Part shown: positions 1 to 64,000 of the stretch, one piece after another
Layout of the letters: every line of letters begins with the position of its first letter
Numbering within the stretch: position 1 is the stretch's first letter
NCBI GenBank assembly: GCA_964398655.1
Contig: CAYNNG010000001.1
Coordinates: 27,182-91,181 of the forward strand
Origin: an uncultured Oscillospiraceae bacterium
Lineage (GTDB): Bacteria > Bacillota > Clostridia > Saccharofermentanales > DTU023
Length of the DNA stretch: 64,000 bases
Direction of reading: 5' to 3'
Made by a program: the position numbers and the translations under genes
Notes under the pieces: model-generated
What the model was told of the DNA's origin: nothing
What the model saw: the letters and a program-made list of their open reading frames with translations, nothing else
The model's database searches: none

Positions 1-1863
1 GGCCTCATAGGCTGCGAGGTTTGCTAGGCCGAAAGCTTGCAGGAGGGAATCCAACTGGGCCTGCTGTTTCTGCCATTGCTTTTCGGCTTCCTCTAGTTGA
101 CCCGCCAAAGCGGCGCTTTGCGCCTTGTAGTCTTGCTCTTGGCCTTGGACCTGGTCTTGCTCTATTTCCAGCTTCTCCTGATAGGCCTGCCAGGCCCGCT
201 GGTTTTGCTCCCAAGCTGCTAAGGCTTTTTGGGCTTCGTTCAGGCTGGGATAGGCCAAGCCTTCCCTCCTGTCCTGGACACTAGCTGTGACCAGGTCTAG
301 CTTCTGCTGGAAGAGTTCCAAGTCTCTCTGGGCTCCGGCCAGAGCCTGGGCAGCCTCCTGAGCTTGAGTTTCCAGTTCCTGCCGACCAGGGGTTTCCCCT
401 TCACTCCCTACTAGGAGCACCGCTTCAATGTCCTCGCCGCTCGCCGGCTGGGGGTGGTGGACAGAGCCGCAAACGGGGCAGGGTTCTCCTTCCCTGAGAG
501 TCGCGGCCAGCATGCGAGCCTGGTGAGCCAAGTCTGTCAGGCGCTGGGCCTCTTGGGCCTGCCAATCTGCCCAGGCTGCGGCGGCTTGTTCCGCCTGCGC
601 TTGGGCCTGCTGGCAAAGTTTTTGCTGCTGGGCGAGTTTGGCTTGTACCGTCTTTAGCTCCGCTTGCTCGGCCGCCAGCTTTTCATATTGTCCCAAGCTG
701 GCCTGGAGCAGCTGGGCTTGTTGAGTCTGGCTCTGCCTGGTCTCTGCCTGTTGCTGGAATTCGCTGAGCTGACGGTCCAGTTTTGCTTTCCGGGGTGCCA
801 GGATTTGAGCATATGTGTCTTGTAATTTTTGCTGGGCCTGCTTCAACTCTTCCCAGCGGGCCTTCGCCAGGTCAAAGTCCACCCGACGGGCGGTGACCTT
901 GGCTAAAAGGTCAAGATCCTGAGTCAGGCCCTGCTCCTTCTGGTCTAGCCCTTGCGCGGCCTGCTCCGCGGCGGCCAGGTCCCGCTGGAGGTCCTGCCAA
1001 CGCTGAGCAAGCTCCAGACTTTCTTTAGCCTTGGCGATCTCCAGGGTGAGCTTGGCTTGTTTGGCTTCAAGGGCTTGCTTTTGCGTCGTCTGCTGAACCA
1101 TCAGCCCAGCGTCGCGTTCCGCTTCTTGGGCCAATAAAGCTAGGGGAATTGCTAAGTCCAAAGGCTGGGTCGCATCCTGCTGGCGTAAGTCTTGCCAGGT
1201 CTCCAGGAGGTCTGGCGACACCAAGTTAAGCGATTCCAAGGAAAAACGCGCCTGGGCCCTGGCCTGCTGCAAGTCTTGCCTGGCTTGCCCCCAGAGTTCT
1301 TTGAGCCGGGTTTGGAAAAGCGGCAGCTGGTCCGTTTGGAAAATCCGGCGCAGGATATCCGAGCGTTTACTAGAGTCTGCTTTGAGGAAGTTAGAAAATT
1401 CACCCTGGGCTAGCATGGAAACCTGGCGGAACTGGTCCACTCCAATCCCCAGGATATCCTGCATCTGCCGCTTAACCTCATCTGGCTTAGTGAGAATGCG
1501 GCCATCCGGCAGCTTAAGCACCTGCTCAGCCTGCTGCGTGGTAGTACCCGTGCCAATTTTTTTAGCCCGCTCATAAGTGGGGATGCGCTCAATCATGTAA
1601 TTTTTGCCCTGCTGGATAAACTCCAGGCGGACAAAGGTATCCAGGTGGGGATCAGCCAGGTTGGACCGCAGGTTGCGCTGGGTGCGCCAAGTCCCGGAAG
1701 CCTGGCCGAAAAGAGCATAGCTCAGGGCGTCAAAAATCGTGGTTTTTCCTGCCCCTGTGGGGCCAGAAATCAAAAAGAGGCCGGAGTCCAAGTTGCGAAA
1801 GTCCACCGTCTGCTGGTCTACGAAGGGGCCAAAAGCCTGCATAGTTAAAACCAGGGGTCTCAC
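1..1863 (-). CDS. sbcC: SbcC/Rad50-family exonuclease ATPase subunit (partial; C-terminus lies beyond window start)
   Basis: Hand translation. The minus-strand frame is open from GTG at 1863 (overlapping the sbcD stop as GTGA) to position 1; the first ~420 nt were checked codon by codon. It is absent from the ORF track because there is no stop in the window. The N-terminus reads VRPLVLTMQAFGPFVDQQTVDF..LFLISGPTGAGKTT (Walker A). A long Q/A/L/E coiled coil follows, with an in-frame zinc-hook CPVCGS at 463-480. Confidence 0.85.
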   Translation of the reverse strand, partial: MRPLVLTMQAFGPFVDQQTVDFRNLDSGLFLISGPTGAGKTTIFDALSYALFGQASGTWRTQRNLRSNLADPHLDTFVRLEFIQQGKNYMIERIPTYERAKKIGTGTTTQQAEQVLKLPDGRILTKPDEVKRQMQDILGIGVDQFRQVSMLAQGEFSNFLKADSSKRSDILRRIFQTDQLPLFQTRLKELWGQARQDLQQARAQARFSLESLNLVSPDLLETWQDLRQQDATQPLDLAIPLALLAQEAERDAGLMVQQTTQKQALEAKQAKLTLEIAKAKESLELAQRWQDLQRDLAAAEQAAQGLDQKEQGLTQDLDLLAKVTARRVDFDLAKARWEELKQAQQKLQDTYAQILAPRKAKLDRQLSEFQQQAETRQSQTQQAQLLQASLGQYEKLAAEQAELKTVQAKLAQQQKLCQQAQAQAEQAAAAWADWQAQEAQRLTDLAHQARMLAATLREGEPCPVCGSVHHPQPASGEDIEAVLLVGSEGETPGRQELETQAQEAAQALAGAQRDLELFQQKLDLVTASVQDRREGLAYPSLNEAQKALAAWEQNQRAWQAYQEKLEIEQDQVQGQEQDYKAQSAALAGQLEEAEKQWQKQQAQLDSLLQAFGLANLAAYEA

Positions 1864-3038
1864 GCTTTACTCTCTCCCTGTAAATCAGCTAATACCTGGG
1901 CGACCACCGCGGCTTGCTGGGGATTCATGGCATGGCCGGTCTCTTGCTGGAAAAAGCTGGCAAAAAGGGCGGGAAAATCCTGGGCGGAAAAGGCCTGTCC
2001 CGCAGAGTGCTCCGCCGTTTCGGCTGCCCGGGCATAGCCCAAAAAGCTCAGGCCGCAGAGCCTAGGATAAACAGCTTGCAACTTGAGCGAGGCATCTAGG
2101 ACCAGCTGCTGGTCCGTAAGTTCGGCAAAAATATAGGCCTCCTGCGGGTGCTCTTGGCCGGCAGCCAGGAGTTCTGCACAGGTCCCTTTAACCTTGTGCA
2201 CACGATAAAGGGGCTTTAAGGGTCTGGCTTCCCAGGTCAGGTGTCCGGCCTGGCTCTCAATCAGGATGACCCTTTTATCCTGGTCCGCCTCGGAGGCGGA
2301 ATAAGCTAGGGGGGAACCCGGGTAGACCGCATTTGGACCGACCTCTTGCGGCCTATGCAGGTGGCCTAGGGCCACATAGTCAAAGTCTGAAAAGAGCTGA
2401 ACCGGCAGCTGCTCCACCATACCCAGGGAGGGGAATTCTGATTCGGAAACCATACTATCCTGGGAGGAATTAACCAACCAGAGGTGGGCCAGGAGCAGGG
2501 AGGGCACGCCTTCCGCCCGACGCTGGCGCACCCGGTCAAGTGCGGGGCCCAGGTATTCTGCCATAAGGTCAGGATACTTGGCCTGGCTGTAGTCAGCTTG
2601 CTCATCTTCATTAGTCAGGATGGCCCTTAAGTCATACCGCCTCGTGTGGGGCAGGAGGTAGAGGTCCAGACGGTCTTCCCCTTCTCCCAGGCAAAAGACC
2701 TCCGGGCGGGCCTGGGGCTGCGTGGCCAAATGGATGCCCTGTTGGGCAAAGAGTCGACTGCCGTAGCCTAAGCGGCTTGCGGAGTCATGGTTGCCTGACA
2801 CGAGGAAGAGCTGGATGCCTTCGGCAGCAAGCTGGGAGATAAAGCGGTCAAAGAGCTCTAAGGCCTCCTGGGGAGGATTTGACCTGTCAAAAACATCGCC
2901 CGCCAGGACCAGGGCTTGAACCCCTTCACGGCGGGCGATCTCAAGAATTTCTTGCAAAATGTGCTCTTGGTCCTCCCGGAGGGAAAAACCACTGAGACTT
3001 TTACCTAAATGCAGATCAGCAAAATGAAGGATCCGCAT
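1860..3038 (-). CDS. sbcD: SbcD/Mre11-family exonuclease nuclease subunit
   Basis: MRILHFADLHLGK, GDVFD and SGNHD calcineurin-like phosphoesterase motifs. Overlaps the sbcC start. Confidence 0.9.
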   Translation of the reverse strand: MRILHFADLHLGKSLSGFSLREDQEHILQEILEIARREGVQALVLAGDVFDRSNPPQEALELFDRFISQLAAEGIQLFLVSGNHDSASRLGYGSRLFAQQGIHLATQPQARPEVFCLGEGEDRLDLYLLPHTRRYDLRAILTNEDEQADYSQAKYPDLMAEYLGPALDRVRQRRAEGVPSLLLAHLWLVNSSQDSMVSESEFPSLGMVEQLPVQLFSDFDYVALGHLHRPQEVGPNAVYPGSPLAYSASEADQDKRVILIESQAGHLTWEARPLKPLYRVHKVKGTCAELLAAGQEHPQEAYIFAELTDQQLVLDASLKLQAVYPRLCGLSFLGYARAAETAEHSAGQAFSAQDFPALFASFFQQETGHAMNPQQAAVVAQVLADLQGESKA

Positions 3039-3041
3039 GTC

Positions 3042-4100
3042 CTACCCTACCAGAGTAACGAGGAAGAGCAGGATGAAATAGAGCCAGTAGCGGCTGGACC
3101 TGGACTTGGGATAAATGGAATCCAGGACATAGGTAAAGCTGAAGAAGAGCGTGTACTTGGCCAGGACCAGGAGGGTGCCGGCAAAACCCACGGAAATCAG
3201 GGAGATAAAGATGATCACGAAGTGCAGGATGGTGTGCAAGACCGTGGTATAGGATATCAGCTTGAGATACTGCAGGACCGGCAATTTAGCCTCACCACCC
3301 ATGCCGGAAAAGATCCAGGCGGCCAAGAAATAGAGTAAGAGGACCAGGGCCTGCTGGACCAGGGCAAGACCAAAGCTGGAACCCCAGTTAAAGGTCTCGG
3401 CGCCCATGAGTCCACCAAAGAGTCCTCCCACCTCACCCAAGCTAGCCAGAGCAGCTGCCACGCCTTGGGAGGCAAAGGTGGCTTGTGCCAGGGCATAGAA
3501 GAGGATATTTGCGACTAAGAGGATAACCCAGGAGACTAAGGATAAGTCTTGGTTCAGGGCCTTGCTGGGGTTAGAGGAGAAGTAATGCTTGAAGAGACCG
3601 GAAAATTCTCCGATCTGCTTGTTGAAATCATAGTTACTTCCTGCAGGCTTGCCAGGTCTGGCGGGGCGAGGTCCGTGAGGACGCGGGCGGCCTTGCTGCG
3701 GGCCCTGAGGGCGGCTGGCATAGGCCTGACCTGCCTGATAAGCATCAAATTGGCCTGTCGCCTGGTTATTGTAGGGGGCCTCATAAGGATTCCCTGCACC
3801 CGGCAGAGGTCCCGTAAATCCTGCCTGGTTCATAGGGTTATAGTCTCCAGCCTGGGGGTTATAGGGGCCTGTATAATGGTTTACTTCAGGGCTGGGCTGG
3901 TAGCCTGGGCCCTGGGGTTGGGGATTGTAATCAAAATTTTGGCCAGGATTATAAGCGCCTTGCGGCTGGCCTTGAGGGTTTACCGGAGGAAGGTCCTCAA
4001 AAGGGGGCTCTGGTTGGTTGGTCCGGGGCATACCCGCGGGCTGCGAGTTATAAGGCATAGGGTTTGGACCGTGAGGGCGCCCACTATTGTCTTGGTTCAT
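3042..4100 (-). CDS. Membrane protein with a ~170-aa P/Q/N/G/Y-rich low-complexity N-terminus and a multi-helix C-terminal domain
   Basis: 352-aa ORF. The N-terminal half has repetitive YNPQ/GPQQG composition. The C-terminal half has several hydrophobic helices (VSWVILLVANILFYAL, LVLLLYFLAAWIF, HFVIIFISLISVGFAG, YWLYFILLFLVTLVG). Its stop lies 3 nt before the sbcD ATG. Confidence 0.6.
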   Translation of the reverse strand: MNQDNSGRPHGPNPMPYNSQPAGMPRTNQPEPPFEDLPPVNPQGQPQGAYNPGQNFDYNPQPQGPGYQPSPEVNHYTGPYNPQAGDYNPMNQAGFTGPLPGAGNPYEAPYNNQATGQFDAYQAGQAYASRPQGPQQGRPRPHGPRPARPGKPAGSNYDFNKQIGEFSGLFKHYFSSNPSKALNQDLSLVSWVILLVANILFYALAQATFASQGVAAALASLGEVGGLFGGLMGAETFNWGSSFGLALVQQALVLLLYFLAAWIFSGMGGEAKLPVLQYLKLISYTTVLHTILHFVIIFISLISVGFAGTLLVLAKYTLFFSFTYVLDSIYPKSRSSRYWLYFILLFLVTLVG

Positions 4101-4228
4101 TGCTGTACCTCCTCAACGCAAGCATCCTCATAAATATACACAGAGGACAGGCGCTTGCGTAATAGATTTGTAAGAATACGTAAACATTTTATACATAAAT
4201 GGGCATTTGAGCAAATTATTGCGCCGTC

Positions 4229-5293
4229 TTAGCCCTCATAAGCCACTGGTACGGGGCTGGGGGCAATTAAGCGGTCAGCTCGAATATCCACTTGTAAGAC
4301 ATTGATTGAGGTATATTGGCTGACATCAGCCGCAACCTGGGCCTGGGCGGCCCGCATCACCTCTTGGGCGGGATAGCCGTAATGCAGGGAAATCGTAATC
4401 TCGAAGGTGGCTCCGTAGGGCTCCTTATTAGCCCGGAAATGCCGCATTTGGGCCACACCTTCAACCTGTTTGAGGGAAATACGGACCATCTGGGCCATGG
4501 CGTCATCCGAAATTGAGTAGGAGCCCAGGGTGGAGAAGGTGGGCCTGACCACGGTCCTCTCCCCCTCGCCTCCAAAGCTCTTGTCGCTGCGGTCAAAACG
4601 GCGGCGGAGTTTATTGAGCGGCTCGGCTAGAGAACCGGAAAACTCATGCCTGATCTCCATGGTAGGCACGGGGATCGTGTGCTTGCCTTGGGTCATGCGG
4701 GTTTCCTTGGCTTCCCGCCGCTCTTCTTCCGTAGAGATATCCTCAATCCGGATGAGCATGGAAGGCTTGGCCAGGTAAAGGCTTTGGCAGATACGGTCAA
4801 TCATCTCCCGAGAGGTGCCCAGGATCATGAGGGCCGGCGGCATTTCCTCCAGGAGGGCCCGCCGCATATTCTGAGCCCGAGTTTCGTCCGCGAAGATGGC
4901 CGCCTTGACCGATTCAATCTTGGTGGCGGCCTTTTTGGCTGATGAGCCGGCCACAATAGAGGACCCGTGGATGAGGATGCCGTCATCAATAATGTAGTTA
5001 ATCCCGTTTTCCTTGGCCACCTTGATCGCCCGTGTGGATTTGCCCGTGCCCGAGGGTCCCACAAAGGCTACCACGGCAATTTGGCTGAGGTGCTGGCGGA
5101 TCTGTTCTTCCGTCTCCAGCTCTGCAGACCGGTTCATCTCATTAACGGAAGATTTCACCGCCGAGGCGATGCGGCCCAGGGGATTAAAAAGAATTTCCTC
5201 CGCCTTAACCGGGGGCAAGCGGTCCTGACTAGTCTCCGAGCTCTCTCGGGTGGAGGACCTGTCCCGTCGTTTATGGAAGAGGAAATCAAACAT
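4229..5293 (-). CDS. P-loop NTPase domain fused to an Asp23/Gls24-like C-terminal domain
   Basis: Walker A VGPSGTGKST. The C-terminal ~110 aa (YSISDDAMAQMVRISLKQVEGV..FEITISLHYGYPAQEVMRAAQAQVAADVSQYTSINVLQVDIRADRL) follows the Asp23 family pattern. Confidence 0.7.
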   Translation of the reverse strand: MFDFLFHKRRDRSSTRESSETSQDRLPPVKAEEILFNPLGRIASAVKSSVNEMNRSAELETEEQIRQHLSQIAVVAFVGPSGTGKSTRAIKVAKENGINYIIDDGILIHGSSIVAGSSAKKAATKIESVKAAIFADETRAQNMRRALLEEMPPALMILGTSREMIDRICQSLYLAKPSMLIRIEDISTEEERREAKETRMTQGKHTIPVPTMEIRHEFSGSLAEPLNKLRRRFDRSDKSFGGEGERTVVRPTFSTLGSYSISDDAMAQMVRISLKQVEGVAQMRHFRANKEPYGATFEITISLHYGYPAQEVMRAAQAQVAADVSQYTSINVLQVDIRADRLIAPSPVPVAYEG

Positions 5294-5354
5294 GGTTAAA
5301 TTCTCTTTTCTGCGCCTGTGGTATGCAGGGCAAGGTTAGGCCTGGATGGACTGC

Positions 5355-6098
5355 CTAGTCTTCGTCAGCGTCCTCGGGCATATCCCAGTTATGCCAAATA
5401 TCGTTGACGTCTTCGAAGTCTTCGAGGTTTTCCAGGAGCTTTTCCATTTTGGCCTGATCTTCAGGATCATCCAGCTTGGTCATGGTCAGCGGCTTATAAT
5501 CCACGCTGCCATCCTCAATGGCGTAACCCATGTCTTGCAGGGCATTCATGACCTGGTGAAATTCGTTAGGAGCCGTAACTACTTCATAGTAGTTATCCTG
5601 TACGGTGATGTCTTCCGCGCCGGCATCCAGGGCTTCCAGCATGACGGTTTCATCATCAGGATAGCGCTCCTTATCCAGGATAATTGAGCCTTTCCGTTCA
5701 AACATGAAACCTACAGAACCTGACTCGCCCAGGTTACCGCCTGACTTGTCAAAAAGGTGGCGGACTTCGCCTGCGGTGCGGTTACGGTTGTCCGTCAAGC
5801 TACGCAGAATAACCGCTACACCGCCAGGGCCGTAGCCCTCATAGATCATCTCATCAAAGTCGGCAGAATCACTGCTGGAGGCCTTGCTGATAGAGCGGTT
5901 GATACTATCGTTAGGCATATTGTTGGACTTGGCCTTACGGATAGCATCTTCCAGGGCGCGGTTGGTGCTGGGATCGGGCCCACCATGCTTAACCGCCATC
6001 TGGATTTCTTTACCCAGTTTGGTGAAAATCTGGCCTCTGGCAGCATCTTGGGCACCCTTGCGGCGCTTGATATTATTCCATTTTGAATGTCCGGACAT
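5355..6098 (-). CDS. yebC: YebC/PmpR family DNA-binding transcriptional regulator
   Basis: MSGHSKWNNIKRRKGAQDAARGQIFTKLGKEI, the family-typical N-terminus. 247 aa. Confidence 0.92.
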   Translation of the reverse strand: MSGHSKWNNIKRRKGAQDAARGQIFTKLGKEIQMAVKHGGPDPSTNRALEDAIRKAKSNNMPNDSINRSISKASSSDSADFDEMIYEGYGPGGVAVILRSLTDNRNRTAGEVRHLFDKSGGNLGESGSVGFMFERKGSIILDKERYPDDETVMLEALDAGAEDITVQDNYYEVVTAPNEFHQVMNALQDMGYAIEDGSVDYKPLTMTKLDDPEDQAKMEKLLENLEDFEDVNDIWHNWDMPEDADED

Positions 6099-6291
6099 AT
6101 AAACTCCTTTTCAAGTCAGCTTTGAACTCAGTCTTGAGTCACCATTAACTTAATAGCCTGGTTTAGAGGCGCTGCGCGCTCAAGGTCAAGCTATTAAGAA
6201 GTGGGCTGCTCTAAATTTTGAAGGTCCGCGGTCCGTGAGTGGGCCTCAGTCCCTTATAAACTAAACTTTATTATAGCAAATGCCCTAGAGC

Positions 6292-7011
6292 CTAGTCGAT
6301 ACCCCTTGGGGCATAGGCTAAACCCTCCGGGGCGCAGATGCCCTCCCCTTGACTTTGCTCCGCTACCATAGCCCGCAGTTCCTCTTCGCGTTCGGGAGGC
6401 AGGGCTACCAACCATTCCACATCCAAGCCGAACTCTGCCTCTTCTTGGTGAAAACCCGCCGCATCCAGCTTGTAGCGCAGGCTGTCATAAACTGCGTAAG
6501 GCACCATCACCCGCATCTTGAGCTGCAAAACCATGGTCACCAGGCCCGCAGCAGCCATAGCCTGGGCCGCCGCCTGGGTGTAGCACTTAACCAGGCCACC
6601 CGTGCCCAGGAGCACACCGCCAAAATACCGGACCACCAAAATTTGCGCCTGGTCCACCCCGCCCTTGCGCAGGACATCTAAAACCGGCATACCTGCCGTG
6701 CCCTTTGGTTCGCCATCATCAGAATACTTGCCCCCAATCTCCGGGAAAATATGCCGCCAGGCATACACCCAATGCGTCGCGTCCGGAAAATCCGCCCGGC
6801 ACTGGGCCAGGCGCGCCTCCGCCTCCGCCCCGTTTTCGATGGGCAGGCAAATACCAATAAAGCGCGACCGGCGCTCCTCAAACTCAACCTGCGCTTCTTT
6901 TGCGACAGTCGTCCAAGAAGCAGGTCCGCGATAATCTGGGGGCAAAATTTTAGGCATGAGTTTATTGTAGCAAATTAGCAGCTGAACAAACTTATCAAGC
7001 GGGTTTACCAC
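6292..7011 (-). CDS. yigZ: YigZ / IMPACT family protein
   Basis: ERRSRFIGICLPIENGAEAEARL..DATHWVYAWR..YSDDGEPKGTAG. The start is uncertain: GTG at 7011 or ATG at 6957, neither with a clear RBS. Confidence 0.8.
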   Translation of the reverse strand: MVNPLDKFVQLLICYNKLMPKILPPDYRGPASWTTVAKEAQVEFEERRSRFIGICLPIENGAEAEARLAQCRADFPDATHWVYAWRHIFPEIGGKYSDDGEPKGTAGMPVLDVLRKGGVDQAQILVVRYFGGVLLGTGGLVKCYTQAAAQAMAAAGLVTMVLQLKMRVMVPYAVYDSLRYKLDAAGFHQEEAEFGLDVEWLVALPPEREEELRAMVAEQSQGEGICAPEGLAYAPRGID

Positions 7012-7184
7012 AAGTAGAGGAGGCGCTGTTGTGCGCGCCGACGACGCCTTGAGGTAACCCCCGTCCCTGTTTATACTCTGCCACTGGCGGAAGAAGCATT
7101 GTTGTACGCGCCGCCGGCACCTTGTGGCAGCCCGCGCCAGAATAAACTGCCTAAAACGCCTTCTATTGTGGTATTCTTATCTCT

Positions 7185-8681
7185 ATGCAAGGCATCTTTC
7201 TCAACGACCCTAAGGTCCCTAAAGGCCCACGTTTTTATCTGCGCGCCCTCGCCATTTTGGTCCTCATTGGTGTGCAGGTGGGGATTTTTTTCCTGCTCTA
7301 CCGCAACAACCAGGACACGCAAGACCAGGAGCCCCTGGTCACAGACCCTCCGCGCCCGGTGGTTACCACCGCCCCTCCACCGCCTCTAGCCCTTTCGATT
7401 AAAGATGAGGCCATGCAAGAACTCTTAAATGACTACTTCGGTCCCCTGCCCCGGGTCAAGGCAGAAGATAGGAAAGCTTACCAAAGTCTTTACCCTGTTA
7501 AGGGGATTTATCTGGGTACAGGTAAGGATTTAGATGCCGCCCTGGACCTGGCGCAAACTACAGAAGTTAATGCTTTCGTCATTGACGTCAAGGAGTCTTG
7601 GGGCTTAACTTATAAGTCTAAAGTTCCCTTGGCCCAAGAGATGCAGGCGGATTCCGGCACCATCGACCTGGAATCCACCTTCGCCCGCTGCCATGAGGCT
7701 GGCGTGAAAGTGATCGCCCGCCTGGTTTGCTTCAAGGACGAAGTTATGCCTCAGGCCCGGCCCGACCTCTGTATCCAAGATAGCGAGGGCAACCTGCTCT
7801 ACTTCCCCTTGGAAGGTGGCCTGGCCTTTGCCGACCCCTACAACCCCGAAGTGTGGGCCTACCTTATGGATATCGCCCGCGAGGTGGTAGCTATGGGGGC
7901 GGATGAAATTCAGTTTGACTATGTCCGCTTCCCCACAGGCTCACCGGAGTCAGGGGCAGCTCCGAGTTTTGCATCGGTTGAGGAAAAAATCCCCAAGCAG
8001 TACGCGATCAACCGCTTTCTGGAGACCGCCAGAATTGAAATTCAGGAAAAGCTCGGAGTGCCAATTTCCGCCGACCTCTTTTCCATCGTCATGTCTTCCG
8101 AAGTAGATGGCCAGCTCATCGGGCAAAATTGGTCCACCATCGGGCTGACCGGGATTGACTGCATTTGCCCCATGATTTATCCCTCTCACTACGCCAACGC
8201 CTCCCTAGGCAGCCAAGGCAATGGGGTCGGTTCCTACATTGGTCAGGATTTTTTCACCGCACCCGACACGGAACCCTATGCCGTGATTGAGAACGCGATT
8301 ATTGATGGGGAAAGAGCCAGTAAGCAGGCCGGTTACACCCGGCTGCGCCCCTGGCTGCAGGCTTTTACCGCCTCCTGGCTCCCCCAGGGCTATTTTATTG
8401 AATACAACGGAGCGGAAATACGCAAGCAGATCGAAGCCGTCTATGCGGCCGGCTACGGGGAATGGCTGCTTTGGGACGCGGAATACACCTATCCGCGAGA
8501 TGCTTTTATTTCAGCGGACGAAGCGAGAGTACAGGAGAGTCAGCAGGCAGTGGCCAGCGAGGCTCAAGCGAGCGAGCTGGCCTCCGAACAGGCTTCAGAA
8601 TCTGAGGCTCTGGCCGAATTGGGCGGTGAGGGCCAACCGGTCTTCCCTGTTGCGACTGCTCCCCTGGGGCAAGGACATTAG
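7185..8681 (+). CDS. Membrane-anchored putative glycoside hydrolase (DUF4015-like TIM-barrel) with a Q/A/S/E-rich tail
   Basis: N-terminal TM helix (LRALAILVLIGVQVGIFFLLY). VKGIYLGTG..VNAFVIDVKESWG..IQFDYVRFP is the pattern of the DUF4015 putative hydrolase family. The C-terminus has low-complexity QASE repeats. Confidence 0.65.
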   Translation: MQGIFLNDPKVPKGPRFYLRALAILVLIGVQVGIFFLLYRNNQDTQDQEPLVTDPPRPVVTTAPPPPLALSIKDEAMQELLNDYFGPLPRVKAEDRKAYQSLYPVKGIYLGTGKDLDAALDLAQTTEVNAFVIDVKESWGLTYKSKVPLAQEMQADSGTIDLESTFARCHEAGVKVIARLVCFKDEVMPQARPDLCIQDSEGNLLYFPLEGGLAFADPYNPEVWAYLMDIAREVVAMGADEIQFDYVRFPTGSPESGAAPSFASVEEKIPKQYAINRFLETARIEIQEKLGVPISADLFSIVMSSEVDGQLIGQNWSTIGLTGIDCICPMIYPSHYANASLGSQGNGVGSYIGQDFFTAPDTEPYAVIENAIIDGERASKQAGYTRLRPWLQAFTASWLPQGYFIEYNGAEIRKQIEAVYAAGYGEWLLWDAEYTYPRDAFISADEARVQESQQAVASEAQASELASEQASESEALAELGGEGQPVFPVATAPLGQGH

Positions 8682-8707
8682 TCCTTCCTGTGATCAGCGC
8701 TAGATCA

Positions 8708-10015
8708 TCAGGCTCGGGGCTCCAAGATCTCTTGTCCCTGCATATAGGGGCGGAGAACTTCCGGTACAATTACGCTGCCATCGGCCTGCTGATTCTGCTC
8801 CAAAATAGCAGGGAAAATACGGGAGGTTGCAAGGCCAGAGCCGTTTAAGCTGTGTAGGAATTCCGGCTTGGTTCCATCTTGGCGGCGGAAGCGCAGGTTA
8901 GTACGCCGGGCCTGGTAATCGCCAGAGGTGGAGACGGAAGATACCTCTTTATAACCGCCCATGGAAGGGATATAGACTTCAATATCCCAGGTTTCGCGCA
9001 TGGAGGCAGATACATCGCCCGCCGCCAGTTTGACCAGCTGATAGTGGAGTCCCAGTTTTTCTACCAGGCTGCAGGCCTTATTGATGAGCTCTTTTAAAGC
9101 CGCCGCGTCATCTTCGGGCTTCACAAATTGGAACATTTCCACCTTATTAAACTGGTGGCCCCGGATCATGCCGCGCTCTTCCGCCCGGTAGGAACCCGCT
9201 TCCCGCCGGTAGCAGGGAGTGTAGGCGAAGCACTTAATGGGCAGGTCTTCTTCCTCCAGGATCTCGTCCCGGTAGAGGTTAACCAGGGCAGTTTCGGCTG
9301 TGGGCAGGAGGAAGCGGCCAAAGCCTTGCCCGTATTCATCCTCTTCCTTGCCTTGCAGGCGGAGTTGGAACACGTCCTCAGAGAATTTAGGGAACTGGCC
9401 GGCGCCCAGGCCGCAGGCATAATTGAGAATATGGGGAGGCAGGATCATTTCATAGCCATCTTTGATGTGCTCGTTAATGAAGAAGTTAAGCAGGGCCCAC
9501 TCCAAGCGGGCGCCCTGTCCCCTATACATCCAGAAACCGGAGCCAGACAGCCGGGTTCCCCGTTCGTAATCAATCAAACCCAAGCTCTCGGCCAAGTCCA
9601 CATGGTGCTTGGGCTCAAAGTCGAAAGTGGGCTTTTCGCCAAAGGTCTTTTTGACCTGGTTATTTTCCTTCCCCCCAGCTACGACATCGTCGTGGGGCAT
9701 GTTGGGCAGGCCAATCATAAACTGGTACTGGGCTTCGTCCAGGGCTTGCAGCTCGACTTCTTTATTCTTTATATCTTCGGAAACTTGTTTGAGTTCTTCC
9801 AAGAGTCCCGAGGCATCCTGGCCAGCTTTTTTCAGCTTGGGGATTTCGGCAGACTTCTTATTACGCAAGGCCTTGAGTTCTTCCGTCTCGTGGATCAGGG
9901 CGCGGCGCTCCTTATCCTGGTCTAAAAAGTGGCTGAGATCTAAGTCAAAACCTCTTTTGGCTAAGGCTTTAACTACGGTTTCCGGATCATTGCGCAGTAA
10001 ATTAATATCTAACAT
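8708..10015 (-). CDS. serS: Serine--tRNA ligase
   Basis: MLDINLLRNDPE N-terminal coiled-coil arm, class II core motifs (FRREAGS-like CYRREAGSYRAEERGMIRGHQFNKVE) and C-terminal GSGLATSR. Confidence 0.95.
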   Translation of the reverse strand: MLDINLLRNDPETVVKALAKRGFDLDLSHFLDQDKERRALIHETEELKALRNKKSAEIPKLKKAGQDASGLLEELKQVSEDIKNKEVELQALDEAQYQFMIGLPNMPHDDVVAGGKENNQVKKTFGEKPTFDFEPKHHVDLAESLGLIDYERGTRLSGSGFWMYRGQGARLEWALLNFFINEHIKDGYEMILPPHILNYACGLGAGQFPKFSEDVFQLRLQGKEEDEYGQGFGRFLLPTAETALVNLYRDEILEEEDLPIKCFAYTPCYRREAGSYRAEERGMIRGHQFNKVEMFQFVKPEDDAAALKELINKACSLVEKLGLHYQLVKLAAGDVSASMRETWDIEVYIPSMGGYKEVSSVSTSGDYQARRTNLRFRRQDGTKPEFLHSLNGSGLATSRIFPAILEQNQQADGSVIVPEVLRPYMQGQEILEPRA

Positions 10016-10339
10016 GTTTCCTCTTCCTTTCTGCTACGTCAGTGTGAGGTTCGTTTATTTATAATTATCTTATTAAGCTTACCGCTTAAGCGGGATTTTG
10101 CAACTATAAATGGTATGATTTCTACTATAAATGGTTGAGTCTCCACCTTTTATAGCGGCTTTATAGCTGTTCACGATTATAGCCCAAGCGGAAGTCTTGC
10201 GGCTACACTTCCCACCCGCTGAGCTCAAGACTTATCTCTATCTCACCATCAGGGCTTCAATAATCAGGGGTAAGTGGAACTCTGTATGCTCTACAGTTGA
10301 GTTATTAGCGGAGTTTCTAGTTGTGTTTCTAGTTGAACA

Positions 10340-12352
10340 TTAGTTGAGTTTTAGGTGAGTGTTTGTCAGAACAGACACACAGGAGGTCAAGGCTTCAAGC
10401 GCAGGGGCCAAATCTTCCTCCTTGAAATCGAAAGCAGGGTGGTGATGGGCAGTGACCGTGTCTGTACCCAGCATGAGGTGAATGGCCTGGCCTCCTTGGC
10501 GGAGGACTTGGTTCATCCAAGTGACCACATCCTCCGAGGCGGCAAAGTCTGGGCCCACCAGGGTCTTGAAGCCCAGCTTCGTTATTGTCTGCTGGACCGT
10601 GCGTCCCTGGTCCAAATAGGCCGGAAGATAGGCAGGATCCAGCGCTTCCGCGTAGCCCTCCCGCTCGAGCTGCCAGCTAAGGTCTCGCGCTTGGCAGTGG
10701 CCCTGGACCATGGCCTGCATTTTGCCCTGCAGGTCTTGTATAGTCGCCGTATCTGCCGCGCGGATTTCAAACTCCAATTGGGCATGCTCAGGAATCACAT
10801 TAGGCAGCCGGCCCGCCTCCAGTCTTCCTACATTCAGGAAAGCCTTACTGTGGCCATATTGGGTGAGAGTATGGAGATTTAAGGCTAGACCCGCTGCCGC
10901 CAGCAGGGCATTTTTCCCGGTCTCCGGAGCGGAAGCAGCATGTGCGGCTTGGCCCTGGATATCCAGTAAAAACTTCTGACTGGCTAGGAAACCCTGGGTT
11001 GCCAGCCCCACCGTACCCGAGGGGATGCCCAGGCCCAGATGGCAACCAAACATATAGTCCACTCCATCTGCCAGGCCTCGCTTAACCATGCTATAGGCTC
11101 CGCGGCAAGACTCTTCGGCCGGCTGAAAAATCAAGCGCACCCTGCCCTTGAGCTCAACCGTTTGAGCAATAACTTTAGCCAGGGCAAGTCCCAAAGCGAT
11201 ATGGCCATCGTGGGCGCAGGCATGGCAGGCTTGACCATTATTTTGCGAAAAGCCTTCACGTTCCGGCCTGTGGTCATCCGCTTGACTCTCCGCAATAGCC
11301 AGGCCATCAATGTCAAAGCGGAAAAGCAGGTAGGGCCCGGCTTTACCCGAATCCCAGTCTGCTATCACGCCGGTGTACGAGTCCAGGATTTCCTCAAAAA
11401 CCGCATCTGGGAGCGGCTTCTGGGGTGCATGGTTATGGGCCACGGGTATATCTAGGGACTGGTTACCTGGCCTTTGCTTGTCGGGCATTTGGCTATGGGC
11501 CGCAGTGCTGTTTGTCGCCTGACTGCTGTCGGTCTCCTGGCGATGCGCTGCAACGTTGTATGACGTCTGACTAGCTGCCGGCCCTAACTTGCTGTTAGCC
11601 TGCGCTTGAACTTGCGCAAAAAGCTTGGCCAAGTCTTCCCGCTTAACCCCACACTTAGCCTCATAATTCTTCTTAAACTCGGCACTCGGCAGGGCCAGGC
11701 GGTCTTCCGTATGTAAGGCCTTGCCCAACTGAACAGACCAGCCCAGGCCTAAGAGGCGGGAGGCAATCTCCAAGCTGGTACGGAACTCCAGCCAACCAGG
11801 CTCTGCGATACTATGGAAGAAACGCCGGTCAGAAATCAATTGTTGCGCTAGTTTGGCATTTTCTCGTGCATAGATCATACATTGTTCTGTTACAGGTGTA
11901 CCCAGCTTAATTTCCCGTTCATCGCCCTCAAAGCGGAAACCATAACGCGTATAAAAGCGTGCGGCGCGCTCATTCCCCTTTAAGACCCAAACAACTACTT
12001 CTTGAAAGTCTTTTAACCTCTCAAGAGCTGCATTCATCAATTCATATCCAACGGTGCTACCATGGTAAGCAGCCAAGACATAAATCGCATAAATTTCACC
12101 TCTGTGAGGAAGCTCCGAGTCCCGGCAAGCTCCATATACTACAAACCCTACAACCTCATCGCCGTCCTTGGCAATCAGAGTATGGTCTAGGTCGGTATGG
12201 GCTATACTACGGCACTTGTCTAACGTCATGCGTTCAAGAAAATTAGCGTCAATTAAGCCAGGATAGGTCTCATGCCAGGACTTCCAATGCACATAGCCCT
12301 TTCCTCGTATTTCATCTATCGTTTCAGGCTGCTTAATCGTAAATATGGCCAT
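10340..12352 (-). CDS. GNAT N-acetyltransferase fused to an M20D-type amidohydrolase/peptidase
   Basis: aa 1-165 is a GNAT fold (VVGFVVYG..IYAIYVLAAYHGSTVGYELMNAAL..RAARFYTRYGFRFEG). The rest is M20 (RRFFHSIAEPGWLEFRTS..ACHACAHDGHIALGLA..FQPAEESCRGAYSMV..FGCHLG), interrupted by a ~110-aa Q/S/A/T-rich insert. Confidence 0.8.
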   Translation of the reverse strand: MAIFTIKQPETIDEIRGKGYVHWKSWHETYPGLIDANFLERMTLDKCRSIAHTDLDHTLIAKDGDEVVGFVVYGACRDSELPHRGEIYAIYVLAAYHGSTVGYELMNAALERLKDFQEVVVWVLKGNERAARFYTRYGFRFEGDEREIKLGTPVTEQCMIYARENAKLAQQLISDRRFFHSIAEPGWLEFRTSLEIASRLLGLGWSVQLGKALHTEDRLALPSAEFKKNYEAKCGVKREDLAKLFAQVQAQANSKLGPAASQTSYNVAAHRQETDSSQATNSTAAHSQMPDKQRPGNQSLDIPVAHNHAPQKPLPDAVFEEILDSYTGVIADWDSGKAGPYLLFRFDIDGLAIAESQADDHRPEREGFSQNNGQACHACAHDGHIALGLALAKVIAQTVELKGRVRLIFQPAEESCRGAYSMVKRGLADGVDYMFGCHLGLGIPSGTVGLATQGFLASQKFLLDIQGQAAHAASAPETGKNALLAAAGLALNLHTLTQYGHSKAFLNVGRLEAGRLPNVIPEHAQLEFEIRAADTATIQDLQGKMQAMVQGHCQARDLSWQLEREGYAEALDPAYLPAYLDQGRTVQQTITKLGFKTLVGPDFAASEDVVTWMNQVLRQGGQAIHLMLGTDTVTAHHHPAFDFKEEDLAPALEALTSCVSVLTNTHLKLN

Positions 12353-12466
12353 AGCTCATTTCCCCTTTATATTTTTCTTCCTGCGTAACATTTTGTGCAA
12401 GTATAACTGATTGATAAAGAGCCGACTGTATATTTTAAGGTTCTCCATTTTTCAGGGTTAGGTAGT

Positions 12467-12722
12467 CGTAGGGAACTCGGCCGAATGGTTAAAATGCCTA
12501 CGGTTAAATCAGCTACGAGGGCTTGGGAGGCATAGGGAGATCCGCCAAATGGCTAAATTGCCTACGCTTATATCAGCTACGAGAGCTTATGAGGCGTAGG
12601 GAGATTAAGCAAATCACCGAAATGCCTACTACGATCTCAGCCCCAAAGGCCTAGTAAGCGTAGGCAAATTCATTGATTCGCCGAAATGCCTACTGCTTCC
12701 GGTGGATGGTGCCTGTGGATTT
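12467..12722. repeat. Degenerate tandem repeat, 64-nt period, about 4 units, each with a CGTAGG..CCTAC(G) inverted repeat
   Basis: Units start at 12467, 12531, 12595 and 12659. Units 1 and 2 are roughly 80 percent identical by eye; units 3 and 4 are decayed. The period is not a multiple of 3. Confidence 0.8.
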
Positions 12723-12830
12723 CAGAATATGGGGATTCCACAGGCATTTTCAGGGCAGGAGGGCACTTTGAACGCCTGTGAAATTTAAGAATTGACGATT
12801 CTCCAGGCAATTTAAGAATAAGAAAGAAAA

Positions 12831-12876
12831 TCGGAAAGAAAAAAGGAGCTGGTCCGCAGTGGGAACAGCTCCTTTT
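12831..12876 (-). terminator. Rho-independent terminator of the rplKAJL operon (bidirectional shape)
   Basis: AAAAGGAGCTG (12841-12851) pairs perfectly with CAGCTCCTTTT (12866-12876). On the minus strand the hairpin is followed by TTTTTTCTTTCC. Confidence 0.8.
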
Positions 12877-13046
12877 ATAGGTAAATTTGTGGGCAGTAAT
12901 GCTGCTAGCCAGGTTTTAAGTAGTTGTAGGTGGTGATGCCTATGGTGGCAATGACACCTACTTATCCACGCACTCATGCGCATAAGCGCTCACTACCATC
13001 AGCCTAGGCTGCCAGCAGGACTGCCGGAGTTGAAGTAAAGTTAAAA

Positions 13047-13433
13047 CTACTTGAGTTCGACTTCGGCGCCAGCTTCTTTGAGCTTGTTGGCGATTTCTTC
13101 AGCTTCTTCTTTCTCCACGCCTTCTTTGACCGGCTTGGGTGCTTCGTCAACCAGAGCCTTAGCATCCTTGAGGCCGAGGCCGGTGATTTCACGGACAACC
13201 TTGATAACACCGATCTTGCTGGCGCCAGCGGACTTCAGGATAACGTCAAAGCTGGATTGTTCTTCTTCTGCGGCTGCACCACCGGCTGCGCCAGCGGCAC
13301 CAGGAGCAACGGTCATCATAGCGGCGGCGGAAACGCCAAATTCTTCCTCTAAGGCTTTGACCAGGTCATTAAGTTCGATAACGGTTAGGCCCTTAACTTC
13401 TTCGATGAGGGCATTAATTTTTTCACTTGCCAT
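13047..13433 (-). CDS. rplL: 50S ribosomal protein L7/L12
   Basis: [60 protein letters not shown]. Confidence 0.97.
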
Positions 13434-13450
13434 TTTATATTCCTCCCAAA

Positions 13451-14137
13451 TTATTCAGCGGGCTTTTCTTCCGCTGCTGGTGTTTCTTCTTGGCCTTCAG
13501 TGGCCGGGGCAGGGGCCTCTTCTTGAGGTGCTGCGCTTACTTCAGTTGCAGATTCTGCAGCAGGATCTGCTGCTTCTGCGGGGGCTTCTTCAGCTGCGGG
13601 AGCAGCTTCGACAGCCAGGTCTTTGACGTTTTCCACGCCATTCTCTTCGGCTTTCTTGGCCATAGCGCCAAGGGTCATAGCCAGAGAGGTAACGGGGAAA
13701 ATCAGGCTGGATACCAGTTGTCCGTACAGAACTTCAAGTGCAGGAATGTTAGACAGAGCAGTGATGGTTTCGAGGGGTGCCAGGGCACCATCGATGACGC
13801 CACCTTTAATCTTCATCTTCTTGAAGTCGTCGACGTACTTCTTGACCAGGCGAGGAGCCAAAGTAATGTCTTCGTTAGACCAAGCAATGGCTGTAGGGCC
13901 AGTCAGAATTTCGTCTAGGCCAGTTACACCGAGCTCTTCAAAAGCTCTGCGCAGCTGAGTGTTCTTCACAACCCGGTAATTCAGATTGCCTTCACGGAAA
14001 GCATGGCGCATTTGCGTGTCTTGATCTACGGTTAAGCCTTGGTATTCAGAAAATACGACAGACTCGGCAGACTTAAGATCTTCGACTAAGAGCTCAACGG
14101 CCGCTTGCTTTTTGGCGAGAATTTTATCGCTGGGCAT
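13451..14137 (-). CDS. rplJ: 50S ribosomal protein L10 with a ~55-aa acidic Ala/Glu/Pro C-terminal extension
   Basis: L10 core ([32 protein letters not shown]), then the tail [32 protein letters not shown]. 228 aa. Confidence 0.93.
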
Positions 14138-14290
14138 TCTCTTACCTCCTTATGTATTTAAATACCCCTCTCGCTCACCAGAAAGCGGAGGGGTACACGT
14201 AGTCCACATCTCCACCTCGGCCGGAATGTTTAAGGCATGGCCTCCGGCTGTCTTCGGCGATCAGGTGTATTTATGAAGTTAGGCGGGGAC
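14138..14290 (-). promoter_or_regulatory. Structured rplJ 5' leader (candidate L10-leader autoregulatory RNA)
   Basis: 153-nt rplA-rplJ gap. Contains the hairpin ACCCCTC..GAGGGGT (14164-14194) with an inner CGCT/AGCG stem just upstream of the rplJ RBS. Position matches the Firmicutes L10 leader. Not checked against a covariance model. Confidence 0.35.
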
Positions 14291-14983
14291 TTAGCGGGCA
14301 GCAGTGGCTACACGGACCCCAGGTCCCATGGTAGAGGCGATGGTGCAGGAACGGATGTAACGTCCCTTAGCAGCCGCAGGTTTGGACCGAATGATGGCAT
14401 CCAGGAGAACTTCAAAGTTTTCTTGGAGCTTTTCAGCGCCAAAGCTGGCCTTACCGATGGAGCAGTGAATAATATTTTGTTTATCTAAGCGGTATTCAAT
14501 CTTACCAGCCTTAGCATCGTTTACCGCAGTGGTTACATCGTTGGTAACGGTACCAGACTTGGGGTTAGGCATGAGGCCCTTAGGACCTAAAACCCGGCCT
14601 AAGCGGCCAACAACACCCATCATGTCAGGAGTTGCGATAACTACTTCGAAATCAAACCAGTTTTCTTTCTGGATCTTTTCGACCATGTCTTCGGCACCTA
14701 CGTAATCTGCGCCAGCAGCCTTGGCCTCTTCAGCTTTTTCGCCCTTGGCGAAAACTAAGGTGCGGACAGTTTTACCTGTACCATGAGGCAGGACTACGGA
14801 ACCACGAACCTGTTGGTCGGCGTGACGGGAGTCAACACCCAGACGGGCGTGCATTTCAATAGTCTCATCGAATTTCGCGGTAGCCATTTCCAGAACCAGC
14901 TTCATGGCCTCGTCAAGGTCATAGGTTTGGGAATGATCGTACTTAGCGACAGCTTCTTTATATCTCTTACCATTTCTTGACAT
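14291..14983 (-). CDS. rplA: 50S ribosomal protein L1
   Basis: [50 protein letters not shown]. Confidence 0.97.
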
Positions 14984-14985
14984 AA

Positions 14986-15435
14986 CTAGGCCTCCTTGCT
15001 TACAGCAGGCATACCGTCAACCGTGATGCCCATGCTCCTAGCAGTACCGGCTACCATGCGGGCGCCAGCTTCCAGGTCAGCTGCGTTGGATTCAGAGATT
15101 TTGATTTTGGCGATTTCCAGGCAATCGTCCCAAGTAACTTTCGCTACCTTCTTCTTGTTGGGCTCGCCAGAGGCCTTTTCGATTTTTGCGGCCTTCTTTA
15201 AGAGCGTTGCGGCGGGCGGAGTCTTGGTAATGAAAGTATAGGAACGGTCCGCATAAACAGTGATAACGACAGGAATAACCATGCCTGCGTCTTTTGCGGT
15301 TCTTTCATTAAATTCCTTGACAAACTGCGCGATGTTCAAACCGTGCTGTCCAAGGGCTGGTCCGACCGGCGGCGCTGGTGTTGCTTTGGCTGCAGGGATC
15401 TGCAGCTTAACCATGGCAATGACTTTTTTGGCCAT
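14986..15435 (-). CDS. rplK: 50S ribosomal protein L11
   Basis: [32 protein letters not shown]. Start moved to ATG 15435, which sits behind GGGAGGTGG. The track ORF adds 5 spurious codons. Confidence 0.95.
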
Positions 15436-15550
15436 TTTGCCACCTCCCAATTTTTCTTAATTTATGCTGAAAGGCTCGAAAGCCTTGCAGTTTTACTGGA
15501 TCAAGGCCAGCTGGCCTTGCGGATACGGCTGGTGAGCCGACAAGCAATAA
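15436..15550 (-). promoter_or_regulatory. Structured nusG-rplK intergenic leader (candidate L1 autoregulatory site or attenuator)
   Basis: Perfect 16-nt palindrome AAGGCCAGCTGGCCTT (15503-15518). Also AAGGCT-UUCG-AGCCTT, a tetraloop hairpin on the sense strand (15471-15486). Confidence 0.3.
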
Positions 15551-16087
15551 TTATATACGTAAGACTTGGGTCAGTTCAAGTTCCACCGGAGTTTCCCGGC
15601 CAAACATGGAAACTGAGACTACAAGCTTCTTCTTCTCAGCGTTGATCTCTTCCACCGTACCTACAAAGCCATCCAGGGGGCCGTGGATGATTTTTACGGA
15701 GTCGCCGACATCGTAGTCCACGATAGGCTCCCAGTTGGACTCCAGCCCGATGATCATGAGTTCTTCATCAGTTAGGGGTACAGGGTTAGTGGGGGAGGAT
15801 CCGACAAAGCCGGTTACACCCCGGGTGTTGCGCACGATGTACCAAATCTCATCGGTCAGGACTAGTTTCACTAGGATATAGCCAGGATAAACCTTGCGCT
15901 CGTGGGTCTTGCGCTCGCCATCCTTGATCTCCACCACATCTTCCGTGGGGACTAGCACTTCCTGAATATAGTCCTGCAGGCCACGATTTTCGACTATCAT
16001 GTCCAAGGTTTGCTTAACCTTGTTTTCATAGCCGGAATAAGTGTGGACTACGTACCAGAGGGCTTCTTCTTTATTGCGTTCAGCCAT
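15551..16087 (-). CDS. nusG: Transcription termination/antitermination factor NusG
   Basis: WYVVHTYSGYENKV..KVYPGYILVK..C-terminal KOW (GDSVKIIHGPLDGFVGTVEEI). Confidence 0.96.
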   Translation of the reverse strand: MAERNKEEALWYVVHTYSGYENKVKQTLDMIVENRGLQDYIQEVLVPTEDVVEIKDGERKTHERKVYPGYILVKLVLTDEIWYIVRNTRGVTGFVGSSPTNPVPLTDEELMIIGLESNWEPIVDYDVGDSVKIIHGPLDGFVGTVEEINAEKKKLVVSVSMFGRETPVELELTQVLRI

Positions 16088-16092
16088 CTAGC

Positions 16093-16512
16093 TTACCCTT
16101 CGTTTTTGGTGGTTTCGGCCTCGGTAGCCTCAGCATCTTCTGCGGGAGCTTCAGTTTCTGCCGCGTCCTCTGCTGCAGGCTCGGCCTCTGCTTCGTCCGC
16201 AGTCTCGGTTTCCGGTTCAAGCGGCGCAGTTACGGCTGGTGTGGCGGCTGGTGCCTGCTTGACATCGTAGAAGCCGGTTACGTTCAGGACCATAGATATG
16301 AGCGAGTCGAAAACCAGAATAGTTACCACAGCCACCACAATGATGACTAGGACGGCAGCCAGGTTTTTCTTGAACTTGGTCTTGTCAGGCCAAGTAACCT
16401 TTTTGAGTTCAGAGGTAATGCCCTTGTACCAGGTTTTTACCTTAGCGAAAAAGGACTTTTTATTCTTGTCGGTTTTCTTGTCCTGCTTTTTGGAGCTAGT
16501 ATCTTTTGCCAT
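16093..16512 (-). CDS. secE: Preprotein translocase subunit SecE with an acidic Ala/Glu/Thr/Pro C-terminal extension
   Basis: ELKKVTWPDKTKFKKNLAAVLVIIVVAVVTILVFD (SecE TM), then a ~70-aa tail ending ..AEAEPAAEDAAETEAPAEDAEATEAETTKNEG. Start placed at ATG 16512 behind AAGAGG. Confidence 0.88.
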   Translation of the reverse strand: MAKDTSSKKQDKKTDKNKKSFFAKVKTWYKGITSELKKVTWPDKTKFKKNLAAVLVIIVVAVVTILVFDSLISMVLNVTGFYDVKQAPAATPAVTAPLEPETETADEAEAEPAAEDAAETEAPAEDAEATEAETTKNEG

Positions 16513-16567
16513 GGTAGCCTCTTTCAGCATGGGAAATAGACCCTAGAGGGGCCATTTCGCAGTCAAA

Positions 16568-16732
16568 TTATTTGGATTCGGTGTGTTTGGTGTGCTTACG
16601 GCAAAACGGACAATACTTGTTCAGTTCGAGTTTTTCCGTAGTGTTCATCTTGTTCTTTTTCGTGTTGTAGTTACGCTGTTTGCATTCGCTGCATACGAGA
16701 GCGATTCTGTCGCGTGCTCCTGGTTTAGCCAT
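16568..16732 (-). CDS. rpmG: 50S ribosomal protein L33
   Basis: Not in the ORF track (54 aa). Hand translation gives [54 protein letters not shown], with two CxxC pairs, upstream of secE-nusG as usual. Confidence 0.93.
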
Positions 16733-16835
16733 GTCCTTACCTCCCTTTATATCTGAGAAAACAAGCTTTTTCTTACGTTGGATCTAGTTATTTGTCCCAC
16801 AATAAAAAGAACTTGCGGGAAAACAAGCAGAGGAA

Positions 16836-16863
16836 ATTATAGCACAATGCCTTGGCCTGTCAA
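16836..16863 (-). promoter_or_regulatory. Sigma-A type promoter for rpmG-secE-nusG
   Basis: On the minus strand: TTGACA (16863-16858), a 16-nt spacer, then TGC-TATAAT (extended -10, TATAAT at 16841-16836). About 100 nt upstream of the rpmG ATG. Confidence 0.65.
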
Positions 16864-16873
16864 GCACCAAGGC

Positions 16874-17173
16874 CTAAGCGCCGTGTTCACGCCGGTCTTC
16901 CAGGACTGCGGCGATGCTATCCCAAGTCAAGCCATGCTGGTACAGGAGCACGGTCATATGGTAGAGGAGGTCGGCTCCTTCTTCCGCAATCTGCTGCTGG
17001 TCCGCATTTTTGCAGGCTAAAATCATGGAGTTGCATTGTTCCTGCGTCTTGGCCAGGATACGGTCTTCGCCTTTATCTAAAAGGTAATTAGTATAAGATC
17101 CGGTCACCGGCTGTTTGGCCCGTTCGTCGGTGAGATCGTAAAGGGTTTGAAGTATGGATCCGATTTCACTCAT
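16874..17173 (-). CDS. hisE: Phosphoribosyl-ATP pyrophosphohydrolase-like (HisE / MazG-type all-alpha NTP-PPase)
   Basis: SYTNYLLDKGEDRILAKTQEQ..EEGADLLYHMTVLLYQHG..VLEDRR matches the HisE pattern. No other his genes in the window. Confidence 0.75.
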   Translation of the reverse strand: MSEIGSILQTLYDLTDERAKQPVTGSYTNYLLDKGEDRILAKTQEQCNSMILACKNADQQQIAEEGADLLYHMTVLLYQHGLTWDSIAAVLEDRREHGA

Positions 17174-17424
17174 GGGAGGCTTCCTTCCTAATCTGCGAAG
17201 AAAAAATTCGCTTTTACCGGCAAAAGTGCCAGCGGGTGGATAAGCAGGTAGGGACCTGTTATAGGCTTTTCAAGTAATATTTATCATATCATCAAAGGCA
17301 GATTCAGGTGTCATAATTTGTTTTCTGGCCCTTCCTGCCCATGCCCAGACCCTGTAAATTAAGTTATACTTAGGAGCATAAATATAAAACAAACCCCTGC
17401 TTGCTAGAGAAGTGAGGATACGCC

Positions 17425-19506
17425 ATGAACGAAGCTTATCTTTTTAATACTGGAAAGAACTACCAAGCCTATAAATACCTGGGCGCCCACCCCTATAAGC
17501 TGGGCGATCAAGAGGGCTATATTTTCCGGGTTTGGGCTCCCCAGGCCCAAAGTATCGCCTTGTGCGGTTCCTTTAACAATTGGGATGAGAACCAGCACTT
17601 CATGGAGAAGGATCCGGCTACCGGAATCTGGCAGGCTTTTCGGGCAGATGTCAAGGCCTGGGACCGCTACCAGTACCTGGTCAAGGGCAAAGATGGCTCA
17701 CTGGTCTACAAGGCAGACCCTTTTGCAGTCCACCAGGAGACCAGGCCGGCCAAGGCTTCCATTATTTATGAAGCCCCAGATTTTGCCTGGACCGATGCGG
17801 AATTTATGAAATCCCGCCCCTTGGCCCGCGAGCCTCAGCCTCTCAATATTTACGAGGTGCATTGCGGATCTTGGCGGACCTATCCTGATGGTAATTTTTA
17901 TAACTACCGCGACTTAGGCCGAGAGCTGGCTGCCTATTGTCAGGATATGGCTTATAACGCGGTGGAGCTCCTGCCCATCATGGAGCACCCTCTGGACGCT
18001 TCCTGGGGCTACCAGGTAACAGGTTATTTCGCCCCGACCTCCCGCTTCGGCACACCTGACGATTTCAAAGCCATGGTCAATACCCTGCATGAGGCTGGGA
18101 TTCGAGTAATTTTGGACTGGGTACCCGCCCACTATCCCAAGGACGCTTTTGGCCTCTACCACTTTGACGGCTCACCCTGTTATGAGTATGCGGACCCCCG
18201 CCTGGGCGAACAGCAGGCCTGGGGAACCATGGTTTTTGACTATTCCAAGGCTGAGGTGCAATCCTTCCTCTTATCGTCCGCTTATTATTGGCTGGCCGAG
18301 TATCACTTGGATGGGCTCCGGGTAGATGCCGTGTCTTCCATGATTTACCTGGACTATGGCCGCACCGAGTATGTAAAAAACCGCTTTGGCGGCAATGATA
18401 ACCTGGAGGCCCTCTATTTCCTGCGGACCTGCAACGAGGTCCTGGCCAAGAACTTCCCCCAGGCCCTCTTAATCGCCGAAGAATCTACCGCCTATCCTCA
18501 TATTACTAAGCCTGTAGAAGAAGGCGGCCTAGGTTTTACTCATAAATGGAATATGGGCTGGATGCATGACACCTTAAACTACATGTCGGTAGATTATTAC
18601 GCCCGCAAATACCACCACAACAAGATGTCTTTCTCTATGACCTATGCCTTCTCCGAGCACTATATCCTGCCCTATTCCCACGATGAAGTGGTGCATGGCA
18701 AAAAGTCCATTATTGGCAGGATGCCTGGAGATATCTGGCGTCAGTGTGCCAGCCTTAAGACCTGCTACGCCTGGCAGTTTACCCACCCCGGCGGCAAGCT
18801 CAATTTTATGGGCAACGACTTTGGTCAATTCGTGGAATGGAGGGAGTATGAGGAGCTCCAGTGGTTCATGCTGGAGCACAATCACCACAGGCAGATTCAA
18901 GATTTCAACCGGGCCCTGCACCGGCTCTACCTCAGCCACCCCGCCCTCTACATGGACGACCAATCTTGGCATGGTTTCCGCTGGGTTCAGGTAGATGACA
19001 GGGAGAACTCCGTGTTCGCCGTCAGCCGTATTTATAAGGACCAAGAAATACTCGTGGTCCTAAATATGACCCCTGCCGTATTGGATGGCTATGAGCTAGA
19101 GGTGGAAAACTGTGGCACCTATACCCTTCTGCTCAATTCCGACGACAGCCAATGGGGCGGATCGGCTTATTTAGGCCCCGAGACCGAGGGCAAGGTATAT
19201 CAGACCTCTCCCCTGGATAGTAAAGACCTTGACCGGCGGCAGCAGGATGAACTGGTCCTCCTCAAGGACCTCCATAAAAAGGCTGCTCAGCAGCGGACTA
19301 CCTTCCTCAAACAGCGCCGGAAACTCTACAAATCCTACAGCCAGCTCCTGGGCACAGAAAATCCCGACCAGGACCTCGTGGCAGGCCTGGTAGGAGATGT
19401 GGCTCCCCTGCCCCAAGTTGACGTACAAAAGGCAAAGCCCAAGCTGATTTTGGACCTGCCTCCCCTGTCGGCGATGTTCTTGGAATTTAAGCGGTCGCAA
19501 GAATAA
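17425..19506 (+). CDS. glgB: 1,4-alpha-glucan branching enzyme
   Basis: GH13 motifs (ILDWVPAHYPKD, GLRVDAVSSMIY, LIAEESTAYP, YSHDEVVHGK). There is an ~80-100-aa charged insert before the final LILDLPPLSAMFLEF strand. Confidence 0.93.
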   Translation: MNEAYLFNTGKNYQAYKYLGAHPYKLGDQEGYIFRVWAPQAQSIALCGSFNNWDENQHFMEKDPATGIWQAFRADVKAWDRYQYLVKGKDGSLVYKADPFAVHQETRPAKASIIYEAPDFAWTDAEFMKSRPLAREPQPLNIYEVHCGSWRTYPDGNFYNYRDLGRELAAYCQDMAYNAVELLPIMEHPLDASWGYQVTGYFAPTSRFGTPDDFKAMVNTLHEAGIRVILDWVPAHYPKDAFGLYHFDGSPCYEYADPRLGEQQAWGTMVFDYSKAEVQSFLLSSAYYWLAEYHLDGLRVDAVSSMIYLDYGRTEYVKNRFGGNDNLEALYFLRTCNEVLAKNFPQALLIAEESTAYPHITKPVEEGGLGFTHKWNMGWMHDTLNYMSVDYYARKYHHNKMSFSMTYAFSEHYILPYSHDEVVHGKKSIIGRMPGDIWRQCASLKTCYAWQFTHPGGKLNFMGNDFGQFVEWREYEELQWFMLEHNHHRQIQDFNRALHRLYLSHPALYMDDQSWHGFRWVQVDDRENSVFAVSRIYKDQEILVVLNMTPAVLDGYELEVENCGTYTLLLNSDDSQWGGSAYLGPETEGKVYQTSPLDSKDLDRRQQDELVLLKDLHKKAAQQRTTFLKQRRKLYKSYSQLLGTENPDQDLVAGLVGDVAPLPQVDVQKAKPKLILDLPPLSAMFLEFKRSQE

Positions 19507-19599
19507 ACCTATTAGGGGGGTGCGGACAAAATTTTGGACAAGTTTGCAAGAAACAGTTGGCTGTTCACCCTGCTTTAGGAAACGAAATAAGAGCTGAGC

Positions 19600-20595
19600 T
19601 TAGATGCCTAAGATAAGGTAGCGCGCAGCCAAAATCACAAAAAAAGCGATACCTGCTCCTAGATAAAACAGGTGGATAGTCTTGTCTATGTCGCGGATTT
19701 CCGGAGTCCGCTTGGCGTCGCCAATGCTGGGCTTCACAATTTCTACGCCTCCATAGCTATGGGTACCACCCAGCTGGATGCCCAGGGCGCCGGCCGCCAC
19801 AGCTTCGGTTTGGGCGGAGTTGGGTGACAGGTGGTTATGCCGGTCCCGGCGGAAGATCCGCCAGCCCTCGTGAAAGTTCAGACCAGCCAAGGGCGAGGCC
19901 AAGAGTAAACAAAGAGCGGCCAGACGGGCGGGCAGGAAATTTACCACGTCATCCAGGCGGGCTGCCGCCTTGCCAAAGTCTTCATAGCGGGCGTTGTGGT
20001 AGCCCAGCATAGAGTCCATGGTGTTAATCACCTTGTAAAAAAACATACCCGGCAGGTCAAAGAGCGCGAAAAAGAATAAAGGGGCCACCATCCCATCAGC
20101 AAAGTTTTCGGCCACCGTCTCCACGGCTGCCTTAATCACCTCAGTATCAGAGAGTTCGGCGGTGTCTCGGCCTACAATCCGGGCCAGGCGCAGACGGGCG
20201 GCAGGCAGGCCTTGGGTACGAAGAGCCGCCGCTACCATCCCTGCTTCCTGGGCCAGACCTTTAAGGGCCAGGAGCTGCCAGACCAAAATCAGACGAAAGA
20301 GCAAATACAAATAAGGGTTAAGGCTGAAGAGCAAACGGAGGACGGCTTGCAGGGCCAGGGTGAGACCAACGGGCAAGAAGATAGCCAAGAGGACTCCCCG
20401 GCTGAGGCGCTGAGCGGGGGTCAAGAGGGGGCGGTTGAGCTGGCGATCAAAAAAGCTGATCAGCTTCCCTACCAGGACCACAGGGTGCAGGCTGGAGGAC
20501 GGGTCAGCGAGGATCAGGTCCAGAACCAAGGCCAGGAGAGCGGTGAGGTAAAAACTGGTCTGGGCCAGATTGTTGAGTTCCCAAGCAAGCGGCAT
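19600..20595 (-). CDS. cbiB: Adenosylcobinamide-phosphate synthase CbiB/CobD
   Basis: DLILADPSSSLHPVVLVGKLISFFDR..HNHLSPNSAQTEAVAAGALGIQLGG. Confidence 0.9.
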   Translation of the reverse strand: MPLAWELNNLAQTSFYLTALLALVLDLILADPSSSLHPVVLVGKLISFFDRQLNRPLLTPAQRLSRGVLLAIFLPVGLTLALQAVLRLLFSLNPYLYLLFRLILVWQLLALKGLAQEAGMVAAALRTQGLPAARLRLARIVGRDTAELSDTEVIKAAVETVAENFADGMVAPLFFFALFDLPGMFFYKVINTMDSMLGYHNARYEDFGKAAARLDDVVNFLPARLAALCLLLASPLAGLNFHEGWRIFRRDRHNHLSPNSAQTEAVAAGALGIQLGGTHSYGGVEIVKPSIGDAKRTPEIRDIDKTIHLFYLGAGIAFFVILAARYLILGI

Positions 20596-20960
20596 TAATC
20601 TAGTTCCTCATTTTTCAGACAGAGGCCCAGGCCGACAAAGACCCGGTAGACTTGCGTGGCCCGGCTGGCTAAATTCTGCAGCAGGGCACCATTGAACTCA
20701 CGCAGACTCCTCTCTTGGGCATCTAAGGGGACGAGGCCGCAACCTACATCTTCCATGATGCAGATGTACTGGCCTTGGAGCTCCGCCTGGAGATAGTCCA
20801 GGCGATTATCCAGGTCCTGCCGGGACAACTTAGAGAGGTCTGGCAGAATCTGGCGGAGGTCATAGATGGGCAGGTCTAAGCCCTCGGACCGGTAAGAGTC
20901 ACGCAGCTGTTGGGCGAAGTGGGTCTTGCCTTGGGCGGCACCGCCAAATATGAGGATCAT
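20595..20960 (-). CDS. Short CobU-like P-loop protein (lacks the central His-loop region)
   Basis: 121 aa. MILIFGGAAQGKT (P-loop) joins directly to ICIMEDVGCGLVPLDAQERSLREFNGALLQNLASRATQVYRVFVGLGLCLK, which parallels the CobU C-terminal half. Overlaps the cbiB start by 1 nt. Confidence 0.6.
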   Translation of the reverse strand: MILIFGGAAQGKTHFAQQLRDSYRSEGLDLPIYDLRQILPDLSKLSRQDLDNRLDYLQAELQGQYICIMEDVGCGLVPLDAQERSLREFNGALLQNLASRATQVYRVFVGLGLCLKNEELD

Positions 20961-20976
20961 GGGCAGGTCTCTCCTT

Positions 20977-21792
20977 CTAAAGACGTAAAAGCAGACTCAA
21001 AAGCAGCAGGCTGAAGTCAGAAAACAAGCAGAGGGCTTGGCCGGCCAGGTCACCGGAAATGCCGCCAAAAGTCCGCTGGTAGTAGGTCCGGGCAGCCTGC
21101 CAAGCGAGTGCTAACAACAGGGTCAAGACGAGTCCCCGCCAACCTAAGGCGAGGGAAAGGACCAAGGCCCAAATTAGGCCATGGACCACTAGCAGACGGT
21201 TGGCCAAGGGGTCAGGTTCAGGGGCCATAGTCCGTGACATGCCGGTCTTCTGAGCCTTGGGCATGACCTGGGTTAAGCCCCCCGATAAGGCGCGCAGGAA
21301 GGCCGGCAAAACCAGCAGGGTCATAAATAGTCGGGCCTGAGAGGTATTCTGGGGCACCAGCCTATAGAGGTCCGACCACAAGATAATCTGCCAGAGACTG
21401 TGAATGACCAGAGCAATAACCGCCATGGGCCCGGTCAAGGGGTCATGCATGATCTCCAGCATGCGGTCACGGTCGCGCCGGGAGAAGATAGCATCCGAGG
21501 CATCCGCCAGGCCATCTAAGTGGATAAAGCCCGTGAGATAGGCTTCAAGACTATAAATCAGGAGCCCAAATACCAGACCCGAGAGGCCAACAGCCCGGGC
21601 CAAAAGTAAAACTAGGCCCTGGCAAAGCCCGATCGCCGCCCCCACCAGTGGGAAGGCGGCCAGAGTGAAGCGGAGATTTTCCGGATGATAGGCGGGGGCC
21701 TTCACCGGAAAGAGGGAGAAGGTCGAAAAGGCCGTAAGGATGCCGCTCCAGATTTGGGACCAGATCTTAGGCGGGGTTGAGACTTTTGCCAT
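20977..21792 (-). CDS. cobS: Adenosylcobinamide-GDP ribazoletransferase (cobalamin synthase)
   Basis: FSLFPVKAP..AAFPLVGAAIG..HLDGLADASDAIFS..DPLTGPMAVIAL. Confidence 0.9.
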   Translation of the reverse strand: MAKVSTPPKIWSQIWSGILTAFSTFSLFPVKAPAYHPENLRFTLAAFPLVGAAIGLCQGLVLLLARAVGLSGLVFGLLIYSLEAYLTGFIHLDGLADASDAIFSRRDRDRMLEIMHDPLTGPMAVIALVIHSLWQIILWSDLYRLVPQNTSQARLFMTLLVLPAFLRALSGGLTQVMPKAQKTGMSRTMAPEPDPLANRLLVVHGLIWALVLSLALGWRGLVLTLLLALAWQAARTYYQRTFGGISGDLAGQALCLFSDFSLLLLSLLLRL

Positions 21793-21795
21793 GCT

Positions 21796-22155
21796 TTAGT
21801 CGTCGGTTTGGCCCTGCTTCGAAAGGATAGCTGCAGCAGCCGCACAGGCTGGGCAATCGCAGTATTTTTCGCCTTGGGACTGGCGTTTCTGCGCATGGGT
21901 CAAAATCTGCTGGGCCAATTCTGGGCCAAAGACTTTCTGCCCTTCGCTCGACTGGGCAAACGCGATCAGCTGATCCAGGGGCATGATATCGGCCTGCATT
22001 TCCGCCATCAGTTTGTGGGTTTGTTCTGCTTCCTGAGGGGTGTCCAGGGCTGCAAGCCAGGCCTGGCCGGCAGCCTTGGCTTCTGCGGAACAGGAATCTG
22101 CGGCCACGAGTTGTTCTACTTGAGTTTTGAGAAAAGCTTTTACTTCTGCGTTCAT
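21796..22155 (-). CDS. Small alpha-helical protein with a C-terminal YCDCPAC motif (function unknown)
   Basis: 119-aa ORF inside the cob operon. Its stop is 3 nt before the cobS ATG. Cys residues: one at aa 22 and the CDCPAC cluster near the C-terminus. Confidence 0.6.
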   Translation of the reverse strand: MNAEVKAFLKTQVEQLVAADSCSAEAKAAGQAWLAALDTPQEAEQTHKLMAEMQADIMPLDQLIAFAQSSEGQKVFGPELAQQILTHAQKRQSQGEKYCDCPACAAAAAILSKQGQTDD

Positions 22156-22324
22156 GAGATAAACCTCCTAAGGGGCACAAGCTGACTTGGGGCCAGCTTG
22201 GTCGTATCTAGCCAAAGGAAACCAGTACATGGCAAGCGGCTAATTTTCGCCTGTACAAGTCGGCTCCCTACTCTTTGATTCTATACTTTACGGGCGGTCA
22301 GAGAAAGTCAGGGCTGCTCTCCCG

Positions 22325-23113
22325 CTACTTGCCCCCTTCAGACAGGCCAGGGCCCGACCAAGCCAAGGGAATACCGGCCGCCACTTCCACCAGCCAGCAG
22401 GCAGGGTCTGCAGCCAGACCTTGATGGACCAGGTCCAGGGTATCCAGCCAAAGCTGGGACCAGGGATCGGGGGCTGGGCAGTTGCTGAAAACATCGTTTG
22501 AGGCGATGAGGAGCAAGCTGGTCTGGTTTTTAAGCCAGGCCAAGTCCTCCAACAGGTCTTGGGCAATCTGGCCTGCCAGATCTGGCGCCGGCGCTTGGTC
22601 ATAGTTTGCGGGCAAGCCCCAGGCAGTTTGCCGGTCTTGATTGTGAGGGCTGAATATTTCGTTGGCAGTCAAAGTGCCCAGGCACTCCAGGAGCAGGACG
22701 GACTGGGAGTGGGGGGAGACAGGTCGCAGGGACTCACCATTTGAGGACTGCCCCTTCAGCTTCAAGAAATAGTCCCGCAAGTGTAGGGGGAGATTGCAGC
22801 TGGCCTCCAGGGTCTCAAAACCCTTGCCCGCCCGCTGGGCCCTGTGTCTGTCTACCCGCGCCTGGTTTTCCGGATCCTCCCCCACCTCTAAGGTGGCTAG
22901 GTACAAGAGGGGAACCTGCCAGGCGCGCGCCATCGCTTGAGCCCAAATTTCCAAGCACTTGGACTTGCCGGACTTACTTCCTCCTACAGCAAGGACCAGC
23001 TGGCCTGGCTGCAGGCTTAAGTCGCGCGCCTCAGTTGCCAGTACGGAAGCCTTAAGCCTGGTGGGAATCCTGACTTGCATAGTCCTCATAAGCCTCGACC
23101 TGGCCTTGTTCAA
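22325..23113 (-). CDS. cobU: Adenosylcobinamide kinase / adenosylcobinamide-phosphate guanylyltransferase CobU/CobP (insert-bearing)
   Basis: VLAVGGSKSGKS (P-loop), LLYLATLEVGEDPENQARVDRHRAQRA (guanylyl-His region), LLLECLGTLTANEIF, LLLIASNDVFSN. The true start is probably ATG 23089 or 23080, either of which overlaps the cobT end. Confidence 0.8.
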   Translation of the reverse strand: MNKARSRLMRTMQVRIPTRLKASVLATEARDLSLQPGQLVLAVGGSKSGKSKCLEIWAQAMARAWQVPLLYLATLEVGEDPENQARVDRHRAQRAGKGFETLEASCNLPLHLRDYFLKLKGQSSNGESLRPVSPHSQSVLLLECLGTLTANEIFSPHNQDRQTAWGLPANYDQAPAPDLAGQIAQDLLEDLAWLKNQTSLLLIASNDVFSNCPAPDPWSQLWLDTLDLVHQGLAADPACWLVEVAAGIPLAWSGPGLSEGGK

Positions 23114-24233
23114 AACTGGGCATCTGAGTGAACACCTCTTGTGTCATCTCTAAAAGGGGCAAGAGGAAGAGGGCTCCTGCGCCTTCGCCTAAAGCCAGGT
23201 CTAGTTCTAGGGTGGGCTGGAGTCCCAGGTCTTGGGCAATGAAGCCCGAACATTTTTCCCGCGGTTTATGGCTGGGCAGGAAGTAGGCTGCCGCCTCCGG
23301 AGCGTAGCGCGAAGCCACTAGGGCAGCGGCGTAGGAGATCAGTCCATCCAAAATGACAGGCAGATGGGCGTGGGCCGCACCCAGGTACAGACCGGCCAGG
23401 GCCGCGATGTCCAGGCCGCCTACCGCGGCAAGGTAGCTTGTAATATCCTCACCCTCTAGTTGGTCTGCGTACTTGTCGTAAGCCTTCTGCAGGACCTGTT
23501 TTTTATGGTCCAGGCCTTGATCAGACAAGCCGGCTCCGTGGCCGCAGACCTCAGGGATATCTAGTTGTAAGAGCAGCGAAGAGATAAGAGTAGAAGTGGA
23601 GGTGTTGCCAATCCCCATCTCCCCTCCAACTAGGATTTTATAGCCAGCCTCCTGGGCAGCTTCGGCCAGGGTGATGCCCGTTACCAGGGCTTGCAGGCAC
23701 TCTGCCCGGGTCATAGCTGGCTCTTCCAGCAAGTTGCGGGTCCCTTGGGGCCTCACCACAGCTTCTATCACGCCCACGTGGGTGCTGCCGCTTGCGCAAT
23801 AATCTGCCGCACCCAGGTTTACGGGGTAAAGATCCAAGCCCAACTCTTGAGCCAAGATCGCTACCGTGGACTTACCTTCCGTCATATTGACTAGGACCTG
23901 GCTGGTGACCTCCTGGCCGCATTGGCTAACCCCCTCTGCAACCAGTCCGTTGTCCGCCACCATGCAAAAAATACCCACGGGACGCAAGGCTGGCCGCTTT
24001 TGCCTTTGCAGGGCGGCGAGTTCTGCCCAGTAGTCCTCTAAAACACCCAGGGAATGCAGAGGTTTGCACAGCTGGTCCCAAGCCCGGAACATACCCGCCA
24101 GGTAGGCAGGATCTCCACTCGTAATCTCTGCCAGGTAAGCAGCGAGTTTTTCCTCCTGGACTAACTGGGCGCAGCGGCTGCGGCTCTCCTCGTAACATGC
24201 GGCAAAATTGGTTTTAGGATCAAGCTTAGGCAT
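23052..24233 (-). CDS. cobT: Nicotinate-nucleotide--dimethylbenzimidazole phosphoribosyltransferase
   Basis: LVGGEMGIGNTSTSTLISSLL..GGLDIAALAGLYLGAA..LGEGAGALFLLPLLE. Confidence 0.92.
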   Translation of the reverse strand: MPKLDPKTNFAACYEESRSRCAQLVQEEKLAAYLAEITSGDPAYLAGMFRAWDQLCKPLHSLGVLEDYWAELAALQRQKRPALRPVGIFCMVADNGLVAEGVSQCGQEVTSQVLVNMTEGKSTVAILAQELGLDLYPVNLGAADYCASGSTHVGVIEAVVRPQGTRNLLEEPAMTRAECLQALVTGITLAEAAQEAGYKILVGGEMGIGNTSTSTLISSLLLQLDIPEVCGHGAGLSDQGLDHKKQVLQKAYDKYADQLEGEDITSYLAAVGGLDIAALAGLYLGAAHAHLPVILDGLISYAAALVASRYAPEAAAYFLPSHKPREKCSGFIAQDLGLQPTLELDLALGEGAGALFLLPLLEMTQEVFTQMPSFEQGQVEAYEDYASQDSHQA

Positions 24234-24235
24234 GA

Positions 24236-24877
24236 CTAAAACTCCTTCCCCAACTTGCGTTCGGCCCGCAGTTTAGCTGCCTTAAAGTTACCGTCACTAT
24301 CTAAAATAGCGGCGGCCAGCTCATGCAGCTGGGGAGCCCGCAGCTCAGGATGTAGTTTTTGCATGGCTTCCGATTGGCGGACCGCGGCATAGCCGCTGGA
24401 AGCCTCACTCCAGTCGGGGCCTAGCTCTCTTTCCAGGCGATGGGTCACGAGGTCGGCCAGCTCGGGAGCTGTTTCCGAAGAAATCCCGAAAGTTAGCGCC
24501 TCACGGTCGATGGTATGACCAAAGTTTAAGCGGCTGTTCCGGCCAACTCGTGAAGCGAGTACCTGCAAAGCCTCACAAACCATGTAGAGATCATGGTCCC
24601 GCTGCCCGCTGCCTGTGGCCAAGACTACCAGGCGGGGAGGTTGGTGGCTCTTTAGCAGGTGCTCCAGCATTTCCGGGGTGAGGTTGGCTCTCACAATGGA
24701 CAGCCGGTTGCTGCGGTTAGCTAGATCGGAGAAACCCTCCGCAAAATCTTGGGCCCAGACCGCCACCCAGGCTCCCTGGTCCAGCAAGATCCTGGTCCTG
24801 TCCAAAGCCTCCGGGCAGCCACCTGCCACGAGGCAGGGCCAGCCCTCTAAATCTATAAAAAACGCAGTTTTTGCCAT
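24236..24877 (-). CDS. SirC / CysG-N-like (precorrin-2 dehydrogenase fold) with a degenerate dinucleotide-binding motif
   Basis: FIDLEGWPCLVAGGCPEALDRTRILLDQGAWVAVWA aligns with the LxVGGGxVAxRKxxxLLxxGAxVxVV of siroheme-synthase N-domains. LVVLATGSG and FGISSETAPELADLVTHRLEREL match later family blocks. Confidence 0.5.
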   Translation of the reverse strand: MAKTAFFIDLEGWPCLVAGGCPEALDRTRILLDQGAWVAVWAQDFAEGFSDLANRSNRLSIVRANLTPEMLEHLLKSHQPPRLVVLATGSGQRDHDLYMVCEALQVLASRVGRNSRLNFGHTIDREALTFGISSETAPELADLVTHRLERELGPDWSEASSGYAAVRQSEAMQKLHPELRAPQLHELAAAILDSDGNFKAAKLRAERKLGKEF

Positions 24878-24985
24878 ACCTTTCTCCTCTTTGCTTTTAC
24901 TTATCTATACTCTTACCTGCTTGGTCTATGTACTAATATACGGGTTTGCTTATGCATGCCGTATGCGTACCCTGGGCTAAATCGC

Positions 24986-25693
24986 CTAAGCCAGGGCAAA
25001 GGCCCGGTCGGGGAAATTCGTGATCACGCCTTCCACGCCCAGACTCTGGCAGCGGGCCAGGTCTTCCGGTTCATTAACGGTCCAGCAATTGACCTTGACC
25101 CCATACTCCTGGCAGGAGGCCATTTGCACCTCATCCAGGATGCGGAAGTCCGGATGGTAGTAGGCCAGGTCAAACTTGTGGCAGTAATAGCCAACATTGC
25201 CTACCGACTGGAAACTCAGCAAGGCTCCGCAGGGAATATCTGGGGCCAGCTCGCGCAAGACATGCAGGGAGGAATGGTTGAAGGAAGAGAAAAGGACCCG
25301 GTCAGATAAACCAGATTCCCTCACCAAAGCCAAGGTCTTCTCTTCAATATCCTGGTAATAGTAGCGGTCGGTCTTGATTTCAATATTGGTAATCAAGTCA
25401 GTGTCCTTGACCCAGTCCAGGTACTCCTCCAGGCTGGGAATTTTGGCCTCCAGCTTAAAGGCCACACCCGCATTGAGTTTTTGCAGCTGGCTCCAGGTTA
25501 GGTCCTTGATCCAGCCCCGTCCATCCGTAGTGCGGTTTACTTTTTCGTCGTGGATGACCACCAGCTTGTCGTCCTTGGTCAAGTGGACATCCAGCTCAAT
25601 GCCATAGCAGCCAAGTTCTGCGGCTTTTTGAAAAGCCAGCATGGTATTTTCTGGATATTGGCCGGAGAAGCCGCGGTGTGCGTAAACTTTCAT
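24986..25693 (-). CDS. glpQ: Glycerophosphodiester phosphodiesterase
   Basis: MKVYAHRGFSGQYPENTMLAFQKAAELGCYGIELDVHLTKDDKLVVIHDEKVNRTTDG. Confidence 0.92.
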   Translation of the reverse strand: MKVYAHRGFSGQYPENTMLAFQKAAELGCYGIELDVHLTKDDKLVVIHDEKVNRTTDGRGWIKDLTWSQLQKLNAGVAFKLEAKIPSLEEYLDWVKDTDLITNIEIKTDRYYYQDIEEKTLALVRESGLSDRVLFSSFNHSSLHVLRELAPDIPCGALLSFQSVGNVGYYCHKFDLAYYHPDFRILDEVQMASCQEYGVKVNCWTVNEPEDLARCQSLGVEGVITNFPDRAFALA

Positions 25694-25716
25694 GTTTGCC
25701 TCCTTAGTTTATCTAT

Positions 25717-26646
25717 TTAGCTTAGGGCCATAAAGAGCAAGATCACCAGGCCCAGGGCAATGCGGTAATAGGCGAAGCCCCGGAAGGAGTGGCTGCGGAC
25801 GTAGGCTAAGAAATATTTAATCGTGAGCAGTGAGGTGGCAAAAGCTACCAGACAGGCTAGGAGCAAGGCTAAAAGTTCCATGCTGCTGGCAGACACGGAC
25901 AGGCGCAGGAGTTTGAGCAGGGAAGCTCCTGCCATGACCGGGATAGCCAAATAAAAGGAAAACTCCGAGGCCGCCGGCCGGCTAAGCCCCAAGACCAGGC
26001 CTCCGATAATGCAGGCGCCCGACCGGGAGACTCCGGGGAACACCCCAGCCAACATTTGGAAACAGCCGATCCAAAGCGCAATCTGCCAGGTAATTTGCCT
26101 ATGGTTGGTGATTGTGGGATTTTTGCCCTCCTGCCATCTTTCGACCAGCAAGAAGGCCAGGGCCACAATAATCAAGGCCAGGGCCACTGACAAGGGGTTG
26201 TAGAAATACTTTTCAAAGAATTCGTCTAAGAATACGCCCACAATGCCAGCCGGCACACAGGCCAGGAGGATTTTCCCCCACAGTGAGAGGATATCTAAAT
26301 CCCAAGCTAAATGGGATCCCTGCTTAGCTACACGGGGCGGCCTTGTATTGGTTGGACGCTGGGAGTTATAGCGGTTTTCCAGGCTCCTATGGCCATAGGA
26401 GCCTGGTCCTGCCAGACTGGCCTGACGCTTAAGCGGCCAGAGCTGGGGCCAGAAGTAGATGACCACCGCGAGGATCGCCGCCAGCTGGATGACGATACGG
26501 AAAAGGGCCAAAAAATCTGGAGACAGCTGCAGGGGCAGGAGGTTTTCCAGCAGGATAAGGTGGCCGGTGGAAGATACGGGCAACCATTCTGTAATGCCTT
26601 CCACTATGCCGTAGAGAATGAGTTTGAGAATTTCCCAGAGATCCAT
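25717..26646 (-). CDS. uppP: Undecaprenyl-diphosphate phosphatase (BacA/UppP) with a ~50-aa hydrophilic insert
   Basis: GIVEGITEWLPVSSTGHLIL..GVSRSGACIIGGL..EFSFYLAIPVMAGAS. The insert reads RQASLAGPGSYGHRSLENRYNSQRPTNTRPPRVAKQGS. Confidence 0.9.
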   Translation of the reverse strand: MDLWEILKLILYGIVEGITEWLPVSSTGHLILLENLLPLQLSPDFLALFRIVIQLAAILAVVIYFWPQLWPLKRQASLAGPGSYGHRSLENRYNSQRPTNTRPPRVAKQGSHLAWDLDILSLWGKILLACVPAGIVGVFLDEFFEKYFYNPLSVALALIIVALAFLLVERWQEGKNPTITNHRQITWQIALWIGCFQMLAGVFPGVSRSGACIIGGLVLGLSRPAASEFSFYLAIPVMAGASLLKLLRLSVSASSMELLALLLACLVAFATSLLTIKYFLAYVRSHSFRGFAYYRIALGLVILLFMALS

Positions 26647-26821
26647 GGGCTTAAACCGCCTTCGTTATCGTAAAGATTTTAATTATTGCCTTTGCGCTTT
26701 TGTGAAGTGGACGCTTCTAGTTCACTTCAGCTTGCACCTCGCTCATTATAACCAAAATCGCCAACCATAAGTTCGCGACCAAATCGTCCGCCCTAAGCCT
26801 AAGTGACCAGGCTTTGCTATA

Positions 26822-27397
26822 ATGGGCTTTATGGCAAGTAACAGGAGGACCAGCGCCTCTCCCCGTTCTGGGCAAAAACTCCCTAAAGTCCGGGCTCCGC
26901 AAAACCCGGACAAATTTCGGCCATGGCGTCTGCTACTAAAGCTGCTCGTGGGGCTTTATTTACTTGTACTCTATTTTACCTTCACCTTTAAATGGATACC
27001 GGTGGTCCATCCCCTCGCGGATTTCCAGCTTAAGCCCTTGCCCTTGCAGGACACCCCTCCCCTCAACCTTGTCCTTTTCCACTCCATTTCCCGCTATTGG
27101 CAGAGCCTGAAAAATGACCCCTTCCACCATGCCAGCATCTTAAATCTCTGGGGCAATATTGTGGCCTTTGTTCCCCTCGGCCTCTTGATGCCCCTGTCCC
27201 TCGCCGGTAACCTTGCTTACCTGCGCAGTCTGCTGACTGGTCTTTTACTTACCCTAAGCATAGAATTGACTCAATTAGTTTTAGCGGTTGGCGTTTGGGA
27301 TATAGATGATATACTCTTAAACTTAACCGGTGTGTTAGTGGGACTGATACTTTCAGTCCCTTTAAAATTTTGCTTGGCCAAATATATTAGGGAGTAA
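26822..27397 (+). CDS. VanZ family membrane protein
   Basis: NLWGNIVAFVPLGLLMP..SIELTQLVLAVGVWDIDDILLNLTGVLVG. Confidence 0.8.
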   Translation: MGFMASNRRTSASPRSGQKLPKVRAPQNPDKFRPWRLLLKLLVGLYLLVLYFTFTFKWIPVVHPLADFQLKPLPLQDTPPLNLVLFHSISRYWQSLKNDPFHHASILNLWGNIVAFVPLGLLMPLSLAGNLAYLRSLLTGLLLTLSIELTQLVLAVGVWDIDDILLNLTGVLVGLILSVPLKFCLAKYIRE

Positions 27398-27407
27398 GAA
27401 CTGGTAA

Positions 27408-28790
27408 ATGAACGAGATTGTGTTGGATACTGAGGAAAAGAGCATTTTTAAACGGCAATTTTGGGAGCTGGCCTACCCGAGTATTATCGCTTTTACCCTT
27501 CAGGGCTTTTACGACATCATCGACATGATGTGGGTAGGTAAAATTTCCAAGGAAGCTATCGCGGGGGTTACCCTCTTCTCCGTAATTTATGCCCTATTCG
27601 GGGTGCTGAATGAGGTAGCCGGCGCTTCTTCCGTCTCCATGATTTCCCAGTCCTACGGCCGCGGCACGGAAGAAAGAACCCAGACCATTTCTGAGCAGAC
27701 CATTTCTTTTAAAATCGTCCTGGCCATCATTACGGGAACCCTGATTTACCTGACCCTGGACCCTATTCTCAACTGGTTTTCTTCCGACCCCCTGGTCATC
27801 CAGGCCGCTAAAGATTACGGAATTATCCGCATCTTTGCCCTGCCTGTAGCCTTTTCCTCCTATTCGGTCAACACCATCTTTCGCTGCACCGGCGACTCTA
27901 AAACGCCCATGAAGATCATGCTGATTGCCACGGTCATCAACATGATCCTAGACCCCCTGCTCATGTTTGAAACCCTTACCATCGGCAGCCTAAAACTGCA
28001 AGGTTATGGCTTGGGTGTTTACGGAGCGGGCCTAGCCACGGTAATTTCCATCTGTATCTCCTTCGGCCTAGGCTTCTTCATCCTTGTAACCGGCCGTCGG
28101 GATGTGACCATCAGCATGCGGGGGCTCTTGCGTCTGGATAAGGAAATTGACCTTCAGCTCCTGTCCATCGGTCTGCCTGCCGGTGGCCAGCTCCTCATCC
28201 GTCAAGCCTTCAACACCCTGCTCATGGGCTTTATCACCTCTTACGGCACCCTAGCCGTGACCATCTTTGGCCTAGGCAACAAGCTGGTACAATTCTCCTT
28301 CTCCTCCATGGCCGGCTTCTCCTTTGCCGGATCCACCATGGTGGGTCATGCCTTGGGCCGCGAGCACGTGGAAGAGGCCTCCTACTTAGCTAGAGTTGCA
28401 ACTACCATCATTGTAAGCATCATTGGCACCATCGCCGGCCTCGCCATGATCTTCCCCGCCACTTTCCTGGGCTTCTTTAACAAAGATCCCGAAGTCTTAA
28501 CCGCAGGCAGCCCCATGCTCCGCTGGCTGGCCGGCTCCATGATAATCGCCGCCTTCGGCTCCGGCATGCGGATCGTCTTCTCCGGATCCGGCTTCAACCG
28601 CCCCGTCCTCATCTCCACCATCATCTCCCGCTGGCTGGTCCAACTCCCCCTCATGTATGTCCTAGTCAAGCTCCTGCAAGTCCCCCTCAACTCCCTCTGG
28701 ATATCCTTCGTAATCGCCGAGCTGGCCGACTTATCCGTGGTAATCTACTACTTCCGCCGCGGCGACTGGAAGCTAAAAAGGGTGGGCTAG
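27408..28790 (+). CDS. MATE family efflux transporter
   Basis: 460 aa, about 12 TM helices, with the typical N-terminus (FWELAYPSIIAFTLQGFYDIIDMMWVGKISKEAIAG). Confidence 0.88.
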   Translation: MNEIVLDTEEKSIFKRQFWELAYPSIIAFTLQGFYDIIDMMWVGKISKEAIAGVTLFSVIYALFGVLNEVAGASSVSMISQSYGRGTEERTQTISEQTISFKIVLAIITGTLIYLTLDPILNWFSSDPLVIQAAKDYGIIRIFALPVAFSSYSVNTIFRCTGDSKTPMKIMLIATVINMILDPLLMFETLTIGSLKLQGYGLGVYGAGLATVISICISFGLGFFILVTGRRDVTISMRGLLRLDKEIDLQLLSIGLPAGGQLLIRQAFNTLLMGFITSYGTLAVTIFGLGNKLVQFSFSSMAGFSFAGSTMVGHALGREHVEEASYLARVATTIIVSIIGTIAGLAMIFPATFLGFFNKDPEVLTAGSPMLRWLAGSMIIAAFGSGMRIVFSGSGFNRPVLISTIISRWLVQLPLMYVLVKLLQVPLNSLWISFVIAELADLSVVIYYFRRGDWKLKRVG

Positions 28791-29048
28791 GTTAGCTAAT
28801 GATTAGGCTCGCTTAGGGACTAGGCTAGCAAATGGATTGGGTGCGCTTAGCTCAAGAACTACCTCACTGCTAGCCCAGTTATTTATAGTCAATCTAGCTC
28901 AAACTGGGTTTTGCACACCTTTTTTGAGGCTGCGAAGGCCCCTGGGCGCCAGATTTTGGTTGGCAGATTTGCGCAAACTGGGTTTTGCACACCCTTTTTT
29001 GAGAGCCCGGTTGTGTAAGCCTTCTCAGATTGTGGAAACACCCATAGG

Positions 29049-29177
29049 TTTTTGAGGCTTGCCAACTTTATAGGCCGAGAACTCCCTGAGCAGTCAATGG
29101 TCTGAGACCGCATAGCTGCGCCGCGGCGCCATTGACTGCTCAGGGGCCTCGGCCTTAGGTTAAACAAGCCTCAAAAA
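29049..29177. repeat. 129-nt nested palindrome with three perfect arm pairs
   Basis: TTTTTGAGGCTTG (29049-61) pairs with CAAGCCTCAAAAA (29165-77). GGCCGAG (29073-79) pairs with CTCGGCC (29148-54). CCTGAGCAGTCAATGG (29085-100) pairs with CCATTGACTGCTCAGG (29129-44). The loop contains the palindrome CGCCGCGGCG. Confidence 0.85.
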
Positions 29178-29296
29178 CTAAGTCCAGCATAAGTGCGTTA
29201 ATTGCGCATGATCATGCGTGTTGTAGGCTTGCGATTGAATCTAATATTTAATCTTAGAATAGTTGGAGGATGGCATATTTGGGTTTTCCGCGCACG

Positions 29297-29334
29297 TATA
29301 AAAGGGGCTGCCTCGTGTTCAAGGCAGCCCCTTT
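29297..29334 (-). terminator. Rho-independent terminator downstream of ppdK (bidirectional shape)
   Basis: AAAGGGGCTGCCT (29301-13) pairs with AGGCAGCCCCTTT (29322-34). The minus-strand hairpin is followed by TTTTATA. Confidence 0.7.
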
Positions 29335-29546
29335 GCATTGGGTTACTTTCGTCTTTGGGCTTGTGTGGGCTAAGGCTTATGCAAGCCAAGCCACTAGTGT
29401 AGTGCAAGCCTAGGCAACAATGGTAGAACTAGACTGCTAATGCATGGTTACCTGCAGTGCTTAGAGGTTTAGCTGACGCTTAGCCTGCGGCGGCTGCAGT
29501 TGATGATGCATAGATGCAATGCAGCTAAGGCCCCTGCTTATACAGC

Positions 29547-32219
29547 TTAGCCTTCGATTCTGTGGCGGCCGTGCTCACGGAAGTCGACGGAGACGTAGTC
29601 TCTTGGCTTCTCAATTTGAGCTTGGGCGGCGGCCAGGATGGCGATAGGCACGCGGTAGGGTGAGCAGGATACGTAGTCGAAGTTCAGGTCGTGGCAGAGA
29701 TGGATGGATGAAGGTTCGCCACCGTGTTCACCGCAGATACCCAGATGGATATTGGGTTTGACTTCTCTGGCTTCCTGAGAGCTGATCTTGACCAGACGGC
29801 CTACGCCCTTTTGGTCCAGGATAGCGGTAGGATCGTTCTCGAAGATGCCCTTCTTGTAGTAGGTATCAAGTACGCGGCCGGCGTCATCGCGGGAGAGACC
29901 ATAGCCCATCTGGGTCAGGTCGTTGGTGCCGTAGGAGAAGAAGTCTGCGTGCTGGGCGATCTCGTCAGAGGTCAGGGCAGCGCGAGGAATCTCGATCATG
30001 GTGCCTACCAGATAGTGGAGTTCTTGGCCAGATTCTTTGATCAGCTGGTCAGCCTTTTCGGTAATGATCTTGCGCAGGAATTCCAGTTCCTTATCGACAG
30101 ATACCAGGGGTACCATGATTTCGGGGTAGACCTTGATGCCTTCTTTTTGTACGTTGAGGGCAGCGGAGATAATAGCTTCTACCTGCATCTCAGCGATTTC
30201 GGGGAAGACGATGGCCAGACGGCAGCCACGCATACCCAGCATGGGGTTGGCTTCGGCCAGGCCGTTTACAACACGCTTGATGTCGTCCAGGCTGAGGCCC
30301 ATGGCATCGGCGAGTTCCTTCATCTCAGGTTCTTCGTGAGGCAGGAATTCGTGCAGAGGGGGATCCAGGAGACGGATGGTAACAGGCAGGCCCTTCATGG
30401 CGCGGAAGATACCTTCGAAGTCGCCTCTTTGGATGGGCAGGATCTTAGCCAGAGCAGCTCTTCTCTCTTCTTCGTTCTTGGCCAGAATCATTTGACGGAA
30501 TTCAAAGATACGGTCTTTTTCGAAGAACATGTGCTCGGTACGAACGAGGCCGATACCGCCAGCACCCAGTTCCAGAGCCTTAGCGGCGTCCTTGGGTGTA
30601 TCAGCGTTGGCGCGAACGTTCATCTGACGGGTTTCGTTAGCCCAGTTGAGAACTTGGGAGAAGTAACCGGAGATGTGGGCTTCCACGGAGGGGATTTCAC
30701 CAGCGTAAACTTGGCCAGTGGTACCGTCGATGGAGATCACGTCACCCTTGTTAAAGGCTAAGTCTTTGAGATAGGCCTTACCGGCAGCTTCGTCGATGGT
30801 GAGGTCGGCACAGCCAGAGACACAGCACTTACCCATACCACGGGCTACTACAGCAGCGTGGGAGGTCATGCCGCCACGAGCGGTGAGGATACCTTCAGAA
30901 AGGTTCATGCCTTCGATATCTTCAGCGGAGGTTTCCAGACGAACCAGGATTACCTTCTTACCAGCTTCTTTGGCGACGCGGGCTTCTTCTGCGCTGAAAA
31001 CAATTTGTCCGGAAGCGGCACCAGGAGAAGCAGGCAGGCCCTTGGCGATGGGCTCAGCCTTCTTGAGGGCAGCTTCATCAAACATGGGGTGGAGGAGGGC
31101 ATCCAGGCTCTGAGGATCAATCTGCTGGAGGGCGCGTTCCTTGGTGACTATGCCTTCTTCAACCATTTCTACTGCAACTCTCATTGCGGCCTGAGCGGTA
31201 CGCTTGCCGTTACGGGTTTGCAGGATGAAGAGTTTGGAGCGCTCAATGGTGAATTCCAAGTCTTGCATGTCGCCATAGTGTTTTTCCAGGCGCTTAGCAA
31301 TGTCAGAGAACTGGTTGTAGATGTCTACGTTCCAGGTCTTCATTTCTTCCAGGTTGATAGGAGTGCGTACGCCGGCAACTACGTCTTCGCCCTGAGCATT
31401 GATCAGGAATTCGCCGTAGACCTCATTTTCACCGGTGGCAGGGTTGCGGGAGAAGGCTACGCCGGAACCGGAGTCATCGCCCATGTTGCCGAAGACCATC
31501 TCTTGAACGTTAACAGCAGTACCCCAAGAAGCAGGGATATTGTGCATTTGACGGTAGTAGATAGCACGGGGGTTGTTCCAAGAACGGAAAACAGCTTCTA
31601 CAGCTTCAATTAACTGGGTCTTGGGATCTTGAGGGAAGTCTTCTCCCTTGATCTCTTTGTAGCGGGCCAGGGAGGCTTGGGCTACTTTTTCCAGGTCGTT
31701 AGCGTCCAGCTCGGTATCTTCGGTAACGCCCTTGGCTTTTTTAGCTTCGTCCATTAAGGCTTCAAATTCGTCTTTGTGGACTTCCATGACGACGTCAGAG
31801 AACATCATGATAAAGCGGCGGTAGGCGTCGAAAGCAAAGCGGCGGTTATTGGTCAGAGTGGCTAAGCCTTCTACTACTTCGTCGTTAAGACCCAGGTTGA
31901 GGACAGTGTCCATCATGCCGGGCATGGAGGCACGGGCGCCAGAACGGACGGAAACCAAGAGAGGATTTTCTTTATCGCCCAGGGTTTTACCGGTCTGTGC
32001 TTCGAGCTTATGGAGATAGTCAAAAATTTCTGCTTGAATTTCGTCAGAAATTTTTTCACCATGTTCGTAGTAGGCCAGGCAGGCTTCTGTAGAAACTGTG
32101 AACCCATTAGGCACAGGTAAGCCTAAGCCAGTCATTTCGGCCAGGTTAGCGCCTTTACCACCGAGCAGTTCACGCATTGAAGCGTTACCTTCGGCAAACA
32201 TATAAACAAATTTTTTCAT
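29547..32219 (-). CDS. ppdK: Pyruvate, phosphate dikinase
   Basis: 890 aa. MKKFVYMFAEGNASMRELLGGKGANLAEM, phospho-His loop GGMTSHAAVVARGMG, C-terminal PEP-utilising TIM domain. Confidence 0.96.
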   Translation of the reverse strand: MKKFVYMFAEGNASMRELLGGKGANLAEMTGLGLPVPNGFTVSTEACLAYYEHGEKISDEIQAEIFDYLHKLEAQTGKTLGDKENPLLVSVRSGARASMPGMMDTVLNLGLNDEVVEGLATLTNNRRFAFDAYRRFIMMFSDVVMEVHKDEFEALMDEAKKAKGVTEDTELDANDLEKVAQASLARYKEIKGEDFPQDPKTQLIEAVEAVFRSWNNPRAIYYRQMHNIPASWGTAVNVQEMVFGNMGDDSGSGVAFSRNPATGENEVYGEFLINAQGEDVVAGVRTPINLEEMKTWNVDIYNQFSDIAKRLEKHYGDMQDLEFTIERSKLFILQTRNGKRTAQAAMRVAVEMVEEGIVTKERALQQIDPQSLDALLHPMFDEAALKKAEPIAKGLPASPGAASGQIVFSAEEARVAKEAGKKVILVRLETSAEDIEGMNLSEGILTARGGMTSHAAVVARGMGKCCVSGCADLTIDEAAGKAYLKDLAFNKGDVISIDGTTGQVYAGEIPSVEAHISGYFSQVLNWANETRQMNVRANADTPKDAAKALELGAGGIGLVRTEHMFFEKDRIFEFRQMILAKNEEERRAALAKILPIQRGDFEGIFRAMKGLPVTIRLLDPPLHEFLPHEEPEMKELADAMGLSLDDIKRVVNGLAEANPMLGMRGCRLAIVFPEIAEMQVEAIISAALNVQKEGIKVYPEIMVPLVSVDKELEFLRKIITEKADQLIKESGQELHYLVGTMIEIPRAALTSDEIAQHADFFSYGTNDLTQMGYGLSRDDAGRVLDTYYKKGIFENDPTAILDQKGVGRLVKISSQEAREVKPNIHLGICGEHGGEPSSIHLCHDLNFDYVSCSPYRVPIAILAAAQAQIEKPRDYVSVDFREHGRHRIEG

Positions 32220-32292
32220 TCTTCCTCCTATTTTCGAGAGTCTAGCCCCCCGTTTTTTTCTGTTTTTTGCTGTTTGTGCTTTTGCTGTTTGT

Positions 32293-32326
32293 CTATATAA
32301 AAGGACAGTCTAGAGGCTGTCCTTTT
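32293..32326 (-). terminator. Rho-independent terminator of glyQS
   Basis: AAAAGGACAG (32299-308) pairs with CTGTCCTTTT (32317-326). It starts 5 nt after the glyQS stop, and the minus-strand hairpin is followed by TTTTATATA. Confidence 0.75.
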
Positions 32327-32330
32327 ATGC

Positions 32331-33719
32331 TTACTTAAATTTTTCCTGCATGTAAGGCAAGAGCTCAGAAATTGGCAGACGCACCTGCTCCATCGTGTCG
32401 CGATCGCGCACGGTCACGGCCTTATCTTCCAAGCTGTCAAAGTCAAAGGTCACACAGTATGGCGTGCCAATTTCATCTTGACGCCGGTAACGCTTACCGA
32501 TGGACTGGCGGTCATCGTATTCCACCGCGAAGTGGGGACGGAGGATCTGAGCAACTTCCTCAGCCTCTTTGGCCAGCTTGGCGGATAGGGGCAGGACGGC
32601 TATCTTGACCGGAGCCAGGTCTTTATGCAGACGCAGGACAGTGCGCACATCGCCGCCTTCAAGTTCTTCCTCTTCGTAAGCGCCGCAGAGGAAGGCCAAG
32701 AAGAGACGCTCAACACCCACGGAAGGCTCTACCACGTAGGGAATGTACTTCTCATTCGTTTGAGGGTCAAAGTAGCGCAGGTCTTGCTTGGCGTGCTCCA
32801 TATGCTTACCCAGGTCGTAGTCCGTGCGGTCAGCCAGACCCCAGAGTTCGCCCCAGCCAAAGGGGAAGAGGAACTCAAAGTCTGTTGTCGCCTTGGAGTA
32901 GAAGGATAATTCCTCCGGGCTGTGGTCTCTCAGGCGGAGCATGTCTTCAGGCAAGCCCAGGTTGAGCAGCCAGTTATGGATGTACTCGCGCCAGTAGTCA
33001 AACCACTCCAGGTCCGTGTCAGGTTCGCAGAAGAATTCAATTTCCATCTGCTCAAATTCCCGGGTGCGGAAAATGAAGTTGCCCGGCGTAATTTCATTGC
33101 GGAAAGATTTACCAATTTGGGCAATACCAAAGGGGATCTTACGGCGGGAGCTGCGCTGGACATTGCGGAAGTTCACAAAAATGCCCTGGGCGGTCTCAGG
33201 CCGCAGGTAGAGCTGGGTTTGCGAATCTTCCGTAACACCCTGGAAGGTCTTGAACATGAGGTTGAACTTGCGGACATCCGTATAATCAACAGCTCCGCAG
33301 CGGGGGCAGGCGATGTGGTTATCCCGGATAATTTCTAAGAGTTCCTCATTGGACAGGCCCTCAACTTGGCGAGGCTCTCCCTTTTCTTCAAAGAAGTCCT
33401 CAATTAATTTGTCCGCCCGGTAGCGGGACCGGCAGGACTTACAGTCCACCAGGGGGTCGGAGAAGCCGGCGACGTGGCCGGAAGCTACCCACACCTCTGG
33501 ATTGAGGAGTATGCCGGAATCCAGGCCTACGTTGTGGGGATTTTCCCGCACGAAGCTCTGCCACCAGGCTTGCTTGATATTGTTCTTCAGTTCTACGCCA
33601 TAAGGGCCGTAGTCCCAGCTATTGGCGAGGCCGCCATAGATTTCCGAGCCGGGGTAGACAAAGCCGCGGTTTGAGGCTAAGGCTACCAGCTTTTCCATGG
33701 TAAGGTCAGACTGTGCCAT
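32331..33719 (-). CDS. glyQS: Glycine--tRNA ligase (homodimeric GlyQS type)
   Basis: [59 protein letters not shown]. The ATG overlaps the rpoZ stop (TAATG). Confidence 0.95.
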
Positions 33720-34177
33720 TATTCGTCGTCCTCGCTCTCCATATCTTCATCCTGCTTGCCGATGATTTCCAGGAGCTGGGCGGTGAAGTCTCGGGCATTC
33801 TGCTCTTGCAGAGCTTCGGTCTCAGCCCGCTCTTGGGCCTTGCGGTCGGCGGGAGAAAGCTGGGCGGATTCCGCCAGTTTGGCTTCTTCCTGCAAGGCTT
33901 CATGCTGCTTGGCCATGGCTTGACGTTGGGCCTCTAGGCGTTCGGCTTCAACTTCCGGACGCAGGGGTACGACAACTGGGTGGTCACCCACCACATATTT
34001 AAGTTTGCTCTCAGCCAATTCCATTGAAGCTTGAGTCAGGGGGACGTTGGAGCGGCGCTCAGAAAGAGGCTGTCCGCCATCCACCAACTGCCTGGCCCGC
34101 TTAGCAGTTAAGAGAGAGAGAATATAGCGGTTTTCCACCAGGGGTAAAAGTTCTTCAACGGGTGGATCAATTAGCAT
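33719..34177 (-). CDS. rpoZ: RNA polymerase omega subunit with a ~85-aa E/A/Q-rich C-terminal extension
   Basis: [17 protein letters not shown] core at the N-terminus. 152 aa in total, with a charged helical tail. Confidence 0.85.
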
Positions 34178-34388
34178 AGAGACCTCCTAATATTTGCCTT
34201 ACGGCATTTTTCTATCACTTACTTATATTTAAGTATTGTATGCCTTAGGACTATTAATTATAAGACACTTACTATTATAGTTCTAGTGTTAAGGGACCTC
34301 CGAACTGAGGTCTAGGATTTTGGCACAAAGGACAGGCTAGAAGCCAGTTTTGCTTAGGCAATTTGCCTGGTCTTCCGGGCTAATTTTC

Positions 34389-35015
34389 TTAGAATTTTTC
34401 AACGATACCTTGAATAGCGACTGCCCGGCGGAAGGACTTCAACCGTTCCACATAAAGAATATCCTCTACCGCGGAACTTGTTTCCTCCAGGCTCTCATTA
34501 ATCAGGAAATAGTCAAACTGAGGGGCTTGGCTGATTTCCTGTCTGGCCTGGGATAGGCGGCTGGCAATTTTTTCCGGAGATTCCGTGTCGCGGAATTCGA
34601 GGCGGGACCGCAGTTCCTGCAGGTTGGGAGGGGCAAGAAAGATGGTAATGGCCTGAGGCAGGGCCTGTTTTATGGCCAAGGCTCCCTTCACCGTAATGTC
34701 CAAGAAGATACTGTAGCCGGCATCCAGGCGAGCTTCAATCTGGGCCCTTGGGGTACCGTAGTAATTACCACAAAACTCATCATATTCTAAGATTTGGTCA
34801 GCGGCGATCATCTGCTGGAAATCTTCCCGGCTGACAAAGTAGTAGTCTACGCCATTTTCTTCTTGGCCGCGGGGTGGGCGCGAAGTAGCAGAAACCGAGA
34901 CCCAGGCCCGGTCTTCCTGGCTGAGGACTTCTTTAAGGACGGTACCTTTACCCACACCGGAGGGTCCAGAAATACAAACTACCAAAGGTTTTTTCTCAAG
35001 AGTCATTTTATTCAT
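34389..35015 (-). CDS. gmk: Guanylate kinase
   Basis: ISGPSGVGKGTV..TSRPPRGQEENGVDYYFVSREDF..YGT. Confidence 0.94.
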   Translation of the reverse strand: MNKMTLEKKPLVVCISGPSGVGKGTVLKEVLSQEDRAWVSVSATSRPPRGQEENGVDYYFVSREDFQQMIAADQILEYDEFCGNYYGTPRAQIEARLDAGYSIFLDITVKGALAIKQALPQAITIFLAPPNLQELRSRLEFRDTESPEKIASRLSQARQEISQAPQFDYFLINESLEETSSAVEDILYVERLKSFRRAVAIQGIVEKF

Positions 35016-35139
35016 CTCCTCTTCGCCTCTGATCTGTTAGGCAGGCACTTTCGGGGCTTATTTTAGGGCAAGCGGTCGGGATTTACCAGAGGCTATCCGG
35101 TCCCCTGCGCGGGTTAACCTGGCTTGGCTGCGGCAGGCT

Positions 35140-35448
35140 TTATTCCTCTCCACTCAGCAGTTTTTCTGGGGGCAGGGCAGACAATATCACCTGGTCAGAA
35201 TCCATGATGAGGACGGACCGGGTTTTCCGACCGGCTGTGGCATCAATCAGGGCTCCGCGGTCTCGGGCTTCTTGGATAAGCCGGCGGATCGGGGCAGCCT
35301 CCGGTAGCACAATGGCCATCAGCCGGGCGCTGGAAACAAAGGATCCATAACCCGTGGAGATAAATTCTGCCACCGGCCTTCTTGCTTCGCTAGGAGCGGG
35401 GCCAGGGACCTCGGTACTGCCAGGATAAGATTGTGCGTTTTCGTTCAT
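35140..35448 (-). CDS. remA: RemA/DUF370 family extracellular-matrix regulatory protein
   Basis: [52 protein letters not shown]. The N-terminal ~27 aa may be an over-extension. Confidence 0.85.
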
Positions 35449-35474
35449 AACTGTGGCTGCTCCTTTCCTCTCCC

Positions 35475-36365
35475 CTACTCCAGGTTCTGGATCTGTTCAC
35501 GCAGCTGCTCAATTTGGGACTTGAGCTCCACAGCTAACTTGGTCATCTCCAGATCTTGGGATTTGGAAGCGATCGTGTTGCTTTCGCGGTTCATCTCTTG
35601 AATGAGAAAATCCAGTTTTTTACCTAAGGCCCCCTCACCAGCTAAGATTTCTCGGAATTGTTGGAAATGGCTGGCCAGCCGGGTGAGCTCTTCCGTGACA
35701 TCCGCCTTGTCGGCAAAGAGGGCAATTTCTGCCGCTACCCTTTGCCCATCGTAGAATTCCTCCTGGTCCAAGCCCAAGAGTTCTTCTACGCGAGCCAGGA
35801 GACGTTCCCGGTAACGTGCGGTGACGCCGTCTGCCCGGTCTAAAAGCTCAAAACGCAGAGTTTCCATCCGGTCTAGGCCCTGCAGGAGTCCCCTAGCGAG
35901 GTTGTCCCCTTCCACAGCCCGCATGGTGTGGAAGTCTGCCAAGCAGGCCGCCAGGCAGGTTTGAGTCAATTGGGCCAGCCTTGCTTCATCGGTAGCAGCT
36001 TCCTCCAGCCTAATCACATCTGGCAACTGGGCAATCCTCGTAGTGAGGTTAGATGGCGATTCTTCACCCAGAGCTTGGGCAATCTCGCGGTAGGCCTGGG
36101 CGTAGGCACGGGCCCGGGCCAAATCGCTGGTAATGGTCAAGCTGTCGCCCGACGTATCTTGGTAACTGACCCGCAGCTCTAGCTTGCCCCGGCTAATTTC
36201 CTCCTGGATCTGCTGGCGCCAGGCAGCCTCTAAGGGAGACAGCAAGCGGGGTGACCGCAGGGTGAGGTCAAAGTAGCGGGAGTTGACCGAGCGGAGCTCC
36301 ATGCTAAGGCTGATTTGATCTTGGTTGAGGGTGGCCCGGCCAAAGCCGGTCATACTTAAAGGCAT
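35475..36365 (-). CDS. yicC: YicC/YloC family protein (endoribonuclease family)
   Basis: [12 protein letters not shown]-terminal [13 protein letters not shown]. Gene order yicC-remA-gmk-rpoZ matches Bacillus yloC-ylzA-gmk-rpoZ. Confidence 0.88.
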
Positions 36366-36393
36366 CTTGTTACCTCTTTTCTCTGGGTGAGTT

Positions 36394-39177
36394 TTACAAG
36401 TTTTCTAAACTGGGAGCTAGGATTTCCTTAGGCTTAAAGCCCAGGTAATCACCGGCCACCAGGCTATAAGGGACACCATCTATCAGCTGCTGGTTAAGGC
36501 AGTAGGGAGAACCAGCGTGGTGGATATGGCCGAAGACACAAGCTACTGCGCCCGCTTCACGTATGAGGCTTGTGACCTGGCTAGGGGCGAGGTTCTTGGC
36601 AAAGGGTGGGAAGTGGGTCATGACAATGAGCTGACGGTCCCCAGGAATCTGACCTGCGGCCTGCAAAGACAACTGCAGCCTGGCCTCTTCTCTCTGTAAA
36701 ATCTTGTCGTCCGCGGCCGTAAAGCGCTGGTCGTCTGGCCAGAGCCAGAGCCGGCTGCCCGCGATCATATAACGGTCTCCCAGGGGCAGGGCCGTATTTT
36801 GCAGGAAATGCAGGCTGGACCAGCCTTGGTCCTGGGCATAGCCGCGAATTTTATTCAGGCTCTGCCACCAATAGTCATGGTTGCCCCGCAGGAGGATTTT
36901 CTGCCCCGGCAAGTCCTGTAGAAGCTGGAGGTCAGCAACAGCCTCAGGCAGGTGCATGGCCCAGGAAATATCTCCCGGGATGAGCACATAGTCCTGGTCA
37001 GCTACTAGTTCCCGCCACTGGTCCTGCAAGCGCCGGGTGTGGTCTTTCCAGACTGGCCCAAACTTATCCATGGGCTTGTCCACACTCTGGGAGAGGTGGA
37101 GGTCAGCAATCGCAAAAATACGGGCTTCCTGGCTTACGGAAAGTTCGGCCGGCAGGGGCTCCGGGCTGGGCAAATCTTCCGTTAGGTCTGAAGTTTCTTT
37201 CCCCTTATGTTCCAGATCCACCTGGTCCTCTGCCTGGCTGGTGTCAGCTGCAGGTTCGGCTGAATCCAGGGCTTCTTCCGGGTGAAAGTGCTGGTAGACC
37301 GCCAGGGCCACGGAACTGGGTAGCTTGGCCTCGCTCTCCAGTTCGCCCAAACTGGCTTGCGACACGCCCTTAAGCGTTTTAAAGGCCTGGAGCAAGGCCT
37401 TGCGGCGGGCAGGCCCTACACCAGGGATCTCCTCCAGGCTCCAGCGCAGGTTCCGCTTTCGGGCCAGCTTCTTCTGCTGGCGCCCGGCAAAGCGGTGGGC
37501 CTCGTTTTGAATCGCCGTAATCAGGCGGAGCAAGCTGAGGTCCTTATTGCGGTCCTCCGTGCTCATCCGGGCTTCTTGCTGGGGGTCGTGGCGGAGCAGG
37601 ATTTCAGTCTGGTCCTGGCGGATCAGGCCTCGTGACCGGTGCCGGTCATCCTTAACCATGCCGGCCAGGGCAATTTCGGGCGCCGTGGCCTGAATTAAGG
37701 GGTCGATGGCTGCCACATGGCCCGCGCCGCCGTCCAAGAGGATGAGCTGGGGCCTTTGGCCAAAATCTTCGTCCGTCAAGCGGGCCAAGCGGCGGGAAAT
37801 GGCCTCCTGCATTGAGGCATAGTCGTCCTGGCCCTCCACACGCTTGATATTAAAGTGCCGGTAGGCCGAGCGTTTGGGCTTGCCGTCCATAAAGACAATC
37901 ATGGAAGCTGCCTTGTCGTCCTGGCTCAGGTTGGCGATATCGTAGGCTTCAATGCGGTGGGGATATTCTTGCAAGCCCAGGCGATCAGCCAGGTCTTCCA
38001 GGGTGCGTTCCAAGTTGCCCTGTCCCCCGCCCACCAAGACATGGCGGACTAAACTTTCTTCCGCGTTCCGCTCTGCCATCTCCAGCCAGCGCAACTTAAG
38101 TCCGCGCTGGGGCCGGTGGACCCGAATCTTGCGTCCGGCCTGGCTGCGCAGCCAGGCTTCCACCTGCTCTAAACCGTCCGGCAGGTCAGAAAGCAGAATT
38201 TCCTGGGGCAGCTGGTGACCCTGGGAGTAGTATTGCAAAATAAAGGCCTGGTAAAGTTCTGCCCGGCTCTCCCCCCGGTCGGGGAAGAAATAGGAACCGG
38301 TAGAGATAATCCGGCCTTCCCTCACCTTCAAGATGCGTACGGCCTTTTCTGAATCATTCTCGGCCAAAGCCAGGACATCCGCGTCGCTCTCCAGCTCAGG
38401 CAGGGCGATGGTCTGCCGCTCATTCAGTTTTTCCAGAGCTTGGAGTCGGTCGCGCAGACGGGCGGCCTGCTCAAAGTCCAGGCGGGCAGCGGCCTTCCGC
38501 ATATCCTGTTCCAACTTGCGGCTGAAGGGTACGGATTTGCCCTCCAAAAATTGGACCAACTCGTCAATCACGGCCCGATATTCCTCTTGGGGCACCGAGC
38601 CCAGGCAGGGACCAATACACTTGCCAATATAATAATTCAGGCAGGGCCGTTCCTTGCCAATATCTCGGGGCAAGACCCGGCGGCAGCGTTTGAGGGGGAA
38701 AATTTCATAAATAGCTTGCAAAGCCCGGTAGAGGTCTCCACTTTGGTAGGGTCCAAAGTAGCGCACGCCCTCTTTGTAGTCGTCCAAGATATGGAAAGAT
38801 TTAACTACCCGGGGATAAGCTTCATTCAGGGTAACCCGAATATAGGGGTACTCTTTATCATCTCGCAGCAGGATATTGTAGCGAGGTTCATAGTGCTTGA
38901 TGAGGTTATTTTCCAGGATCAGGGCTTCCAGCTCATTGGCGCAAAGCACATAATCAAAATCCCGGATGTGAGAAATCATGGCCAGGACTTTGGCATTGCC
39001 CTGGGGATTCTCGGTAAAATAAGAACGCAGACGGCGGGGGAGGTTTATGGCCTTCCCCACATAAATAACCTGCCCAGCTTCATCCTTCATCAGGTAGACG
39101 CCGGGTTCTTCAGGTATGAGGTCTAGCCGAACATCAAGATTCGGAAGGTCTGGCTGGGGGTTCACAAGGGCGGTCAA
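36394..39177 (-). CDS. uvrC: Excinuclease ABC subunit C fused to a C-terminal calcineurin-like metallophosphoesterase domain
   Basis: Single 927-aa ORF. It has a GIY-YIG domain (GVYLMKDEAGQVIYVGKAINLPRRL), a UvrBC domain, an RNaseH-like endonuclease domain and HhH (IPGVGPARRKALLQAF). A ~55-aa acidic linker follows, then a 243-aa phosphoesterase domain (36394-37125): IFAIADLHLS, GDISWAM, RGNHDYWW, THFPP, GHIHH. Confidence 0.85.
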   Translation of the reverse strand: MTALVNPQPDLPNLDVRLDLIPEEPGVYLMKDEAGQVIYVGKAINLPRRLRSYFTENPQGNAKVLAMISHIRDFDYVLCANELEALILENNLIKHYEPRYNILLRDDKEYPYIRVTLNEAYPRVVKSFHILDDYKEGVRYFGPYQSGDLYRALQAIYEIFPLKRCRRVLPRDIGKERPCLNYYIGKCIGPCLGSVPQEEYRAVIDELVQFLEGKSVPFSRKLEQDMRKAAARLDFEQAARLRDRLQALEKLNERQTIALPELESDADVLALAENDSEKAVRILKVREGRIISTGSYFFPDRGESRAELYQAFILQYYSQGHQLPQEILLSDLPDGLEQVEAWLRSQAGRKIRVHRPQRGLKLRWLEMAERNAEESLVRHVLVGGGQGNLERTLEDLADRLGLQEYPHRIEAYDIANLSQDDKAASMIVFMDGKPKRSAYRHFNIKRVEGQDDYASMQEAISRRLARLTDEDFGQRPQLILLDGGAGHVAAIDPLIQATAPEIALAGMVKDDRHRSRGLIRQDQTEILLRHDPQQEARMSTEDRNKDLSLLRLITAIQNEAHRFAGRQQKKLARKRNLRWSLEEIPGVGPARRKALLQAFKTLKGVSQASLGELESEAKLPSSVALAVYQHFHPEEALDSAEPAADTSQAEDQVDLEHKGKETSDLTEDLPSPEPLPAELSVSQEARIFAIADLHLSQSVDKPMDKFGPVWKDHTRRLQDQWRELVADQDYVLIPGDISWAMHLPEAVADLQLLQDLPGQKILLRGNHDYWWQSLNKIRGYAQDQGWSSLHFLQNTALPLGDRYMIAGSRLWLWPDDQRFTAADDKILQREEARLQLSLQAAGQIPGDRQLIVMTHFPPFAKNLAPSQVTSLIREAGAVACVFGHIHHAGSPYCLNQQLIDGVPYSLVAGDYLGFKPKEILAPSLENL

Positions 39178-39183
39178 GCTTCC

Positions 39184-39462
39184 TTATTCTTCTAAAAGGG
39201 GATCAGCAAGCCATTGGCTCAGAGTGGCCAAGGCCTCATCTTCGTCTGGACCGTCTGCTAGAAGCGTGAGTTCAGAACCGGGGGTCATGCCCAGGGACAT
39301 CAGGCCCAGAAGGCTCTTAGCGTTTGCGCGTTTGTCGCCAATTTGCACATGGACAGAAGACCGGTAAGCAGAGGCCTTCTGAATCAAAAGGGCTAAGGTT
39401 TTCATCTGGATAGATTCTTCACCTTGTAAGATAATCTTGGCTTCTTTCATATTTTCCTCCAA
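39184..39462 (-). CDS. crh: HPr-family protein of Crh type (Gln at the His15 position, Ser46 region retained)
   Basis: GEESIQMKTLALLIQKAS aligns with HPr GIHARPA / Crh GLQARPA. ANAKSLLGLMSLG keeps the Ser46 motif. Confidence 0.75.
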   Translation of the reverse strand: MEENMKEAKIILQGEESIQMKTLALLIQKASAYRSSVHVQIGDKRANAKSLLGLMSLGMTPGSELTLLADGPDEDEALATLSQWLADPLLEE

Positions 39463-39546
39463 GAGAAAGCTTATGCCTATTTTAGGCTAGGGTTCTTTCT
39501 TAAGCAAGACCTCGAACTACCGGGATGCAGGCGGGGTCATTCTTGC

Positions 39547-40761
39547 CTATAGTTGGACTTCCAGGATCAGCGCATCTTCGCGTGGTTTGTCGTAGTAGTT
39601 TTTACGTTCCCCACAGGGCAGAAAACCCAAGCTGGCATAAAGTTTACGGGCCGCTTCATTGGACTTGCGGACTTCCAGGGTCAGGCGGTGCACACCCCGG
39701 GACTTGGCGTCGGCCATCAGGCCAGCCAGGAGTTTTTGCCCCAGGCCCTGGTGGCGGTGGTCCGGCAGTATGGCTATATTGAGAATTTCTGCCTCGTCCA
39801 CATGGAGGTAGTAGCCCCCATAGCCCAGGATTTCTTCCGCCGGCTTGGCCTGGTCCCCGCTTCCCTCTTCTTCATCCGGCTGAGGCTGCGGTAGATAAAT
39901 GAGAAACAGCTTGGCGTCCTTGTTTTCAGGCGCTAGCTGGTGGGCCAGGGCCTTGCGGGACCAGGGGGTAGAGAAGACGGCCCGCTCGATCTGGTGGATG
40001 GTATCCAGGTCTTTCAGACCCGCAGGGCGGAGCTGAACCTGGGCCAGATGCTCTGACCGCACCCGTTCGGCCTGGGTAGGAGCACAGTAATTGGCCGCAG
40101 TTTCTTGCCAGGAGGGTTTTTCCCCACGGTCCGCGGCTTCTTGGGCCAGGAGGCCCAGGTTATAAGGTCGGAGGCAGGCCACACTGGCATCTAGGACTTC
40201 TAAGGTAAAATGCTGGCTGGCCTCAGGATCCAGATCATAGGCTGCTTGGATAGCCGAGGCCCCATCGCCCAAAAGATAGAGGGTGGGCTGGCTTTTACGG
40301 CCTAGGTAAAAGAGCTTCTTCAATTCTGCCATGAGGTCTTGCCCATAACGGTTGGCTTCGGGCAAAACCCTTTGCCCTCCGCGGTAAAGGCAAGAGAAGG
40401 TCCGGCCAGATCGGGCATCCAAGGCCGGCAGGAAGAAGGCATCCATAGCCCGATAAGGCGCCGCCATCAGGGCCAGGCTGGAAAAAGCATAGATAGGTTT
40501 GTCCGCTTGCCAGGCCCAGGTTTTGGCCGTGGCCAGGCCAATACGGATGCCGGTATAGGATCCCGGTCCGCTCGTCACCGCAAAGGCTTCAAGCTCAGAA
40601 AAATCTACCCCCGCCTCGGTCAGAAGTTCTTTTAACTGAGGCAGGAGGGTAACAGAATGCTTAAAACCTGCTACAAGGCTGCGTTCCGCCAAAAGCTGAC
40701 CGTCCTTGACCAGGGCTAGGCCCAAGCTTTTACTTGATGTGTCCAAGGCTAAAATTAGCAT
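39547..40761 (-). CDS. tsaB: tRNA t6A protein TsaB fused to a RimI-type GNAT acetyltransferase
   Basis: N-terminal half: MLILALDTSSKSLGLALV..GPGSYTGIRIG. C-terminal half: AEILNIAILPDHRHQGLGQKLL..RLTLEVRKSNEAARKLYASLGF. Confidence 0.85.
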   Translation of the reverse strand: MLILALDTSSKSLGLALVKDGQLLAERSLVAGFKHSVTLLPQLKELLTEAGVDFSELEAFAVTSGPGSYTGIRIGLATAKTWAWQADKPIYAFSSLALMAAPYRAMDAFFLPALDARSGRTFSCLYRGGQRVLPEANRYGQDLMAELKKLFYLGRKSQPTLYLLGDGASAIQAAYDLDPEASQHFTLEVLDASVACLRPYNLGLLAQEAADRGEKPSWQETAANYCAPTQAERVRSEHLAQVQLRPAGLKDLDTIHQIERAVFSTPWSRKALAHQLAPENKDAKLFLIYLPQPQPDEEEGSGDQAKPAEEILGYGGYYLHVDEAEILNIAILPDHRHQGLGQKLLAGLMADAKSRGVHRLTLEVRKSNEAARKLYASLGFLPCGERKNYYDKPREDALILEVQL

Positions 40762-41276
40762 GCAAATAACTCCTGCAAGGCGGTAAGCCGGTCTGGGCCC
40801 AGGTCTGGGCTGGCCCAGAGTTCAATCAGACGGTCTTGGTCTTGTTCCCCAGGTGAGAGGGAGATAACCAGGTCAGGCGGCGGCAGGACCTCCAAAATCC
40901 GGCTGGGCCACTCTATCAGGACCACACCATCACTATCTAGGTAGTCCGCAAAACCTAAGTCATACCAGTCTTCCGCAGAATGAAAACGGTAGCAGTCAAA
41001 ATGGTAGAGGGCCGGTAGGCCGGCTTGACCAGGCTGGTGTTCCCGCAGATAGGTAAAGGAGGGGCTGGCCACCTGGCCTTGCACGCCCAAGCCCCGGGCC
41101 AGGCCGCGGGCCAAACAGGTCTTGCCCGCGCCCAAGTCTCCGTACAGGGGAATCAGGTCCCCCGCTTGCAAACAGGAGGCCAGGGACGTCGCCCAAGCCT
41201 CCGTATCGGCAGGTGAATGAGAAAAATAAGAGGTGCGGAATCCCGCACCTCCTCTTGTGATATATGGGTCTCGCAT
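40755..41276 (-). CDS. tsaE: tRNA t6A ATPase TsaE
   Basis: LYGDLGAGKTCLARGLARGLG..SPSFTYLREH..HFDCYR. Confidence 0.88.
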   Translation of the reverse strand: MRDPYITRGGAGFRTSYFSHSPADTEAWATSLASCLQAGDLIPLYGDLGAGKTCLARGLARGLGVQGQVASPSFTYLREHQPGQAGLPALYHFDCYRFHSAEDWYDLGFADYLDSDGVVLIEWPSRILEVLPPPDLVISLSPGEQDQDRLIELWASPDLGPDRLTALQELFAC

Positions 41277-41674
41277 TAACGCTTGGAGAACTGAGAAGCT
41301 TTACGAGCTTTCTTAAGTCCGTATTTCTTGCGTTCCTTAACCCGAGAATCACGGGTGAGGAAGCCCTCTTTCTTGAGGGTGGCCTTGAAGCGCTCTGCGT
41401 CTGCCTCTACCAGGGCCCGGGAGATCCCGTGGCGGATAGCGCCGGCCTGGCCGGAAATACCGCCGCCGTGGACGTTGACTTTGATATCAAACTCGCCTAC
41501 TGCGCCTGTGAGGTTTAGGGGCTGACGTACGATGTATTTCAGAGTTTCGAGGCTGAAATAATCATCGATGTCTTTATCGTTAATGGTGATTTGGCCTTGT
41601 CCGGGGTACAGTCTTACCCTTGCGACAGACTCCTTGCGGCGGCCAGTACCGTAGTAAAAATCTCTATTTGCCAT
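41276..41674 (-). CDS. rpsI: 30S ribosomal protein S9
   Basis: [39 protein letters not shown]-terminal [12 protein letters not shown]. Confidence 0.97.
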
Positions 41675-41686
41675 GGTCTACTCCTT

Positions 41687-42118
41687 CTACTTTACTTCGT
41701 AAACTTCGGGCTTTTGGGCAGCGTGGGGATGGTCAGGGCCAGCATAGACCTTGAGCTTCTTAAACATTTTGCGTCCCAGGCTGTTCTTGGGCAGCATGCC
41801 TTTAACAGCGGCTTCCAAGATTCTCTCGGGGTGCTTTTCCAGCATTTGTTCATAGGGGACTTCCTTGAGTCCGCCCATATAACCGGAGTGACGGCGATAG
41901 AGCTTTTGCTGGGCTTTCTTGCCTGTAACTCTAATCTTATCGGCGTTGATTACGACGACGTAATCGCCCGTATCAACAAAGGGGGTATATTCTGCTTTGT
42001 GCTTACCGCGCAGCAGGGTGGCAATCTGAGTGGCCAAACGGCCAAGGACTTGGTCTTCAGCATCAATGACATACCACTTACGGTCAACAGTTTCGGCTTT
42101 TGCCATGTAGCTTTTCAT
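41687..42118 (-). CDS. rplM: 50S ribosomal protein L13
   Basis: [47 protein letters not shown]. Confidence 0.97.
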
Positions 42119-42330
42119 GCTTTCCTCCTAAATAGGTCTTTCTTGGCCTTGGTGGACTTTGCCCTTTTCGGCTGGCGAGGCCAGCTAAAAACAGCAAGGC
42201 CCACCAAATGGGCGCTTAGCTAAAATAAGGCTTTCACTAGACTTTGTCAAATAATTTTTCAAATTAACCCAACAAAACTCGTCTTTTCGCGAATTAACTC
42301 GTTTTTTCTCCGTTTTACGTTTTTGAGGGT

Positions 42331-43809
42331 TTAATAATGCCTTTCCTCGTACCGGCGGCGGATACGGTCCTGCTTTTTCTTGTGATGGAGTTGGTAGGCC
42401 AAGATCAAGGTCAGGGTCAAGAAAAGTGAGAAGCCTAAGAAAATCAAGAACAAGGGCAGGCGGCCAACTACAATCTCGTCTGCGGCCACGGTCTGCTGGT
42501 CTGCTTGTTGAAGTTCCGGAGCGACGACCGTAAAGGACGGGAGAGGCTCCGAAGGTCCGGGCAGGGTTTCCTGAGCCGCCGCGGCGGCCTTGGCCCCCAA
42601 GAGAGGGTCCGCCATGGTAGGCCAGGGGTAGGTTCCGGGTTCATATTCCGCAGCTTCGTCTTTGCGCGGAGCTCCCATGGCCTTAGCCCCTTCTTCTAAA
42701 AGCGTATGCGACATGATGGCGGAACCTACATAGGAATTGGGATATTCGCCGGTATAGGCGGCATCAAAGAGCACAGCAATCAGGTGCCGGCCATCGTAGG
42801 TGGTGGCCGCAGTCGCCAGGCAGTCCCCCGCAATATCGGTCATACCGGCTTTGATGCCATCGATGGAGGCCAGCCAGGGAGAACCCCAGCCACCATCACC
42901 ATAGGTTACCAGGTAGTTGCCATTGACGATATTGGACCAGCCGGACATGGGGTGAAAATTTGTGGGAGGCAGGCTGTACAGCTTAGTGCCCACCAGACTT
43001 TGAAAGAGGGGGTGACCCATAGCCCGGCGGATGATTTTGACCATATCTTCACAGGTTGTGTGGTGGTCGACATAGCCAAAACCACAGGGATCAAGGAAGT
43101 AGGTGTTTTCACAGCCCAGCTCCTGGGCCTTTTGGTTCATGAGGGCGACAAAATTGTCGATCGTCCCCCCATAATTCTCTGCTAAAGCATTGGCCACCTC
43201 GTTAGCCGACCGCATCATCATGGCGTACAGGCAGGAAATGGTGGGGCAGATTTCCCCAGGCATAAAGCCCGCGGTAGTAGATTCTGGCGCGGGCATGGCG
43301 CAGGACAGGTCACTAAAGTAGATGGGCTTGGCCGGATCGTAGTCGGGATGTTCCAGAATTACCAGGGCCGTCATGATCTTGGTCATAGAGGCCGGATAGG
43401 CAATGGCGTCCGTGTTCTCGCCCAATAGAATCTCGCCTGTATCTCCATCGGCCACGATATAGGCCGCGCAGGCAATCTGATCCAAGCTGGGCCAAGCATC
43501 TACGGGGCGGGGCACATCGCTCACCATCTCGGACCACTCTTGGTCGCTGAATTCCAGCCGGGTAGTCTCCTCACTGCGGCGGTCTTCGTCTTCCGACTCG
43601 GCTTCCTCCTCGGGCTGGTCCTCGTCCAAGACCAGGTCCAGATCTTGGGGATCCGCCTCGGGCACCGCTGCCTCACCTATGGGCAGGGTCTCAGGAGACG
43701 CTTCTTCCGCCTTTACTTGCCAGCCAAGACTTAAGACCGGGCTGCAGAGCAGCGAGACCAAGGCTAAGCAGCTAAGCAGGAACTGGAATTTCGCTGACCC
43801 CTTATTCAT
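42331..43809 (-). CDS. Serine-type D-Ala-D-Ala carboxypeptidase (PBP5/S11-like) with an acidic N-terminal spacer and a C-terminal TM anchor
   Basis: Signal peptide. SxxK (PASMTK), SxN (RSANE) and KxG (IKAGMT) motifs. C-terminal helix LPLFLIFLGFSLFLTLTLILAY. Confidence 0.85.
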   Translation of the reverse strand: MNKGSAKFQFLLSCLALVSLLCSPVLSLGWQVKAEEASPETLPIGEAAVPEADPQDLDLVLDEDQPEEEAESEDEDRRSEETTRLEFSDQEWSEMVSDVPRPVDAWPSLDQIACAAYIVADGDTGEILLGENTDAIAYPASMTKIMTALVILEHPDYDPAKPIYFSDLSCAMPAPESTTAGFMPGEICPTISCLYAMMMRSANEVANALAENYGGTIDNFVALMNQKAQELGCENTYFLDPCGFGYVDHHTTCEDMVKIIRRAMGHPLFQSLVGTKLYSLPPTNFHPMSGWSNIVNGNYLVTYGDGGWGSPWLASIDGIKAGMTDIAGDCLATAATTYDGRHLIAVLFDAAYTGEYPNSYVGSAIMSHTLLEEGAKAMGAPRKDEAAEYEPGTYPWPTMADPLLGAKAAAAAQETLPGPSEPLPSFTVVAPELQQADQQTVAADEIVVGRLPLFLIFLGFSLFLTLTLILAYQLHHKKKQDRIRRRYEERHY

Positions 43810-45349
43810 GAAGGCCCGCCTCTCGCTGACGGCTATGGAGGGAAATCAGGTCAAAGACCTGATCTCCCAGGCCCTCCTGGGTGGACAGGTTTTGGAAAAT
43901 CTGCTCGTCTCCCAGCTGGCCTGCCTCCCGCAGGAGGTAGGAGGCCAAGGCCGGAGGAAAATCTATGCCACTCTCCTCTACCAGGATCTCCGCCATTTGC
44001 GCCCGGCTCTTGTCTTTACTAAAGGCACGGCCAAAGATCGCGTCCGAGGCAAGCTCCCAAGACCAGAGGGGGTTATAAGAAGATAAGACAACCTGCAAGT
44101 CCCCTTCTTTCGCAGACTTGCTGTCCAGCTTGCAGGCCGCAAAGCCCGCCGCGGCACCTCCGTCCAGGAGGTAGTCAGAGCGGTCGTAGAGTGACCGGCA
44201 GGACCGGTTGATGGCTTTGTCATTGTTGAAGATGGCCCGCAGATGACTGCGCCAGGACCGTTGGTAGTCACGACCTAGGCTAAAGCGGCCCGTTTCGCGC
44301 AAGTCCTGCAGGGACTTAGCGAGGAGCTCGCGGTTGCGGCCAATTAATTCAAACAGCAGGGCTTCAAAGGCGGGAGGCCAAATAGTGTTGAGGCTGTCCA
44401 CGGGACCCGACTTGAATTTGCGTTTGAGACTGAAACTGCCAGACCGGAAAAAATCGCTGAAGAGGCGGTTGGCATTTTCGGCGATGAGACTGTACCCAAC
44501 CGGCAAGCCCATGCTTTTGACATACAGGGCCGCCAGGCTGAAGTCCAGATCGTTAGAAGTCAAGGCCAAGTCCATGATCTTGCCTGCTTCCAAGAGTTCA
44601 TGGCCGAAAAGTTCCGACAGGGTAATGAGGAGCAGGGACATCTGGCAAACTAGGGAGATAGGCGAACTTTCATCCGCGGCTAAGAGCCGGATATCCTGCT
44701 GGGCCAAACGGGAGCAGAGGTCACAGCCTTGCCAGAGCTTGCGGTAGGCCCCTTCCGCTTCCTCCAGGCCTTGTCCGAAATAAAAGCCCAGGGCCAGGTC
44801 CTTGCTGAGATAGGACTCTAATCTGGGTAAATCCGCAGGATCAAAACGTCCATCCAAAAAATAGAGGGGGTAAAGCGGGTCTGTGGGCTGATTGGCCGCT
44901 GCGAGGGCCAGAACCTGGTCCAGGCGGGGGCCAGCCAGGCAATAATATATTTCGTCCTCCTGGGCCCAGCAGTTAAAGAGTTCGCGAGCCAGGGCTTGGG
45001 CGTAGTCTGCCCGGCTGCCGGAAGGCCCCTTATCCGCGAAAATCACTACCTCATCCAGTTTATAAGGATTGAGGGCCTTAACCTCAAAAGGCCGGCTGGC
45101 AAAGTCTTCTCCAAAAGCCCGGTCACAAATCTGGGCCAGGGTGTTGGCGTCTGGGTCATCAATGAAGATACGGAGGCAGGCCGCCATCTGCTGGCTAAAG
45201 GTCAAACCTTGCAAGGAAGTGAGAAAGTCCTTGGGCAGGCTGGGAAAGTCCGCTGGGACAAAGGTACCCCCCTGAGGGCCGTAGGCAGCCAGGCTGGCTT
45301 CTTTAAAGCTTAAAGTTAAATCAGGATCACGCGTGGATATAAAGTGCAA
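43802..45349 (-). CDS. Threonine-synthase-like protein with degenerate catalytic motifs
   Basis: MHFISTRDPDLTLSFKEASLAAYGPQGGTFVP matches the ThrC N-domain. IFADKGPSGSRADYA sits where ThrC has LFHGPTxAFKD. IAENANRLFSDFFRSG sits where ThrC has ATNxNDIxxRF. Overlaps the carboxypeptidase start by 8 nt. Confidence 0.6.
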   Translation of the reverse strand: MHFISTRDPDLTLSFKEASLAAYGPQGGTFVPADFPSLPKDFLTSLQGLTFSQQMAACLRIFIDDPDANTLAQICDRAFGEDFASRPFEVKALNPYKLDEVVIFADKGPSGSRADYAQALARELFNCWAQEDEIYYCLAGPRLDQVLALAAANQPTDPLYPLYFLDGRFDPADLPRLESYLSKDLALGFYFGQGLEEAEGAYRKLWQGCDLCSRLAQQDIRLLAADESSPISLVCQMSLLLITLSELFGHELLEAGKIMDLALTSNDLDFSLAALYVKSMGLPVGYSLIAENANRLFSDFFRSGSFSLKRKFKSGPVDSLNTIWPPAFEALLFELIGRNRELLAKSLQDLRETGRFSLGRDYQRSWRSHLRAIFNNDKAINRSCRSLYDRSDYLLDGGAAAGFAACKLDSKSAKEGDLQVVLSSYNPLWSWELASDAIFGRAFSKDKSRAQMAEILVEESGIDFPPALASYLLREAGQLGDEQIFQNLSTQEGLGDQVFDLISLHSRQREAGLHE

Positions 45350-45415
45350 AGTCTTCTCTCCTTAAGACAGGTTAGGTAAATTAACTGGTTGGCAGCTGTG
45401 AGCCCCTGTACAGGC

Positions 45416-46297
45416 TTAGGGAGTCGTGTTCGGCTCCCTTGTAAGGTCGGGCTCAGAATTTTCTGCGAGGCTTTCCTGGTCCGGGGCAGTTTCTTCACTG
45501 GCTAAACCCAGGCTAGATGGTCTAGTTTCCTCACTCGGCCTAGGTGGTCTGCCTGCGGTCAGCCAGGCCTGATAGTCTTCTAAAATCTTGCCCACCTCGG
45601 GGTAATCCGCTGCCCGCTGGTGCAGTTCCTCTTCCAGCCAGTCCAGCTTTTCGATGCGTTCAATCTCCAGGGCCTGGCCAGCTAAAATCTGGGGCCGCCA
45701 GTAGAAGAAAAAGATGAGGAGAATCAGGATACCTACCCCTACAGCTATGATAATCGTGTGGGCGGTTTTGCGTTTTTCTTGCGGGCTCTCAAAAATTAGG
45801 GAGGGCTGGTTGTGGATACTGTCGCTGGTTTCCTGGTCCAGGGATGGGGCCTTTTGCAGGATACTCTCCATGGCGATTTGCTTTTTAACCGGGGTTAAAG
45901 ATCTTTCCCGCCGGTGGAGCTTGGCATTTTCCCGCCGAATGGCTCCGGCTTCTCTTTGCGCCTCTCGCAATTCCTGTTCCAGCTGCTGTTTTTCTTCCGG
46001 CTCCATCTCCAAAAGATGAGCCCGGCCCAGATAGTCCTCCGCTTCCTCAAACTTGCCAGCTGCCCCCAGGAGGACACCGTAAAGGTGGTTGGCCTGGGGG
46101 AAAAGCGGATAGTCACGGCAAATTTGGGCCAGAGCGGACAGAGCTTGTTCCTCCTGGCCGGAAACATAGAGTTTTAAGGCCGCATTGTAGGAAGCCGCCA
46201 CCCGGTAGAGCTCGCCCGGGGGAGCAAAAAAGCTAAGGTCAGCCTCGGTGAGAGGCTGAAAGTAGTCTATACGCAGTTTCCAGTTAAACAGGCTCAT
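45416..46297 (-). CDS. TPR-like repeat protein with one central TM helix
   Basis: YNAALKLYVSGQEEQALSALAQI..ANHLYGVLLGAAGKFEEAEDYLGRA (TPR-like). TM helix HTIIIAVGVGILILLIFFFYW. Confidence 0.6.
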   Translation of the reverse strand: MSLFNWKLRIDYFQPLTEADLSFFAPPGELYRVAASYNAALKLYVSGQEEQALSALAQICRDYPLFPQANHLYGVLLGAAGKFEEAEDYLGRAHLLEMEPEEKQQLEQELREAQREAGAIRRENAKLHRRERSLTPVKKQIAMESILQKAPSLDQETSDSIHNQPSLIFESPQEKRKTAHTIIIAVGVGILILLIFFFYWRPQILAGQALEIERIEKLDWLEEELHQRAADYPEVGKILEDYQAWLTAGRPPRPSEETRPSSLGLASEETAPDQESLAENSEPDLTREPNTTP

Positions 46298-46320
46298 TAT
46301 TTCCTAGTTTATAGGCTGGT

Positions 46321-47775
46321 TTATTCGCCATCCAGGGCCTGGCCCCAGAGTTCACGCCGCAGGTAGGGGCGCAGGTTGCCGATGAGGTAAAGGGAGCCAA
46401 AAACGACCAGACCTTTGCCTTCTCGTTCGGCCTGGGCGAGAGCAGCCAGCAAGGTTTTTTCCATATCTGGACTATAGCAAATTTTTCGTGCCAGGTCTTG
46501 CTGGGCCAGTTTATCTGGGCTGTGCAGGGGCTCTTCCAAATTCCAAACCTGGTCATCTTCCCAGCCTAAAACTCCCTGGAGCTCGCTGGCTAAGGCATGA
46601 ACCTGCATGGTCCGGGGCACCGGGCATTCTGTGCAGTAAACGGTAGCAGGCGTCCGATTCTCGCCATTTAGGACCAAGGAAAGCATTTTGGCGTGTTCTT
46701 TGTCCGCCAGGATACCCACCATATAAATATGTTCTTCGTCATTAAAGTGGGCATGAATTTCCCGGGCCAGGGCAGCACAACCTTGGACATTGTGGGCGCC
46801 GTCGATCATGACCAGGGGGTCTTGCCGCATAATTTCCAGACGACCGGGCCAACGTGTGCGGGCCAGGCCTTCCGCAATCTGTTCGTCCGTAGCGAAGCTG
46901 CGGCAGGCCTTAATTGCCAGGCCGGCATTCATCTGCTGATAGTCCCCGCGCAGCTTGATACGCCAGAGGCGGTCTGAGCCAGCCAACTTAAAGCTTTGGC
47001 CCTGGCGGTCCACCTCATGGTCAGAAAACATGTTAGCAGACACCAGGGTCAGGGGGGATCCCAGGTCCTGGGCCTTGCGCTCTACTACCTCCAAGGCAGA
47101 GCCCCCCTCCTGGGAGGTCTCCTGGATATCTCTAGGATCATACAAAATAACCGGGCAGCCCTGTTTAATAATTCCGGCCTTTTCAACCGCAATTTCACCC
47201 AGGGTATTGCCCAGGCGGTCCATATGGTCGTAGCCCAAGGCCGTAATCACGGAAACTAGGGGCTGGGTCAAGACATTGGTTGAATCCAGGCGTCCGCCCA
47301 TACCAACTTCAATCACCGCCATATCAACTTTTTCTCGAGCATAGTAGAGATAGGCCACAGCAGTCAGCATCTCAAAGACAGTAGGGTGATCAAAGCCTTC
47401 CGTCAGCATCTGGTCAATGGATACCCGGATTTCGGTTAATAGGGCCGCAAAATCTTCTTCACTAATTTCGGGGCTGCGGAAGTGGTCTTCAAAGTCCGCC
47501 AGGCCTTGCCGGCCATCAATAATTCGGATGCGCTCGTTAAAGCGTTCCAGGTAGGGAGAGGTGAACCAACCCACCTTCTTATCCGCCACGGCGGCTACAT
47601 GGGCACAATAGGCAGACACCGAACCCTTGCCGTTGGTCCCTGCAATATGAACGCAGGGGTAGTTTTCCTGGGGATTGCCCAGAAGGTCTAGGAGTTTCGT
47701 AATGCGCTGCAGACCGGGACGGATGCCAAAATCATTGGCTTGGAAAAGATAGTCTAAAGCTTCTGGAAAATTCAT
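46321..47775 (-). CDS. folC: Bifunctional folylpolyglutamate synthase / dihydrofolate synthase
   Basis: VHIAGTNGKGSV..EVGMGGRLDSTNV..DGAHN. Confidence 0.92.
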   Translation of the reverse strand: MNFPEALDYLFQANDFGIRPGLQRITKLLDLLGNPQENYPCVHIAGTNGKGSVSAYCAHVAAVADKKVGWFTSPYLERFNERIRIIDGRQGLADFEDHFRSPEISEEDFAALLTEIRVSIDQMLTEGFDHPTVFEMLTAVAYLYYAREKVDMAVIEVGMGGRLDSTNVLTQPLVSVITALGYDHMDRLGNTLGEIAVEKAGIIKQGCPVILYDPRDIQETSQEGGSALEVVERKAQDLGSPLTLVSANMFSDHEVDRQGQSFKLAGSDRLWRIKLRGDYQQMNAGLAIKACRSFATDEQIAEGLARTRWPGRLEIMRQDPLVMIDGAHNVQGCAALAREIHAHFNDEEHIYMVGILADKEHAKMLSLVLNGENRTPATVYCTECPVPRTMQVHALASELQGVLGWEDDQVWNLEEPLHSPDKLAQQDLARKICYSPDMEKTLLAALAQAEREGKGLVVFGSLYLIGNLRPYLRRELWGQALDGE

Positions 47776-47856
47776 GTGCTTCTTAGCTCCAAACTGTTGA
47801 TATTAGGGTCTTAAAGTCTTGATCCTGGGGGGAAGGTCGGCTTTACCGAGCACAAG

Positions 47857-47882
47857 CTAAAAGCCCGCCTCACAGGGCGGCT
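47857..47882 (-). terminator. Rho-independent terminator of the autolysin-cohesin-gtrA operon
   Basis: AGCCCGCC (47862-69) pairs with GGGCGGCT (47875-82). The minus-strand hairpin is followed by TTTTAGCTT. Confidence 0.65.
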
Positions 47883-47924
47883 TCAAGCTCAGGCAAGAGA
47901 CTCTAGCCCCATATTGTAGCAGAT

Positions 47925-48419
47925 TTATTTTTCTTTCTTGCGGAATACCAGAAACTTACCTACCAGGTAGTTGGCCAGCACCACAAAAACTGCTCCGATC
48001 AGCTTAGCCCAGGGGACCCGGAAGAAGGGCACCTTGTCCTGGAAGTCCAAGACATTATAGAAGAGGGCAAAAAAGCCGTTATCAAAAATCAGAGAAATCA
48101 GGATGCGGGAGCTGAAAAAGCTTAAGAATTCCGGCCACAGGTGACCCGTAGAATGGAAGACAAAGCCGCGGTTAATCCAAAAGGCAAAGATAATGGAGAT
48201 TACGATAGCCAAGCTATTAAAGACAATATTTCTACCATTTTCGTAGCCAAAGGCCTCACCCAGGAGGGTGAGGACCACAAAATTAACCAGGGTCGTCAGG
48301 ACACCGGCAATGAGGTAACGGATAATTTCTGACTGCAGGAAGCGGGCGATCAAGCCCTTAAGCTTAGCGCTCAGGCCCTGCTGACCTTGCGGGTCTTCCC
48401 TGACTTCTGTCTCTGGCAT
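47925..48419 (-). CDS. GtrA family membrane protein
   Basis: IIRYLIAGVLTTLVNFVVLTLLGE..C-terminal VLANYLVGKFLVFRK. Start moved to ATG 48419, because the track ORF overlaps the upstream gene. Confidence 0.8.
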   Translation of the reverse strand: MPETEVREDPQGQQGLSAKLKGLIARFLQSEIIRYLIAGVLTTLVNFVVLTLLGEAFGYENGRNIVFNSLAIVISIIFAFWINRGFVFHSTGHLWPEFLSFFSSRILISLIFDNGFFALFYNVLDFQDKVPFFRVPWAKLIGAVFVVLANYLVGKFLVFRKKEK

Positions 48420-48436
48420 ATACCGACTCACCGCTC

Positions 48437-49612
48437 TTAGCCTAGGAGGTTGCGTTTGAGCGTATAAACCAAGACTGCTAAGGAAGAGAGCCCCACGATG
48501 GAGACCAAGAGGATCTTCCAACTATTGTCTGCGCTGCCACCTAAGAAAGAGCCCTGTTTGTTGGCTTGGGACTCACTGGCCTTGAGTTTAGCCAGGTCAT
48601 AGTACTTAAAACGCTGGGTATTCTCTTCATAGGTATAAAAGGCCGGGGCCGACTGCGACTTGAGGTAATAAAGGGTCAGCTGCTTGCTTTCTGACTTGGC
48701 GACGGGAATGTTAACCCCCATCATTTGCGCGGTATCACCTTTAAAGCCGGCCGGAATTTCTTCCAGCGGCAGGCCATTTTCTGGCACATAGAGTAATTCA
48801 CCAGTAACAGATTTCAGTTCAGATTCCGGTTTTGCCGCCTCGGAGGGCTCGGTCCGCTTAGGTTCTGGCACACTGGGTTTGCTCGGAGCTGTGGTGGCGG
48901 CGGGGGTAGTCTCTTCCTCGTTAAGCTTGCCGATCCCGTAGCCTTCAGGGTCCTGACCCTCTAGGCCTGCGGCCGGCTGCAACTGGTTGTCAGGATTATA
49001 AGGTTCTTCAATGCCGGGAGCTGGGGGTTCTTGCGGCAGGTCACCCGGAGGCAGAGGATCATTGGATAAGGGCTGGTCCACAATATCTGTAATCTGGAAG
49101 TCCAGGTTTTCGCTGGTGGCGTCTACTTTAGTGCCATCTGACAGCTGGACATAGGAGGGCTGCTGAGACGAGTCAAACTTAAATGAGGTCGGGCCGATGG
49201 CCGCGTCCGCCTTGGCGGTAAATTCTAGCTCGGCAATCACGTCGCCCGGAGCAGCGTAAGGAATACCCATGGCCAGGAGGGCGATGATTCCATTTTTATC
49301 CTGCATTTCAAAAATATTCAGGGAATCGGCTGGCGAGGCTACCTCACCGCCCAAGGTACCCAGGAAGCTGGAATTGCCCTTGACAAAGTTAAAGTTGTCC
49401 ACCGGATATTTTACATAAACTTGGACCAGGTTAACTCCGACCGCGGCGCCGGTAGCAAAGATCTGCACCTTGAAGCTCTGGCCTCTCTGGACGGCGTCTG
49501 GTGAAGTCATACCAACCACTGCGGTCGCCAGGACCGGTTGGGATAAGAAAAGGCATATACACAAAAAGAGCAAGAGAAGTTTACTTCCCCTAGAGTCTGT
49601 GCTTCTACTCAT
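48437..49612 (-). CDS. Secreted, C-terminally membrane-anchored protein with a cohesin-like N-terminal domain
   Basis: Start placed at ATG 49612 behind GGAGA. Signal peptide KLLLLFLCICLFLSQPVLA. A ~150-aa beta-rich segment (GQSFKVQIFATGAAVGVNLVQVYVKYPVDNFNFVKG..VIAELEFTAKADAAIGPTSFKF) resembles cohesin modules. A P-rich linker and the TM helix ILLVSIVGLSSLAVLVYTL follow. Confidence 0.5.
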   Translation of the reverse strand: MSRSTDSRGSKLLLLFLCICLFLSQPVLATAVVGMTSPDAVQRGQSFKVQIFATGAAVGVNLVQVYVKYPVDNFNFVKGNSSFLGTLGGEVASPADSLNIFEMQDKNGIIALLAMGIPYAAPGDVIAELEFTAKADAAIGPTSFKFDSSQQPSYVQLSDGTKVDATSENLDFQITDIVDQPLSNDPLPPGDLPQEPPAPGIEEPYNPDNQLQPAAGLEGQDPEGYGIGKLNEEETTPAATTAPSKPSVPEPKRTEPSEAAKPESELKSVTGELLYVPENGLPLEEIPAGFKGDTAQMMGVNIPVAKSESKQLTLYYLKSQSAPAFYTYEENTQRFKYYDLAKLKASESQANKQGSFLGGSADNSWKILLVSIVGLSSLAVLVYTLKRNLLG

Positions 49613-49688
49613 GTCATCATCTCCAATCTGTGGGATTATATGAGGGATTTTAGGAGGAAAATCTCGCAGCAAAAGCTGGCAGCCTCGC

Positions 49689-51800
49689 CTATTCCACTAG
49701 GGTTTGGGCAATCGGCGCAACCTGAATTACATGGTTTTTCAGGGCCCAGAGGTCCAGCATATTTACGAGGCCATCCTGGTTAATATCCATAGCCAGGTCA
49801 TAAGCCGTATCCACGTTGATCTCCCCGCGGATAATGCGGTCACGCATGGCCTGGAAGTCGCTGAGGTCGATATAACCGTCGCCATTGGCATCGCCTAAAA
49901 TAACCAGGGGAAACTGGTTGACCGCCTGGCCATTTTCTCTCAATTGAAGAAGAGAGCCTGTACCGGCTCTTTCTATAGCATTCTGTCCGTCAGCTGCCAG
50001 TACTTCTATGTTATAACTAGGCGGTAAATTGCTGTACTGGCCTTTGAGATAGCTTGCAGCGTTGCTCCCCTGCAAGGGGTCTGCCCCGTAAAGATAGCCC
50101 AGGGAGGAAATCTGATAGCTGGAGGAGGAAATCTTGGGCAGGCCCTCCGCATCTACGTTGGCTGTGAGGGGGCTTTGTTCCACATAAAGCCGGTAGTTGC
50201 GGCTGACCCCGTTATTCGCGACCACCTGTAAAATAATTTCGTTGGGACCGGGCCTTAACTGGTAGACCCCCATGCCCGCCACCGTGGAATCCGGGCTCCA
50301 AGGCAGGGCATCCACTGCCAGGCCCCGGCTGGCCGCGGAGATTTCTAGCTTATACTCATAGCGTTCGGGACGAAAGTTGGGAATCACCTGGCCATTGACC
50401 CGGATAGCCTTCAGCCAGTTGTTGGGATTGCCCCCGCCGGTAGGTGAAGGTGTAAGCTCTGGCATATCCAGGAAAACTGGGATCAGGAACTCTTTACTTT
50501 CCTGTAGGGCTCCCATCTCCAGGTAGGCATTATAGACATTGATCGCCTCATACTCCGGAGCCAAAACATTGCCCATGTATTGGTGGGTAAAGGGCCGAGT
50601 ATAGCGCGAGACCAAGTTCCACTTCTGCAAGTAGAGGGTATGCTGGTCTACCTTAATGTAGTCTTTGCCGATAAAAATCGCCCCGCCCTTGATGGCCTTG
50701 GCAGGATCTGTCCAAGGGAAGAGCATTTCCGCATTCTTATAGTCTGGATATCCCGCGATGCCGTCGCGGGCCGTCACCAGGCCCATGTAGAGGGGGTCTC
50801 CCCCACCCGTGGCCCCGATATTGTAGAAGTTATAATAGCCCCGCACATCTTCGGAATAGTCTCCGGACACGGAATGTGAGCCATCTGGTCCCACCTCTTG
50901 GATAATACGGGACAGAAGATGGTAGGGTGAAACCCCAGACACTTGACCGGCTTCTTCCAGCAGGCTGGCATAGTCCGTATCAAGACTGCGGCTTTGGCCC
51001 TCTTGGTCCAGGTACGGGATAGGCGAAGCTGCCATAAAGGTATTATTAATTACAGACACCAGACCATGCCGGTAGGCCAGGTCGGGATTATAACGCTGAC
51101 TTTCAAATTGGAAAATCTGCACCTCGTCCAAAAAGTTGCGGGGATCCATCTGGAAGGCAATGAGCTCGGCTGAAGCCCCTACCCAGCCCTGTTCGTATTC
51201 CCGCCAGGAGTTGGTGTAGTAGTTAAAATCCGCATCCGCCTTAGACTTGTACTCGGGGGGAGAGTTGGCAATTACCAGGTTAACCCCTGGCCGGTACTCG
51301 CCCTTGACGGCGCGGTCAAAGGTATAGTTGGTATGCAGAGGAGAGAAAGTCCATTGGGGGTAGGCGGCGTGCAGCTCCATGAGGGGACCGATATAGGATT
51401 CCGGGAAACCTTTAGCTACCAGGTCCTGCCGAAATTCCTCGCTGCCCAGGCCCGGCATCACGGGCGGGAGCTCAAGCTCATATTGAATACGGATAAAGGC
51501 AGACGAGACATAGCCATGCATATTGTTATACATGATCTCGTACCAGGTGCTGTTGCCTCCGACATCCTCGCCTGGAACCTCACCCAAGACAGTCACTTCC
51601 ACCCCTTTTTTCAGTTCTCTGAGGGGCTCGCGGGAAGTATCTGGGTCCCGGCGCATATAACTGGAAGGGTCTGCCGTCACAAATCCTGATACAGGGTAGA
51701 CAGGCTCTGCCTCCTGGTCTTCGTGGAAAAATACCAGAACCTCCACCAAGAGGAGGAGGATTAAAATTGCTCCGAGGAGGGTCTTACCTCTATGCTTCAC
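49689..51800 (-). CDS. Peptidoglycan hydrolase: SH3b-like + GH73 N-acetylglucosaminidase + cadherin-like beta-sandwich + C-terminal dockerin
   Basis: GH73-type blocks: SPYHLLSRIIQEVG, YYNFYNIGATGG, DQHTLYLQKWNL, THQYMGN. Cadherin-like: NWLKAIRVNGQVIPNFRPERYEY. Dockerin repeats: GDANGDGYIDLSDFQAMRDRII and MDINQDGLVNMLDLWALKNHVI. N-terminal signal-anchor helix. Confidence 0.8.
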   Translation of the reverse strand: MKHRGKTLLGAILILLLLVEVLVFFHEDQEAEPVYPVSGFVTADPSSYMRRDPDTSREPLRELKKGVEVTVLGEVPGEDVGGNSTWYEIMYNNMHGYVSSAFIRIQYELELPPVMPGLGSEEFRQDLVAKGFPESYIGPLMELHAAYPQWTFSPLHTNYTFDRAVKGEYRPGVNLVIANSPPEYKSKADADFNYYTNSWREYEQGWVGASAELIAFQMDPRNFLDEVQIFQFESQRYNPDLAYRHGLVSVINNTFMAASPIPYLDQEGQSRSLDTDYASLLEEAGQVSGVSPYHLLSRIIQEVGPDGSHSVSGDYSEDVRGYYNFYNIGATGGGDPLYMGLVTARDGIAGYPDYKNAEMLFPWTDPAKAIKGGAIFIGKDYIKVDQHTLYLQKWNLVSRYTRPFTHQYMGNVLAPEYEAINVYNAYLEMGALQESKEFLIPVFLDMPELTPSPTGGGNPNNWLKAIRVNGQVIPNFRPERYEYKLEISAASRGLAVDALPWSPDSTVAGMGVYQLRPGPNEIILQVVANNGVSRNYRLYVEQSPLTANVDAEGLPKISSSSYQISSLGYLYGADPLQGSNAASYLKGQYSNLPPSYNIEVLAADGQNAIERAGTGSLLQLRENGQAVNQFPLVILGDANGDGYIDLSDFQAMRDRIIRGEINVDTAYDLAMDINQDGLVNMLDLWALKNHVIQVAPIAQTLVE

Positions 51801-51860
51801 GTTAATTCTCCTATCTCACGGCCAATCAGACTTGACCCAATACCGGCCAAGCCTAATTTA

Positions 51861-51886
51861 GCTAGAATGACTGAAGCTATTCTAGC
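51861..51886. promoter_or_regulatory. Inverted repeat overlapping a candidate -10 element upstream of the autolysin operon
   Basis: GCTAGAAT (51861-68) and ATTCTAGC (51879-86) form a perfect 8-bp inverted repeat with a 10-nt spacer. On the minus strand it reads TGcTAGAAT (extended -10-like), about 60 nt upstream of the start codon. Confidence 0.35.
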
Positions 51887-51992
51887 ATTTGCCAGGTGGA
51901 GAAAAGCGGGCAAAGGCCTGCTAAGCCCCTGTTTTAGGTCATTTGTTGGAAAGTTTTAGGACTCCCGTAACCTAATAGCAATAATAGCCTGG

Positions 51993-52610
51993 CTAGGCGC
52001 GTCCTTCGCGCAGCTCATCCAAGGTGCGGCCAAAATCTTCCAGACAGTTGTCCAAAAACCATTTGACCTCCGGGAGGTCATAGGACAAGAGTTTCTCGCG
52101 GGTTGACTTTGCGGCATCCTGGAATTCATGGTTGCCGATTGCTAGTTCGTCCAAGCATTTGAGATAGGCCGACAAGGTATCCGCCGCCTTCACCAAGGGC
52201 TTGGCCAGGGCAAAGTCCTCTGCTTGCTCACCTGCGGCCTCTTGGTAGAGATAGGCCTGGTAATCTTCCCGAATCTCCCCCGGGATACCCTGGACCATGA
52301 GGTCTAAGGCCTCCGCTTCCACCTCCTTAAAGGACCGGTGGATCTGGTCATTAAAGTACTTAATTGGGGTAGGAAGGTCGCCCGTAATAATCTCGGAAAC
52401 GTCGTGGTAGAGGGCCAGCATCACGCAGGTTTCCGGCCGGGGCGCGGGCAAGCCGGGGAAATAAGATCTGCGGATCAGGGCCAGAGCATGGGCAAAATAT
52501 GCCACCTCCAGGGTATGCTCCTGCAGGTTTTCTGTCTGCGAATTGCGCATGAGCGACCAGCGCTCAATATAGCGCATGCGGTGGAGCATAGCATAAAAAT
52601 AATTTTCCAT
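51993..52610 (-). CDS. yfbR: HD-domain 5'-deoxynucleotidase (YfbR-like)
   Basis: MENYFYAMLHRMRYIERWSLMRNSQTENLQEHTLEVA..YHDVSEIITGDLPTP. Start moved to ATG 52610 to clear the upstream dgt stop. Confidence 0.85.
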   Translation of the reverse strand: MENYFYAMLHRMRYIERWSLMRNSQTENLQEHTLEVAYFAHALALIRRSYFPGLPAPRPETCVMLALYHDVSEIITGDLPTPIKYFNDQIHRSFKEVEAEALDLMVQGIPGEIREDYQAYLYQEAAGEQAEDFALAKPLVKAADTLSAYLKCLDELAIGNHEFQDAAKSTREKLLSYDLPEVKWFLDNCLEDFGRTLDELREGRA

Positions 52611-52651
52611 AAACTGATCCTTCCCCTCACTCACGGGCCACGTGACTTTAC

Positions 52652-53797
52652 TTAAATCTGGTAGAGACTCTTGAAGCTCTCCGAGGCATAGACATCCGTC
52701 ATCCCGGCAAGATAGTCGCAAATAATCCTCTCCCGACTGGCCTGGGACTCGGGATGTCCCGCGGCAAACTTGGCCAGGTTGGCCAGGACTGGGGTGGGCG
52801 ACTGGGCCAGGGCTTCGGGGTCCTCTAAGCCCTGCTTGAAGGCTTCATAAAGTCCGTCAACAATCTGGCGGGCAATAAATTCATAACGGCGGACCTTGGC
52901 GGAGGCATAAATCCGGTGGGAGTTGAGCTGCAGGAGCTCGCTCATGGCCTGGGCAGGCTCGGGCGAGAGCTTAATCGCGTCCTGACCCTGGCTGGTCCGG
53001 ATAATATCCGTTACCAGGTTGTTCACGATATCCCGGTTGCTGGAGCCCAGGGTTTTCTTCAAATCCCTGGGTATATCTTCAAAGTCCATGAGGCCAGCCC
53101 GGGCCGCGTCTTCAATGTCCCGGCCCAGATAGGCAATCCGGTCGGCAATGCGTACGACACAGCCCTCCAGGCTGGCGGGCAGAGCATGGCTTTCTGCGCC
53201 GGGATAGAGGTCTGCTTCGCTTTTTTCCCGGTTGGCGTGGAGCTCGGTTTCCAGGTAGCGTTCCCCGCAATGAGAAACTATACCGTCACGGACCTCAAAG
53301 CTGAGATTAAGGCCTTGGCGCTTACCACGGTGTTCCGCCAGGACGTCAATGACTCTGAGGCTGTGAACTTCGTGCTTAAATTGAAAGCCTGCGCCCTCTC
53401 GCCTCAGGATGGCATTGAGCTCTGCCTCGCCGGAGTGGCCGAAGGGGGCATGGCCCAGGTCATGGCCCAGGGCAATGGCTTCAATCAGGTCCTCGTTGAG
53501 CCGCAGGGCCTTACCTATGGTCCGGGCAATATAGGATACATAAATTACATGTTCCATGCGGGTACAGACATGGTCGGACCGGGGATTAAAGAAGACCTGA
53601 GTTTTGTGGCGGAGGCGGCGGAAGTCCAGGCTGTAGATAATGCGGCCAATATCTCTTTCGTAGGCTGTCCGGGTGGCACACTGGGCTTCGGGCTTGCGCC
53701 TACCGCGGGACCGGGCCGCGGGTACAGCATAGGGACTTAGGCGTTCCAATTCTTCCACTTCTTTGAGTTCCCGAATATTTGCTGTTGGGTCTAGCAT
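52652..53797 (-). CDS. dgt: dGTP triphosphohydrolase-like HD-domain protein
   Basis: YERDIGRIIYSLDFRRLRHKTQVF..TRMEHVIYVSYIAR..LGHDLGHAPFGHSGE. Confidence 0.88.
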   Translation of the reverse strand: MLDPTANIRELKEVEELERLSPYAVPAARSRGRRKPEAQCATRTAYERDIGRIIYSLDFRRLRHKTQVFFNPRSDHVCTRMEHVIYVSYIARTIGKALRLNEDLIEAIALGHDLGHAPFGHSGEAELNAILRREGAGFQFKHEVHSLRVIDVLAEHRGKRQGLNLSFEVRDGIVSHCGERYLETELHANREKSEADLYPGAESHALPASLEGCVVRIADRIAYLGRDIEDAARAGLMDFEDIPRDLKKTLGSSNRDIVNNLVTDIIRTSQGQDAIKLSPEPAQAMSELLQLNSHRIYASAKVRRYEFIARQIVDGLYEAFKQGLEDPEALAQSPTPVLANLAKFAAGHPESQASRERIICDYLAGMTDVYASESFKSLYQI

Positions 53798-53819
53798 ACC
53801 GCCACCGCCTTTCCACTAC

Positions 53820-56324
53820 CTAGTCTAGGATATCCAGGTCAGCCATAGAGGCCATCATGTGCTTGGTCTTGCCCCCAAAGTCGATACTCAAGATAGCATC
53901 CGTACTGGTGGTTTCTTTTTTGATCAGGGTCCCTTCGCCAAAACGCTTGTGCCTGACCTTGGCTCCCGGCTCCAGCTGGCACAGCTTGTTTTGCGCGCTG
54001 GGGCTATTGGTGTGCAGGCCACTAGATTTTGGCTTGCTGGCAAAGGGATTCGCCTTTGTCTGGCTTTTCAGCACAGGCTTGCCGTGGGTTACCGGACCAC
54101 TCTCAGGCGCGGAGGAGTATTGGTTCTCCCAGGCGTAACTGGTCCGCCCCTTATAACCTCCTCCGTAGGCAGAGCCGCCGGACGAGGTCTGGTAGCTGAG
54201 GAACTCCCCATCTCCGTAGCGCGACCCGCCGCTTTCTTCAATTAAGTGGTCAGGAATTTCTTTGAGAAATTGAGAGGGCGGGTAATAGGCCGTTTTACCG
54301 TAGAGCAAGCGAGACTGGGCGGTAGTAATCGCTAACCGCTTACGGGCCCTGGTAATCGCCACATAAAAGAGCCTCCGCTCTTCTTCCTCATCCTCCGGGC
54401 TCAGGAGCTTGTTGACATTGGGGAAGATCCCCTGCTCTACTCCCACAATAAAGCAGGCATCGAATTCCAGGCCTTTGGCGGAGTGAATTGTCATGAGGGA
54501 AACGGTCTCCGCGGGATCCTCCTCGTCTCCGGCAGCAAACAGGGCGGCATTTTCCAGGAAGCTACGGGTCAAAACGGGCAGGCTCAAATCCTGATGAGTC
54601 AAACCACCTTGGTCATCCAGGAGGGCCTGGGTGAGTTCCCCCTCGCCGTAGCGGTCGCTAAGCTCCGCAATCACCGCTAGGTCCGCGGCCTGGCGGTTGG
54701 CAAATTCCAAGGCATCGGACCGCAGCTCCTCTAAGTTTTGCAGGCGGGATTCCGCCTCCAAGTTAAGCTTTTGCTGTTCTGCCTGCCAGAAGCCATAGAG
54801 GCCGGATTCTTCTTCCACATACTTAATAAAGTCTGGGAAACTTAGCTGGTTGGCCTGGGCAACCGCCCTCATGCGTTCAATCAAGGCGGCAAATTCCTGG
54901 AGCCGAACCGCCGCATGAGAAAGGTCAGGATACTGGTCAGCCTGAGCGGCCACCTCCAAGGGGGAAACTCCCTCTTCTGTGGCGTAGTTGAGCACCCGGT
55001 CTACCGTAACCTGGCCCAGACTGCGCTTGGGGGTATTAATCACACGCTCAAAGGCCAGGCGGTCGTCAGGACTGTCGATGAGGCGCAGGTAAGCCAGGAC
55101 ATCCCGGATTTCCTTACGGTCATAGAAGCGCAGGCCGCCGTAAATCTTGTAGGGAATGCCCTCTTCTCTCAAGGCAAATTCCAGGTTACGGCTGAGGGCG
55201 TTGAGCCGGTACAGGATGCCAATTTGCGCGGGCGAAATAGGATCTTCCGCTCTTTGGCCGAGGCGCTTAATTTCCTGGGCAATCCAGCGGGCCTCTGTAT
55301 AGTGGTCGGCTGCCCGGTAAAATTGGATCGCTTCCCCACCCCGGCTGGAGGTCCAAAGTTTTTTCTCGACCCGCTTTTCATTGTTGGCAATGACCGCATT
55401 GGCCGCCTGTAGGATGATGGGCGTAGACCGGTAGTTCTGCTCCAGCTTGACAATGTGGGCCTGAGGAAAGTCTTTTTCAAAATTCAGGATATTTTCGTGC
55501 TGGGCTCCCCGGAAGGAATATATGGACTGGTCATCGTCCCCCACCACACAGAGGTTGCCGTGGGCCGAAGCCAAGAGACGCAGGACCTCGTATTGGACCT
55601 TGTTGGTATCCTGGTACTCGTCTACCAGGATATGGCGGAAACGCCCAGAGTAAGCCGCTAGCACCTCCGGGTTCTGGCGGAAAAGCTGGACCGCATAGAG
55701 GAGGATATCGTCAAAGTCCATGGAGTTTTGGTCCTTGAGGGCCTTTTGATAGGCCTGGTAAACCCGGGCAATGTCCTGGTAATAGGCCTGATGCTGGCGG
55801 AAGCCCTTGGCTTCTTGCGCTTCATAGTCCTGGGGTCCGAGCATGTGGTTTTTGGCATGGGAAATCTGCCGGTGGGCATCCGCGGGCGCAAGGTAGTGTT
55901 CGTCTATGCGCAGGTCCTTGAGCACCTGCTTGAGCAGGGTCTTCTGCTCGTCCGTATCCAGAATGGTAAAGCTATTGGTAAAGCCTAAAAGCTCAGCGTT
56001 AGGCCTCAGGATGCGCAAGAGCAGGGAGTGGAAGGTGCCTACCCACATGTGCCTGGCCACGGGGCCAAGCAGGCCTACCAGGCGTTCTTTCATTTCATTG
56101 GCCGCCTTGTTGGTAAAGGTCAGGGCCAAGATTTCTGCGGGATGCAAGCCTTGCGCCACCAGCCAGGCGATCCTCCGGGTGATGACCCGGGTTTTGCCTG
56201 AACCGGCCCCCGCGAAAACTAAGAGCGGGCCGCTGCCATAGGAGACAGCTTCTCTTTGCGGAGGATTGAGGTCTTGGAGAATTTGCTGGTTGAGGTCGGG
56301 AGAAGACTGGGGATTTAAAGACAT
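53820..56324 (-). CDS. pcrA: ATP-dependent DNA helicase PcrA/UvrD
   Basis: LNPPQREAV..FAGAGSGKT (motif I), VDEYQDTN (II), VGDDDQSIYSFRGA (III), TIHSAKGLEF, VAITRARKRL. C-terminal Tudor-like FGEGTLIKKE. Confidence 0.95.
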   Translation of the reverse strand: MSLNPQSSPDLNQQILQDLNPPQREAVSYGSGPLLVFAGAGSGKTRVITRRIAWLVAQGLHPAEILALTFTNKAANEMKERLVGLLGPVARHMWVGTFHSLLLRILRPNAELLGFTNSFTILDTDEQKTLLKQVLKDLRIDEHYLAPADAHRQISHAKNHMLGPQDYEAQEAKGFRQHQAYYQDIARVYQAYQKALKDQNSMDFDDILLYAVQLFRQNPEVLAAYSGRFRHILVDEYQDTNKVQYEVLRLLASAHGNLCVVGDDDQSIYSFRGAQHENILNFEKDFPQAHIVKLEQNYRSTPIILQAANAVIANNEKRVEKKLWTSSRGGEAIQFYRAADHYTEARWIAQEIKRLGQRAEDPISPAQIGILYRLNALSRNLEFALREEGIPYKIYGGLRFYDRKEIRDVLAYLRLIDSPDDRLAFERVINTPKRSLGQVTVDRVLNYATEEGVSPLEVAAQADQYPDLSHAAVRLQEFAALIERMRAVAQANQLSFPDFIKYVEEESGLYGFWQAEQQKLNLEAESRLQNLEELRSDALEFANRQAADLAVIAELSDRYGEGELTQALLDDQGGLTHQDLSLPVLTRSFLENAALFAAGDEEDPAETVSLMTIHSAKGLEFDACFIVGVEQGIFPNVNKLLSPEDEEEERRLFYVAITRARKRLAITTAQSRLLYGKTAYYPPSQFLKEIPDHLIEESGGSRYGDGEFLSYQTSSGGSAYGGGYKGRTSYAWENQYSSAPESGPVTHGKPVLKSQTKANPFASKPKSSGLHTNSPSAQNKLCQLEPGAKVRHKRFGEGTLIKKETTSTDAILSIDFGGKTKHMMASMADLDILD

Positions 56325-56489
56325 GAAGATTCCTTACTGTAGACGGGGCTGCAGACGGGAGTGCAGACAAGCGGGCAGCTCAGGGTGCTGGTTGATTAGG
56401 GCTTAATTGAAAGTATAGAGGAAATATGGCTGAGGACAAGAGGAGGGGCCCTAAGCCCCTCCCTTAAATGCTAAATTGTGGTCGAGAGT

Positions 56490-57032
56490 TTAGTATTCCG
56501 GTTCCAGAATACCATAGTCGCCGTCATGACGCTTATAGAGCACACAAACCTTGCCGGTTTCCGGGCTCAGATAGAGGAAGAAATCGTGGTCGATCAATTC
56601 CATCTGGAGAGCTGCTTCTTCGGAATCCATAGCGTCGATCACGAAGCGTTTGCGCCGGGTAATCTCGGGGCTGGCTTCCTGGATTTCCTCTTCGGTCAGG
56701 GCCGGGAGCTGGTCCAGATAGTCATCCATGTAAGACAGGTCGTGTTTACGCTTTTTCAGCTTGCTCTTGTGCTTGCGGATTTGGCGTTCCATGTTGTCAA
56801 TGGCAGCGTCCAGGGCAACTTTAGCTTCCGGAGCTGTGGCTTCAACCCGGTAGATGTCTCTGCGGATCTTCAAGGTAATTTCTACTTTGACATCCTTCTG
56901 CTCGGGTTGGACTTTGACCGTGGTTACGGCCTCGTCACCAAAGAAACGATGGAATTTACTTAGTTGGGATTCAACTTCTTCGCGCAATCTGTCGCTAACC
57001 GACATGTTTACGCCAGTGATTTCAATTTTCAT
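56490..57032 (-). CDS. hpf: Ribosome hibernation promoting factor (long form)
   Basis: MKIEITGVNMSVSDRLREEVESQLSKFHRFF..plus the C-terminal dimerisation domain (FFLYLSPETGKVCVLYKRHDGDYGILEPEY). Confidence 0.93.
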   Translation of the reverse strand: MKIEITGVNMSVSDRLREEVESQLSKFHRFFGDEAVTTVKVQPEQKDVKVEITLKIRRDIYRVEATAPEAKVALDAAIDNMERQIRKHKSKLKKRKHDLSYMDDYLDQLPALTEEEIQEASPEITRRKRFVIDAMDSEEAALQMELIDHDFFLYLSPETGKVCVLYKRHDGDYGILEPEY

Positions 57033-57066
57033 ATGCGAATCCTTTCTCTCTTCTACTGGTAATTAC

Positions 57067-57101
57067 AGTTTGGGCTTAGGCACCTGGCCTAAGCCCAAAC
57101 T
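57067..57101 (-). other. Perfect 15-bp hairpin between gap and hpf
   Basis: AGTTTGGGCTTAGGC (57067-81) pairs with GCCTAAGCCCAAACT (57087-101) around a 5-nt loop. There is no U-tract on either strand. It sits 35 nt upstream of the hpf ATG. Confidence 0.8.
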
Positions 57102-57115
57102 AAGTTACTACTTAT

Positions 57116-57144
57116 ATTATAGAACTAGGGCAAAGCCAGGTAAA
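57116..57144 (-). promoter_or_regulatory. Candidate sigma-A promoter for hpf
   Basis: Minus strand: TTTACC (57144-39), a 17-nt spacer, then TATAAT (57121-16). This would place the 15-bp hairpin in the hpf 5' UTR. Confidence 0.4.
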
Positions 57145-57192
57145 GCCAAGTCGAAACTTAGCGCCAGCCAGGCTTGCCTGCGGCCGCTTTAA

Positions 57193-58314
<1,122 letters not shown>

Positions 58315-58316
58315 TT

Positions 58317-58339
58317 ATTGAATAACTATTGTATTCAAT
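58317..58339. promoter_or_regulatory. Inverted repeat upstream of gap (candidate operator)
   Basis: ATTGAATA-actattg-TATTCAAT, a perfect 8-bp inverted repeat, 45-65 nt upstream of the gap ATG. Confidence 0.35.
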
Positions 58340-58496
58340 TGATCATTTTACATGCCTGCCGCTCCATTAGCAAGCCAAAAGGCTCGCATGTAACATGCCG
58401 TGAGCAGGGGCTGGAAAGGCAAACGCCGCAGCCTGGTCCCCAGACCTGGCCGCGGCGTTTAAGGGCATTAATTCTCAGAAGAGCTAGCTGCTAGCT

Positions 58497-59954
58497 TTAG
58501 CCCTCGAATTTCAGGACCAAGTCCTTGGCCGCCTTGACTTCGTCCGGACGGCGGACCGGGGTATGGTGCGGAGCCGCATGGATCACGTCAGGATTGTTCT
58601 CCACTTCCTTCGCGATCTCCTGCATGGTGTGGACCATCTTTTCCAAGCCTTCTTCCGTCTCAGTGTCTGTAGGCTCAAACATCATGGCCTCATGAACAAT
58701 GAGGGGGAAGTAAACTGTGGGCGGATGGATACCATAGTCAATCATGCGCTTGGCCATATCCATGGTGGTGCAGCCCTTTTTGGCCTGCAGGTCACCAGAG
58801 AGTACGAACTCATGCATGACTACAGACTGGTCATTGGAATTGGCGTAGAGGTCCTTCAGCTTGCGGTAGACATAGTTGGCGTTAGCCACAGCTGCTTCGG
58901 CCGAGTCCTTGAGCCCTTCGTAGCCATTGGCCAGGATGTAGGCCAGGGCGCGCAGGAGGACAGCGGTGGAGCCGTTAAAGGAACGCAGGCGGCCAAAGCT
59001 CTCGGGACGGTCATAGTCCCAGAAGTACTTGTCGCCTTCTTTGGTCAGGACAGGTTTGGGCAGGTAGGGCTTCAGGAATTCCTTGCAGCCCACCGGGCCG
59101 GCGCCGGGTCCGCCGCCGCCGTGGGGGGTGGACAGGGTCTTGTGTACGTTCAAGTGGACGCAGTCAAATCCCATGTCACCAGGACGCACCTGCATCATGA
59201 TGGGGTTGAGGTTAGCGCCGTCGTAGTACATGAGGCCGCCACAGTCGTGAACGGCTGTGGTGATTTCCTTAACCTGAGTTTCAAAGAGGCCCAGGGTGTT
59301 GGGGTTGGTCAGCATCATGCCCGCTACAGTTTCGTCGCACTTAGACTTAAGGTCTTCGACATCGACTTCCCCGTTAGGCAGGGATTTGACTTCCCGAATC
59401 TTGTAGCCCGCCATAGCGGCAGTCGCAGGGTTGGTCCCGTGGGCAGAGTCAGGCACCAGGATGTACTTGCGGGCCTGGTCATTTCTGGCCTCGTGGTAGG
59501 CCTTGATCAGCATAACCCCAGTGTATTCGCCGTGGGCGCCTGCCGCGGGCTGCAGGGTATAGCCATCCATGCCCGTCAGGTCACACAGGAGTTCTTCTAA
59601 GTAGTAGAGGGCTTTCAAAGTACCCTGAACGGTTTCGTCGGGCTGCAGGGGGTGGACATTGGCAAAGCCCGGCATAGCTACGACATCTTCATTAATCTTG
59701 GGGTTATATTTCATGGTGCAGGAGCCCAAGGGATAGGGACCGTTTTCTACACCGTAGTTTTTATTTGAGAGGTTGGTATAGTGCCGGACGACTTGGATCT
59801 CAGCCAGGTTGGGCAGGTCCAGGCTGTCGCGCAGCTTGCCCTCGCCGAACCAGTCTTTAAGGTCGGAGGTCAGGCGCTCGCCTTCAGGAATGTAGGCCCT
59901 TCTGCCTCCCGTTTGAGGCAATTCAAACACTAATTTGCGATCATTGATTAACAT
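58497..59954 (-). CDS. gcvPB: Glycine dehydrogenase (decarboxylating) subunit 2
   Basis: LGSCTMKYNPK..PDSAHGTNPA..NVHKTLSTPHGGGGPG (PLP-Lys region). Confidence 0.95.
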   Translation of the reverse strand: MLINDRKLVFELPQTGGRRAYIPEGERLTSDLKDWFGEGKLRDSLDLPNLAEIQVVRHYTNLSNKNYGVENGPYPLGSCTMKYNPKINEDVVAMPGFANVHPLQPDETVQGTLKALYYLEELLCDLTGMDGYTLQPAAGAHGEYTGVMLIKAYHEARNDQARKYILVPDSAHGTNPATAAMAGYKIREVKSLPNGEVDVEDLKSKCDETVAGMMLTNPNTLGLFETQVKEITTAVHDCGGLMYYDGANLNPIMMQVRPGDMGFDCVHLNVHKTLSTPHGGGGPGAGPVGCKEFLKPYLPKPVLTKEGDKYFWDYDRPESFGRLRSFNGSTAVLLRALAYILANGYEGLKDSAEAAVANANYVYRKLKDLYANSNDQSVVMHEFVLSGDLQAKKGCTTMDMAKRMIDYGIHPPTVYFPLIVHEAMMFEPTDTETEEGLEKMVHTMQEIAKEVENNPDVIHAAPHHTPVRRPDEVKAAKDLVLKFEG

Positions 59955-59956
59955 GC

Positions 59957-61303
59957 TTAGGCCTCCTTCCTGGCAAGTTTTTCTACCACAGCCACAAAGT
60001 GGTCCATCTTAGCCTGGCTCTTCTTCTCAGTTGCGGCTAAGAGCCAGACATTATCTTCCAGCACGACACCGCCCAGAATGCACTCGTCTAAAAGGGCCTT
60101 GTTGAGGGCTTCGAGGTCGATAGAGTCATCGGCCTTGACTGCGAATTCGCGGAAGAAGGGCTGGTCATAGAGGCTGGTAAAGAGGCCGGTAGCCACCAGC
60201 TTGTCATGCAGGTAACGGGCCTTGTCCGCAGATTGGGCCGCCACCTCTTGCAGGCCTTCCTGCCCCATAAGGGACATATAAATGGTGGCCTGAGTGGCCA
60301 GGAGGGCTTGCGAGGTACAAATGTTAGAAGTAGCACGTTCCCGGCGGATATGCTGCTCACGGGCCTGCAAGGTTAAGACGTAGGCCTTGTTGCCGTCCGC
60401 GTCTACTGTCTCGCCGCAGATCCGGCCAGGCATTTTACGGACCAGAGCATTGGTGCAGGTCATATAACCCAGGGAGGGACCGCCATAGTTGAGGCCGGCG
60501 CCCAAGGGCTGAGCTTCGCCGACCACGATATCGCAGCCGGACTCGCCGGGGCTCTTCAAGAGGGCCAGGGCCAGAGGGTCGCAGACCGCGATGGCCAGGG
60601 CACCTTGGCTGTGGGCAGATGCTACCAGCTGGTCCAGGTCTTCTACGATGCCGTAGAAGTTAGGGCTCTGGACGATAAAGGCGGCATAATCTTTGCCTTC
60701 AGGGAAGGAGTTGTGGGACTGGCCATGTTCATCCAGGTCACCGATTTCATACTCCAGACCTTGGGCGCTAAGGTAAGTGGCCACAGTCTCTAAGTACTGG
60801 GGGTTGAGGCCCGCAGACAGCCAGATCTTTTGCGCCTTACGCTTATCCCGGAAGGCCATGAGGGCAGCTTCTGCTGTGGCGGTAGCACCGTCGTACATGG
60901 AGGAGTTAGAAACGTCCATGCCAGTCAGGCGGCAAATATAGGTCTGCCACTCAAAGGTTGCCTGCAGGGTTCCTTGGGAGATTTCCTGCTGGTAGGGGGT
61001 GTAGGAAGTCAGGAATTCTTGACGGCTGATTAAGTGGTGGACAGCCGCGGGAACATAGTGGTCATAATAGCCGCCGCCTAGGTAAGAATCGTAGTGTTCT
61101 ACGGTCTTATTCAGGGCTGCTGCTTCAGCAAAATAGTTGCGGAGAGACATTTCATCAAGGGGCTTATCCGCCATAACCTTGATCTGCTCTCTTTTAACTT
61201 TGAGTTCTTCCGGAATGTGAGCATACAGCTGGTCTAAGGTGAGACCCACCTCAGCCAGCATTTCTGCTCTCTTGTCCCGGTTAATTGGAACGTAGTTAGC
61301 CAT
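59957..61303 (-). CDS. gcvPA: Glycine dehydrogenase (decarboxylating) subunit 1
   Basis: YLGGGYYDHYVPAAV..SYTPYQQEISQGTLQATFEWQT..REQHIRRERATSNICT. Confidence 0.95.
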   Translation of the reverse strand: MANYVPINRDKRAEMLAEVGLTLDQLYAHIPEELKVKREQIKVMADKPLDEMSLRNYFAEAAALNKTVEHYDSYLGGGYYDHYVPAAVHHLISRQEFLTSYTPYQQEISQGTLQATFEWQTYICRLTGMDVSNSSMYDGATATAEAALMAFRDKRKAQKIWLSAGLNPQYLETVATYLSAQGLEYEIGDLDEHGQSHNSFPEGKDYAAFIVQSPNFYGIVEDLDQLVASAHSQGALAIAVCDPLALALLKSPGESGCDIVVGEAQPLGAGLNYGGPSLGYMTCTNALVRKMPGRICGETVDADGNKAYVLTLQAREQHIRRERATSNICTSQALLATQATIYMSLMGQEGLQEVAAQSADKARYLHDKLVATGLFTSLYDQPFFREFAVKADDSIDLEALNKALLDECILGGVVLEDNVWLLAATEKKSQAKMDHFVAVVEKLARKEA

Positions 61304-61695
61304 TATGCCTCCTCTAGCATTTTTTCGTAGGCAGCAGCATCCATAAGCTCATTCAGCTCAGCGGGATCGGAGAGTTGAAGTTTGACCAGCCAGGTTTCGT
61401 AAGGAGCATTGCTGATGCTCTCTGGTTCGTCTTCAATGTCTTCGTTGCCTTCTACAATCGTGCCAGAGCAAGGAGCGTAAATATCGGCAGCCATCTTGAC
61501 AGATTCCAAGGAGGCTACAACATCGCCCTTCTCAACTTCTGTATCTTCGGGTTCAGCCTCGGCGTAAACCAGTTCACCCAGTTCGCCAGCGGCATAAGCG
61601 GTGATGCCTACTTCTACCAGGTCATCTTCCAGCTTGCGTACCCATTCATGGTCCTCGGTATAGAGGAGGTCTTGTCTTACTTCTGCGTTTGCCAT
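61303..61695 (-). CDS. gcvH: Glycine cleavage system H protein
   Basis: LLYTEDHEWV..VASLESVKMAADIYAPCSG (lipoyl-Lys motif). Confidence 0.95.
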   Translation of the reverse strand: MANAEVRQDLLYTEDHEWVRKLEDDLVEVGITAYAAGELGELVYAEAEPEDTEVEKGDVVASLESVKMAADIYAPCSGTIVEGNEDIEDEPESISNAPYETWLVKLQLSDPAELNELMDAAAYEKMLEEA

Positions 61696-61775
61696 AGTGT
61701 GATCCTTTCTCTGCTGAGGGTTCTGCCCTCACTGTTTGTTTAGGGAGTTATGACCTAAGGCCCGAGGGCCGAGGT

Positions 61776-62882
61776 TTACTTATAAAAAGGGGTATGAGTT
61801 TTCTTAAAGGGACGGTCTTTGCGGTGAATCTCTACGGTAAAATCTTCTGCGTCCTCCGGGAAATCCAGGTCCACATAGGCGTAGGCGATACCCTTTTCCA
61901 CAGTGGGAGAGTAAACGCCGGAGCTAATGTAGCCAACTTCTTCGCCTTCATATTTTACGGTGTAGCCTTCGCGGGGGATAGCCTTCTTTTCAGAAACCAG
62001 AGGAATAAGCTTTTTAGTCGCAACTATTTTGCCAGCAATGAAGGGCTCGTGGTCTTTCACGACAAAGCCCAGGCCTGCGTCTAAAGCATTCAGGGCATGG
62101 CTAATCTCGTGGCCATAAAGGGGCATGCCAGCTTCCAGGCGCAGGCAGTCACGTGCACCCAGGCCCGCAGGAGCGGCGCCTAAAGCGGTGAGCTCGTCCC
62201 AAATGGCCGGGATTTCTTCCTGGGGAGCATAAATCTCAAAACCATCTTCGCCCGTGTAACCCGTACGGGAAATCACCAGGGAAAGGCCCTTGTCCAAGAC
62301 CCGACGGAAGGTACGGTAGTTTTTGAGGCCCAGAACTTCGTCAATGACGGCCTGGTCTTCTTTCCGGCCTTGCAGGAATTTTTTCATGATCTCCGGAGAT
62401 TGGGGACCCTGCACAGCTACCTGGCCATAGAACTCAGATTCATCAACAATTTCTAAGTCCTGACCCTGGTCGGGGAAGAGCTTGAAGAATTCTTCCTTCT
62501 GCTCTAGGAGGTAAGCATAGTCCTTGTCCTTATTGGCGGCATTAACTACCAGCCAGAAGTCATGGGCTTCGGCAAAGCGGTAGACCAAGAAGTCATCCAC
62601 GGCACCTCCGTTGGGATAGCACATTACGACATAGGAAACCAGGGCTTGGCTTTTACCGTCGATGGGGCGGGAGAGCAGCCAGTTGAGGAAGGCCTCCGCC
62701 GCCTCGCCCTTTACCCGGATTTCACCCATATGGGAAACATCAAAAATACCGCAAGCCTTGCGTACGGCCAGAGTTTCCGCGGAAATCCCGCTGGGATATT
62801 CAATGGGCATTTCATAGCCCGCAAACTCGGCCATCTTGGCCTCTAGGGCGATATGTTTCTCGTATAAAGGTGTACGTTTCAT
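61776..62882 (-). CDS. gcvT: Glycine cleavage system aminomethyltransferase T
   Basis: MKRTPLYEKHIALEAKMAEFAGYEMPIEY..VSHMGEIRVKG..SRTGYTGEDGFEI. Confidence 0.95.
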   Translation of the reverse strand: MKRTPLYEKHIALEAKMAEFAGYEMPIEYPSGISAETLAVRKACGIFDVSHMGEIRVKGEAAEAFLNWLLSRPIDGKSQALVSYVVMCYPNGGAVDDFLVYRFAEAHDFWLVVNAANKDKDYAYLLEQKEEFFKLFPDQGQDLEIVDESEFYGQVAVQGPQSPEIMKKFLQGRKEDQAVIDEVLGLKNYRTFRRVLDKGLSLVISRTGYTGEDGFEIYAPQEEIPAIWDELTALGAAPAGLGARDCLRLEAGMPLYGHEISHALNALDAGLGFVVKDHEPFIAGKIVATKKLIPLVSEKKAIPREGYTVKYEGEEVGYISSGVYSPTVEKGIAYAYVDLDFPEDAEDFTVEIHRKDRPFKKTHTPFYK

Positions 62883-62952
62883 AATTACCTCCTGTTACAT
62901 ATATAGGGAATCCAAACTATCTTAACATGTAAAATCTTTATCATCTAGTAAG

Positions 62953-64000
62953 TTAGGCTTCTACTTTTCTATAAATTAGGGTCCACCAATCGTGTTTCAG
63001 CCGGGCCTCTTCCAAGATTAATTCCGTCTCCGCTAAAGCCTGTCTGACCTTAGCAAACTGTTCGTCAATAATACCGGAGAAGATTAAATAACCTCCGGGG
63101 GCCAGGTAGCGGGGATAGTCTGGGGCCAGGCTGATGTGCAGCTTGGCGATGAGATTAGCCACCAAAATGTCGTAGAGTCCTTCCACATCTTTGAGTTCGC
63201 CCGCGGCCGTCTGGATCTGGTCCGCTACCTGGTTGTCTTGGAAATTTTCCCGGGCCACCTGTACGGCGTCCGGATCAATATCTATGGCCTCAATCTGACC
63301 GGCTCCCAGCTTGGCCAGGGCAATAGCCAAGATTCCCGAGCCTGTGCCCAAATCCAGGGCCCGGGCCTGGGCAAAAAAGTCAGGCTGGTCATAGGCCAGG
63401 TCATCCAAGGCTTTCAGGCAAAGCTCGGTCGTTTCATGGTAGCCGGTGCCGAAGGCCCGGCCGGGATCAATCTTCAGGATCATTTCCTCAGGACTCGCCT
63501 CATAGGACAGCCAGCTGGGGCAGACGGTCAAGCGCCGGCTCAGCCTCAGGGGCTGGTAAAATTCCTGCCACTTATGGTCCCAATCCTCATCCTCAATGAT
63601 TTCCGCCCCTTCAAAGCTGCAGCTGCCGCCCAGGTTATCCTGAAAAATCTGGACCTTGTCCCGCAGGAGGGCCAGCAGGTCTTTGAGGCTCAGAGGCTGA
63701 GTATGTTCGGGCTCGTAGAGTTCCGCCTGGTAGTCCCGGTCCAGATCGACCAAGACTTCCTTGTCCTCTGCCACTTGGTCCCAGGGCTCTGCTGGCTTAA
63801 AGTAGGCCTCTACCCTGGCTTCTGCGGGCAGCGAGGCCAGGTATTCGTCCATGGCGTAGTTGAGGGCGGGACGGCCGTCATAAAGGCCAGCTAATTCTTC
63901 CCGGTCTACGGTCGTGACACCCTCGGCCCCTAGGGCAGAGAGGGTATAGGCAAAGAGCTCAGCCAGGCTGTGGGAAACTTGGAATTTCAATTTAATGCTT
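62953..64000 (-). CDS. prmA: Ribosomal protein L11 methyltransferase (N-terminus probably a few codons beyond the window end)
   Basis: EDWDHKWQEFYQPLRLSRRLTVCPSW..DLGTGSGILAIALAKLGA..ANLIA. The track start at 63990 is a TTG, and the frame stays open to 64000. Confidence 0.88.
   Translation of the reverse strand, partial: SIKLKFQVSHSLAELFAYTLSALGAEGVTTVDREELAGLYDGRPALNYAMDEYLASLPAEARVEAYFKPAEPWDQVAEDKEVLVDLDRDYQAELYEPEHTQPLSLKDLLALLRDKVQIFQDNLGGSCSFEGAEIIEDEDWDHKWQEFYQPLRLSRRLTVCPSWLSYEASPEEMILKIDPGRAFGTGYHETTELCLKALDDLAYDQPDFFAQARALDLGTGSGILAIALAKLGAGQIEAIDIDPDAVQVARENFQDNQVADQIQTAAGELKDVEGLYDILVANLIAKLHISLAPDYPRYLAPGGYLIFSGIIDEQFAKVRQALAETELILEEARLKHDWWTLIYRKVEA

Follow-up and report, generated by a model that had tools for sequence, protein, structure and literature searches.

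Pairing of a GNAT acyltransferase with an M20 deacylase is familiar from arginine synthesis, where the two enzymes are ArgA and ArgE. An acyl-CoA N-acyltransferase can also be joined to an amide-hydrolysing domain in a single chain, as in bacterial GNAT fusions to carbon-nitrogen hydrolase (nitrilase-superfamily) amidases. The hydrolase in those proteins has the Cys-Glu-Lys nitrilase fold rather than the two-metal M20 fold, and, unlike the GNAT-M20D fusion described here, the nitrilase-type fusions are conserved across many taxa. In the B. subtilis pathway for S-(2-succino)cysteine, YxeL acetylation is followed by YxeK breakdown and YxeP deacetylation (PMC9706529). This pathway likewise brings together a GNAT and an M20D-type deacylase, and YxeP is clearly homologous to the M20D half of the present protein, but the Yxe enzymes are separate proteins. 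Their genes form a conserved operon, and a transforming enzyme and a transporter come between the two steps. On the hydrolase side, E. coli AbgA is a subunit of p-aminobenzoyl-glutamate hydrolase (PMC5082436), and M20D enzymes typically have a Cys that bridges the metals (PMC11511702).

In the window, the 64-kb stretch of DNA analyzed here, a complete GNAT and a complete M20D-type amidohydrolase occupy one 670-aa ORF with an ATG start (positions 10340-12352, minus strand, 670 codons plus stop), delimited by the ORF listing, domain matches, and identical copies elsewhere. A Shine-Dalgarno-like AAAGGGGA, read directly from the sequence, lies 9 nt 5' of the ATG (12361-12368, minus strand), and the gene would be translated as one 74-kDa fused product. 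This architecture was proposed in the first-pass annotation, and Pfam, TIGR01891, and alignments agree on it. The motifs quoted there are all present: YVLAAYHGSTVGYELMNAAL at residues 91-110, ARFYTRYGF at 131-139, TGVIADWD at 328-335, HACAHDGH at 377-384, and FQPAEE at 409-414. The AF2 model of the fused protein has a mean pLDDT of 84, with both domains mostly above 90. The families to which the two domains belong are large and well known, and nothing points to new chemistry.

The GNAT domain (residues 1-164; 11861-12352, minus strand) is matched by PF00583 at residues 49-140 (58.2 bits, cutoff 20.7), PF13508 (45.4 bits, cutoff 27), and PF13673 (36.7 bits, cutoff 23.6). The AF2 model has the GNAT fold, with strands at 58-63, 66-75, and 85-92, a helix at 101-112, a strand at 118-124, a helix at 128-137, and strands at 139-150 and 152-162; pLDDT is mostly 85-97 over residues 1-130, and block means are 78-82 over 131-160. 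The beta4-alpha3 region YVLAAYHGSTVGYELMNAAL (12023-12082, minus strand) contains the presumed acetyl-CoA pyrophosphate-binding loop, which reads H97-G-S-T-V-G102 here and has the consensus YHGxxVG in the whole subfamily. Compared with the canonical Q/R-x-x-G-x-G/A, the last Gly is kept and the first and fourth positions differ across the entire subfamily. The family alignment shows no variation at G98, G102, N127, or Y134; V101 is polymorphic (V/A) within the species. The nearest solved structure is a Thermus thermophilus probable acetyltransferase, 1wk4/2cy2.

The closest relatives of this half are stand-alone 164-aa proteins found in Clostridia of the gut and rumen (MAGs of Lachnospiraceae and Oscillospiraceae, for example P0121-P0240), which are 58-65% identical end to end, 65% being the maximum. 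They have the same length and the same end residue, stopping exactly at the residue aligned to E164, and they share the invariant segments GKGYVH.KSWHE, YVL..YHG..VG, and WVLKGN..A..FY..GF. The GNAT half differs from them in that its stop codon is missing and the chain continues into the M20D enzyme. It also carries nine unique substitutions where 11 relatives are invariant (M9P, Y38F, N57H, V60I, F88Y, S114K, A120V, D142E, and R158C), and its lineage-specific changes exceed those of its closest relatives (for example, 18 versus 5).

The AbgA-like M20D amidohydrolase (residues 168-670 plus stop; 10340-11851, minus strand) comprises a catalytic domain and a lid or dimerization domain (461-553), both above curated thresholds. 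NCBIfam TIGR01891, “amidohydrolase,” scores 225.9 bits against a cutoff of 153.75, placing the protein in the M20D-type subfamily; it is a subfamily model, and no NCBIfam equivalog model is reached by this part. Pfam matches are Peptidase_M20 (PF01546) at residues 343-658 with 71 bits and M20_dimer (PF07687) at 461-553 with about 51 bits. In the HACAHDGH block (11201-11224, minus strand), C379 and H381 are metal ligands by alignment; C379, H381, D382, and H384 are invariant, and the block matches the HACGHD of 3io1, 1ysj, and 4ewt. In the FQPAEE block (11111-11128, minus strand), where E413 is the putative general base and E414 a putative metal ligand, F409, Q410, E413, and E414 are invariant. 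With the further ligand candidates H438 and H636/H637, the complete two-metal set of C379, H381, E413/E414, H438, and H636/H637 is invariant across 12 aligned homologues. Loss of catalytic residues in either half would have spoken against the first-pass annotation, and family alignment finds the conserved residues kept in both.

The best solved relative of the M20D part by sequence is 3io1 (E=3e-76), an “aminobenzoyl-glutamate utilization protein” of Klebsiella pneumoniae, and YxeP (1ysj) is the second best (E=1.6e-31). Foldseek also ranks 3io1 highest (E=6e-30, TM(target) 0.78-0.82), then 4ewt, 1ysj, 6slf, and 1xmb, in agreement with the M20D fold. The catalytic-plus-lid layout and the Cys/His/Glu/His/His ligand blocks are shared with 3io1, as is the N-terminal RRxFH...E.GW.E helix segment of AbgA-like enzymes, in which the loop at the insert site described below is already enlarged. 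Unlike 3io1, the present protein has an N-terminal GNAT and a loop about 74 aa longer. Its genomic setting also differs from the abg operon, the fused gene lying between rplL and serS. Searching the 64-kb window by phmmer, with both an AbgB-like protein and the M20 part as queries, turned up no second M20 gene that could be an AbgB-type partner. The neighbors are rplL and serS at every related locus, and the genes immediately beside the fused gene do not encode transporters. “AbgA” names on homologues are automatic annotation.

The junction was placed by the first-pass annotation at about 11840-11870, and it falls within that range, at residues 164-168 (nt 11849-11863). M20D orthologues start MPALP|LAQQLIADRRFFH, and their alignment to the query begins at L168. 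The linker N165-A166-K167 (11852-11860, minus strand) stands in for the GNAT stop codon and M20D codons 1 to ~5; IYARENAKLAQQ is a stretch of the fused-product sequence. In the AF2 model, the strand at 152-162 passes directly into a helix at 163-180. Two candidate traces of a separate M20D start were considered and rejected. The sole nearby in-frame ATG (M159, nt 11876-11878), from which the M20D part might have been translated on its own, has no upstream Shine-Dalgarno-like sequence. An out-of-frame ATGCC at the junction (aATGCCaaa versus ATGCCt in sister species) could be read as a relic of the old start after a 7-nt deletion, but a 5-mer match is too weak.

Upstream of the fused gene are rplJ-rplL, and downstream come serS, DUF4015, yigZ, and yebC. 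At the same site, between rplJ-rplL and serS, sister species (among them the “Clostridiales bacterium” MAGs W0P39.007 and SUG1750 of a species-representative genome set) encode M20D-only orthologues of 467-481 aa with 62-71% identity and no adjacent GNAT gene. An intrinsic terminator of the rplJL operon (12841-12876, minus strand; inverted repeat I2, a 15-bp stem followed by a T-run, with a homologous hairpin at loci L001 and L011) sets the fused gene apart from rplL transcription. In the 694-nt leader, a 64-nt direct repeat containing internal hairpins occurs in about four diverged copies (12454-12700, minus strand; TRF period 64, 79-83% matches; repeat family D1 and inverted repeat I1), and the hairpin pattern has no chance matches in shuffles. 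In sister species the gap from rplL to the M20D gene is only 163-367 nt and the repeat region is absent; the repeat-rich leader probably arrived together with the GNAT. A longer leader at one locus (L053; 849 versus 694 nt) resembled copy-number variation of the repeat, but is instead an N-filled scaffold gap with duplicated edges. Rfam searches of the leader and of the region before serS gave no T-box and only a sub-threshold Thr_leader (22.6 bits versus 55, E=0.39), which is taken as chance, and PADLOC returned no defense system matches.

Codon composition separates the two halves. The GC3 of the GNAT is 0.42, compared with 0.627 +/- 0.057 in 37 other genes; none of 189 sliding windows over those genes falls as low (minimum 0.482). 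The M20D part, insert included, has the native composition (GC3 0.60-0.64). The low GC3 indicates recent import of the GNAT, which corresponds to a complete gene. The M20D part is 77% identical to the sister orthologue, compared with 91-99% for flanking genes, and its dS is 2.2, compared with 0.2-1.0 in neighboring genes. The M20D segment itself could have been replaced by recombination, giving the high dS.

Sister loci and a protein survey find the fusion in only one species, a member of the gut Clostridia. A database search for the architecture, which the first-pass annotation had suggested, recovered no second example among the 150 best matches from 1.84 billion representative proteins, all of which are at most 485 aa long. 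This survey covers proteins whose M20 part resembles the query (at least 184 bits), and GNAT-M20 fusions may occur in other M20 subfamilies. No description of a GNAT-M20 architecture was found in the literature searched. The neighborhoods of GNAT homologues (±8 kb, 37 loci) have no recurrent member, no family appearing at more than six loci; an apparent neighbor cluster at 25 loci proved to be an antisense ORF of the GNAT itself. An M20 gene lies within 8 kb at only 1 of the 37 loci. At this lone exception, a locus of Butyrivibrio (L046), an AbgB-like M20, a CobW-like GTPase, and the GNAT homologue follow one another. A candidate second fusion (L047), a 777-794-aa frame ending in a GNAT, was rejected as a stop-free run-on from glycosidase/hydrolase-like sequence upstream, with the GNAT having its own Met (MNIELKKMESDDE...).

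Several explanations have been weighed for this gene. In principle, the abrupt shift in GC at the junction might hint at a chimeric contig, and the ORF might also be two adjacent genes joined by a sequencing frameshift, but either artefact is very improbable. Six further assemblies, from six samples, contain the 2013-nt gene unchanged, with upstream leaders that differ from the window at 0-4 bases, and two more full-length 670-aa alleles come from three further samples. The same junction and frame thus recur in at least nine independently assembled samples from different pipelines (ENA SPAdes/MEGAHIT-type contigs, Logan), with three alleles overall and with flanks that are the same yet not identical among assemblies. 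The contigs are up to 205 kb long with synteny conserved on both sides, and a separate M20D start or ribosome-binding site is no longer present. The frameshift that the first-pass annotation had named as its own refutation did not appear, and the fused gene is real. A biologically different possibility is that the fusion is decaying. The insertion would have been neutral or mildly deleterious, the cell would no longer need one half of the protein (the GNAT most probably) or even the entire gene, and the ORF would persist by recency. Polymorphism lends this some weight, with 9 nonsynonymous and 2 synonymous changes in the fusion gene compared with 6 and 11 in 2524 neighboring codons (Fisher p=0.024), and a nonsynonymous density 5.7-fold above that of the neighbors (p=0.001), which suggest that the fused gene is weakly constrained within the species. 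The GNAT's unique substitutions at otherwise invariant positions and its excess of lineage-specific changes point the same way, as do the V101A polymorphism in the presumed CoA-binding loop and a disordered insert growing inside an enzyme. Very recent polymorphism, however, commonly shows high nonsynonymous-to-synonymous ratios, and several of the differences of the window allele simply represent, at variable sites, derived or ancestral states. All three alleles, in at least nine samples, are free of stop codons and frameshifts, and every metal ligand and core GNAT residue is kept. Against the sister species the M20D part has a dN/dS of 0.07, and relative-rate counts show it evolving no faster than unfused orthologues (26 versus 24, others similar). 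Decay is accordingly considered unlikely, although it retains some share of the probability.

A similarly low probability attaches to a coupled bifunctional enzyme, a “Rosetta stone” link of the two families in which the GNAT would N-acylate the amine of an amino acid or peptide and the M20D domain would deacylate the same or a related molecule. The coupling might take the form of a protect/deprotect pathway, an acyl-exchange (remodeling) cycle, or a proofreading cycle. In favor of coupling, the active sites of the two halves look intact, the 3-residue linker holds the domains close together, and the frame is open in all three alleles. GNAT and M20D deacetylase pairs act in known pathways such as YxeL/YxeK/YxeP (PMC9706529), whose deacetylase is the second-best solved relative noted above, and the Butyrivibrio locus has M20, CobW, and GNAT-homologue genes side by side. 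Against this, the fusion is confined to a single species, sister species have the M20D alone at the same site, and GNAT relatives have no recurrent M20 neighbor. The clustering with a transforming enzyme and a transporter that characterizes the yxe genes is not seen at this locus, where the adjacent genes are rplL and serS. Action of both halves on the same substrate would be a futile cycle burning acetyl-CoA. The GNAT is compositionally foreign, hence recent, and the gene has the excess nonsynonymous polymorphism already described. The first-pass annotation had raised a salvage, remodeling, or proofreading cycle on one N-acyl substrate, and comparative data lend it no support: one species, an M20D-only sister state, 1 of 37 loci, a foreign GNAT, and weak constraint. 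The case for two independent activities is built on this lack of conserved linkage, with which a new, species-specific coupling would be compatible. An adaptive, newly coupled fusion, in which the GNAT and M20D halves act in sequence on one gut-metabolite class, is improbable, and more so than decay or the general case of coupling. The M20D domain might, for example, strip the acyl group from N-acyl amino acids and the tethered GNAT re-acylate the freed amine, or the pair might add and remove a protecting N-acetyl group on a toxic amino-acid analogue. Were coupling true, the fusion would be a natural “Rosetta stone,” giving a first functional context for an orphan GNAT family that is widespread in gut Clostridia; cooperation between the halves would be a first functional hint for both the orphan gut and rumen Clostridia GNATs and the AbgA-like M20D enzymes of anaerobes.

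The explanation we favor, with moderate confidence, is a real, evolutionarily young, one-species fusion in which a foreign GNAT was captured in frame by a resident M20D gene, giving two independent activities without obligatory coupling. About 1 kb of foreign DNA would have inserted downstream of the rplL terminator and ahead of the resident gene's 5' end, bringing a free-standing 164-aa GNAT gene with its own ribosome-binding site and repeat-rich leader. The boundaries of this insertion are only approximate, because the sister-species intergenic DNA is too diverged. Loss of the GNAT stop codon and of the first ~5 M20D codons would then have left the NAK linker and one 670-aa frame. The insertion would have pushed the M20D gene away from its own start and upstream signals; the in-frame join may therefore be the variant that kept the M20D expressed, from the GNAT translation start. 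The GNAT half would transfer an acyl group from acyl-CoA to an amine, and the two-metal, Cys-bridged M20D half would hydrolyze an amide of the N-acyl-amino-acid, dipeptide, or aminobenzoyl-glutamate type, each independently of the other within the polypeptide. The host gene appears to be fast-evolving and weakly constrained, which fits tolerance of both the GNAT and the insert. On this account the locus would be a datable case of the birth of a bifunctional protein, in which a foreign gene settled at the 5' end of a resident one and was caught in frame, with the unfused ancestral state still seen in sister species and the compositional seam still sharp.

The M20D half carries one further elaboration. 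The first-pass annotation had noted a ~110-aa disordered insert in the M20 domain before TGVIADWD; a low-complexity loop is indeed found there, but it is about 88 aa long, and disorder is predicted for residues 263-311 alone. The alignment with 3io1 falls into two parts (query 167-225 and 314-656 with chain residues 11-70 and 84-425), leaving an extra loop at residues 226-313 (11414-11677, minus strand; 74 aa net) that runs from the strand at 206-211 to the helix at 316-324 and the TGVIADWD strand. The first ~40 aa of the loop are common to sister-species orthologues, and ~47 aa are unique to the fusion species. The segment predicted to be disordered (11420-11566, minus strand; pLDDT <50) is rich in A/S/Q/P/T/N/H, is mostly species-unique, and is absent from the orthologues P0002-P0005. 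The insert may thus represent further growth of a surface loop already enlarged in AbgA-like enzymes and sister species, arising partly from a ~44-nt tandem duplication. Two diverged tandem copies of ~44 nt (11490-11581, minus strand; at about 11538-11581 and 11490-11532) encode ...AASQTSYNVAAHRQ and ...DSSQATNSTAAHSQ, and their local self-alignment score of 31 exceeds the mean of 16.6 and the maximum of 23 obtained from 100 codon shuffles.

The fused gene is a single open reading frame on the minus strand (10340–12352; 670 aa), with an ATG start and a ribosome-binding site, AAAGGGGA, 9 nt upstream. Pfam places a GNAT domain at residues 49–140 (PF00583, 58 bits), Peptidase_M20 at residues 343–658, and the M20 dimerisation (lid) domain at residues 461–553. 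The M20D half passes the NCBIfam subfamily model TIGR01891 'amidohydrolase' (M20D/Ama/HipO type) with 226 bits (cutoff 154), and reached no equivalog-level NCBIfam model. Its best solved relative is the Klebsiella 'aminobenzoyl-glutamate utilization protein' 3io1 (E=3e-76), which matches in two pieces: query 167–225 to chain 11–70 and query 314–656 to chain 84–425. These assignments bear out the single GNAT-M20D frame described in the first-pass annotation, and every motif quoted there was found at the position given.

A frameshift between two separate genes, which the first-pass annotation had held open, or a chimera can be set aside, because the same fused frame recurs in independent samples and in further full-length alleles. 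The exact 670-aa protein also lies on contigs of up to 205 kb from six other samples and different assembly projects, with gene order conserved on either flank. All six samples carry an identical 2013-nt gene, with upstream leaders 0–4 bases off that of the window. Three further samples yield two more full-length fused alleles, P0241 and P0243, with 11 and 6 different codons, respectively.

The two halves have separate relatives. The full-length protein has its closest homologues (P0002–P0005; 62–71% identity) in M20D-only proteins of 467–481 aa from sister species ('Clostridiales bacterium' MAGs), which share with the fused gene the slot rplJ-rplL-[M20D]-serS-DUF4015-yigZ-yebC. No GNAT gene was found beside these orthologues, whose N-termini (MPALP-LAQQLIADRRFFH...) align from query L168 on. 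The GNAT half as sole query matches only free-standing proteins of ~164 aa at ≤65% identity, from Lachnospiraceae and Oscillospiraceae MAGs, which terminate at the position aligned to query E164. Since the one set ends at E164 and the other starts at L168, the fusion consists of a natural GNAT C-terminus, the linker N-A-K, and M20D from residue ~6 (junction at nt 11849–11863, minus strand). GC3 is 0.42 in the GNAT half and 0.60–0.64 in the M20D half including its insert, compared with a mean of 0.627 ± 0.057 for the 37 other window genes and a minimum of 0.482 in 189 sliding windows. This sharp compositional seam points to recent import of the GNAT.

The most parsimonious history is that a foreign GNAT cassette was recently inserted at the 5' end of a fast-evolving M20D gene already resident there. 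This event would have taken away the M20D start, so that an in-frame join would be the variant keeping M20D expressed. The gene is mainly a tidy case of fusion by insertion, a new domain arrangement of two well-known families, seen in a single uncultured Clostridia species of the gut or rumen. The spacing from rplL to the gene is 694 nt in the fusion species versus 163–367 nt in sister species, and the additional leader DNA sits downstream of a conserved rplL terminator (12841–12876). Within it lie roughly four divergent copies of a 64-nt direct repeat (12454–12700, minus strand), each with a GTAGGCA...TGCCTAC-type hairpin not found elsewhere in the window. Sister species lack this DNA. The repeats may represent a short repetitive element brought in with the GNAT cassette; alternatively, they may form a regulatory array.

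Both halves appear intact and keep conserved residues of their families. In the M20D half, C379 and H381 (HACAHD), E413/E414 (PAEE), H438, and H636/H637 show no variation across homologues and line up with the ligand blocks of 3io1, 1ysj, and 4ewt. The lid residues E529 and R531 are likewise invariant; a bridging Cys between the metals is a hallmark of M20D (PMC11511702). All GNAT core-motif columns invariant in 11 relatives are retained (G98, G102, N127, Y134, and G138), and the presumed CoA loop of this subfamily has HGxxVG in place of the canonical Q/RxxGxG/A. An AlphaFold2 model built from a 109-sequence alignment (mean pLDDT 84, pTM 0.72) has both domains mostly above 90, with pLDDT below 50 at residues 212–223 and 263–311. 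The last GNAT strand (152–162) passes straight into the first M20D helix (163–180). Foldseek ranks 3io1 first (TM 0.82), followed by 4ewt, 1ysj, 6slf, and 1xmb. Judging from family membership, each domain probably keeps its own ancestral activity: the GNAT would N-acylate an amine in an acyl-CoA-dependent manner, and the M20D would use two metals to hydrolyse an N-acyl-amino-acid, dipeptide, or aminobenzoyl-glutamate-type amide.

The low-complexity insert within the M20 domain stands, although its length, first put at ~110 aa of disorder, is revised by comparison with 3io1 and disorder prediction to ~88 aa (residues 226–313), ~49 of them predicted disordered. In AbgA-like enzymes, the stretch from the first strand to the TGVxA strand is already elaborated. 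Four sister orthologues add ~40 aa there (...KCGVKREDLAKLFAQVQ...NHAxQxP...), and the fusion species has ~47 aa more. This species-specific segment is A/S/Q/P/T/N/H-rich, predicted disordered, and includes a ~44-nt unit present twice in tandem, the two copies having diverged (self-alignment score 31; the highest of 100 shuffles scored 23). The insert is a growing variable loop rather than a distinct module.

Between species, the M20D half is under purifying selection (dN/dS 0.07–0.11). It has diverged far more rapidly than the flanking genes: its amino-acid identity to a sister species is 77% (10340–11860 versus L001 6001–7404), against 91–99% for flanking genes, with dN of 0.156 (neighbours 0.01–0.05) and dS of 2.2 (neighbours 0.2–1.0). 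This divergence may reflect replacement of the allele through recombination, or unusually fast evolution of the locus. Relative-rate counts gave no faster evolution of the fused M20D than of unfused orthologues. The GNAT half has a modest surplus of lineage-specific changes (up to 18 versus 5) and nine unique substitutions at sites invariant in the family. Compared with the allele at locus L054, the fused gene has 9 nonsynonymous and 2 synonymous differences, versus 6 and 11 in 2524 neighbouring codons (Fisher p=0.024); nonsynonymous changes are 5.7-fold denser than in the neighbours (p=0.001) and synonymous density is equal. Of the within-species changes, V101A falls in the presumed CoA loop of the GNAT, three fall in the insert region, and none affects a metal ligand. 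The fused gene is weakly constrained, without visible breakage, and because of this polymorphism pattern a decaying gene stays a minor alternative.

The first-pass annotation, right about the architecture, had also proposed a coupled cycle of acylation and deacylation. Such a cycle is chemically conceivable and has separate-enzyme precedent in YxeL/YxeK/YxeP-type pathways (PMC9706529), but the comparative data give no reason to favour it here. In a survey of 37 loci with GNAT homologues (up to 8 kb on each side), an M20 gene occurs near the GNAT at one, in Butyrivibrio SIG341 (L046; contig SVFV01000092.1, 76–3206), where an AbgB-like M20 peptidase (476 aa), a CobW/zinc-chaperone-like GTPase (370 aa), and a GNAT homologue (171 aa; ~42% identical to the GNAT half) are consecutive on the same strand. 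Any one neighbour family is shared by at most 6 of the 37 loci. An exhaustive HMMER search of 1.84 billion representative proteins gave 326 matches at E≤1e-30; the top 150, each scoring ≥184 bits, are all ≤485 aa, so no other AbgA-like M20D among them carries a GNAT. The 64-kb window yielded no further M20 or GNAT of these types, a PADLOC defence-system search gave no match, and no description of a GNAT-M20 architecture was found in the literature searched. It is quite unlikely that the fusion marks a real functional link between GNAT and M20D. Separately, a 777-aa open frame ending in a same-family GNAT in a Lachnospiraceae MAG (L047, 6010–8343) does not seem to be a true fusion; it appears to run on from an upstream glycosidase/hydrolase-like gene, perhaps through misassembly of the MAG or because of a pseudogene.

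The flanks vary in other ways. From the rplL stop to its terminator (12880–13000, minus strand), the window is ~110 nt longer than the sisters (L001 5838–5900; L011 7819–7880). A sub-threshold Rfam 'Thr_leader' match in this region (22.6 bits, E=0.39) and an overlapping His-rich spurious ORF (12750–12983) are probably due to chance. One sister species has a small gene and a PemK-family toxin gene between serS and DUF4015 (L001 8926–9543; L002 4885–5502); both are absent from the window, suggesting that this conserved ribosomal/serS neighbourhood takes insertions at several points. A degenerate 11–12-nt tandem repeat (AGTTGAGTTTT, ~5.7 copies; 10295–10360) overlaps the fused-gene stop codon and 3' end, and the C-terminal tails differ, with …THLKLN in the fused protein and …PKDRR and similar in sister orthologues.

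Follow-up and report, generated by a model that had tools for sequence, protein, structure and literature searches.

The MIRU-type VNTR repeats of mycobacteria are bacterial intergenic minisatellites. The array described here lies in an uncultured Clostridia species, within a stretch of 64 kb that was analysed as a whole (the window), and it is similar to these repeats in several respects. Its tandem units measure tens of nucleotides, are placed between co-directional genes and vary in number and content among close strains; slippage or unequal exchange, which drives the evolution of MIRU-type repeats, would also explain that of the array. Whereas the mycobacterial family is found at many loci, the array occupies a single one, and its units are hairpins with invariant arms and free loops that show no similarity to a described family.

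F sopC, a plasmid centromere array, consists of 12 units of 43 bp, each with a 7-bp inverted repeat whose arms are separated by 2 bp. It is an iterated protein-binding platform and, like the array, is built of phased tandem units containing a short inverted repeat. However, the sopC units are near-identical and adjoin plasmid partition genes, whereas the arms of the array are 20 bp apart and are located in the core chromosome, with no par or rep genes. Because of this chromosomal context, and as no similarity to plasmids or phages was found, we rejected an iteron or centromere array. An integron attC array, in which core sites are paired (RYYYAAC ... GTTRRRY), was also rejected, since the one GTTAAAT motif (in unit 1) has no inverted partner and the window contains no integrase.

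The REPs of proteobacteria are GTAG-initiated, alternate in orientation, reach hundreds of copies and have a RAYT transposase (Y1) alongside. Clusters of this kind (REP/BIME) are mentioned in two studies (PMC3049150, PMC3184786). The array shares with them short GTAG-initiated palindromes that are clustered beside a terminator between genes, as well as possible effects at the mRNA level. It differs in that all units run head to tail at one locus and that no RAYT gene is nearby. A REP/BIME assignment was rejected because the unit did not recur in the 75 kb of genome searched (the window and about 11 kb beyond its ends). The window contains no RAYT.

BOX elements number over a hundred copies per genome. 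In pneumococci they have the composition boxA-(boxB)n-boxC, where the boxB modules are tandem and strain-variable and the boxA and boxC ends carry inverted repeats; when transcribed they are predicted to form stem-loops, and in 5' leaders they can alter the expression of neighbouring genes (PMC3049150). The array likewise has a tandem internal module whose count varies among strains (one versus three B-type units, see below), lies upstream of a gene and is predicted to form stem-loops if transcribed. In contrast to BOX, which is dispersed and has end modules, it shows no second locus in 75 kb. As the array ends without inverted repeats or end modules, a BOX composite was rejected. BrickBuilt of Porphyromonas gingivalis is a MITE-borne minisatellite with 23-nt units without spacers, 19 copies per genome and possible promoter activity, whose leader and tail subunits bear inverted ends (PMC4596501). 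Both BrickBuilt and the array are species-specific intergenic tandem arrays close to gene starts, but the spacerless 23-nt units, the inverted-end subunits and the 19 copies have no counterpart seen in the array.

Results

Anatomy of the array

The preliminary description of this DNA proposed a tandem array of four hairpin units with a 64-nt period, which is borne out by repeat finding, alignment and shuffling (Table 1). TRF reported a period of 64 with 2.1–2.3 copies and 79–83% matches at 12469–12629, and 2.7 copies on strain contigs. Aligning the four proposed units yields 23 invariant columns. Within the 64 kb, the pattern GTAGGSA-N18-24-TGCCTAC occurs exclusively in the array, at three plus-strand sites, one of which is read on the minus strand too; 0.03 occurrences are expected, and none of 100 shuffles reached the observed count. 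Units 1 and 2, described as roughly 80% identical, share 81% of their positions. The progressive decay ascribed to units 3 and 4 is reflected by identities of 62% (units 2 and 3), 59% (1 and 3), 52% (3 and 4), 48% (1 and 4) and 42% (2 and 4).

The view of four whole homologous units holds for units 1–3, but the homology of unit 4 is confined to its 36-nt hairpin, with a tail that matches at chance level (5–8 of 29 positions). At the other end, homology with the other units extends 13 nt to the left of unit 1. The array therefore covers 12454–12694, corresponding to about 3.8 units. On the sense (minus) strand, each of these A-type hairpins reads GTAGGCA-N20-T(C/G)CCTAC(G). Stems of 6–7 bp had been suggested; we found 5–7 bp, with a mismatch (G.G on the plus strand, C.C on the minus strand) that is kept in units 1–3. 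Only A4 has perfectly complementary 7-bp arms (GTAGGCA/TGCCTAC). Unit 2 reads CATAGGGA in the window and CGTAGGGA in most other strains, and the window allele of A2 has a G.U pair in its outer stem where G-C is replaced. The period of 64 and the lack of an open reading frame with a family match agree with the array being non-coding, as first described.

To the right of the array, a hairpin had been placed at about 12710–12744 with a 9-bp stem. The hairpin is real, but its stem has 10 bp and the structure extends to 12746. Further on, the duplication of AATTTAAGAAT was confirmed at 12782–12792 and 12809–12819. The array had also been described as bracketed by a repeat at 12447–12457 and 12745–12755. 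This repeat, TTTTCAGGG, is present, but it is exact over only 9 nt (12449–12457 and 12747–12755), and we estimate that a 750-nt sequence contains about one 9-mer pair of this kind by chance. Being a chance-level repeat without inverted ends, TTTTCAGGG was rejected as a target-site duplication or MITE end. Lastly, the GTAGGTG..CACCTAC hairpin that had been considered related is real as a structure: it is a two-tier hairpin at 12926–12961 (–17.2 kcal/mol, z=–5.3), contained in a second lineage-specific insertion. Since the profile of the A units does not detect this hairpin, its kinship to them comes down to the short motifs GTAGG/CCTAC and ATGCCTA.

Table 1 Coordinates of the array and its surroundings, in positions of the window
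Feature	Position	Strand	Evidence or remark
serS	8708–10015	minus	
GNAT-M20 fusion gene, 670 aa	10340–12352	minus	
Resident M20 amidohydrolase part of fusion	10340–11852	minus	Pfam; syntenic with relatives
GNAT-domain coding segment	11853–12352	minus	Pfam; in frame with M20
Putative proximal GNAT-M20 leader	12353–12453	minus	97–99% conserved among strains
A-type array: four hairpins, exact 64-nt period, three 28–29-nt spacers	12454–12694	minus	TRF, alignment, shuffles
Hairpin A1	12467–12502	minus	Nearest GNAT-M20 start; same in all strains; –9.9 kcal/mol, z=–2.0
Hairpin A2	12531–12566	minus	Three alleles among strains; folds –14.6 and –14.8 kcal/mol
Hairpin A3	12595–12630	minus	Loop differs at 6/20 positions in haplotype Z; arms unchanged
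Hairpin A4	12659–12694	minus	Fold –13.9 kcal/mol, z=–2.6
B-type hairpin unit, TGCCTGTGGA-N17-TCCACAGGCA, 10-bp stem	12710–12746	minus	Fold z=–4.6; copy-number variants
Decayed B-like unit, GCCTG...CAGGC, 5-bp arms	12774–12808	minus	Regex listing; overlaps AATTTAAGAAT duplicate and promoter-like site
Intrinsic terminator of rplKAJL operon	12841–12876	minus	Fold –20.4 kcal/mol, z=–6.2, then U-run
Second lineage-specific insertion, about 124 nt, between rplL 3' flank and terminator	12877–13000	minus	Absent from relatives; GC 47%
rplL	13047–13433	minus	
L10 leader of rplJ	14150–14275		RF00557, 49.7 bits

Genomic setting and lineage-specific insertion

All genes near the array are encoded on the minus strand, in the order rpmG, secE, nusG, rplK, rplA, rplJ, rplL, a 694-nt spacer, GNAT-M20 and serS. 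This is a core chromosomal context (rpmG-secE-nusG-rplKAJL ... serS), and the 64-kb window contains housekeeping genes only, with no transposase, RAYT-like, cas, rep, par or integrase genes. No regulator gene was found adjoining the array locus. In line with the preliminary description, the array fills the space upstream of the GNAT-M20 gene, whose ribosome-binding site, as read from the sequence, is GGGG (12362–12365), 9 nt 5' of the ATG at 12352. Scanning the minus strand for promoters returned none at the threshold of the scan. By eye, a weak promoter-like site is visible on this strand, consisting of TTGCCT (12810–12805), 17 nt and TAAATT (12787–12782), with 8 of 12 matches and below the scan threshold; by our own reading this site may be a candidate promoter.

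The locus was compared with five contigs that represent three to four related species and are fully syntenic from cobS to sbcC (M20 62–71% identical). There, rplL is followed by the same terminator, about 85 nt and then M20, with neither GNAT nor array, and the rplL–M20 spacer measures 163 nt (367 nt in one) versus 694 nt in the window. The M20 proteins of the relatives comprise 467–481 aa, have no GNAT domain and align only to residues 168–668 of the fusion. The nearest named relatives are uncultured 'Clostridiales bacterium' MAGs. At the nucleotide level, homology to the relatives covers rplL plus 46 nt and the terminator, and begins again from about 11852 inside the fusion. Downstream of 13000 the terminator is the only part of the spacer common to the relatives; it is 100% conserved among strains and 84% identical to L007, L009 and L012. 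From these alignment breaks it follows that two pieces are private to the species, namely 12877–13000 (about 124 nt) and about 1 kb past the terminator. The larger piece is made up of a 488-nt non-coding stretch with the array and a 500-nt GNAT segment.

Base composition sets this DNA apart. The spacer and the GNAT part have a GC content of 44–45% and the private pieces of 44–47% overall, compared with 54% in the window as a whole and 56% in the M20 part. Stand-alone GNAT homologues of 164 aa with 58–65% identity are common in gut and rumen Clostridia. The DNA upstream of the closest of these genes was searched for an array donor and is unrelated, with no comparable repeats. Other spacers in the species are also longer than in the related contig L007, for instance the M20–serS spacer with 324 versus 87 nt. 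From alignment and composition, the array lies in lineage-specific low-GC DNA that brought the GNAT domain as well.

Variation among strains

Strain contigs were identified by exact RplL, RplJ and fusion proteins; they derive from at least twelve samples and represent five spacer haplotypes. Haplotype W (the window and L006; 694 nt) served as reference. Haplotype X (L001–L005, L061, L063; 694 nt) has clustered changes at 12525, 12530 and 12532. Haplotype Y (L068; 819 nt) contains three B-type units, of which the middle copy is decayed, and Y2 (L062; 849 nt) has a 100-N gap between two B copies. Haplotype Z (L069, and L066 merged with L071 over a shared 24 nt; 693 nt) shows a diverged B hairpin, spacer and A3 loop. 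Flank identity among the five haplotypes is 98.6–100%.

The B-type hairpin occurs once in the window, three times in L068, where the units are spaced 52–73 nt apart, and at least twice in L062. Three B units instead of one account for the 125 nt added to the spacer (819 versus 694 nt), in strains whose flanking genes are 99.4–100% identical. As the hairpin at 12710–12746 is thus threefold in haplotype Y, we regard it as a second, B-type unit of the same array. The number of A-type units is four in all five haplotypes, and in each of them, whatever the allele, the loop measures exactly 20 nt.

Between haplotype Z and the window, the flanking genes are 99.4–99.75% identical, the B region 95.9% and the A array 78–90%. 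Haplotype Z has seven changes in the B hairpin. It has kept the arms unchanged but has diverged heavily in the A4–A3 spacer and the A3 loop; in one spacer and loop, the replacement sequence differs from that of the window by 30–65%. The SNPs are clustered and multi-nucleotide: the 8 nt at 12525–12532 contain three, including the tri-allelic site 12525, and the 45-nt B hairpin of Z contains seven. The changes in Z make the quasi-palindrome ATTCT/GAAAT perfect (ATCTC/GAGAT). The array is also where three contigs (L066, L069 and L070) break off and where L066 overlaps with L071.

With head-to-tail units in the range of about 10–100 nt, and with close strains polymorphic in length and content, the array has the properties of a minisatellite or VNTR. 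The suggestion of an expanding and contracting locus finds weak support in the B count (one versus three), the varying unit content and the assemblies that break there. It does not extend to the A units, whose count is constant.

Arm conservation and predicted folding

Across the four units, invariant columns amount to 15 of 18 in the arms, compared with 3 of 17 in the loops and 2 of 29 in the tails (5 of 46 for all non-arm columns; Fisher p=6e-8; permutation 0/2000). Between units 4 and 1, 17 of 18 arm positions agree, whereas the remaining positions agree no more often than by chance (14 of 46). In the strain comparison, polymorphism affects 1 of 64 sites in the arms versus 9 of 80 in the loops (p=0.043). 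Conservation is clearly stronger in the arms than in the loops and spacers, and the arms are under constraint.

Folded as sense RNA, the A hairpins reach –8 to –15 kcal/mol (z –1.0 to –2.6) with loops of 20 nt; in the window allele of A3 the canonical stem is not the minimum-energy fold. The B hairpin reaches –16 to –18 kcal/mol (z –3.1 to –5.7) in every intact allele, the decayed middle copy excepted. Minus-strand folding combined with a covariation check had been proposed as a way to examine the array. The whole array does fold better than shuffled sequence (z about –3.3), but it does so on both strands, the antisense strand about as well as the sense strand, and with long-range pairing between arms of different units. 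Given this inter-unit pairing in the minimum-energy fold, neither a strand nor a per-unit structure is singled out.

Eight distinct A hairpins were compared over the 8 outer-stem pairs, of which five are invariant and one changes from G-C to G.U. Unpaired cells are C.C at pair 7 (six of eight hairpins) and A.G at closing pair 1 (four of eight). No compensatory double change was found in the eight hairpins, whose stems hardly vary; because the stems are sequence-invariant, the covariation test is uninformative on pairing, neither for nor against. Both outer-stem polymorphisms (in A2 and B3) are C>U changes opposite G on the sense RNA, and two further changes of this type fall in post hoc inner stems. 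These 2–4 transitions provide a weak hint of pairing in the sense RNA, as does the stability that the B-type hairpins retain across alleles.

Searches for further copies

An all-against-all BLAST of 33 intergenic regions revealed no related sequence in the other 32 of the window, and nhmmer profiles of the unit and of the hairpin found no other copy in the window, in the loci of the relatives or in 11.4 kb beyond the window. With looser arm patterns (TGCCT..AGGCA and AGGCA..TGCCT), matches outside the array do not exceed chance. Scanning with the arm pattern gave no copy in viral contigs or in 185,579 GTDB species genomes, a set in which the window's own species has no representative. Plasmids and phages showed no similarity to the array. 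In JGI metagenomes there are three isolated single matches and no array, consistent with chance. One of these matches, L056, slightly resembles unit 4. For the array locus, covariance models of Rfam 15 gave only sub-threshold matches, which fall on the terminator and leave the array without a family.

Discussion

The array is a real and ordinary kind of bacterial minisatellite, present at one locus of one species. We give an even chance to the explanation that it is a private, VNTR-like hairpin minisatellite, probably situated in the GNAT-M20 leader, with constrained stems that act in cis. According to this model, low-GC DNA was inserted between the rplL terminator and the M20 amidohydrolase gene, carrying a GNAT gene that then fused to M20. 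Serial head-to-tail duplication of a hairpin-bearing unit could have produced the four A-type units with their 64-nt period and the one to three B-type units. Slipped-strand or unequal recombination would then lead to units being gained, lost and exchanged between strains, while the short inverted-repeat arms would be held constant during this turnover. The position of the array on the sense strand, directly upstream of GNAT-M20, suggests that it is transcribed within a long GNAT-M20 leader of about 0.4 kb, and its stems may act in cis, for instance by forming RNA stem-loops that influence how stable the mRNA is or how it is processed.

The preliminary description had offered a protein-binding platform or a multi-hairpin leader RNA as possible functions. 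The stronger conservation of the arms is in keeping with this suggestion; compensatory covariation and an Rfam match are both absent. Because of the orientation and the wobble-compatible polymorphisms, we slightly prefer RNA stem-loops in a long sense leader over protein half-sites and over DNA-level homogenisation. The C.C mismatch kept in three of the four A units counts against a leader of RNA stem-loops, as do the weakness of the A hairpins, the inter-unit folding, the comparable folding of the antisense strand and the lack of a convincing promoter. A plus-strand CsrA-type sponge RNA was rejected because GGA is not enriched (8 in 321 nt versus about 19 per kb window-wide).

The array could instead be a functionless by-product, in which slippage duplicated hairpin-prone foreign DNA and DNA-level processes kept the arms alike, either by quasi-palindrome template switching or by gene conversion and unequal exchange starting in stretches identical between units. 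We hold this to be a doubtful explanation, though one of some weight. It would fit the absence of the array from every relative and from all collections searched, the general expansion of spacers compared with L007, and the lack of covariation, Rfam match and promoter; the clustered, palindrome-perfecting changes are typical of templated mutation. However, templated correction preserves complementarity within a hairpin and not identity between units, and here units whose loops and tails are similar only at chance level have identical arms. Palindrome correction would produce the reverse of the conserved C.C mismatch, and the A count stays at four in five haplotypes despite high turnover nearby. 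The neutral local duplication that had been named as the refuting outcome largely agrees, at the species level, with the lack of other copies and the absence from relatives, but is opposed by the conserved arms and the hypervariability among strains. Plain neutral decay does not account for the array, since the arms are identical amid randomised loops and spacers, the loop length is fixed and four A units stand beside a variable number of B units. If the arms were instead half-sites of a DNA-binding protein that regulates M20 or GNAT-M20, an ancestral TGCCTA upstream of M20 would have been amplified to sites 64 bp apart, or about six helical turns. Such an operator array would explain why the sequence of the arms is conserved beyond complementarity alone, why one position is asymmetric (GTAGGCA versus GTAGGGA) in three of four units in all strains, why the 20-bp distance between arms is fixed while the intervening sequence drifts, and why compensatory covariation is absent. 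TGCCTA also occurs 8 times, about five of them independent, in the rplL–M20 spacers of the relatives, and L011 has it as a perfect palindrome, TAGGCATGCCTA. A background of 0.55–0.8 per kb would give about 0.5 occurrences. This enrichment is modest, and intergenic composition differs from the background used. The geometry argues against operators: the centres of the half-sites are separated by 27 bp, or about 2.6 turns, and therefore lie on opposite helix faces, whereas the halves abut in L011, leaving no common arrangement. Moreover, the B-type arms differ in sequence, no regulator gene adjoins the locus, and a polymorphism 30-fold above that of the flanks would not be expected of operators. 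On balance we consider operators unlikely.

More speculatively, the arms might be recognition sites for a sequence-specific regulator or a recombinase-like enzyme, so that the amplified TGCCTA array would control GNAT-M20 and drive its own turnover; we regard this as a long shot. Still less probable, in our judgement, is a local cluster of a dispersed mobile small repeat (REP/BIME, BOX or MITE-like) with other copies outside the 75 kb. Its attraction is that, as in REPs, both strands of a unit start with GTAG, and that the conserved terminator is flanked on each side by a separate lineage-specific insert containing GTAGG/CCTAC hairpins. Exchange with a paralogous copy could explain the replaced spacer and loop of haplotype Z, and tandem, strain-variable modules are also known from the boxB of BOX (PMC3049150). 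Yet no other copy exists in the 64 kb plus 11 kb of genome, none was detected in relatives or in the 185,579 species genomes, the window has no transposase or RAYT-like gene, and terminal modules or inverted ends are missing, the 9-nt flanking repeat being at chance level. Finally, the 64-nt period and its division into 36 and 28 nt are CRISPR-like, and some spacers differ between strains, as they might in a degenerate orphan CRISPR array with 36-nt repeats and 28–29-nt spacers. This possibility is effectively refuted, in agreement with the initial view of the array. The repeats share their ends only (18 of 36 positions) and vary in their interiors, spacers 1 and 2 are identical at 24 of 29 positions (83%) and the third at 15 of 29 to both, no cas genes are present in the 64 kb, and no phage or plasmid match was found.

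As a single locus in a single species, known from sequence evidence alone, the array is of limited general importance. It nevertheless provides a hypervariable marker to tell apart strains of an uncultured Clostridia species, and short-read assemblies break at it. Provided that the arms have a function, the locus would serve as a small natural experiment on how a recently acquired and fused gene comes by a long, repetitive control region, and on how the stems of hairpin repeats are kept constant while all else turns over. Should the arms prove to be recognition sites, the array would represent the birth of a multi-site cis-regulatory platform at the strain level.

Strain variation in the rplL-to-GNAT-M20 spacer

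Among strains that are otherwise 99.97-100% identical over the 9-15 kb compared, the 3-4 differences all lie inside the rplL-to-GNAT-M20 spacer. This clustering at 12525-12532, together with the presence of three alleles at 12525, suggests a templated or multi-nucleotide mutation. In haplotype Z of the spacer, carried by the strain contigs L066 and L069, the loop of one hairpin has three changes that turn the quasi-palindrome ATTCT/GAAAT into a perfect one, ATCTC/GAGAT; the stem is shifted by two more changes. On the antisense strand, the resulting hairpin folds at -25 kcal/mol.

Features of the window and spacer lengths compared with those of the related-species locus L007
Feature	Window position	Description
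Strain-variable sites	12525, 12530, 12532, also 12426	three within 8 nt
Haplotype Z hairpin	12710-12746	equivalent window position
GNAT-M20 fusion gene	10340-12352	minus strand
12-nt tandem repeat, AGTTGAGTTTT-like	10295-10360	5.7 copies, 71% matches; across fusion-gene stop codon
M20-serS spacer	10016-10339	324 nt; L007 87 nt
cobD-amylase spacer		93 nt; L007 -4 nt
amylase-PRA-PH spacer		251 nt; L007 170 nt
DUF4015-IMPACT spacer		173 nt; L007 67 nt
IMPACT-yebC spacer		193 nt; L007 75 nt
34-nt tandem repeat, MatE transporter gene 3' end	28787-28850	1.9 copies, 80% matches
UvrC + calcineurin-like phosphoesterase	36394-39177	multi-domain fusion, 927 aa
TsaB/TsaD-like domain + RimI-type GNAT	39547-40761	multi-domain fusion, 404 aa
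SH3_3 + type I dockerin domain protein	49689-51800	703 aa

The fusion gene and its surroundings

By sequence comparison, the fusion of GNAT with M20 is itself restricted to this lineage. Relatives encode an M20 protein alone (467-481 aa, 62-71% identity) in the corresponding syntenic position. Residues 1-167, the GNAT part, resemble acetyltransferases of 164 aa that occur as stand-alone proteins in gut and rumen Clostridia; the GC content of this part is 45% versus 56% for the M20 part. Downstream, the M20-serS spacer contains ACCATTTATAGT in duplicate; Rfam showed no T-box match in this spacer. Several other spacers of the window also exceed those of L007 in length; L007 for its part carries an inserted PemK toxin pair, located after serS. 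Comparison of the extra spacer DNA between loci revealed no common sequence.

Elsewhere in the window, two further multi-domain fusions and another tandem repeat were observed (see table). The 703-aa protein, which combines SH3_3 with a type I dockerin domain, hints that the lineage is one of cellulosome-bearing Clostridia.

Array-like motifs in other loci

A single isolated hairpin, CGTAGGCAGATCC...CTGCCTACTGCTT, occurs at 1352-1391 of L056, a JGI metagenome contig (Ga0209596_1011973). Its similarity to the fourth unit of the array takes in five bases of flanking sequence (nhmmer E=1e-3, for a small search space). The surrounding DNA is AT-rich and comes from an unrelated organism, and the likeness is probably due to chance. 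The TGCCTA hexamer, the core of the array arm, recurs in the short rplL-M20 spacers of four syntenic loci of related species (L007, L009, L011 and L013), and that of L011 contains a perfect palindrome, TAGGCATGCCTA. These motifs may represent an ancestral cis element located upstream of M20.

Follow-up and report, generated by a model that had tools for sequence, protein, structure and literature searches.

Among the closest described systems, the ERIC (IRU) and Correia (CREE) elements form long hairpins from imperfect palindromes measuring about 100-155 nt, occupy intergenic regions or 3'-UTRs in both orientations, and keep their stems complementary. The RUP repeat of Streptococcus pneumoniae is linked to an insertion sequence, IS630-Spn1. 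RUP, BOX and SPRITE are probably parasitic repeats, and their secondary structures may affect co-transcribed genes (PMC3049150). The gap examined here, between two convergent genes of an uncultured Eubacteriales bacterium, is ordinary bacterial genome litter of this kind (MITE-, ERIC- or BOX-like intergenic repeats) and not a new RNA gene. With good probability, it is a mosaic of decaying non-coding repeats, of which a 131-nt hairpin comes from an interspersed palindromic family linked to an IS30-family insertion sequence that we call ISx.

The gap lies in a window of 64 kb (the whole stretch of DNA that was analysed). The MATE gene has its 3' end at 28790 and ppdK, on the minus strand, has its 3' end at 29547, leaving 756 nt between them. 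As originally predicted, this gap contains no credible open reading frame; its ORFs are short, 92 aa at most, and a Pfam search with them gave no match. A tRNA/tmRNA scan of the window also found none. The named MATE homologues belong to Treponema at about 50% identity, but a Treponema origin was rejected, since PpdK, synteny and a congener metagenome-assembled genome (MAG) indicate an Eubacteriales/Clostridia affiliation. The region reads, from left to right:

27408 to 28790, plus strand: MATE efflux transporter gene, the left edge of the gap (Pfam MatE PF01554, E=6e-45)
28791 to 28867, no strand: MATE-proximal filler, rich in short motifs with TAG/CTAG
28868 to 29022, plus strand: two decayed 74-nt units, unit 1 at about 28875-28948 and unit 2 at about 28949-29022, a direct repeat with a spacing of 74
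29023 to 29047, no strand: short junction linking the 74-nt units to the hairpin; by eye it resembles unit 2 and the left IS module, though without statistical significance
29048 to 29178, plus strand: palindromic repeat element (hairpin cassette) of 131 nt, recognised by its arms, its fold and its homologous copies
29179 to 29296, no strand: unassigned spacer, holding the 14-nt palindrome CGCATGATCATGCG (29205-29218)
29297 to 29334, minus strand: intrinsic terminator hairpin of ppdK, with a perfect 13-bp stem
29335 to 29546, no strand: filler between the ppdK stop codon and the ppdK terminator, about 190-210 nt
29547 to 32219, minus strand: ppdK, pyruvate phosphate dikinase, the right edge of the gap (Pfam PPDK_N, PEP-utilizers, PEP-utilizers_C)

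The hairpin is built from three perfect arm pairs, namely outer arms of 14 bp (29048-29061 / 29165-29178), middle arms of 8 bp (29072-29079 / 29148-29155) and inner arms of 17 bp (29084-29100 / 29129-29145). The internal loops are asymmetric, and the apical region (29101-29128) has CGCCGCGGCG at 29119-29128. Three perfect pairs had been predicted, at 13, 7 and 16 bp in an element of 129 nt; the perfection holds, and the lengths were slightly underestimated. Folding yielded a minimum free energy of -84.5 kcal/mol for the plus strand and -84.9 for the minus strand, far beyond chance, with z-scores of -9.9 and -9.6 and none of 200 shuffles equally stable. The element is small and non-coding, the ORFs overlapping it being among those of at most 92 aa without a Pfam match. 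A covariance model of the family scores it at 130 bits on the plus strand and 67 on the minus strand. Patterns with up to 3 mismatches, blastn-short, a module blast and the covariance model detected no second copy in the remaining 63 kb, leaving one copy in the 64-kb window.

Further copies were found in a related genome. An exact scan of 185,579 species genomes for both terminal arms retrieved 10 hairpins from a single MAG, W0P39.007, where at least 10 are spread over 9 contigs. They are 75-81% identical to the window hairpin, aligned over its whole length, and give covariance-model scores of 126-165 bits. The 14-bp terminal arms GTTTTTGAGGCTTG / CAAGCCTCAAAAAC are invariant in 11 of 11 copies. 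All 10 are intergenic, they occur in both orientations, and their neighbours are unrelated (MarR, DUF5058, a periplasmic binding protein, GDH, UvrA, a DEAD helicase and others). W0P39.007 is a congener, as seen at its orthologous locus, L019, where the products are 87% (VanZ), 92% (MATE, L019:517-1899) and 96% (PpdK) identical at the amino-acid level. A hairpin is present here too, separated from the ppdK terminator by about 120 nt and turned round relative to the window copy. The search for extra genomic copies that had been proposed as a test was therefore positive in the congeneric genome, in copy number, orientation and context as well as in the link to an IS30-family element described below.

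Signs of flipping come from two loci: the L018 hairpin carries its apical 30 nt the other way round with respect to its own outer loops, and L011:5051-5169 holds a half-hairpin, or 'solo end'. So far the family has been seen in two species only. Among JGI metagenomes, a pattern of arm plus inner core gave 12 matches, all at chance level and none palindromic; three scans of viral contigs gave two chance matches (L020, L036) or nothing; and PLSDB plasmids and INPHARED phages, searched in distant mode, gave no match to the family. Literature searches brought up nothing specific on the MAG name or on comparable IS30-derived or Clostridia repeats.

All 10 copies in W0P39.007 adjoin, on the same side, a conserved module that is the left inverted repeat of ISx. 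A contig of 1712 bp (L038) carries ISx with perfect 28-bp terminal repeats at both ends, and at L014 the hairpin is located inside ISx, with the transposase ORF starting about 70 nt downstream of it. The L014 transposase matches Pfam HTH_38 and scores 76 bits against NCBIfam transpos_IS30, just under the cut-off of 80. ISx agrees with what is expected of the IS30 family, namely a DDE transposase with an N-terminal HTH, terminal inverted repeats (TIRs) of 20-30 bp and a length of about 1-2 kb. Homologues number more than 4000, mostly on contigs of 1.6-2 kb. At L008 and L010, both transposase flanks are kept and about 1.25-1.33 kb of the gene is gone; from their sequence, these two look like transposase-less internal-deletion derivatives of ISx.

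The hairpin is a separable cassette, because the same IS occurs in another metagenome without it: the ISx copies at L037-39, with 93.5% identity, lack 130 nt exactly at the hairpin site. ISx homologues with 58%-identical transposases are also without the hairpin. At the site, the hairpin-less ISx still has the arm-like GGTTTTGAGGCTT and misses a further 15 nt, so that no clean empty site is seen; with GGTTTTGAGGCTT retained, the hairpin may have been inserted, may have arisen by inverted duplication or may have been deleted. The sequence of the ISx copy in L037 displays no obvious target duplication. The hairpin arms are the cassette's own and are distinct from the 28-bp TIRs of ISx, and the boundaries of the W0P39.007 hairpins are blurred by adjoining modules. 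Sequence shared with a transposase-encoding element is a property of the family, whereas the window copy carries no detectable ISx sequence. Its flanks, compared with the left and right ISx modules on both strands with shuffles, gave nothing significant, and neither an IS left-end module nor a transposase remnant nor, as flanking direct repeats, a target-site duplication was detected. The junction at 29023-29047 may be what is left of a truncated third 74-nt unit or of the IS left-end module.

The T-rich motifs to the left of the hairpin belong to another family. The 30-nt copies first noticed (28900-28929, 28974-29003) lie inside the two 74-nt units; there are exactly two occurrences of CAAACTGGGTTTTGCACACC (28900 and 28974, period 74), where chance predicts 0, and the repeat is really a 51-nt pair (28875-28925 / 28949-28999) of 76% identity. 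The motif had been described as triplicated, but its supposed degenerate third copy is the hairpin's own left terminal arm. Identities of 63-70% connect the window units with a 12.2-copy array (L017:3082-3980) and with arrays in L013 and L016. Arrays in W0P39.007 run from 3 to 12 units, and those of L013, L016 and L017 each lie 400-500 nt from a hairpin; L033, a relative's MATE-ppdK locus, has one unit. The unit has a 9-bp stem, GGTTGGCAA/TTGCCAACC, which the window copies have lost. A CRISPR array was rejected, as the whole unit is 86% conserved over the 12 L017 units and contains no variable spacer. The MITE-like part of the original prediction is thus supported by the copies and the IS30-family link, while the idea of solo terminal-repeat remnants is not: the motifs form a separate tandem-repeat family that has only 11 nt (TTTTTGAGGCT) in common with the hairpin arm.

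Set against the described systems, the hairpin family resembles IS-derived MITEs such as RUP and MITEAba12 in being small, non-coding, intergenic and, in the congener, multi-copy, in both orientations and with ends shared with a full-length IS, L008 and L010 being the transposase-less versions of the ISx of L014 and L038. Unlike these MITEs, the window copy is only an internal cassette, with the ISx ends missing, arms that are not transposon TIRs and no target-site duplication; and in place of IS630-Spn1, the parent is of the IS30 family. The enterobacterial ERIC/IRU and the Neisseria Correia elements are similar in size, fold, placement, orientations and stem complementarity, yet they share no sequence with the hairpin and their host lineage differs from these uncultured Eubacteriales. 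Correia elements are marked by 26-bp TIRs, TA target duplications and IHF sites, whereas the search of the hairpin showed none of these, and ERIC has no known parent IS, whereas the hairpin family is physically linked to one. The gap also recalls the BIMEs of E. coli, the NIMEs of Neisseria and the BOX elements of pneumococcus, in which short modules vary in order, number and orientation and are set in long spacers. The modules of the present mosaic (hairpin, 74-nt units, GTGGAAA...TTTCACAG modules and TTGCAnCTAATGGGTG modules) share no sequence with these, however, and are far longer than REP units; they implicate no RAYT-type transposase, and the 74-nt module builds genuine tandem arrays that reach 12 units. 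Integron attC sites have a comparable layout, a palindrome that is imperfect, measures about 130 nt and alternates paired boxes with unpaired spacers below a variable apex; this assignment was rejected, since the hairpin ends in GTTTTTG...CAAAAAC and not in the core GTTRRRY/RYYYAAC, and among the genes examined in the window and at the 10 sister loci there was no integrase and no cassette array.

The MATE-ppdK spacer was compared among relatives. It measures 57 nt in the outgroup L035 and 4.1 kb, with an ABC exporter, in L019. In L033, whose PpdK is 96% identical to that of the window, 1168 nt of other repeat modules are found and the hairpin is missing; L006 has a type I restriction subunit (HsdR) and a kinase, and L034 has FGGY and LrgAB. 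Given the 57-bp outgroup spacer and the different content in each close relative, the gap is therefore a hypervariable hotspot that collects mobile and repetitive DNA. A synteny breakpoint, raised by L005-L007, was ruled out, the MATE-ppdK linkage being kept in L019, L033, L034 and L035.

A structured sRNA, a 6S-like RNA or another protein-binding RNA had been proposed for the hairpin, and none of these gained positive support. Rfam gave nothing relevant at the gathering threshold in the whole window and, at E<=10, only noise of at most 17 bits in the gap, with no match to 6S RNA. A scan of 28600-29750 called nothing that looked like a promoter or a terminator, nor does the hairpin come with its own terminator. 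Its orientation to the neighbouring genes is not constant, the two strands fold with means of -73.8 vs -71.4 kcal/mol, and the strand asymmetry of folding and G-U content is weak and inconsistent. The stems themselves are well kept. Their alignment has 96% of cells paired and 7 double-change pairs, a number that none of 500 shuffles reached (1.6 +/- 1.0), while sliding the partners gave at most 2; the covariation check thus did reveal pairing preserved by compensatory changes. This covariation is not specific to RNA, because arm-to-arm correction in a DNA palindrome can yield the same. The stems are conserved above neutral sites, which a host function would also fit, and a structural role at the RNA or DNA level may exist.

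In the reading we favour, a permissive site between convergent genes would have allowed decaying repeat modules to build up. The hairpin cassette would ride on ISx and its MITE-like derivatives, with the IS30-type transposase as the presumed mobilising enzyme. Its arms would recombine with each other or correct each other's mismatches, which would keep them perfect and could let the element flip. Such a history would place the cassette in the ISx 5' leader and in deletion derivatives in the congener, and alone in the window; the T-rich motifs would be a relic, of 2-3 units, of the separate 74-nt family that co-localises with the hairpin family. We infer no host function, and effects such as a read-through block or stabilisation of the MATE transcript 3' end are probably incidental. 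The hairpin might instead be a mobile element of its own, a small palindromic MITE or foldback element that inserted independently into the ISx leader in W0P39.007 and the MATE-ppdK spacer here, moved by an enzyme recognising its 14-18-bp terminal inverted repeats or the hairpin form. We regard this as unlikely. The invariant terminal arms speak for an independent element, as do the absence of the cassette from an otherwise near-identical ISx, the lack of ISx sequence around the window copy, the presence of both orientations even at the orthologous site, and the similarity among copies, which in L013, L016 and L017 stops exactly at the right arm. On the other hand, the ISx left end is on the same side in 10 of 10 W0P39.007 copies, as hitch-hiking and not free insertion would predict, the hairpin-less ISx with its GGTTTTGAGGCTT does not offer a clean empty site, and neither a target-site duplication nor a candidate enzyme was found.

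Somewhat less probable still is a hairpin kept by the host as a functional RNA or DNA element, whether a 3'-UTR stabiliser, an insulator against MATE/ppdK read-through or an sRNA, with its spread secondary. Between species, nothing in the spacer is still recognisable except the hairpin and the terminator, the window copy has 5-6 compensated double changes, and paired columns are 85% identical as opposed to 61% for unpaired columns and 55-65% for 4-fold sites; the fold is extremely stable, and within ISx, where the hairpin separates the IS end from the start of the transposase, an insulator would be plausible. Yet the Rfam and promoter searches and the missing terminator argue otherwise, as do the reversed orientation to ppdK in L019, the hairpin-free spacer of L033, the near-equal folding of the strands and the uncompensated mismatches that pile up in the W0P39.007 copies, and DNA-level arm-to-arm correction would account for perfect arms without any function. 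Of similarly low probability is a bolder combination, in which the hairpin is a self-maintaining, invertible palindromic cassette with flip/flop isomers produced by recombination of its arms, moves between replicons (an IS leader in one genome, a chromosomal spacer in another) by a hairpin or foldback mechanism undescribed in bacteria, and is kept as a read-through insulator for downstream genes such as the IS transposase gene or MATE and ppdK. The close relatives' spacers that hold genes (ABC exporter, HsdR and kinase, FGGY and LrgAB) could suggest that the gap is a decayed remnant of former genes, with palindrome and repeats of local origin. This is very improbable: with the products of these genes and the ISx transposase as queries, tblastn found only noise in the 756 nt (best E=0.07), the gap ORFs match nothing in Pfam, and the hairpin and the 74-nt units are not local in origin because they have clear homologues at many unlinked loci.

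On the favoured reading of a repeat mosaic, an eye-catching non-coding region amounts to mobile-repeat litter, and its annotation as a new RNA gene is unwarranted. What is defined for uncultured Eubacteriales is a hairpin family with its covariance model, a 74-nt family, and an IS30-family element with and without the cassette. Annotation pipelines currently miss all three, and metagenome assemblies probably break there. For the study of mobile DNA, interest lies in a cassette that is separable within an IS leader, takes inverted and partly inverted forms and has stems conserved above the neutral rate; the family offers a small natural system for the maintenance of long palindromes in bacterial DNA.

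The remaining parts of the gap are simpler. At the ppdK side, positions 29301-29334 form a hairpin of 13 perfect base pairs and an 8-nt loop. The segment 29290-29360 is 79% identical over 71 nt to L019:5945-6012, which likewise lies beside ppdK, and an equivalent hairpin is found beside ppdK in L033. A GC-rich stem-loop, a T-tract, a position at a gene 3' end and conservation in orthologues are all present at 29297-29334, as expected of an intrinsic terminator, and it may act on MATE read-through too. The T-tracts are short on both strands, TTTT for ppdK and TTT for MATE, and a consensus scanner left 29297-29334 uncalled, the T-tract being too short for its rule. The perfect palindrome CGCATGATCATGCG is present as described and unremarkable. 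Perfect palindromes of at least 14 nt number 6 in the window vs 4.3 +/- 1.9 in shuffles, a chance level, and this one is missing from the orthologous spacers.

The spacer around it (29179-29296) resembles no module or relative, and the filler at 28791-28867 matches none of the repeat modules found in the sister genome W0P39.007. The sole similarity of this filler, a weak one (z=3.5), is to the MATE-proximal spacer of L033, and the filler at 29335-29546 is weakly similar (z=3.4) to the ppdK-proximal filler of the same locus. The latter filler is missing in L019, where the terminator lies within about 20 nt of the ppdK stop. CTAG and TTAG are enriched 4-5x over the gap as a whole; their densest 400-nt bins are 29201-29600 and 28801-29200, and the window's richest bin for motifs of this type covers the filler at 29335-29546.

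The convergent MATE (27408-28790, + strand) and ppdK (29547-32219, - strand) genes are separated by a spacer of 756 nt (28791-29546), which, as the original prediction stated, holds no credible ORF: all ORFs are short (≤92 aa) and none of them matched in a Pfam search. The gap features listed in that prediction are all found in the sequence. The terminator hairpin (29301-29334) is real and conserved beside ppdK; the 14-nt palindrome at 29205-29218 is present but unremarkable, since six of its class occur in the window and shuffles give 4.3 ± 1.9. The palindromic hairpin at 29048-29178 has perfect arm pairs, as claimed, though slightly longer than claimed:

29048-29061 / 29165-29178: outer arms, perfect, 14 bp
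29072-29079 / 29148-29155: middle arms, perfect, 8 bp
29084-29100 / 29129-29145: inner arms, perfect, 17 bp

Its internal loops are asymmetric, and the apical region of 28 nt contains CGCCGCGGCG. The folding energy is -84.5 kcal/mol on the + strand and -84.9 kcal/mol on the - strand (z about -10 on both), and with so little difference in folding between the strands, nothing in the data points specifically to an RNA. An Rfam scan, proposed as a check on a structured RNA, matched no family in the gap even at E ≤ 10, and a known RNA family was thus rejected as the identity of the hairpin. A tRNA/tmRNA scan of the window returned none, and a search for sigma-70-like promoters called none.

The same-species contigs carry a gap almost identical to that of the window and so offer too little divergence for a comparison. 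Within this species, two independent metagenome contigs both end inside the gap, L002 at window-equivalent 29296, just before the terminator, and L004 at ~28938, after repeat unit 1; the assembly may have been broken there by repeats or by sequence heterogeneity. A contig of the MAG 'Clostridiales bacterium W0P39.007' (SFFI01), locus L019, encodes VanZ (87%), MATE (92%) and PpdK (96%) in the same gene order as the window, which makes W0P39.007 a congener and L019 the orthologous locus. Identity at fourfold degenerate sites is only 55-65%, so neutral DNA is near saturation between these genomes. The content of the MATE-ppdK spacer differs in every genome examined:

L035, outgroup (MATE 66%, PpdK 71%): 57 nt
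L034 (MATE 67%): FGGY kinase and LrgAB
L006 (MATE 87%): MATE, then HsdR and a protein kinase; the locus ends before ppdK
L019, congener, orthologous locus: 4.1 kb, ABC exporter and two small ORFs
L033 (PpdK 96%): 1168 nt, non-coding

Of the spacer, only the ppdK terminator (29290-29360 versus L019:5945-6012, 79% identity) and the hairpin are still recognisable in both the window and L019. Such variation marks the site as a hotspot of insertion and turnover rather than a conserved regulatory region. No pseudogene traces of the relatives' spacer-encoded proteins or of the IS30-family transposase described below were detectable in the gap. In L006 (7431-12120), the type I restriction HsdR subunit after MATE is followed by a Ser/Thr protein kinase, pointing to an insertion of defence-island type in this hotspot. 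Short GCTTAG, GCTAAG and GGCTAG-type motifs crowd the filler beside both stop codons (28791-28870 and 29335-29546), CTAG and TTAG are 4-5x enriched across the whole gap relative to the window average, and in L033 and L005 these genes have similar motif-rich filler beside them. The nearest named homologues of MATE are from Treponema (~50-53%) and those of PpdK from Eubacteriales/Clostridia MAGs (~65-70%), a mismatch for which horizontal transfer of the MATE gene, or database sampling alone, could be responsible.

Multiple copies had been proposed as the test of a MITE- or REP-like element. No second copy of any gap feature, the hairpin included, was found in the window's other 63 kb; in the congener, the expectation was borne out. 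We scanned 185,579 species, one genome each, for both 11-nt arm cores spaced 92-122 nt apart. Ten of the 12 loci returned lie in W0P39.007, spread over nine contigs, and align with the window element over its full length at 75-81% identity; the remaining two, together with one viral match, show no further similarity and were rejected as chance. Neither the 14-bp arms nor the inner core GTCAATGG / CCATTGAC varies across copies, and the asymmetric internal loops are conserved as well, giving the element polarity. A covariance model tells the orientations apart cleanly, scoring the window hairpin at 130 bits on + versus 67 on -, and the L019 hairpin at 139 bits on - versus 74 on +. Both orientations are represented among the copies, which lie in long non-coding regions with unrelated neighbouring genes. 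Like the window copy, the L019 hairpin lies ~120 nt from the ppdK terminator, though with its orientation reversed. In L018 the inversion relative to the outer loops is confined to the apical 30 nt, and a half-hairpin is present at L011:5051-5169.

The covariation alignment suggested earlier, built from 11 hairpin sequences, upholds the stems: 96.2% of cells are paired, and both sides have changed at 7 pairs, compared with 1.6 ± 1.0 in shuffles (0/500) and at most 2 with partners slid. Set against the W0P39.007 consensus, the window copy is different at 15% of paired versus 39% of unpaired columns, with 5-6 compensated double substitutions, indicating that the stems are preserved and the unpaired columns change at close to the neutral rate. 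This upkeep might come from selection at the level of the element, from a structural role, or from arm-to-arm correction in an extruded or recombining palindrome, the last being consistent with the flipped forms.

A conserved module of ~100 nt lies on the same side of all ten W0P39.007 hairpins and has a sharp outer end (...ACTTTTTCACTTTAGC). In L014, a 422-aa ORF begins ~70 nt downstream of the hairpin; it carries an HTH_38 domain and scores 76 bits against the NCBIfam IS30 transposase model (cut-off 80). A transposase 94% identical to it, P0241, is found on contigs that are essentially IS alone. One of these contigs, L038 (1712 bp), starts with GCTAAAGTGAAAAAGTAAGTTCCACACC and closes on the exact reverse complement of that sequence, identifying the module as the left terminal repeat plus subterminal sequence of this insertion sequence, ISx. 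ISx, which belongs to the IS30 family, is complete in L038, with perfect 28-bp terminal inverted repeats and the 422-aa transposase. Its copies include:

L038:1-1712
L037:159-1870
L014:1-1751

Public data hold >4000 homologues, most of them on 1.6-2 kb contigs, suggesting an IS group that is widespread and breaks assemblies. L008 and L010 keep both flanks of the transposase gene and lack ~1.25-1.33 kb of it, with different breakpoints, which looks like the classic pairing of a parent IS with its MITE. ISx in L037-L039 is without 130 nt exactly at the hairpin site, reading ...ACAGGTTTTGAGGCTT|CCCTCATCC..., and the IS homologues in L040-L043, with transposases 58% identical, likewise have no hairpin. 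The flanks of the window hairpin show no significant similarity to ISx. Present in the ISx leader of W0P39.007, absent from ISx elsewhere and alone in the window, the hairpin thus proves to be a separable cassette.

The MITE-like insertion put forward originally therefore fits only partly in the strict sense: the hairpin is small, multi-copy in the congener, with inverted arms and a parent IS, but no target-site duplication was found for it and the IS ends are absent from the window copy. An attC site was rejected for its wrong core motifs and the lack of an integrase. The behaviour of the family recalls that of IS-derived bacterial MITEs (RUP), of the long palindromic intergenic repeats ERIC and Correia elements, and of the modular mosaics BIME, NIME and BOX. 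Pneumococcal BOX, RUP and SPRITE are probably parasitic, and their secondary structures may affect co-transcribed genes (Croucher et al., PMC3049150). The finding is real and belongs to an ordinary category, a new IS-associated palindromic repeat family with a decayed tandem repeat in a hypervariable spacer; what retains interest is the cassette-like behaviour, the flip forms and the above-neutral stem conservation. For the window species' genome, of which only the 64-kb window was covered, we infer the hairpin copy number, and likewise the route of the cassette to the MATE-ppdK site.

The predicted pair of T-rich motifs with period 74 holds: the 20-mer CAAACTGGGTTTTGCACACC occurs twice, 74 nt apart (0 expected by chance), within a 51-nt direct repeat of 76% identity. 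The supposed third copy is actually the left arm of the hairpin, which shares an 11-nt identity, TTTTTGAGGCT, with unit 1; this identity may have arisen by chance or by local conversion. The 28868-28999 segment of the window shows 63-70% identity to a tandem repeat of 74 nt found elsewhere:

L017:3082-3980: array of 12.2 units, 86% match
L013:601-1166: array of ~7 units, 400-500 nt from a hairpin copy
L016:7628-7846: array of ~3 units, 400-500 nt from a hairpin copy
L033: one unit

The intact unit contains a 9-bp stem, GGTTGGCAA / TTGCCAACC, followed by CTTTTC; the window's units have lost this stem. A CRISPR array was rejected because the unit is conserved over its whole length. The ORFs of 100-140 aa that span the array are spurious. 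Two further module families were observed:

L017:4180-4480, L013:1300-1540, L016:7250-7520 and the L033 spacer: imperfect-palindrome repeats CTGTGGAAA-N(15-20)-TTTCACAG, spaced ~62 nt, with scattered CATGTGAAAT motifs
L019:1930-2060 and 5420-5560, L011:4900-5040, L010:960-1427 and the L033 spacer: direct and inverted TTGCA(A/G)(C/G)TAATGG(G/A)TG(G), often adjoining hairpin or ISx fragments

The former look like the TGTGGAAC...TTTTTCAC stretch within the ISx terminal repeat and bear a loose likeness to DnaA boxes. Elsewhere in the window, the longest perfect palindrome, CCAGGCTCCTATGGCCATAGGAGCCTGG (28 nt, 26379-26406), lies inside the BacA (undecaprenyl-diphosphatase) ORF (25717-26646, - strand), and the sole Rfam match at gathering score is an L10_leader (RF00557) at 14150-14275 on the - strand (49.7 bits).
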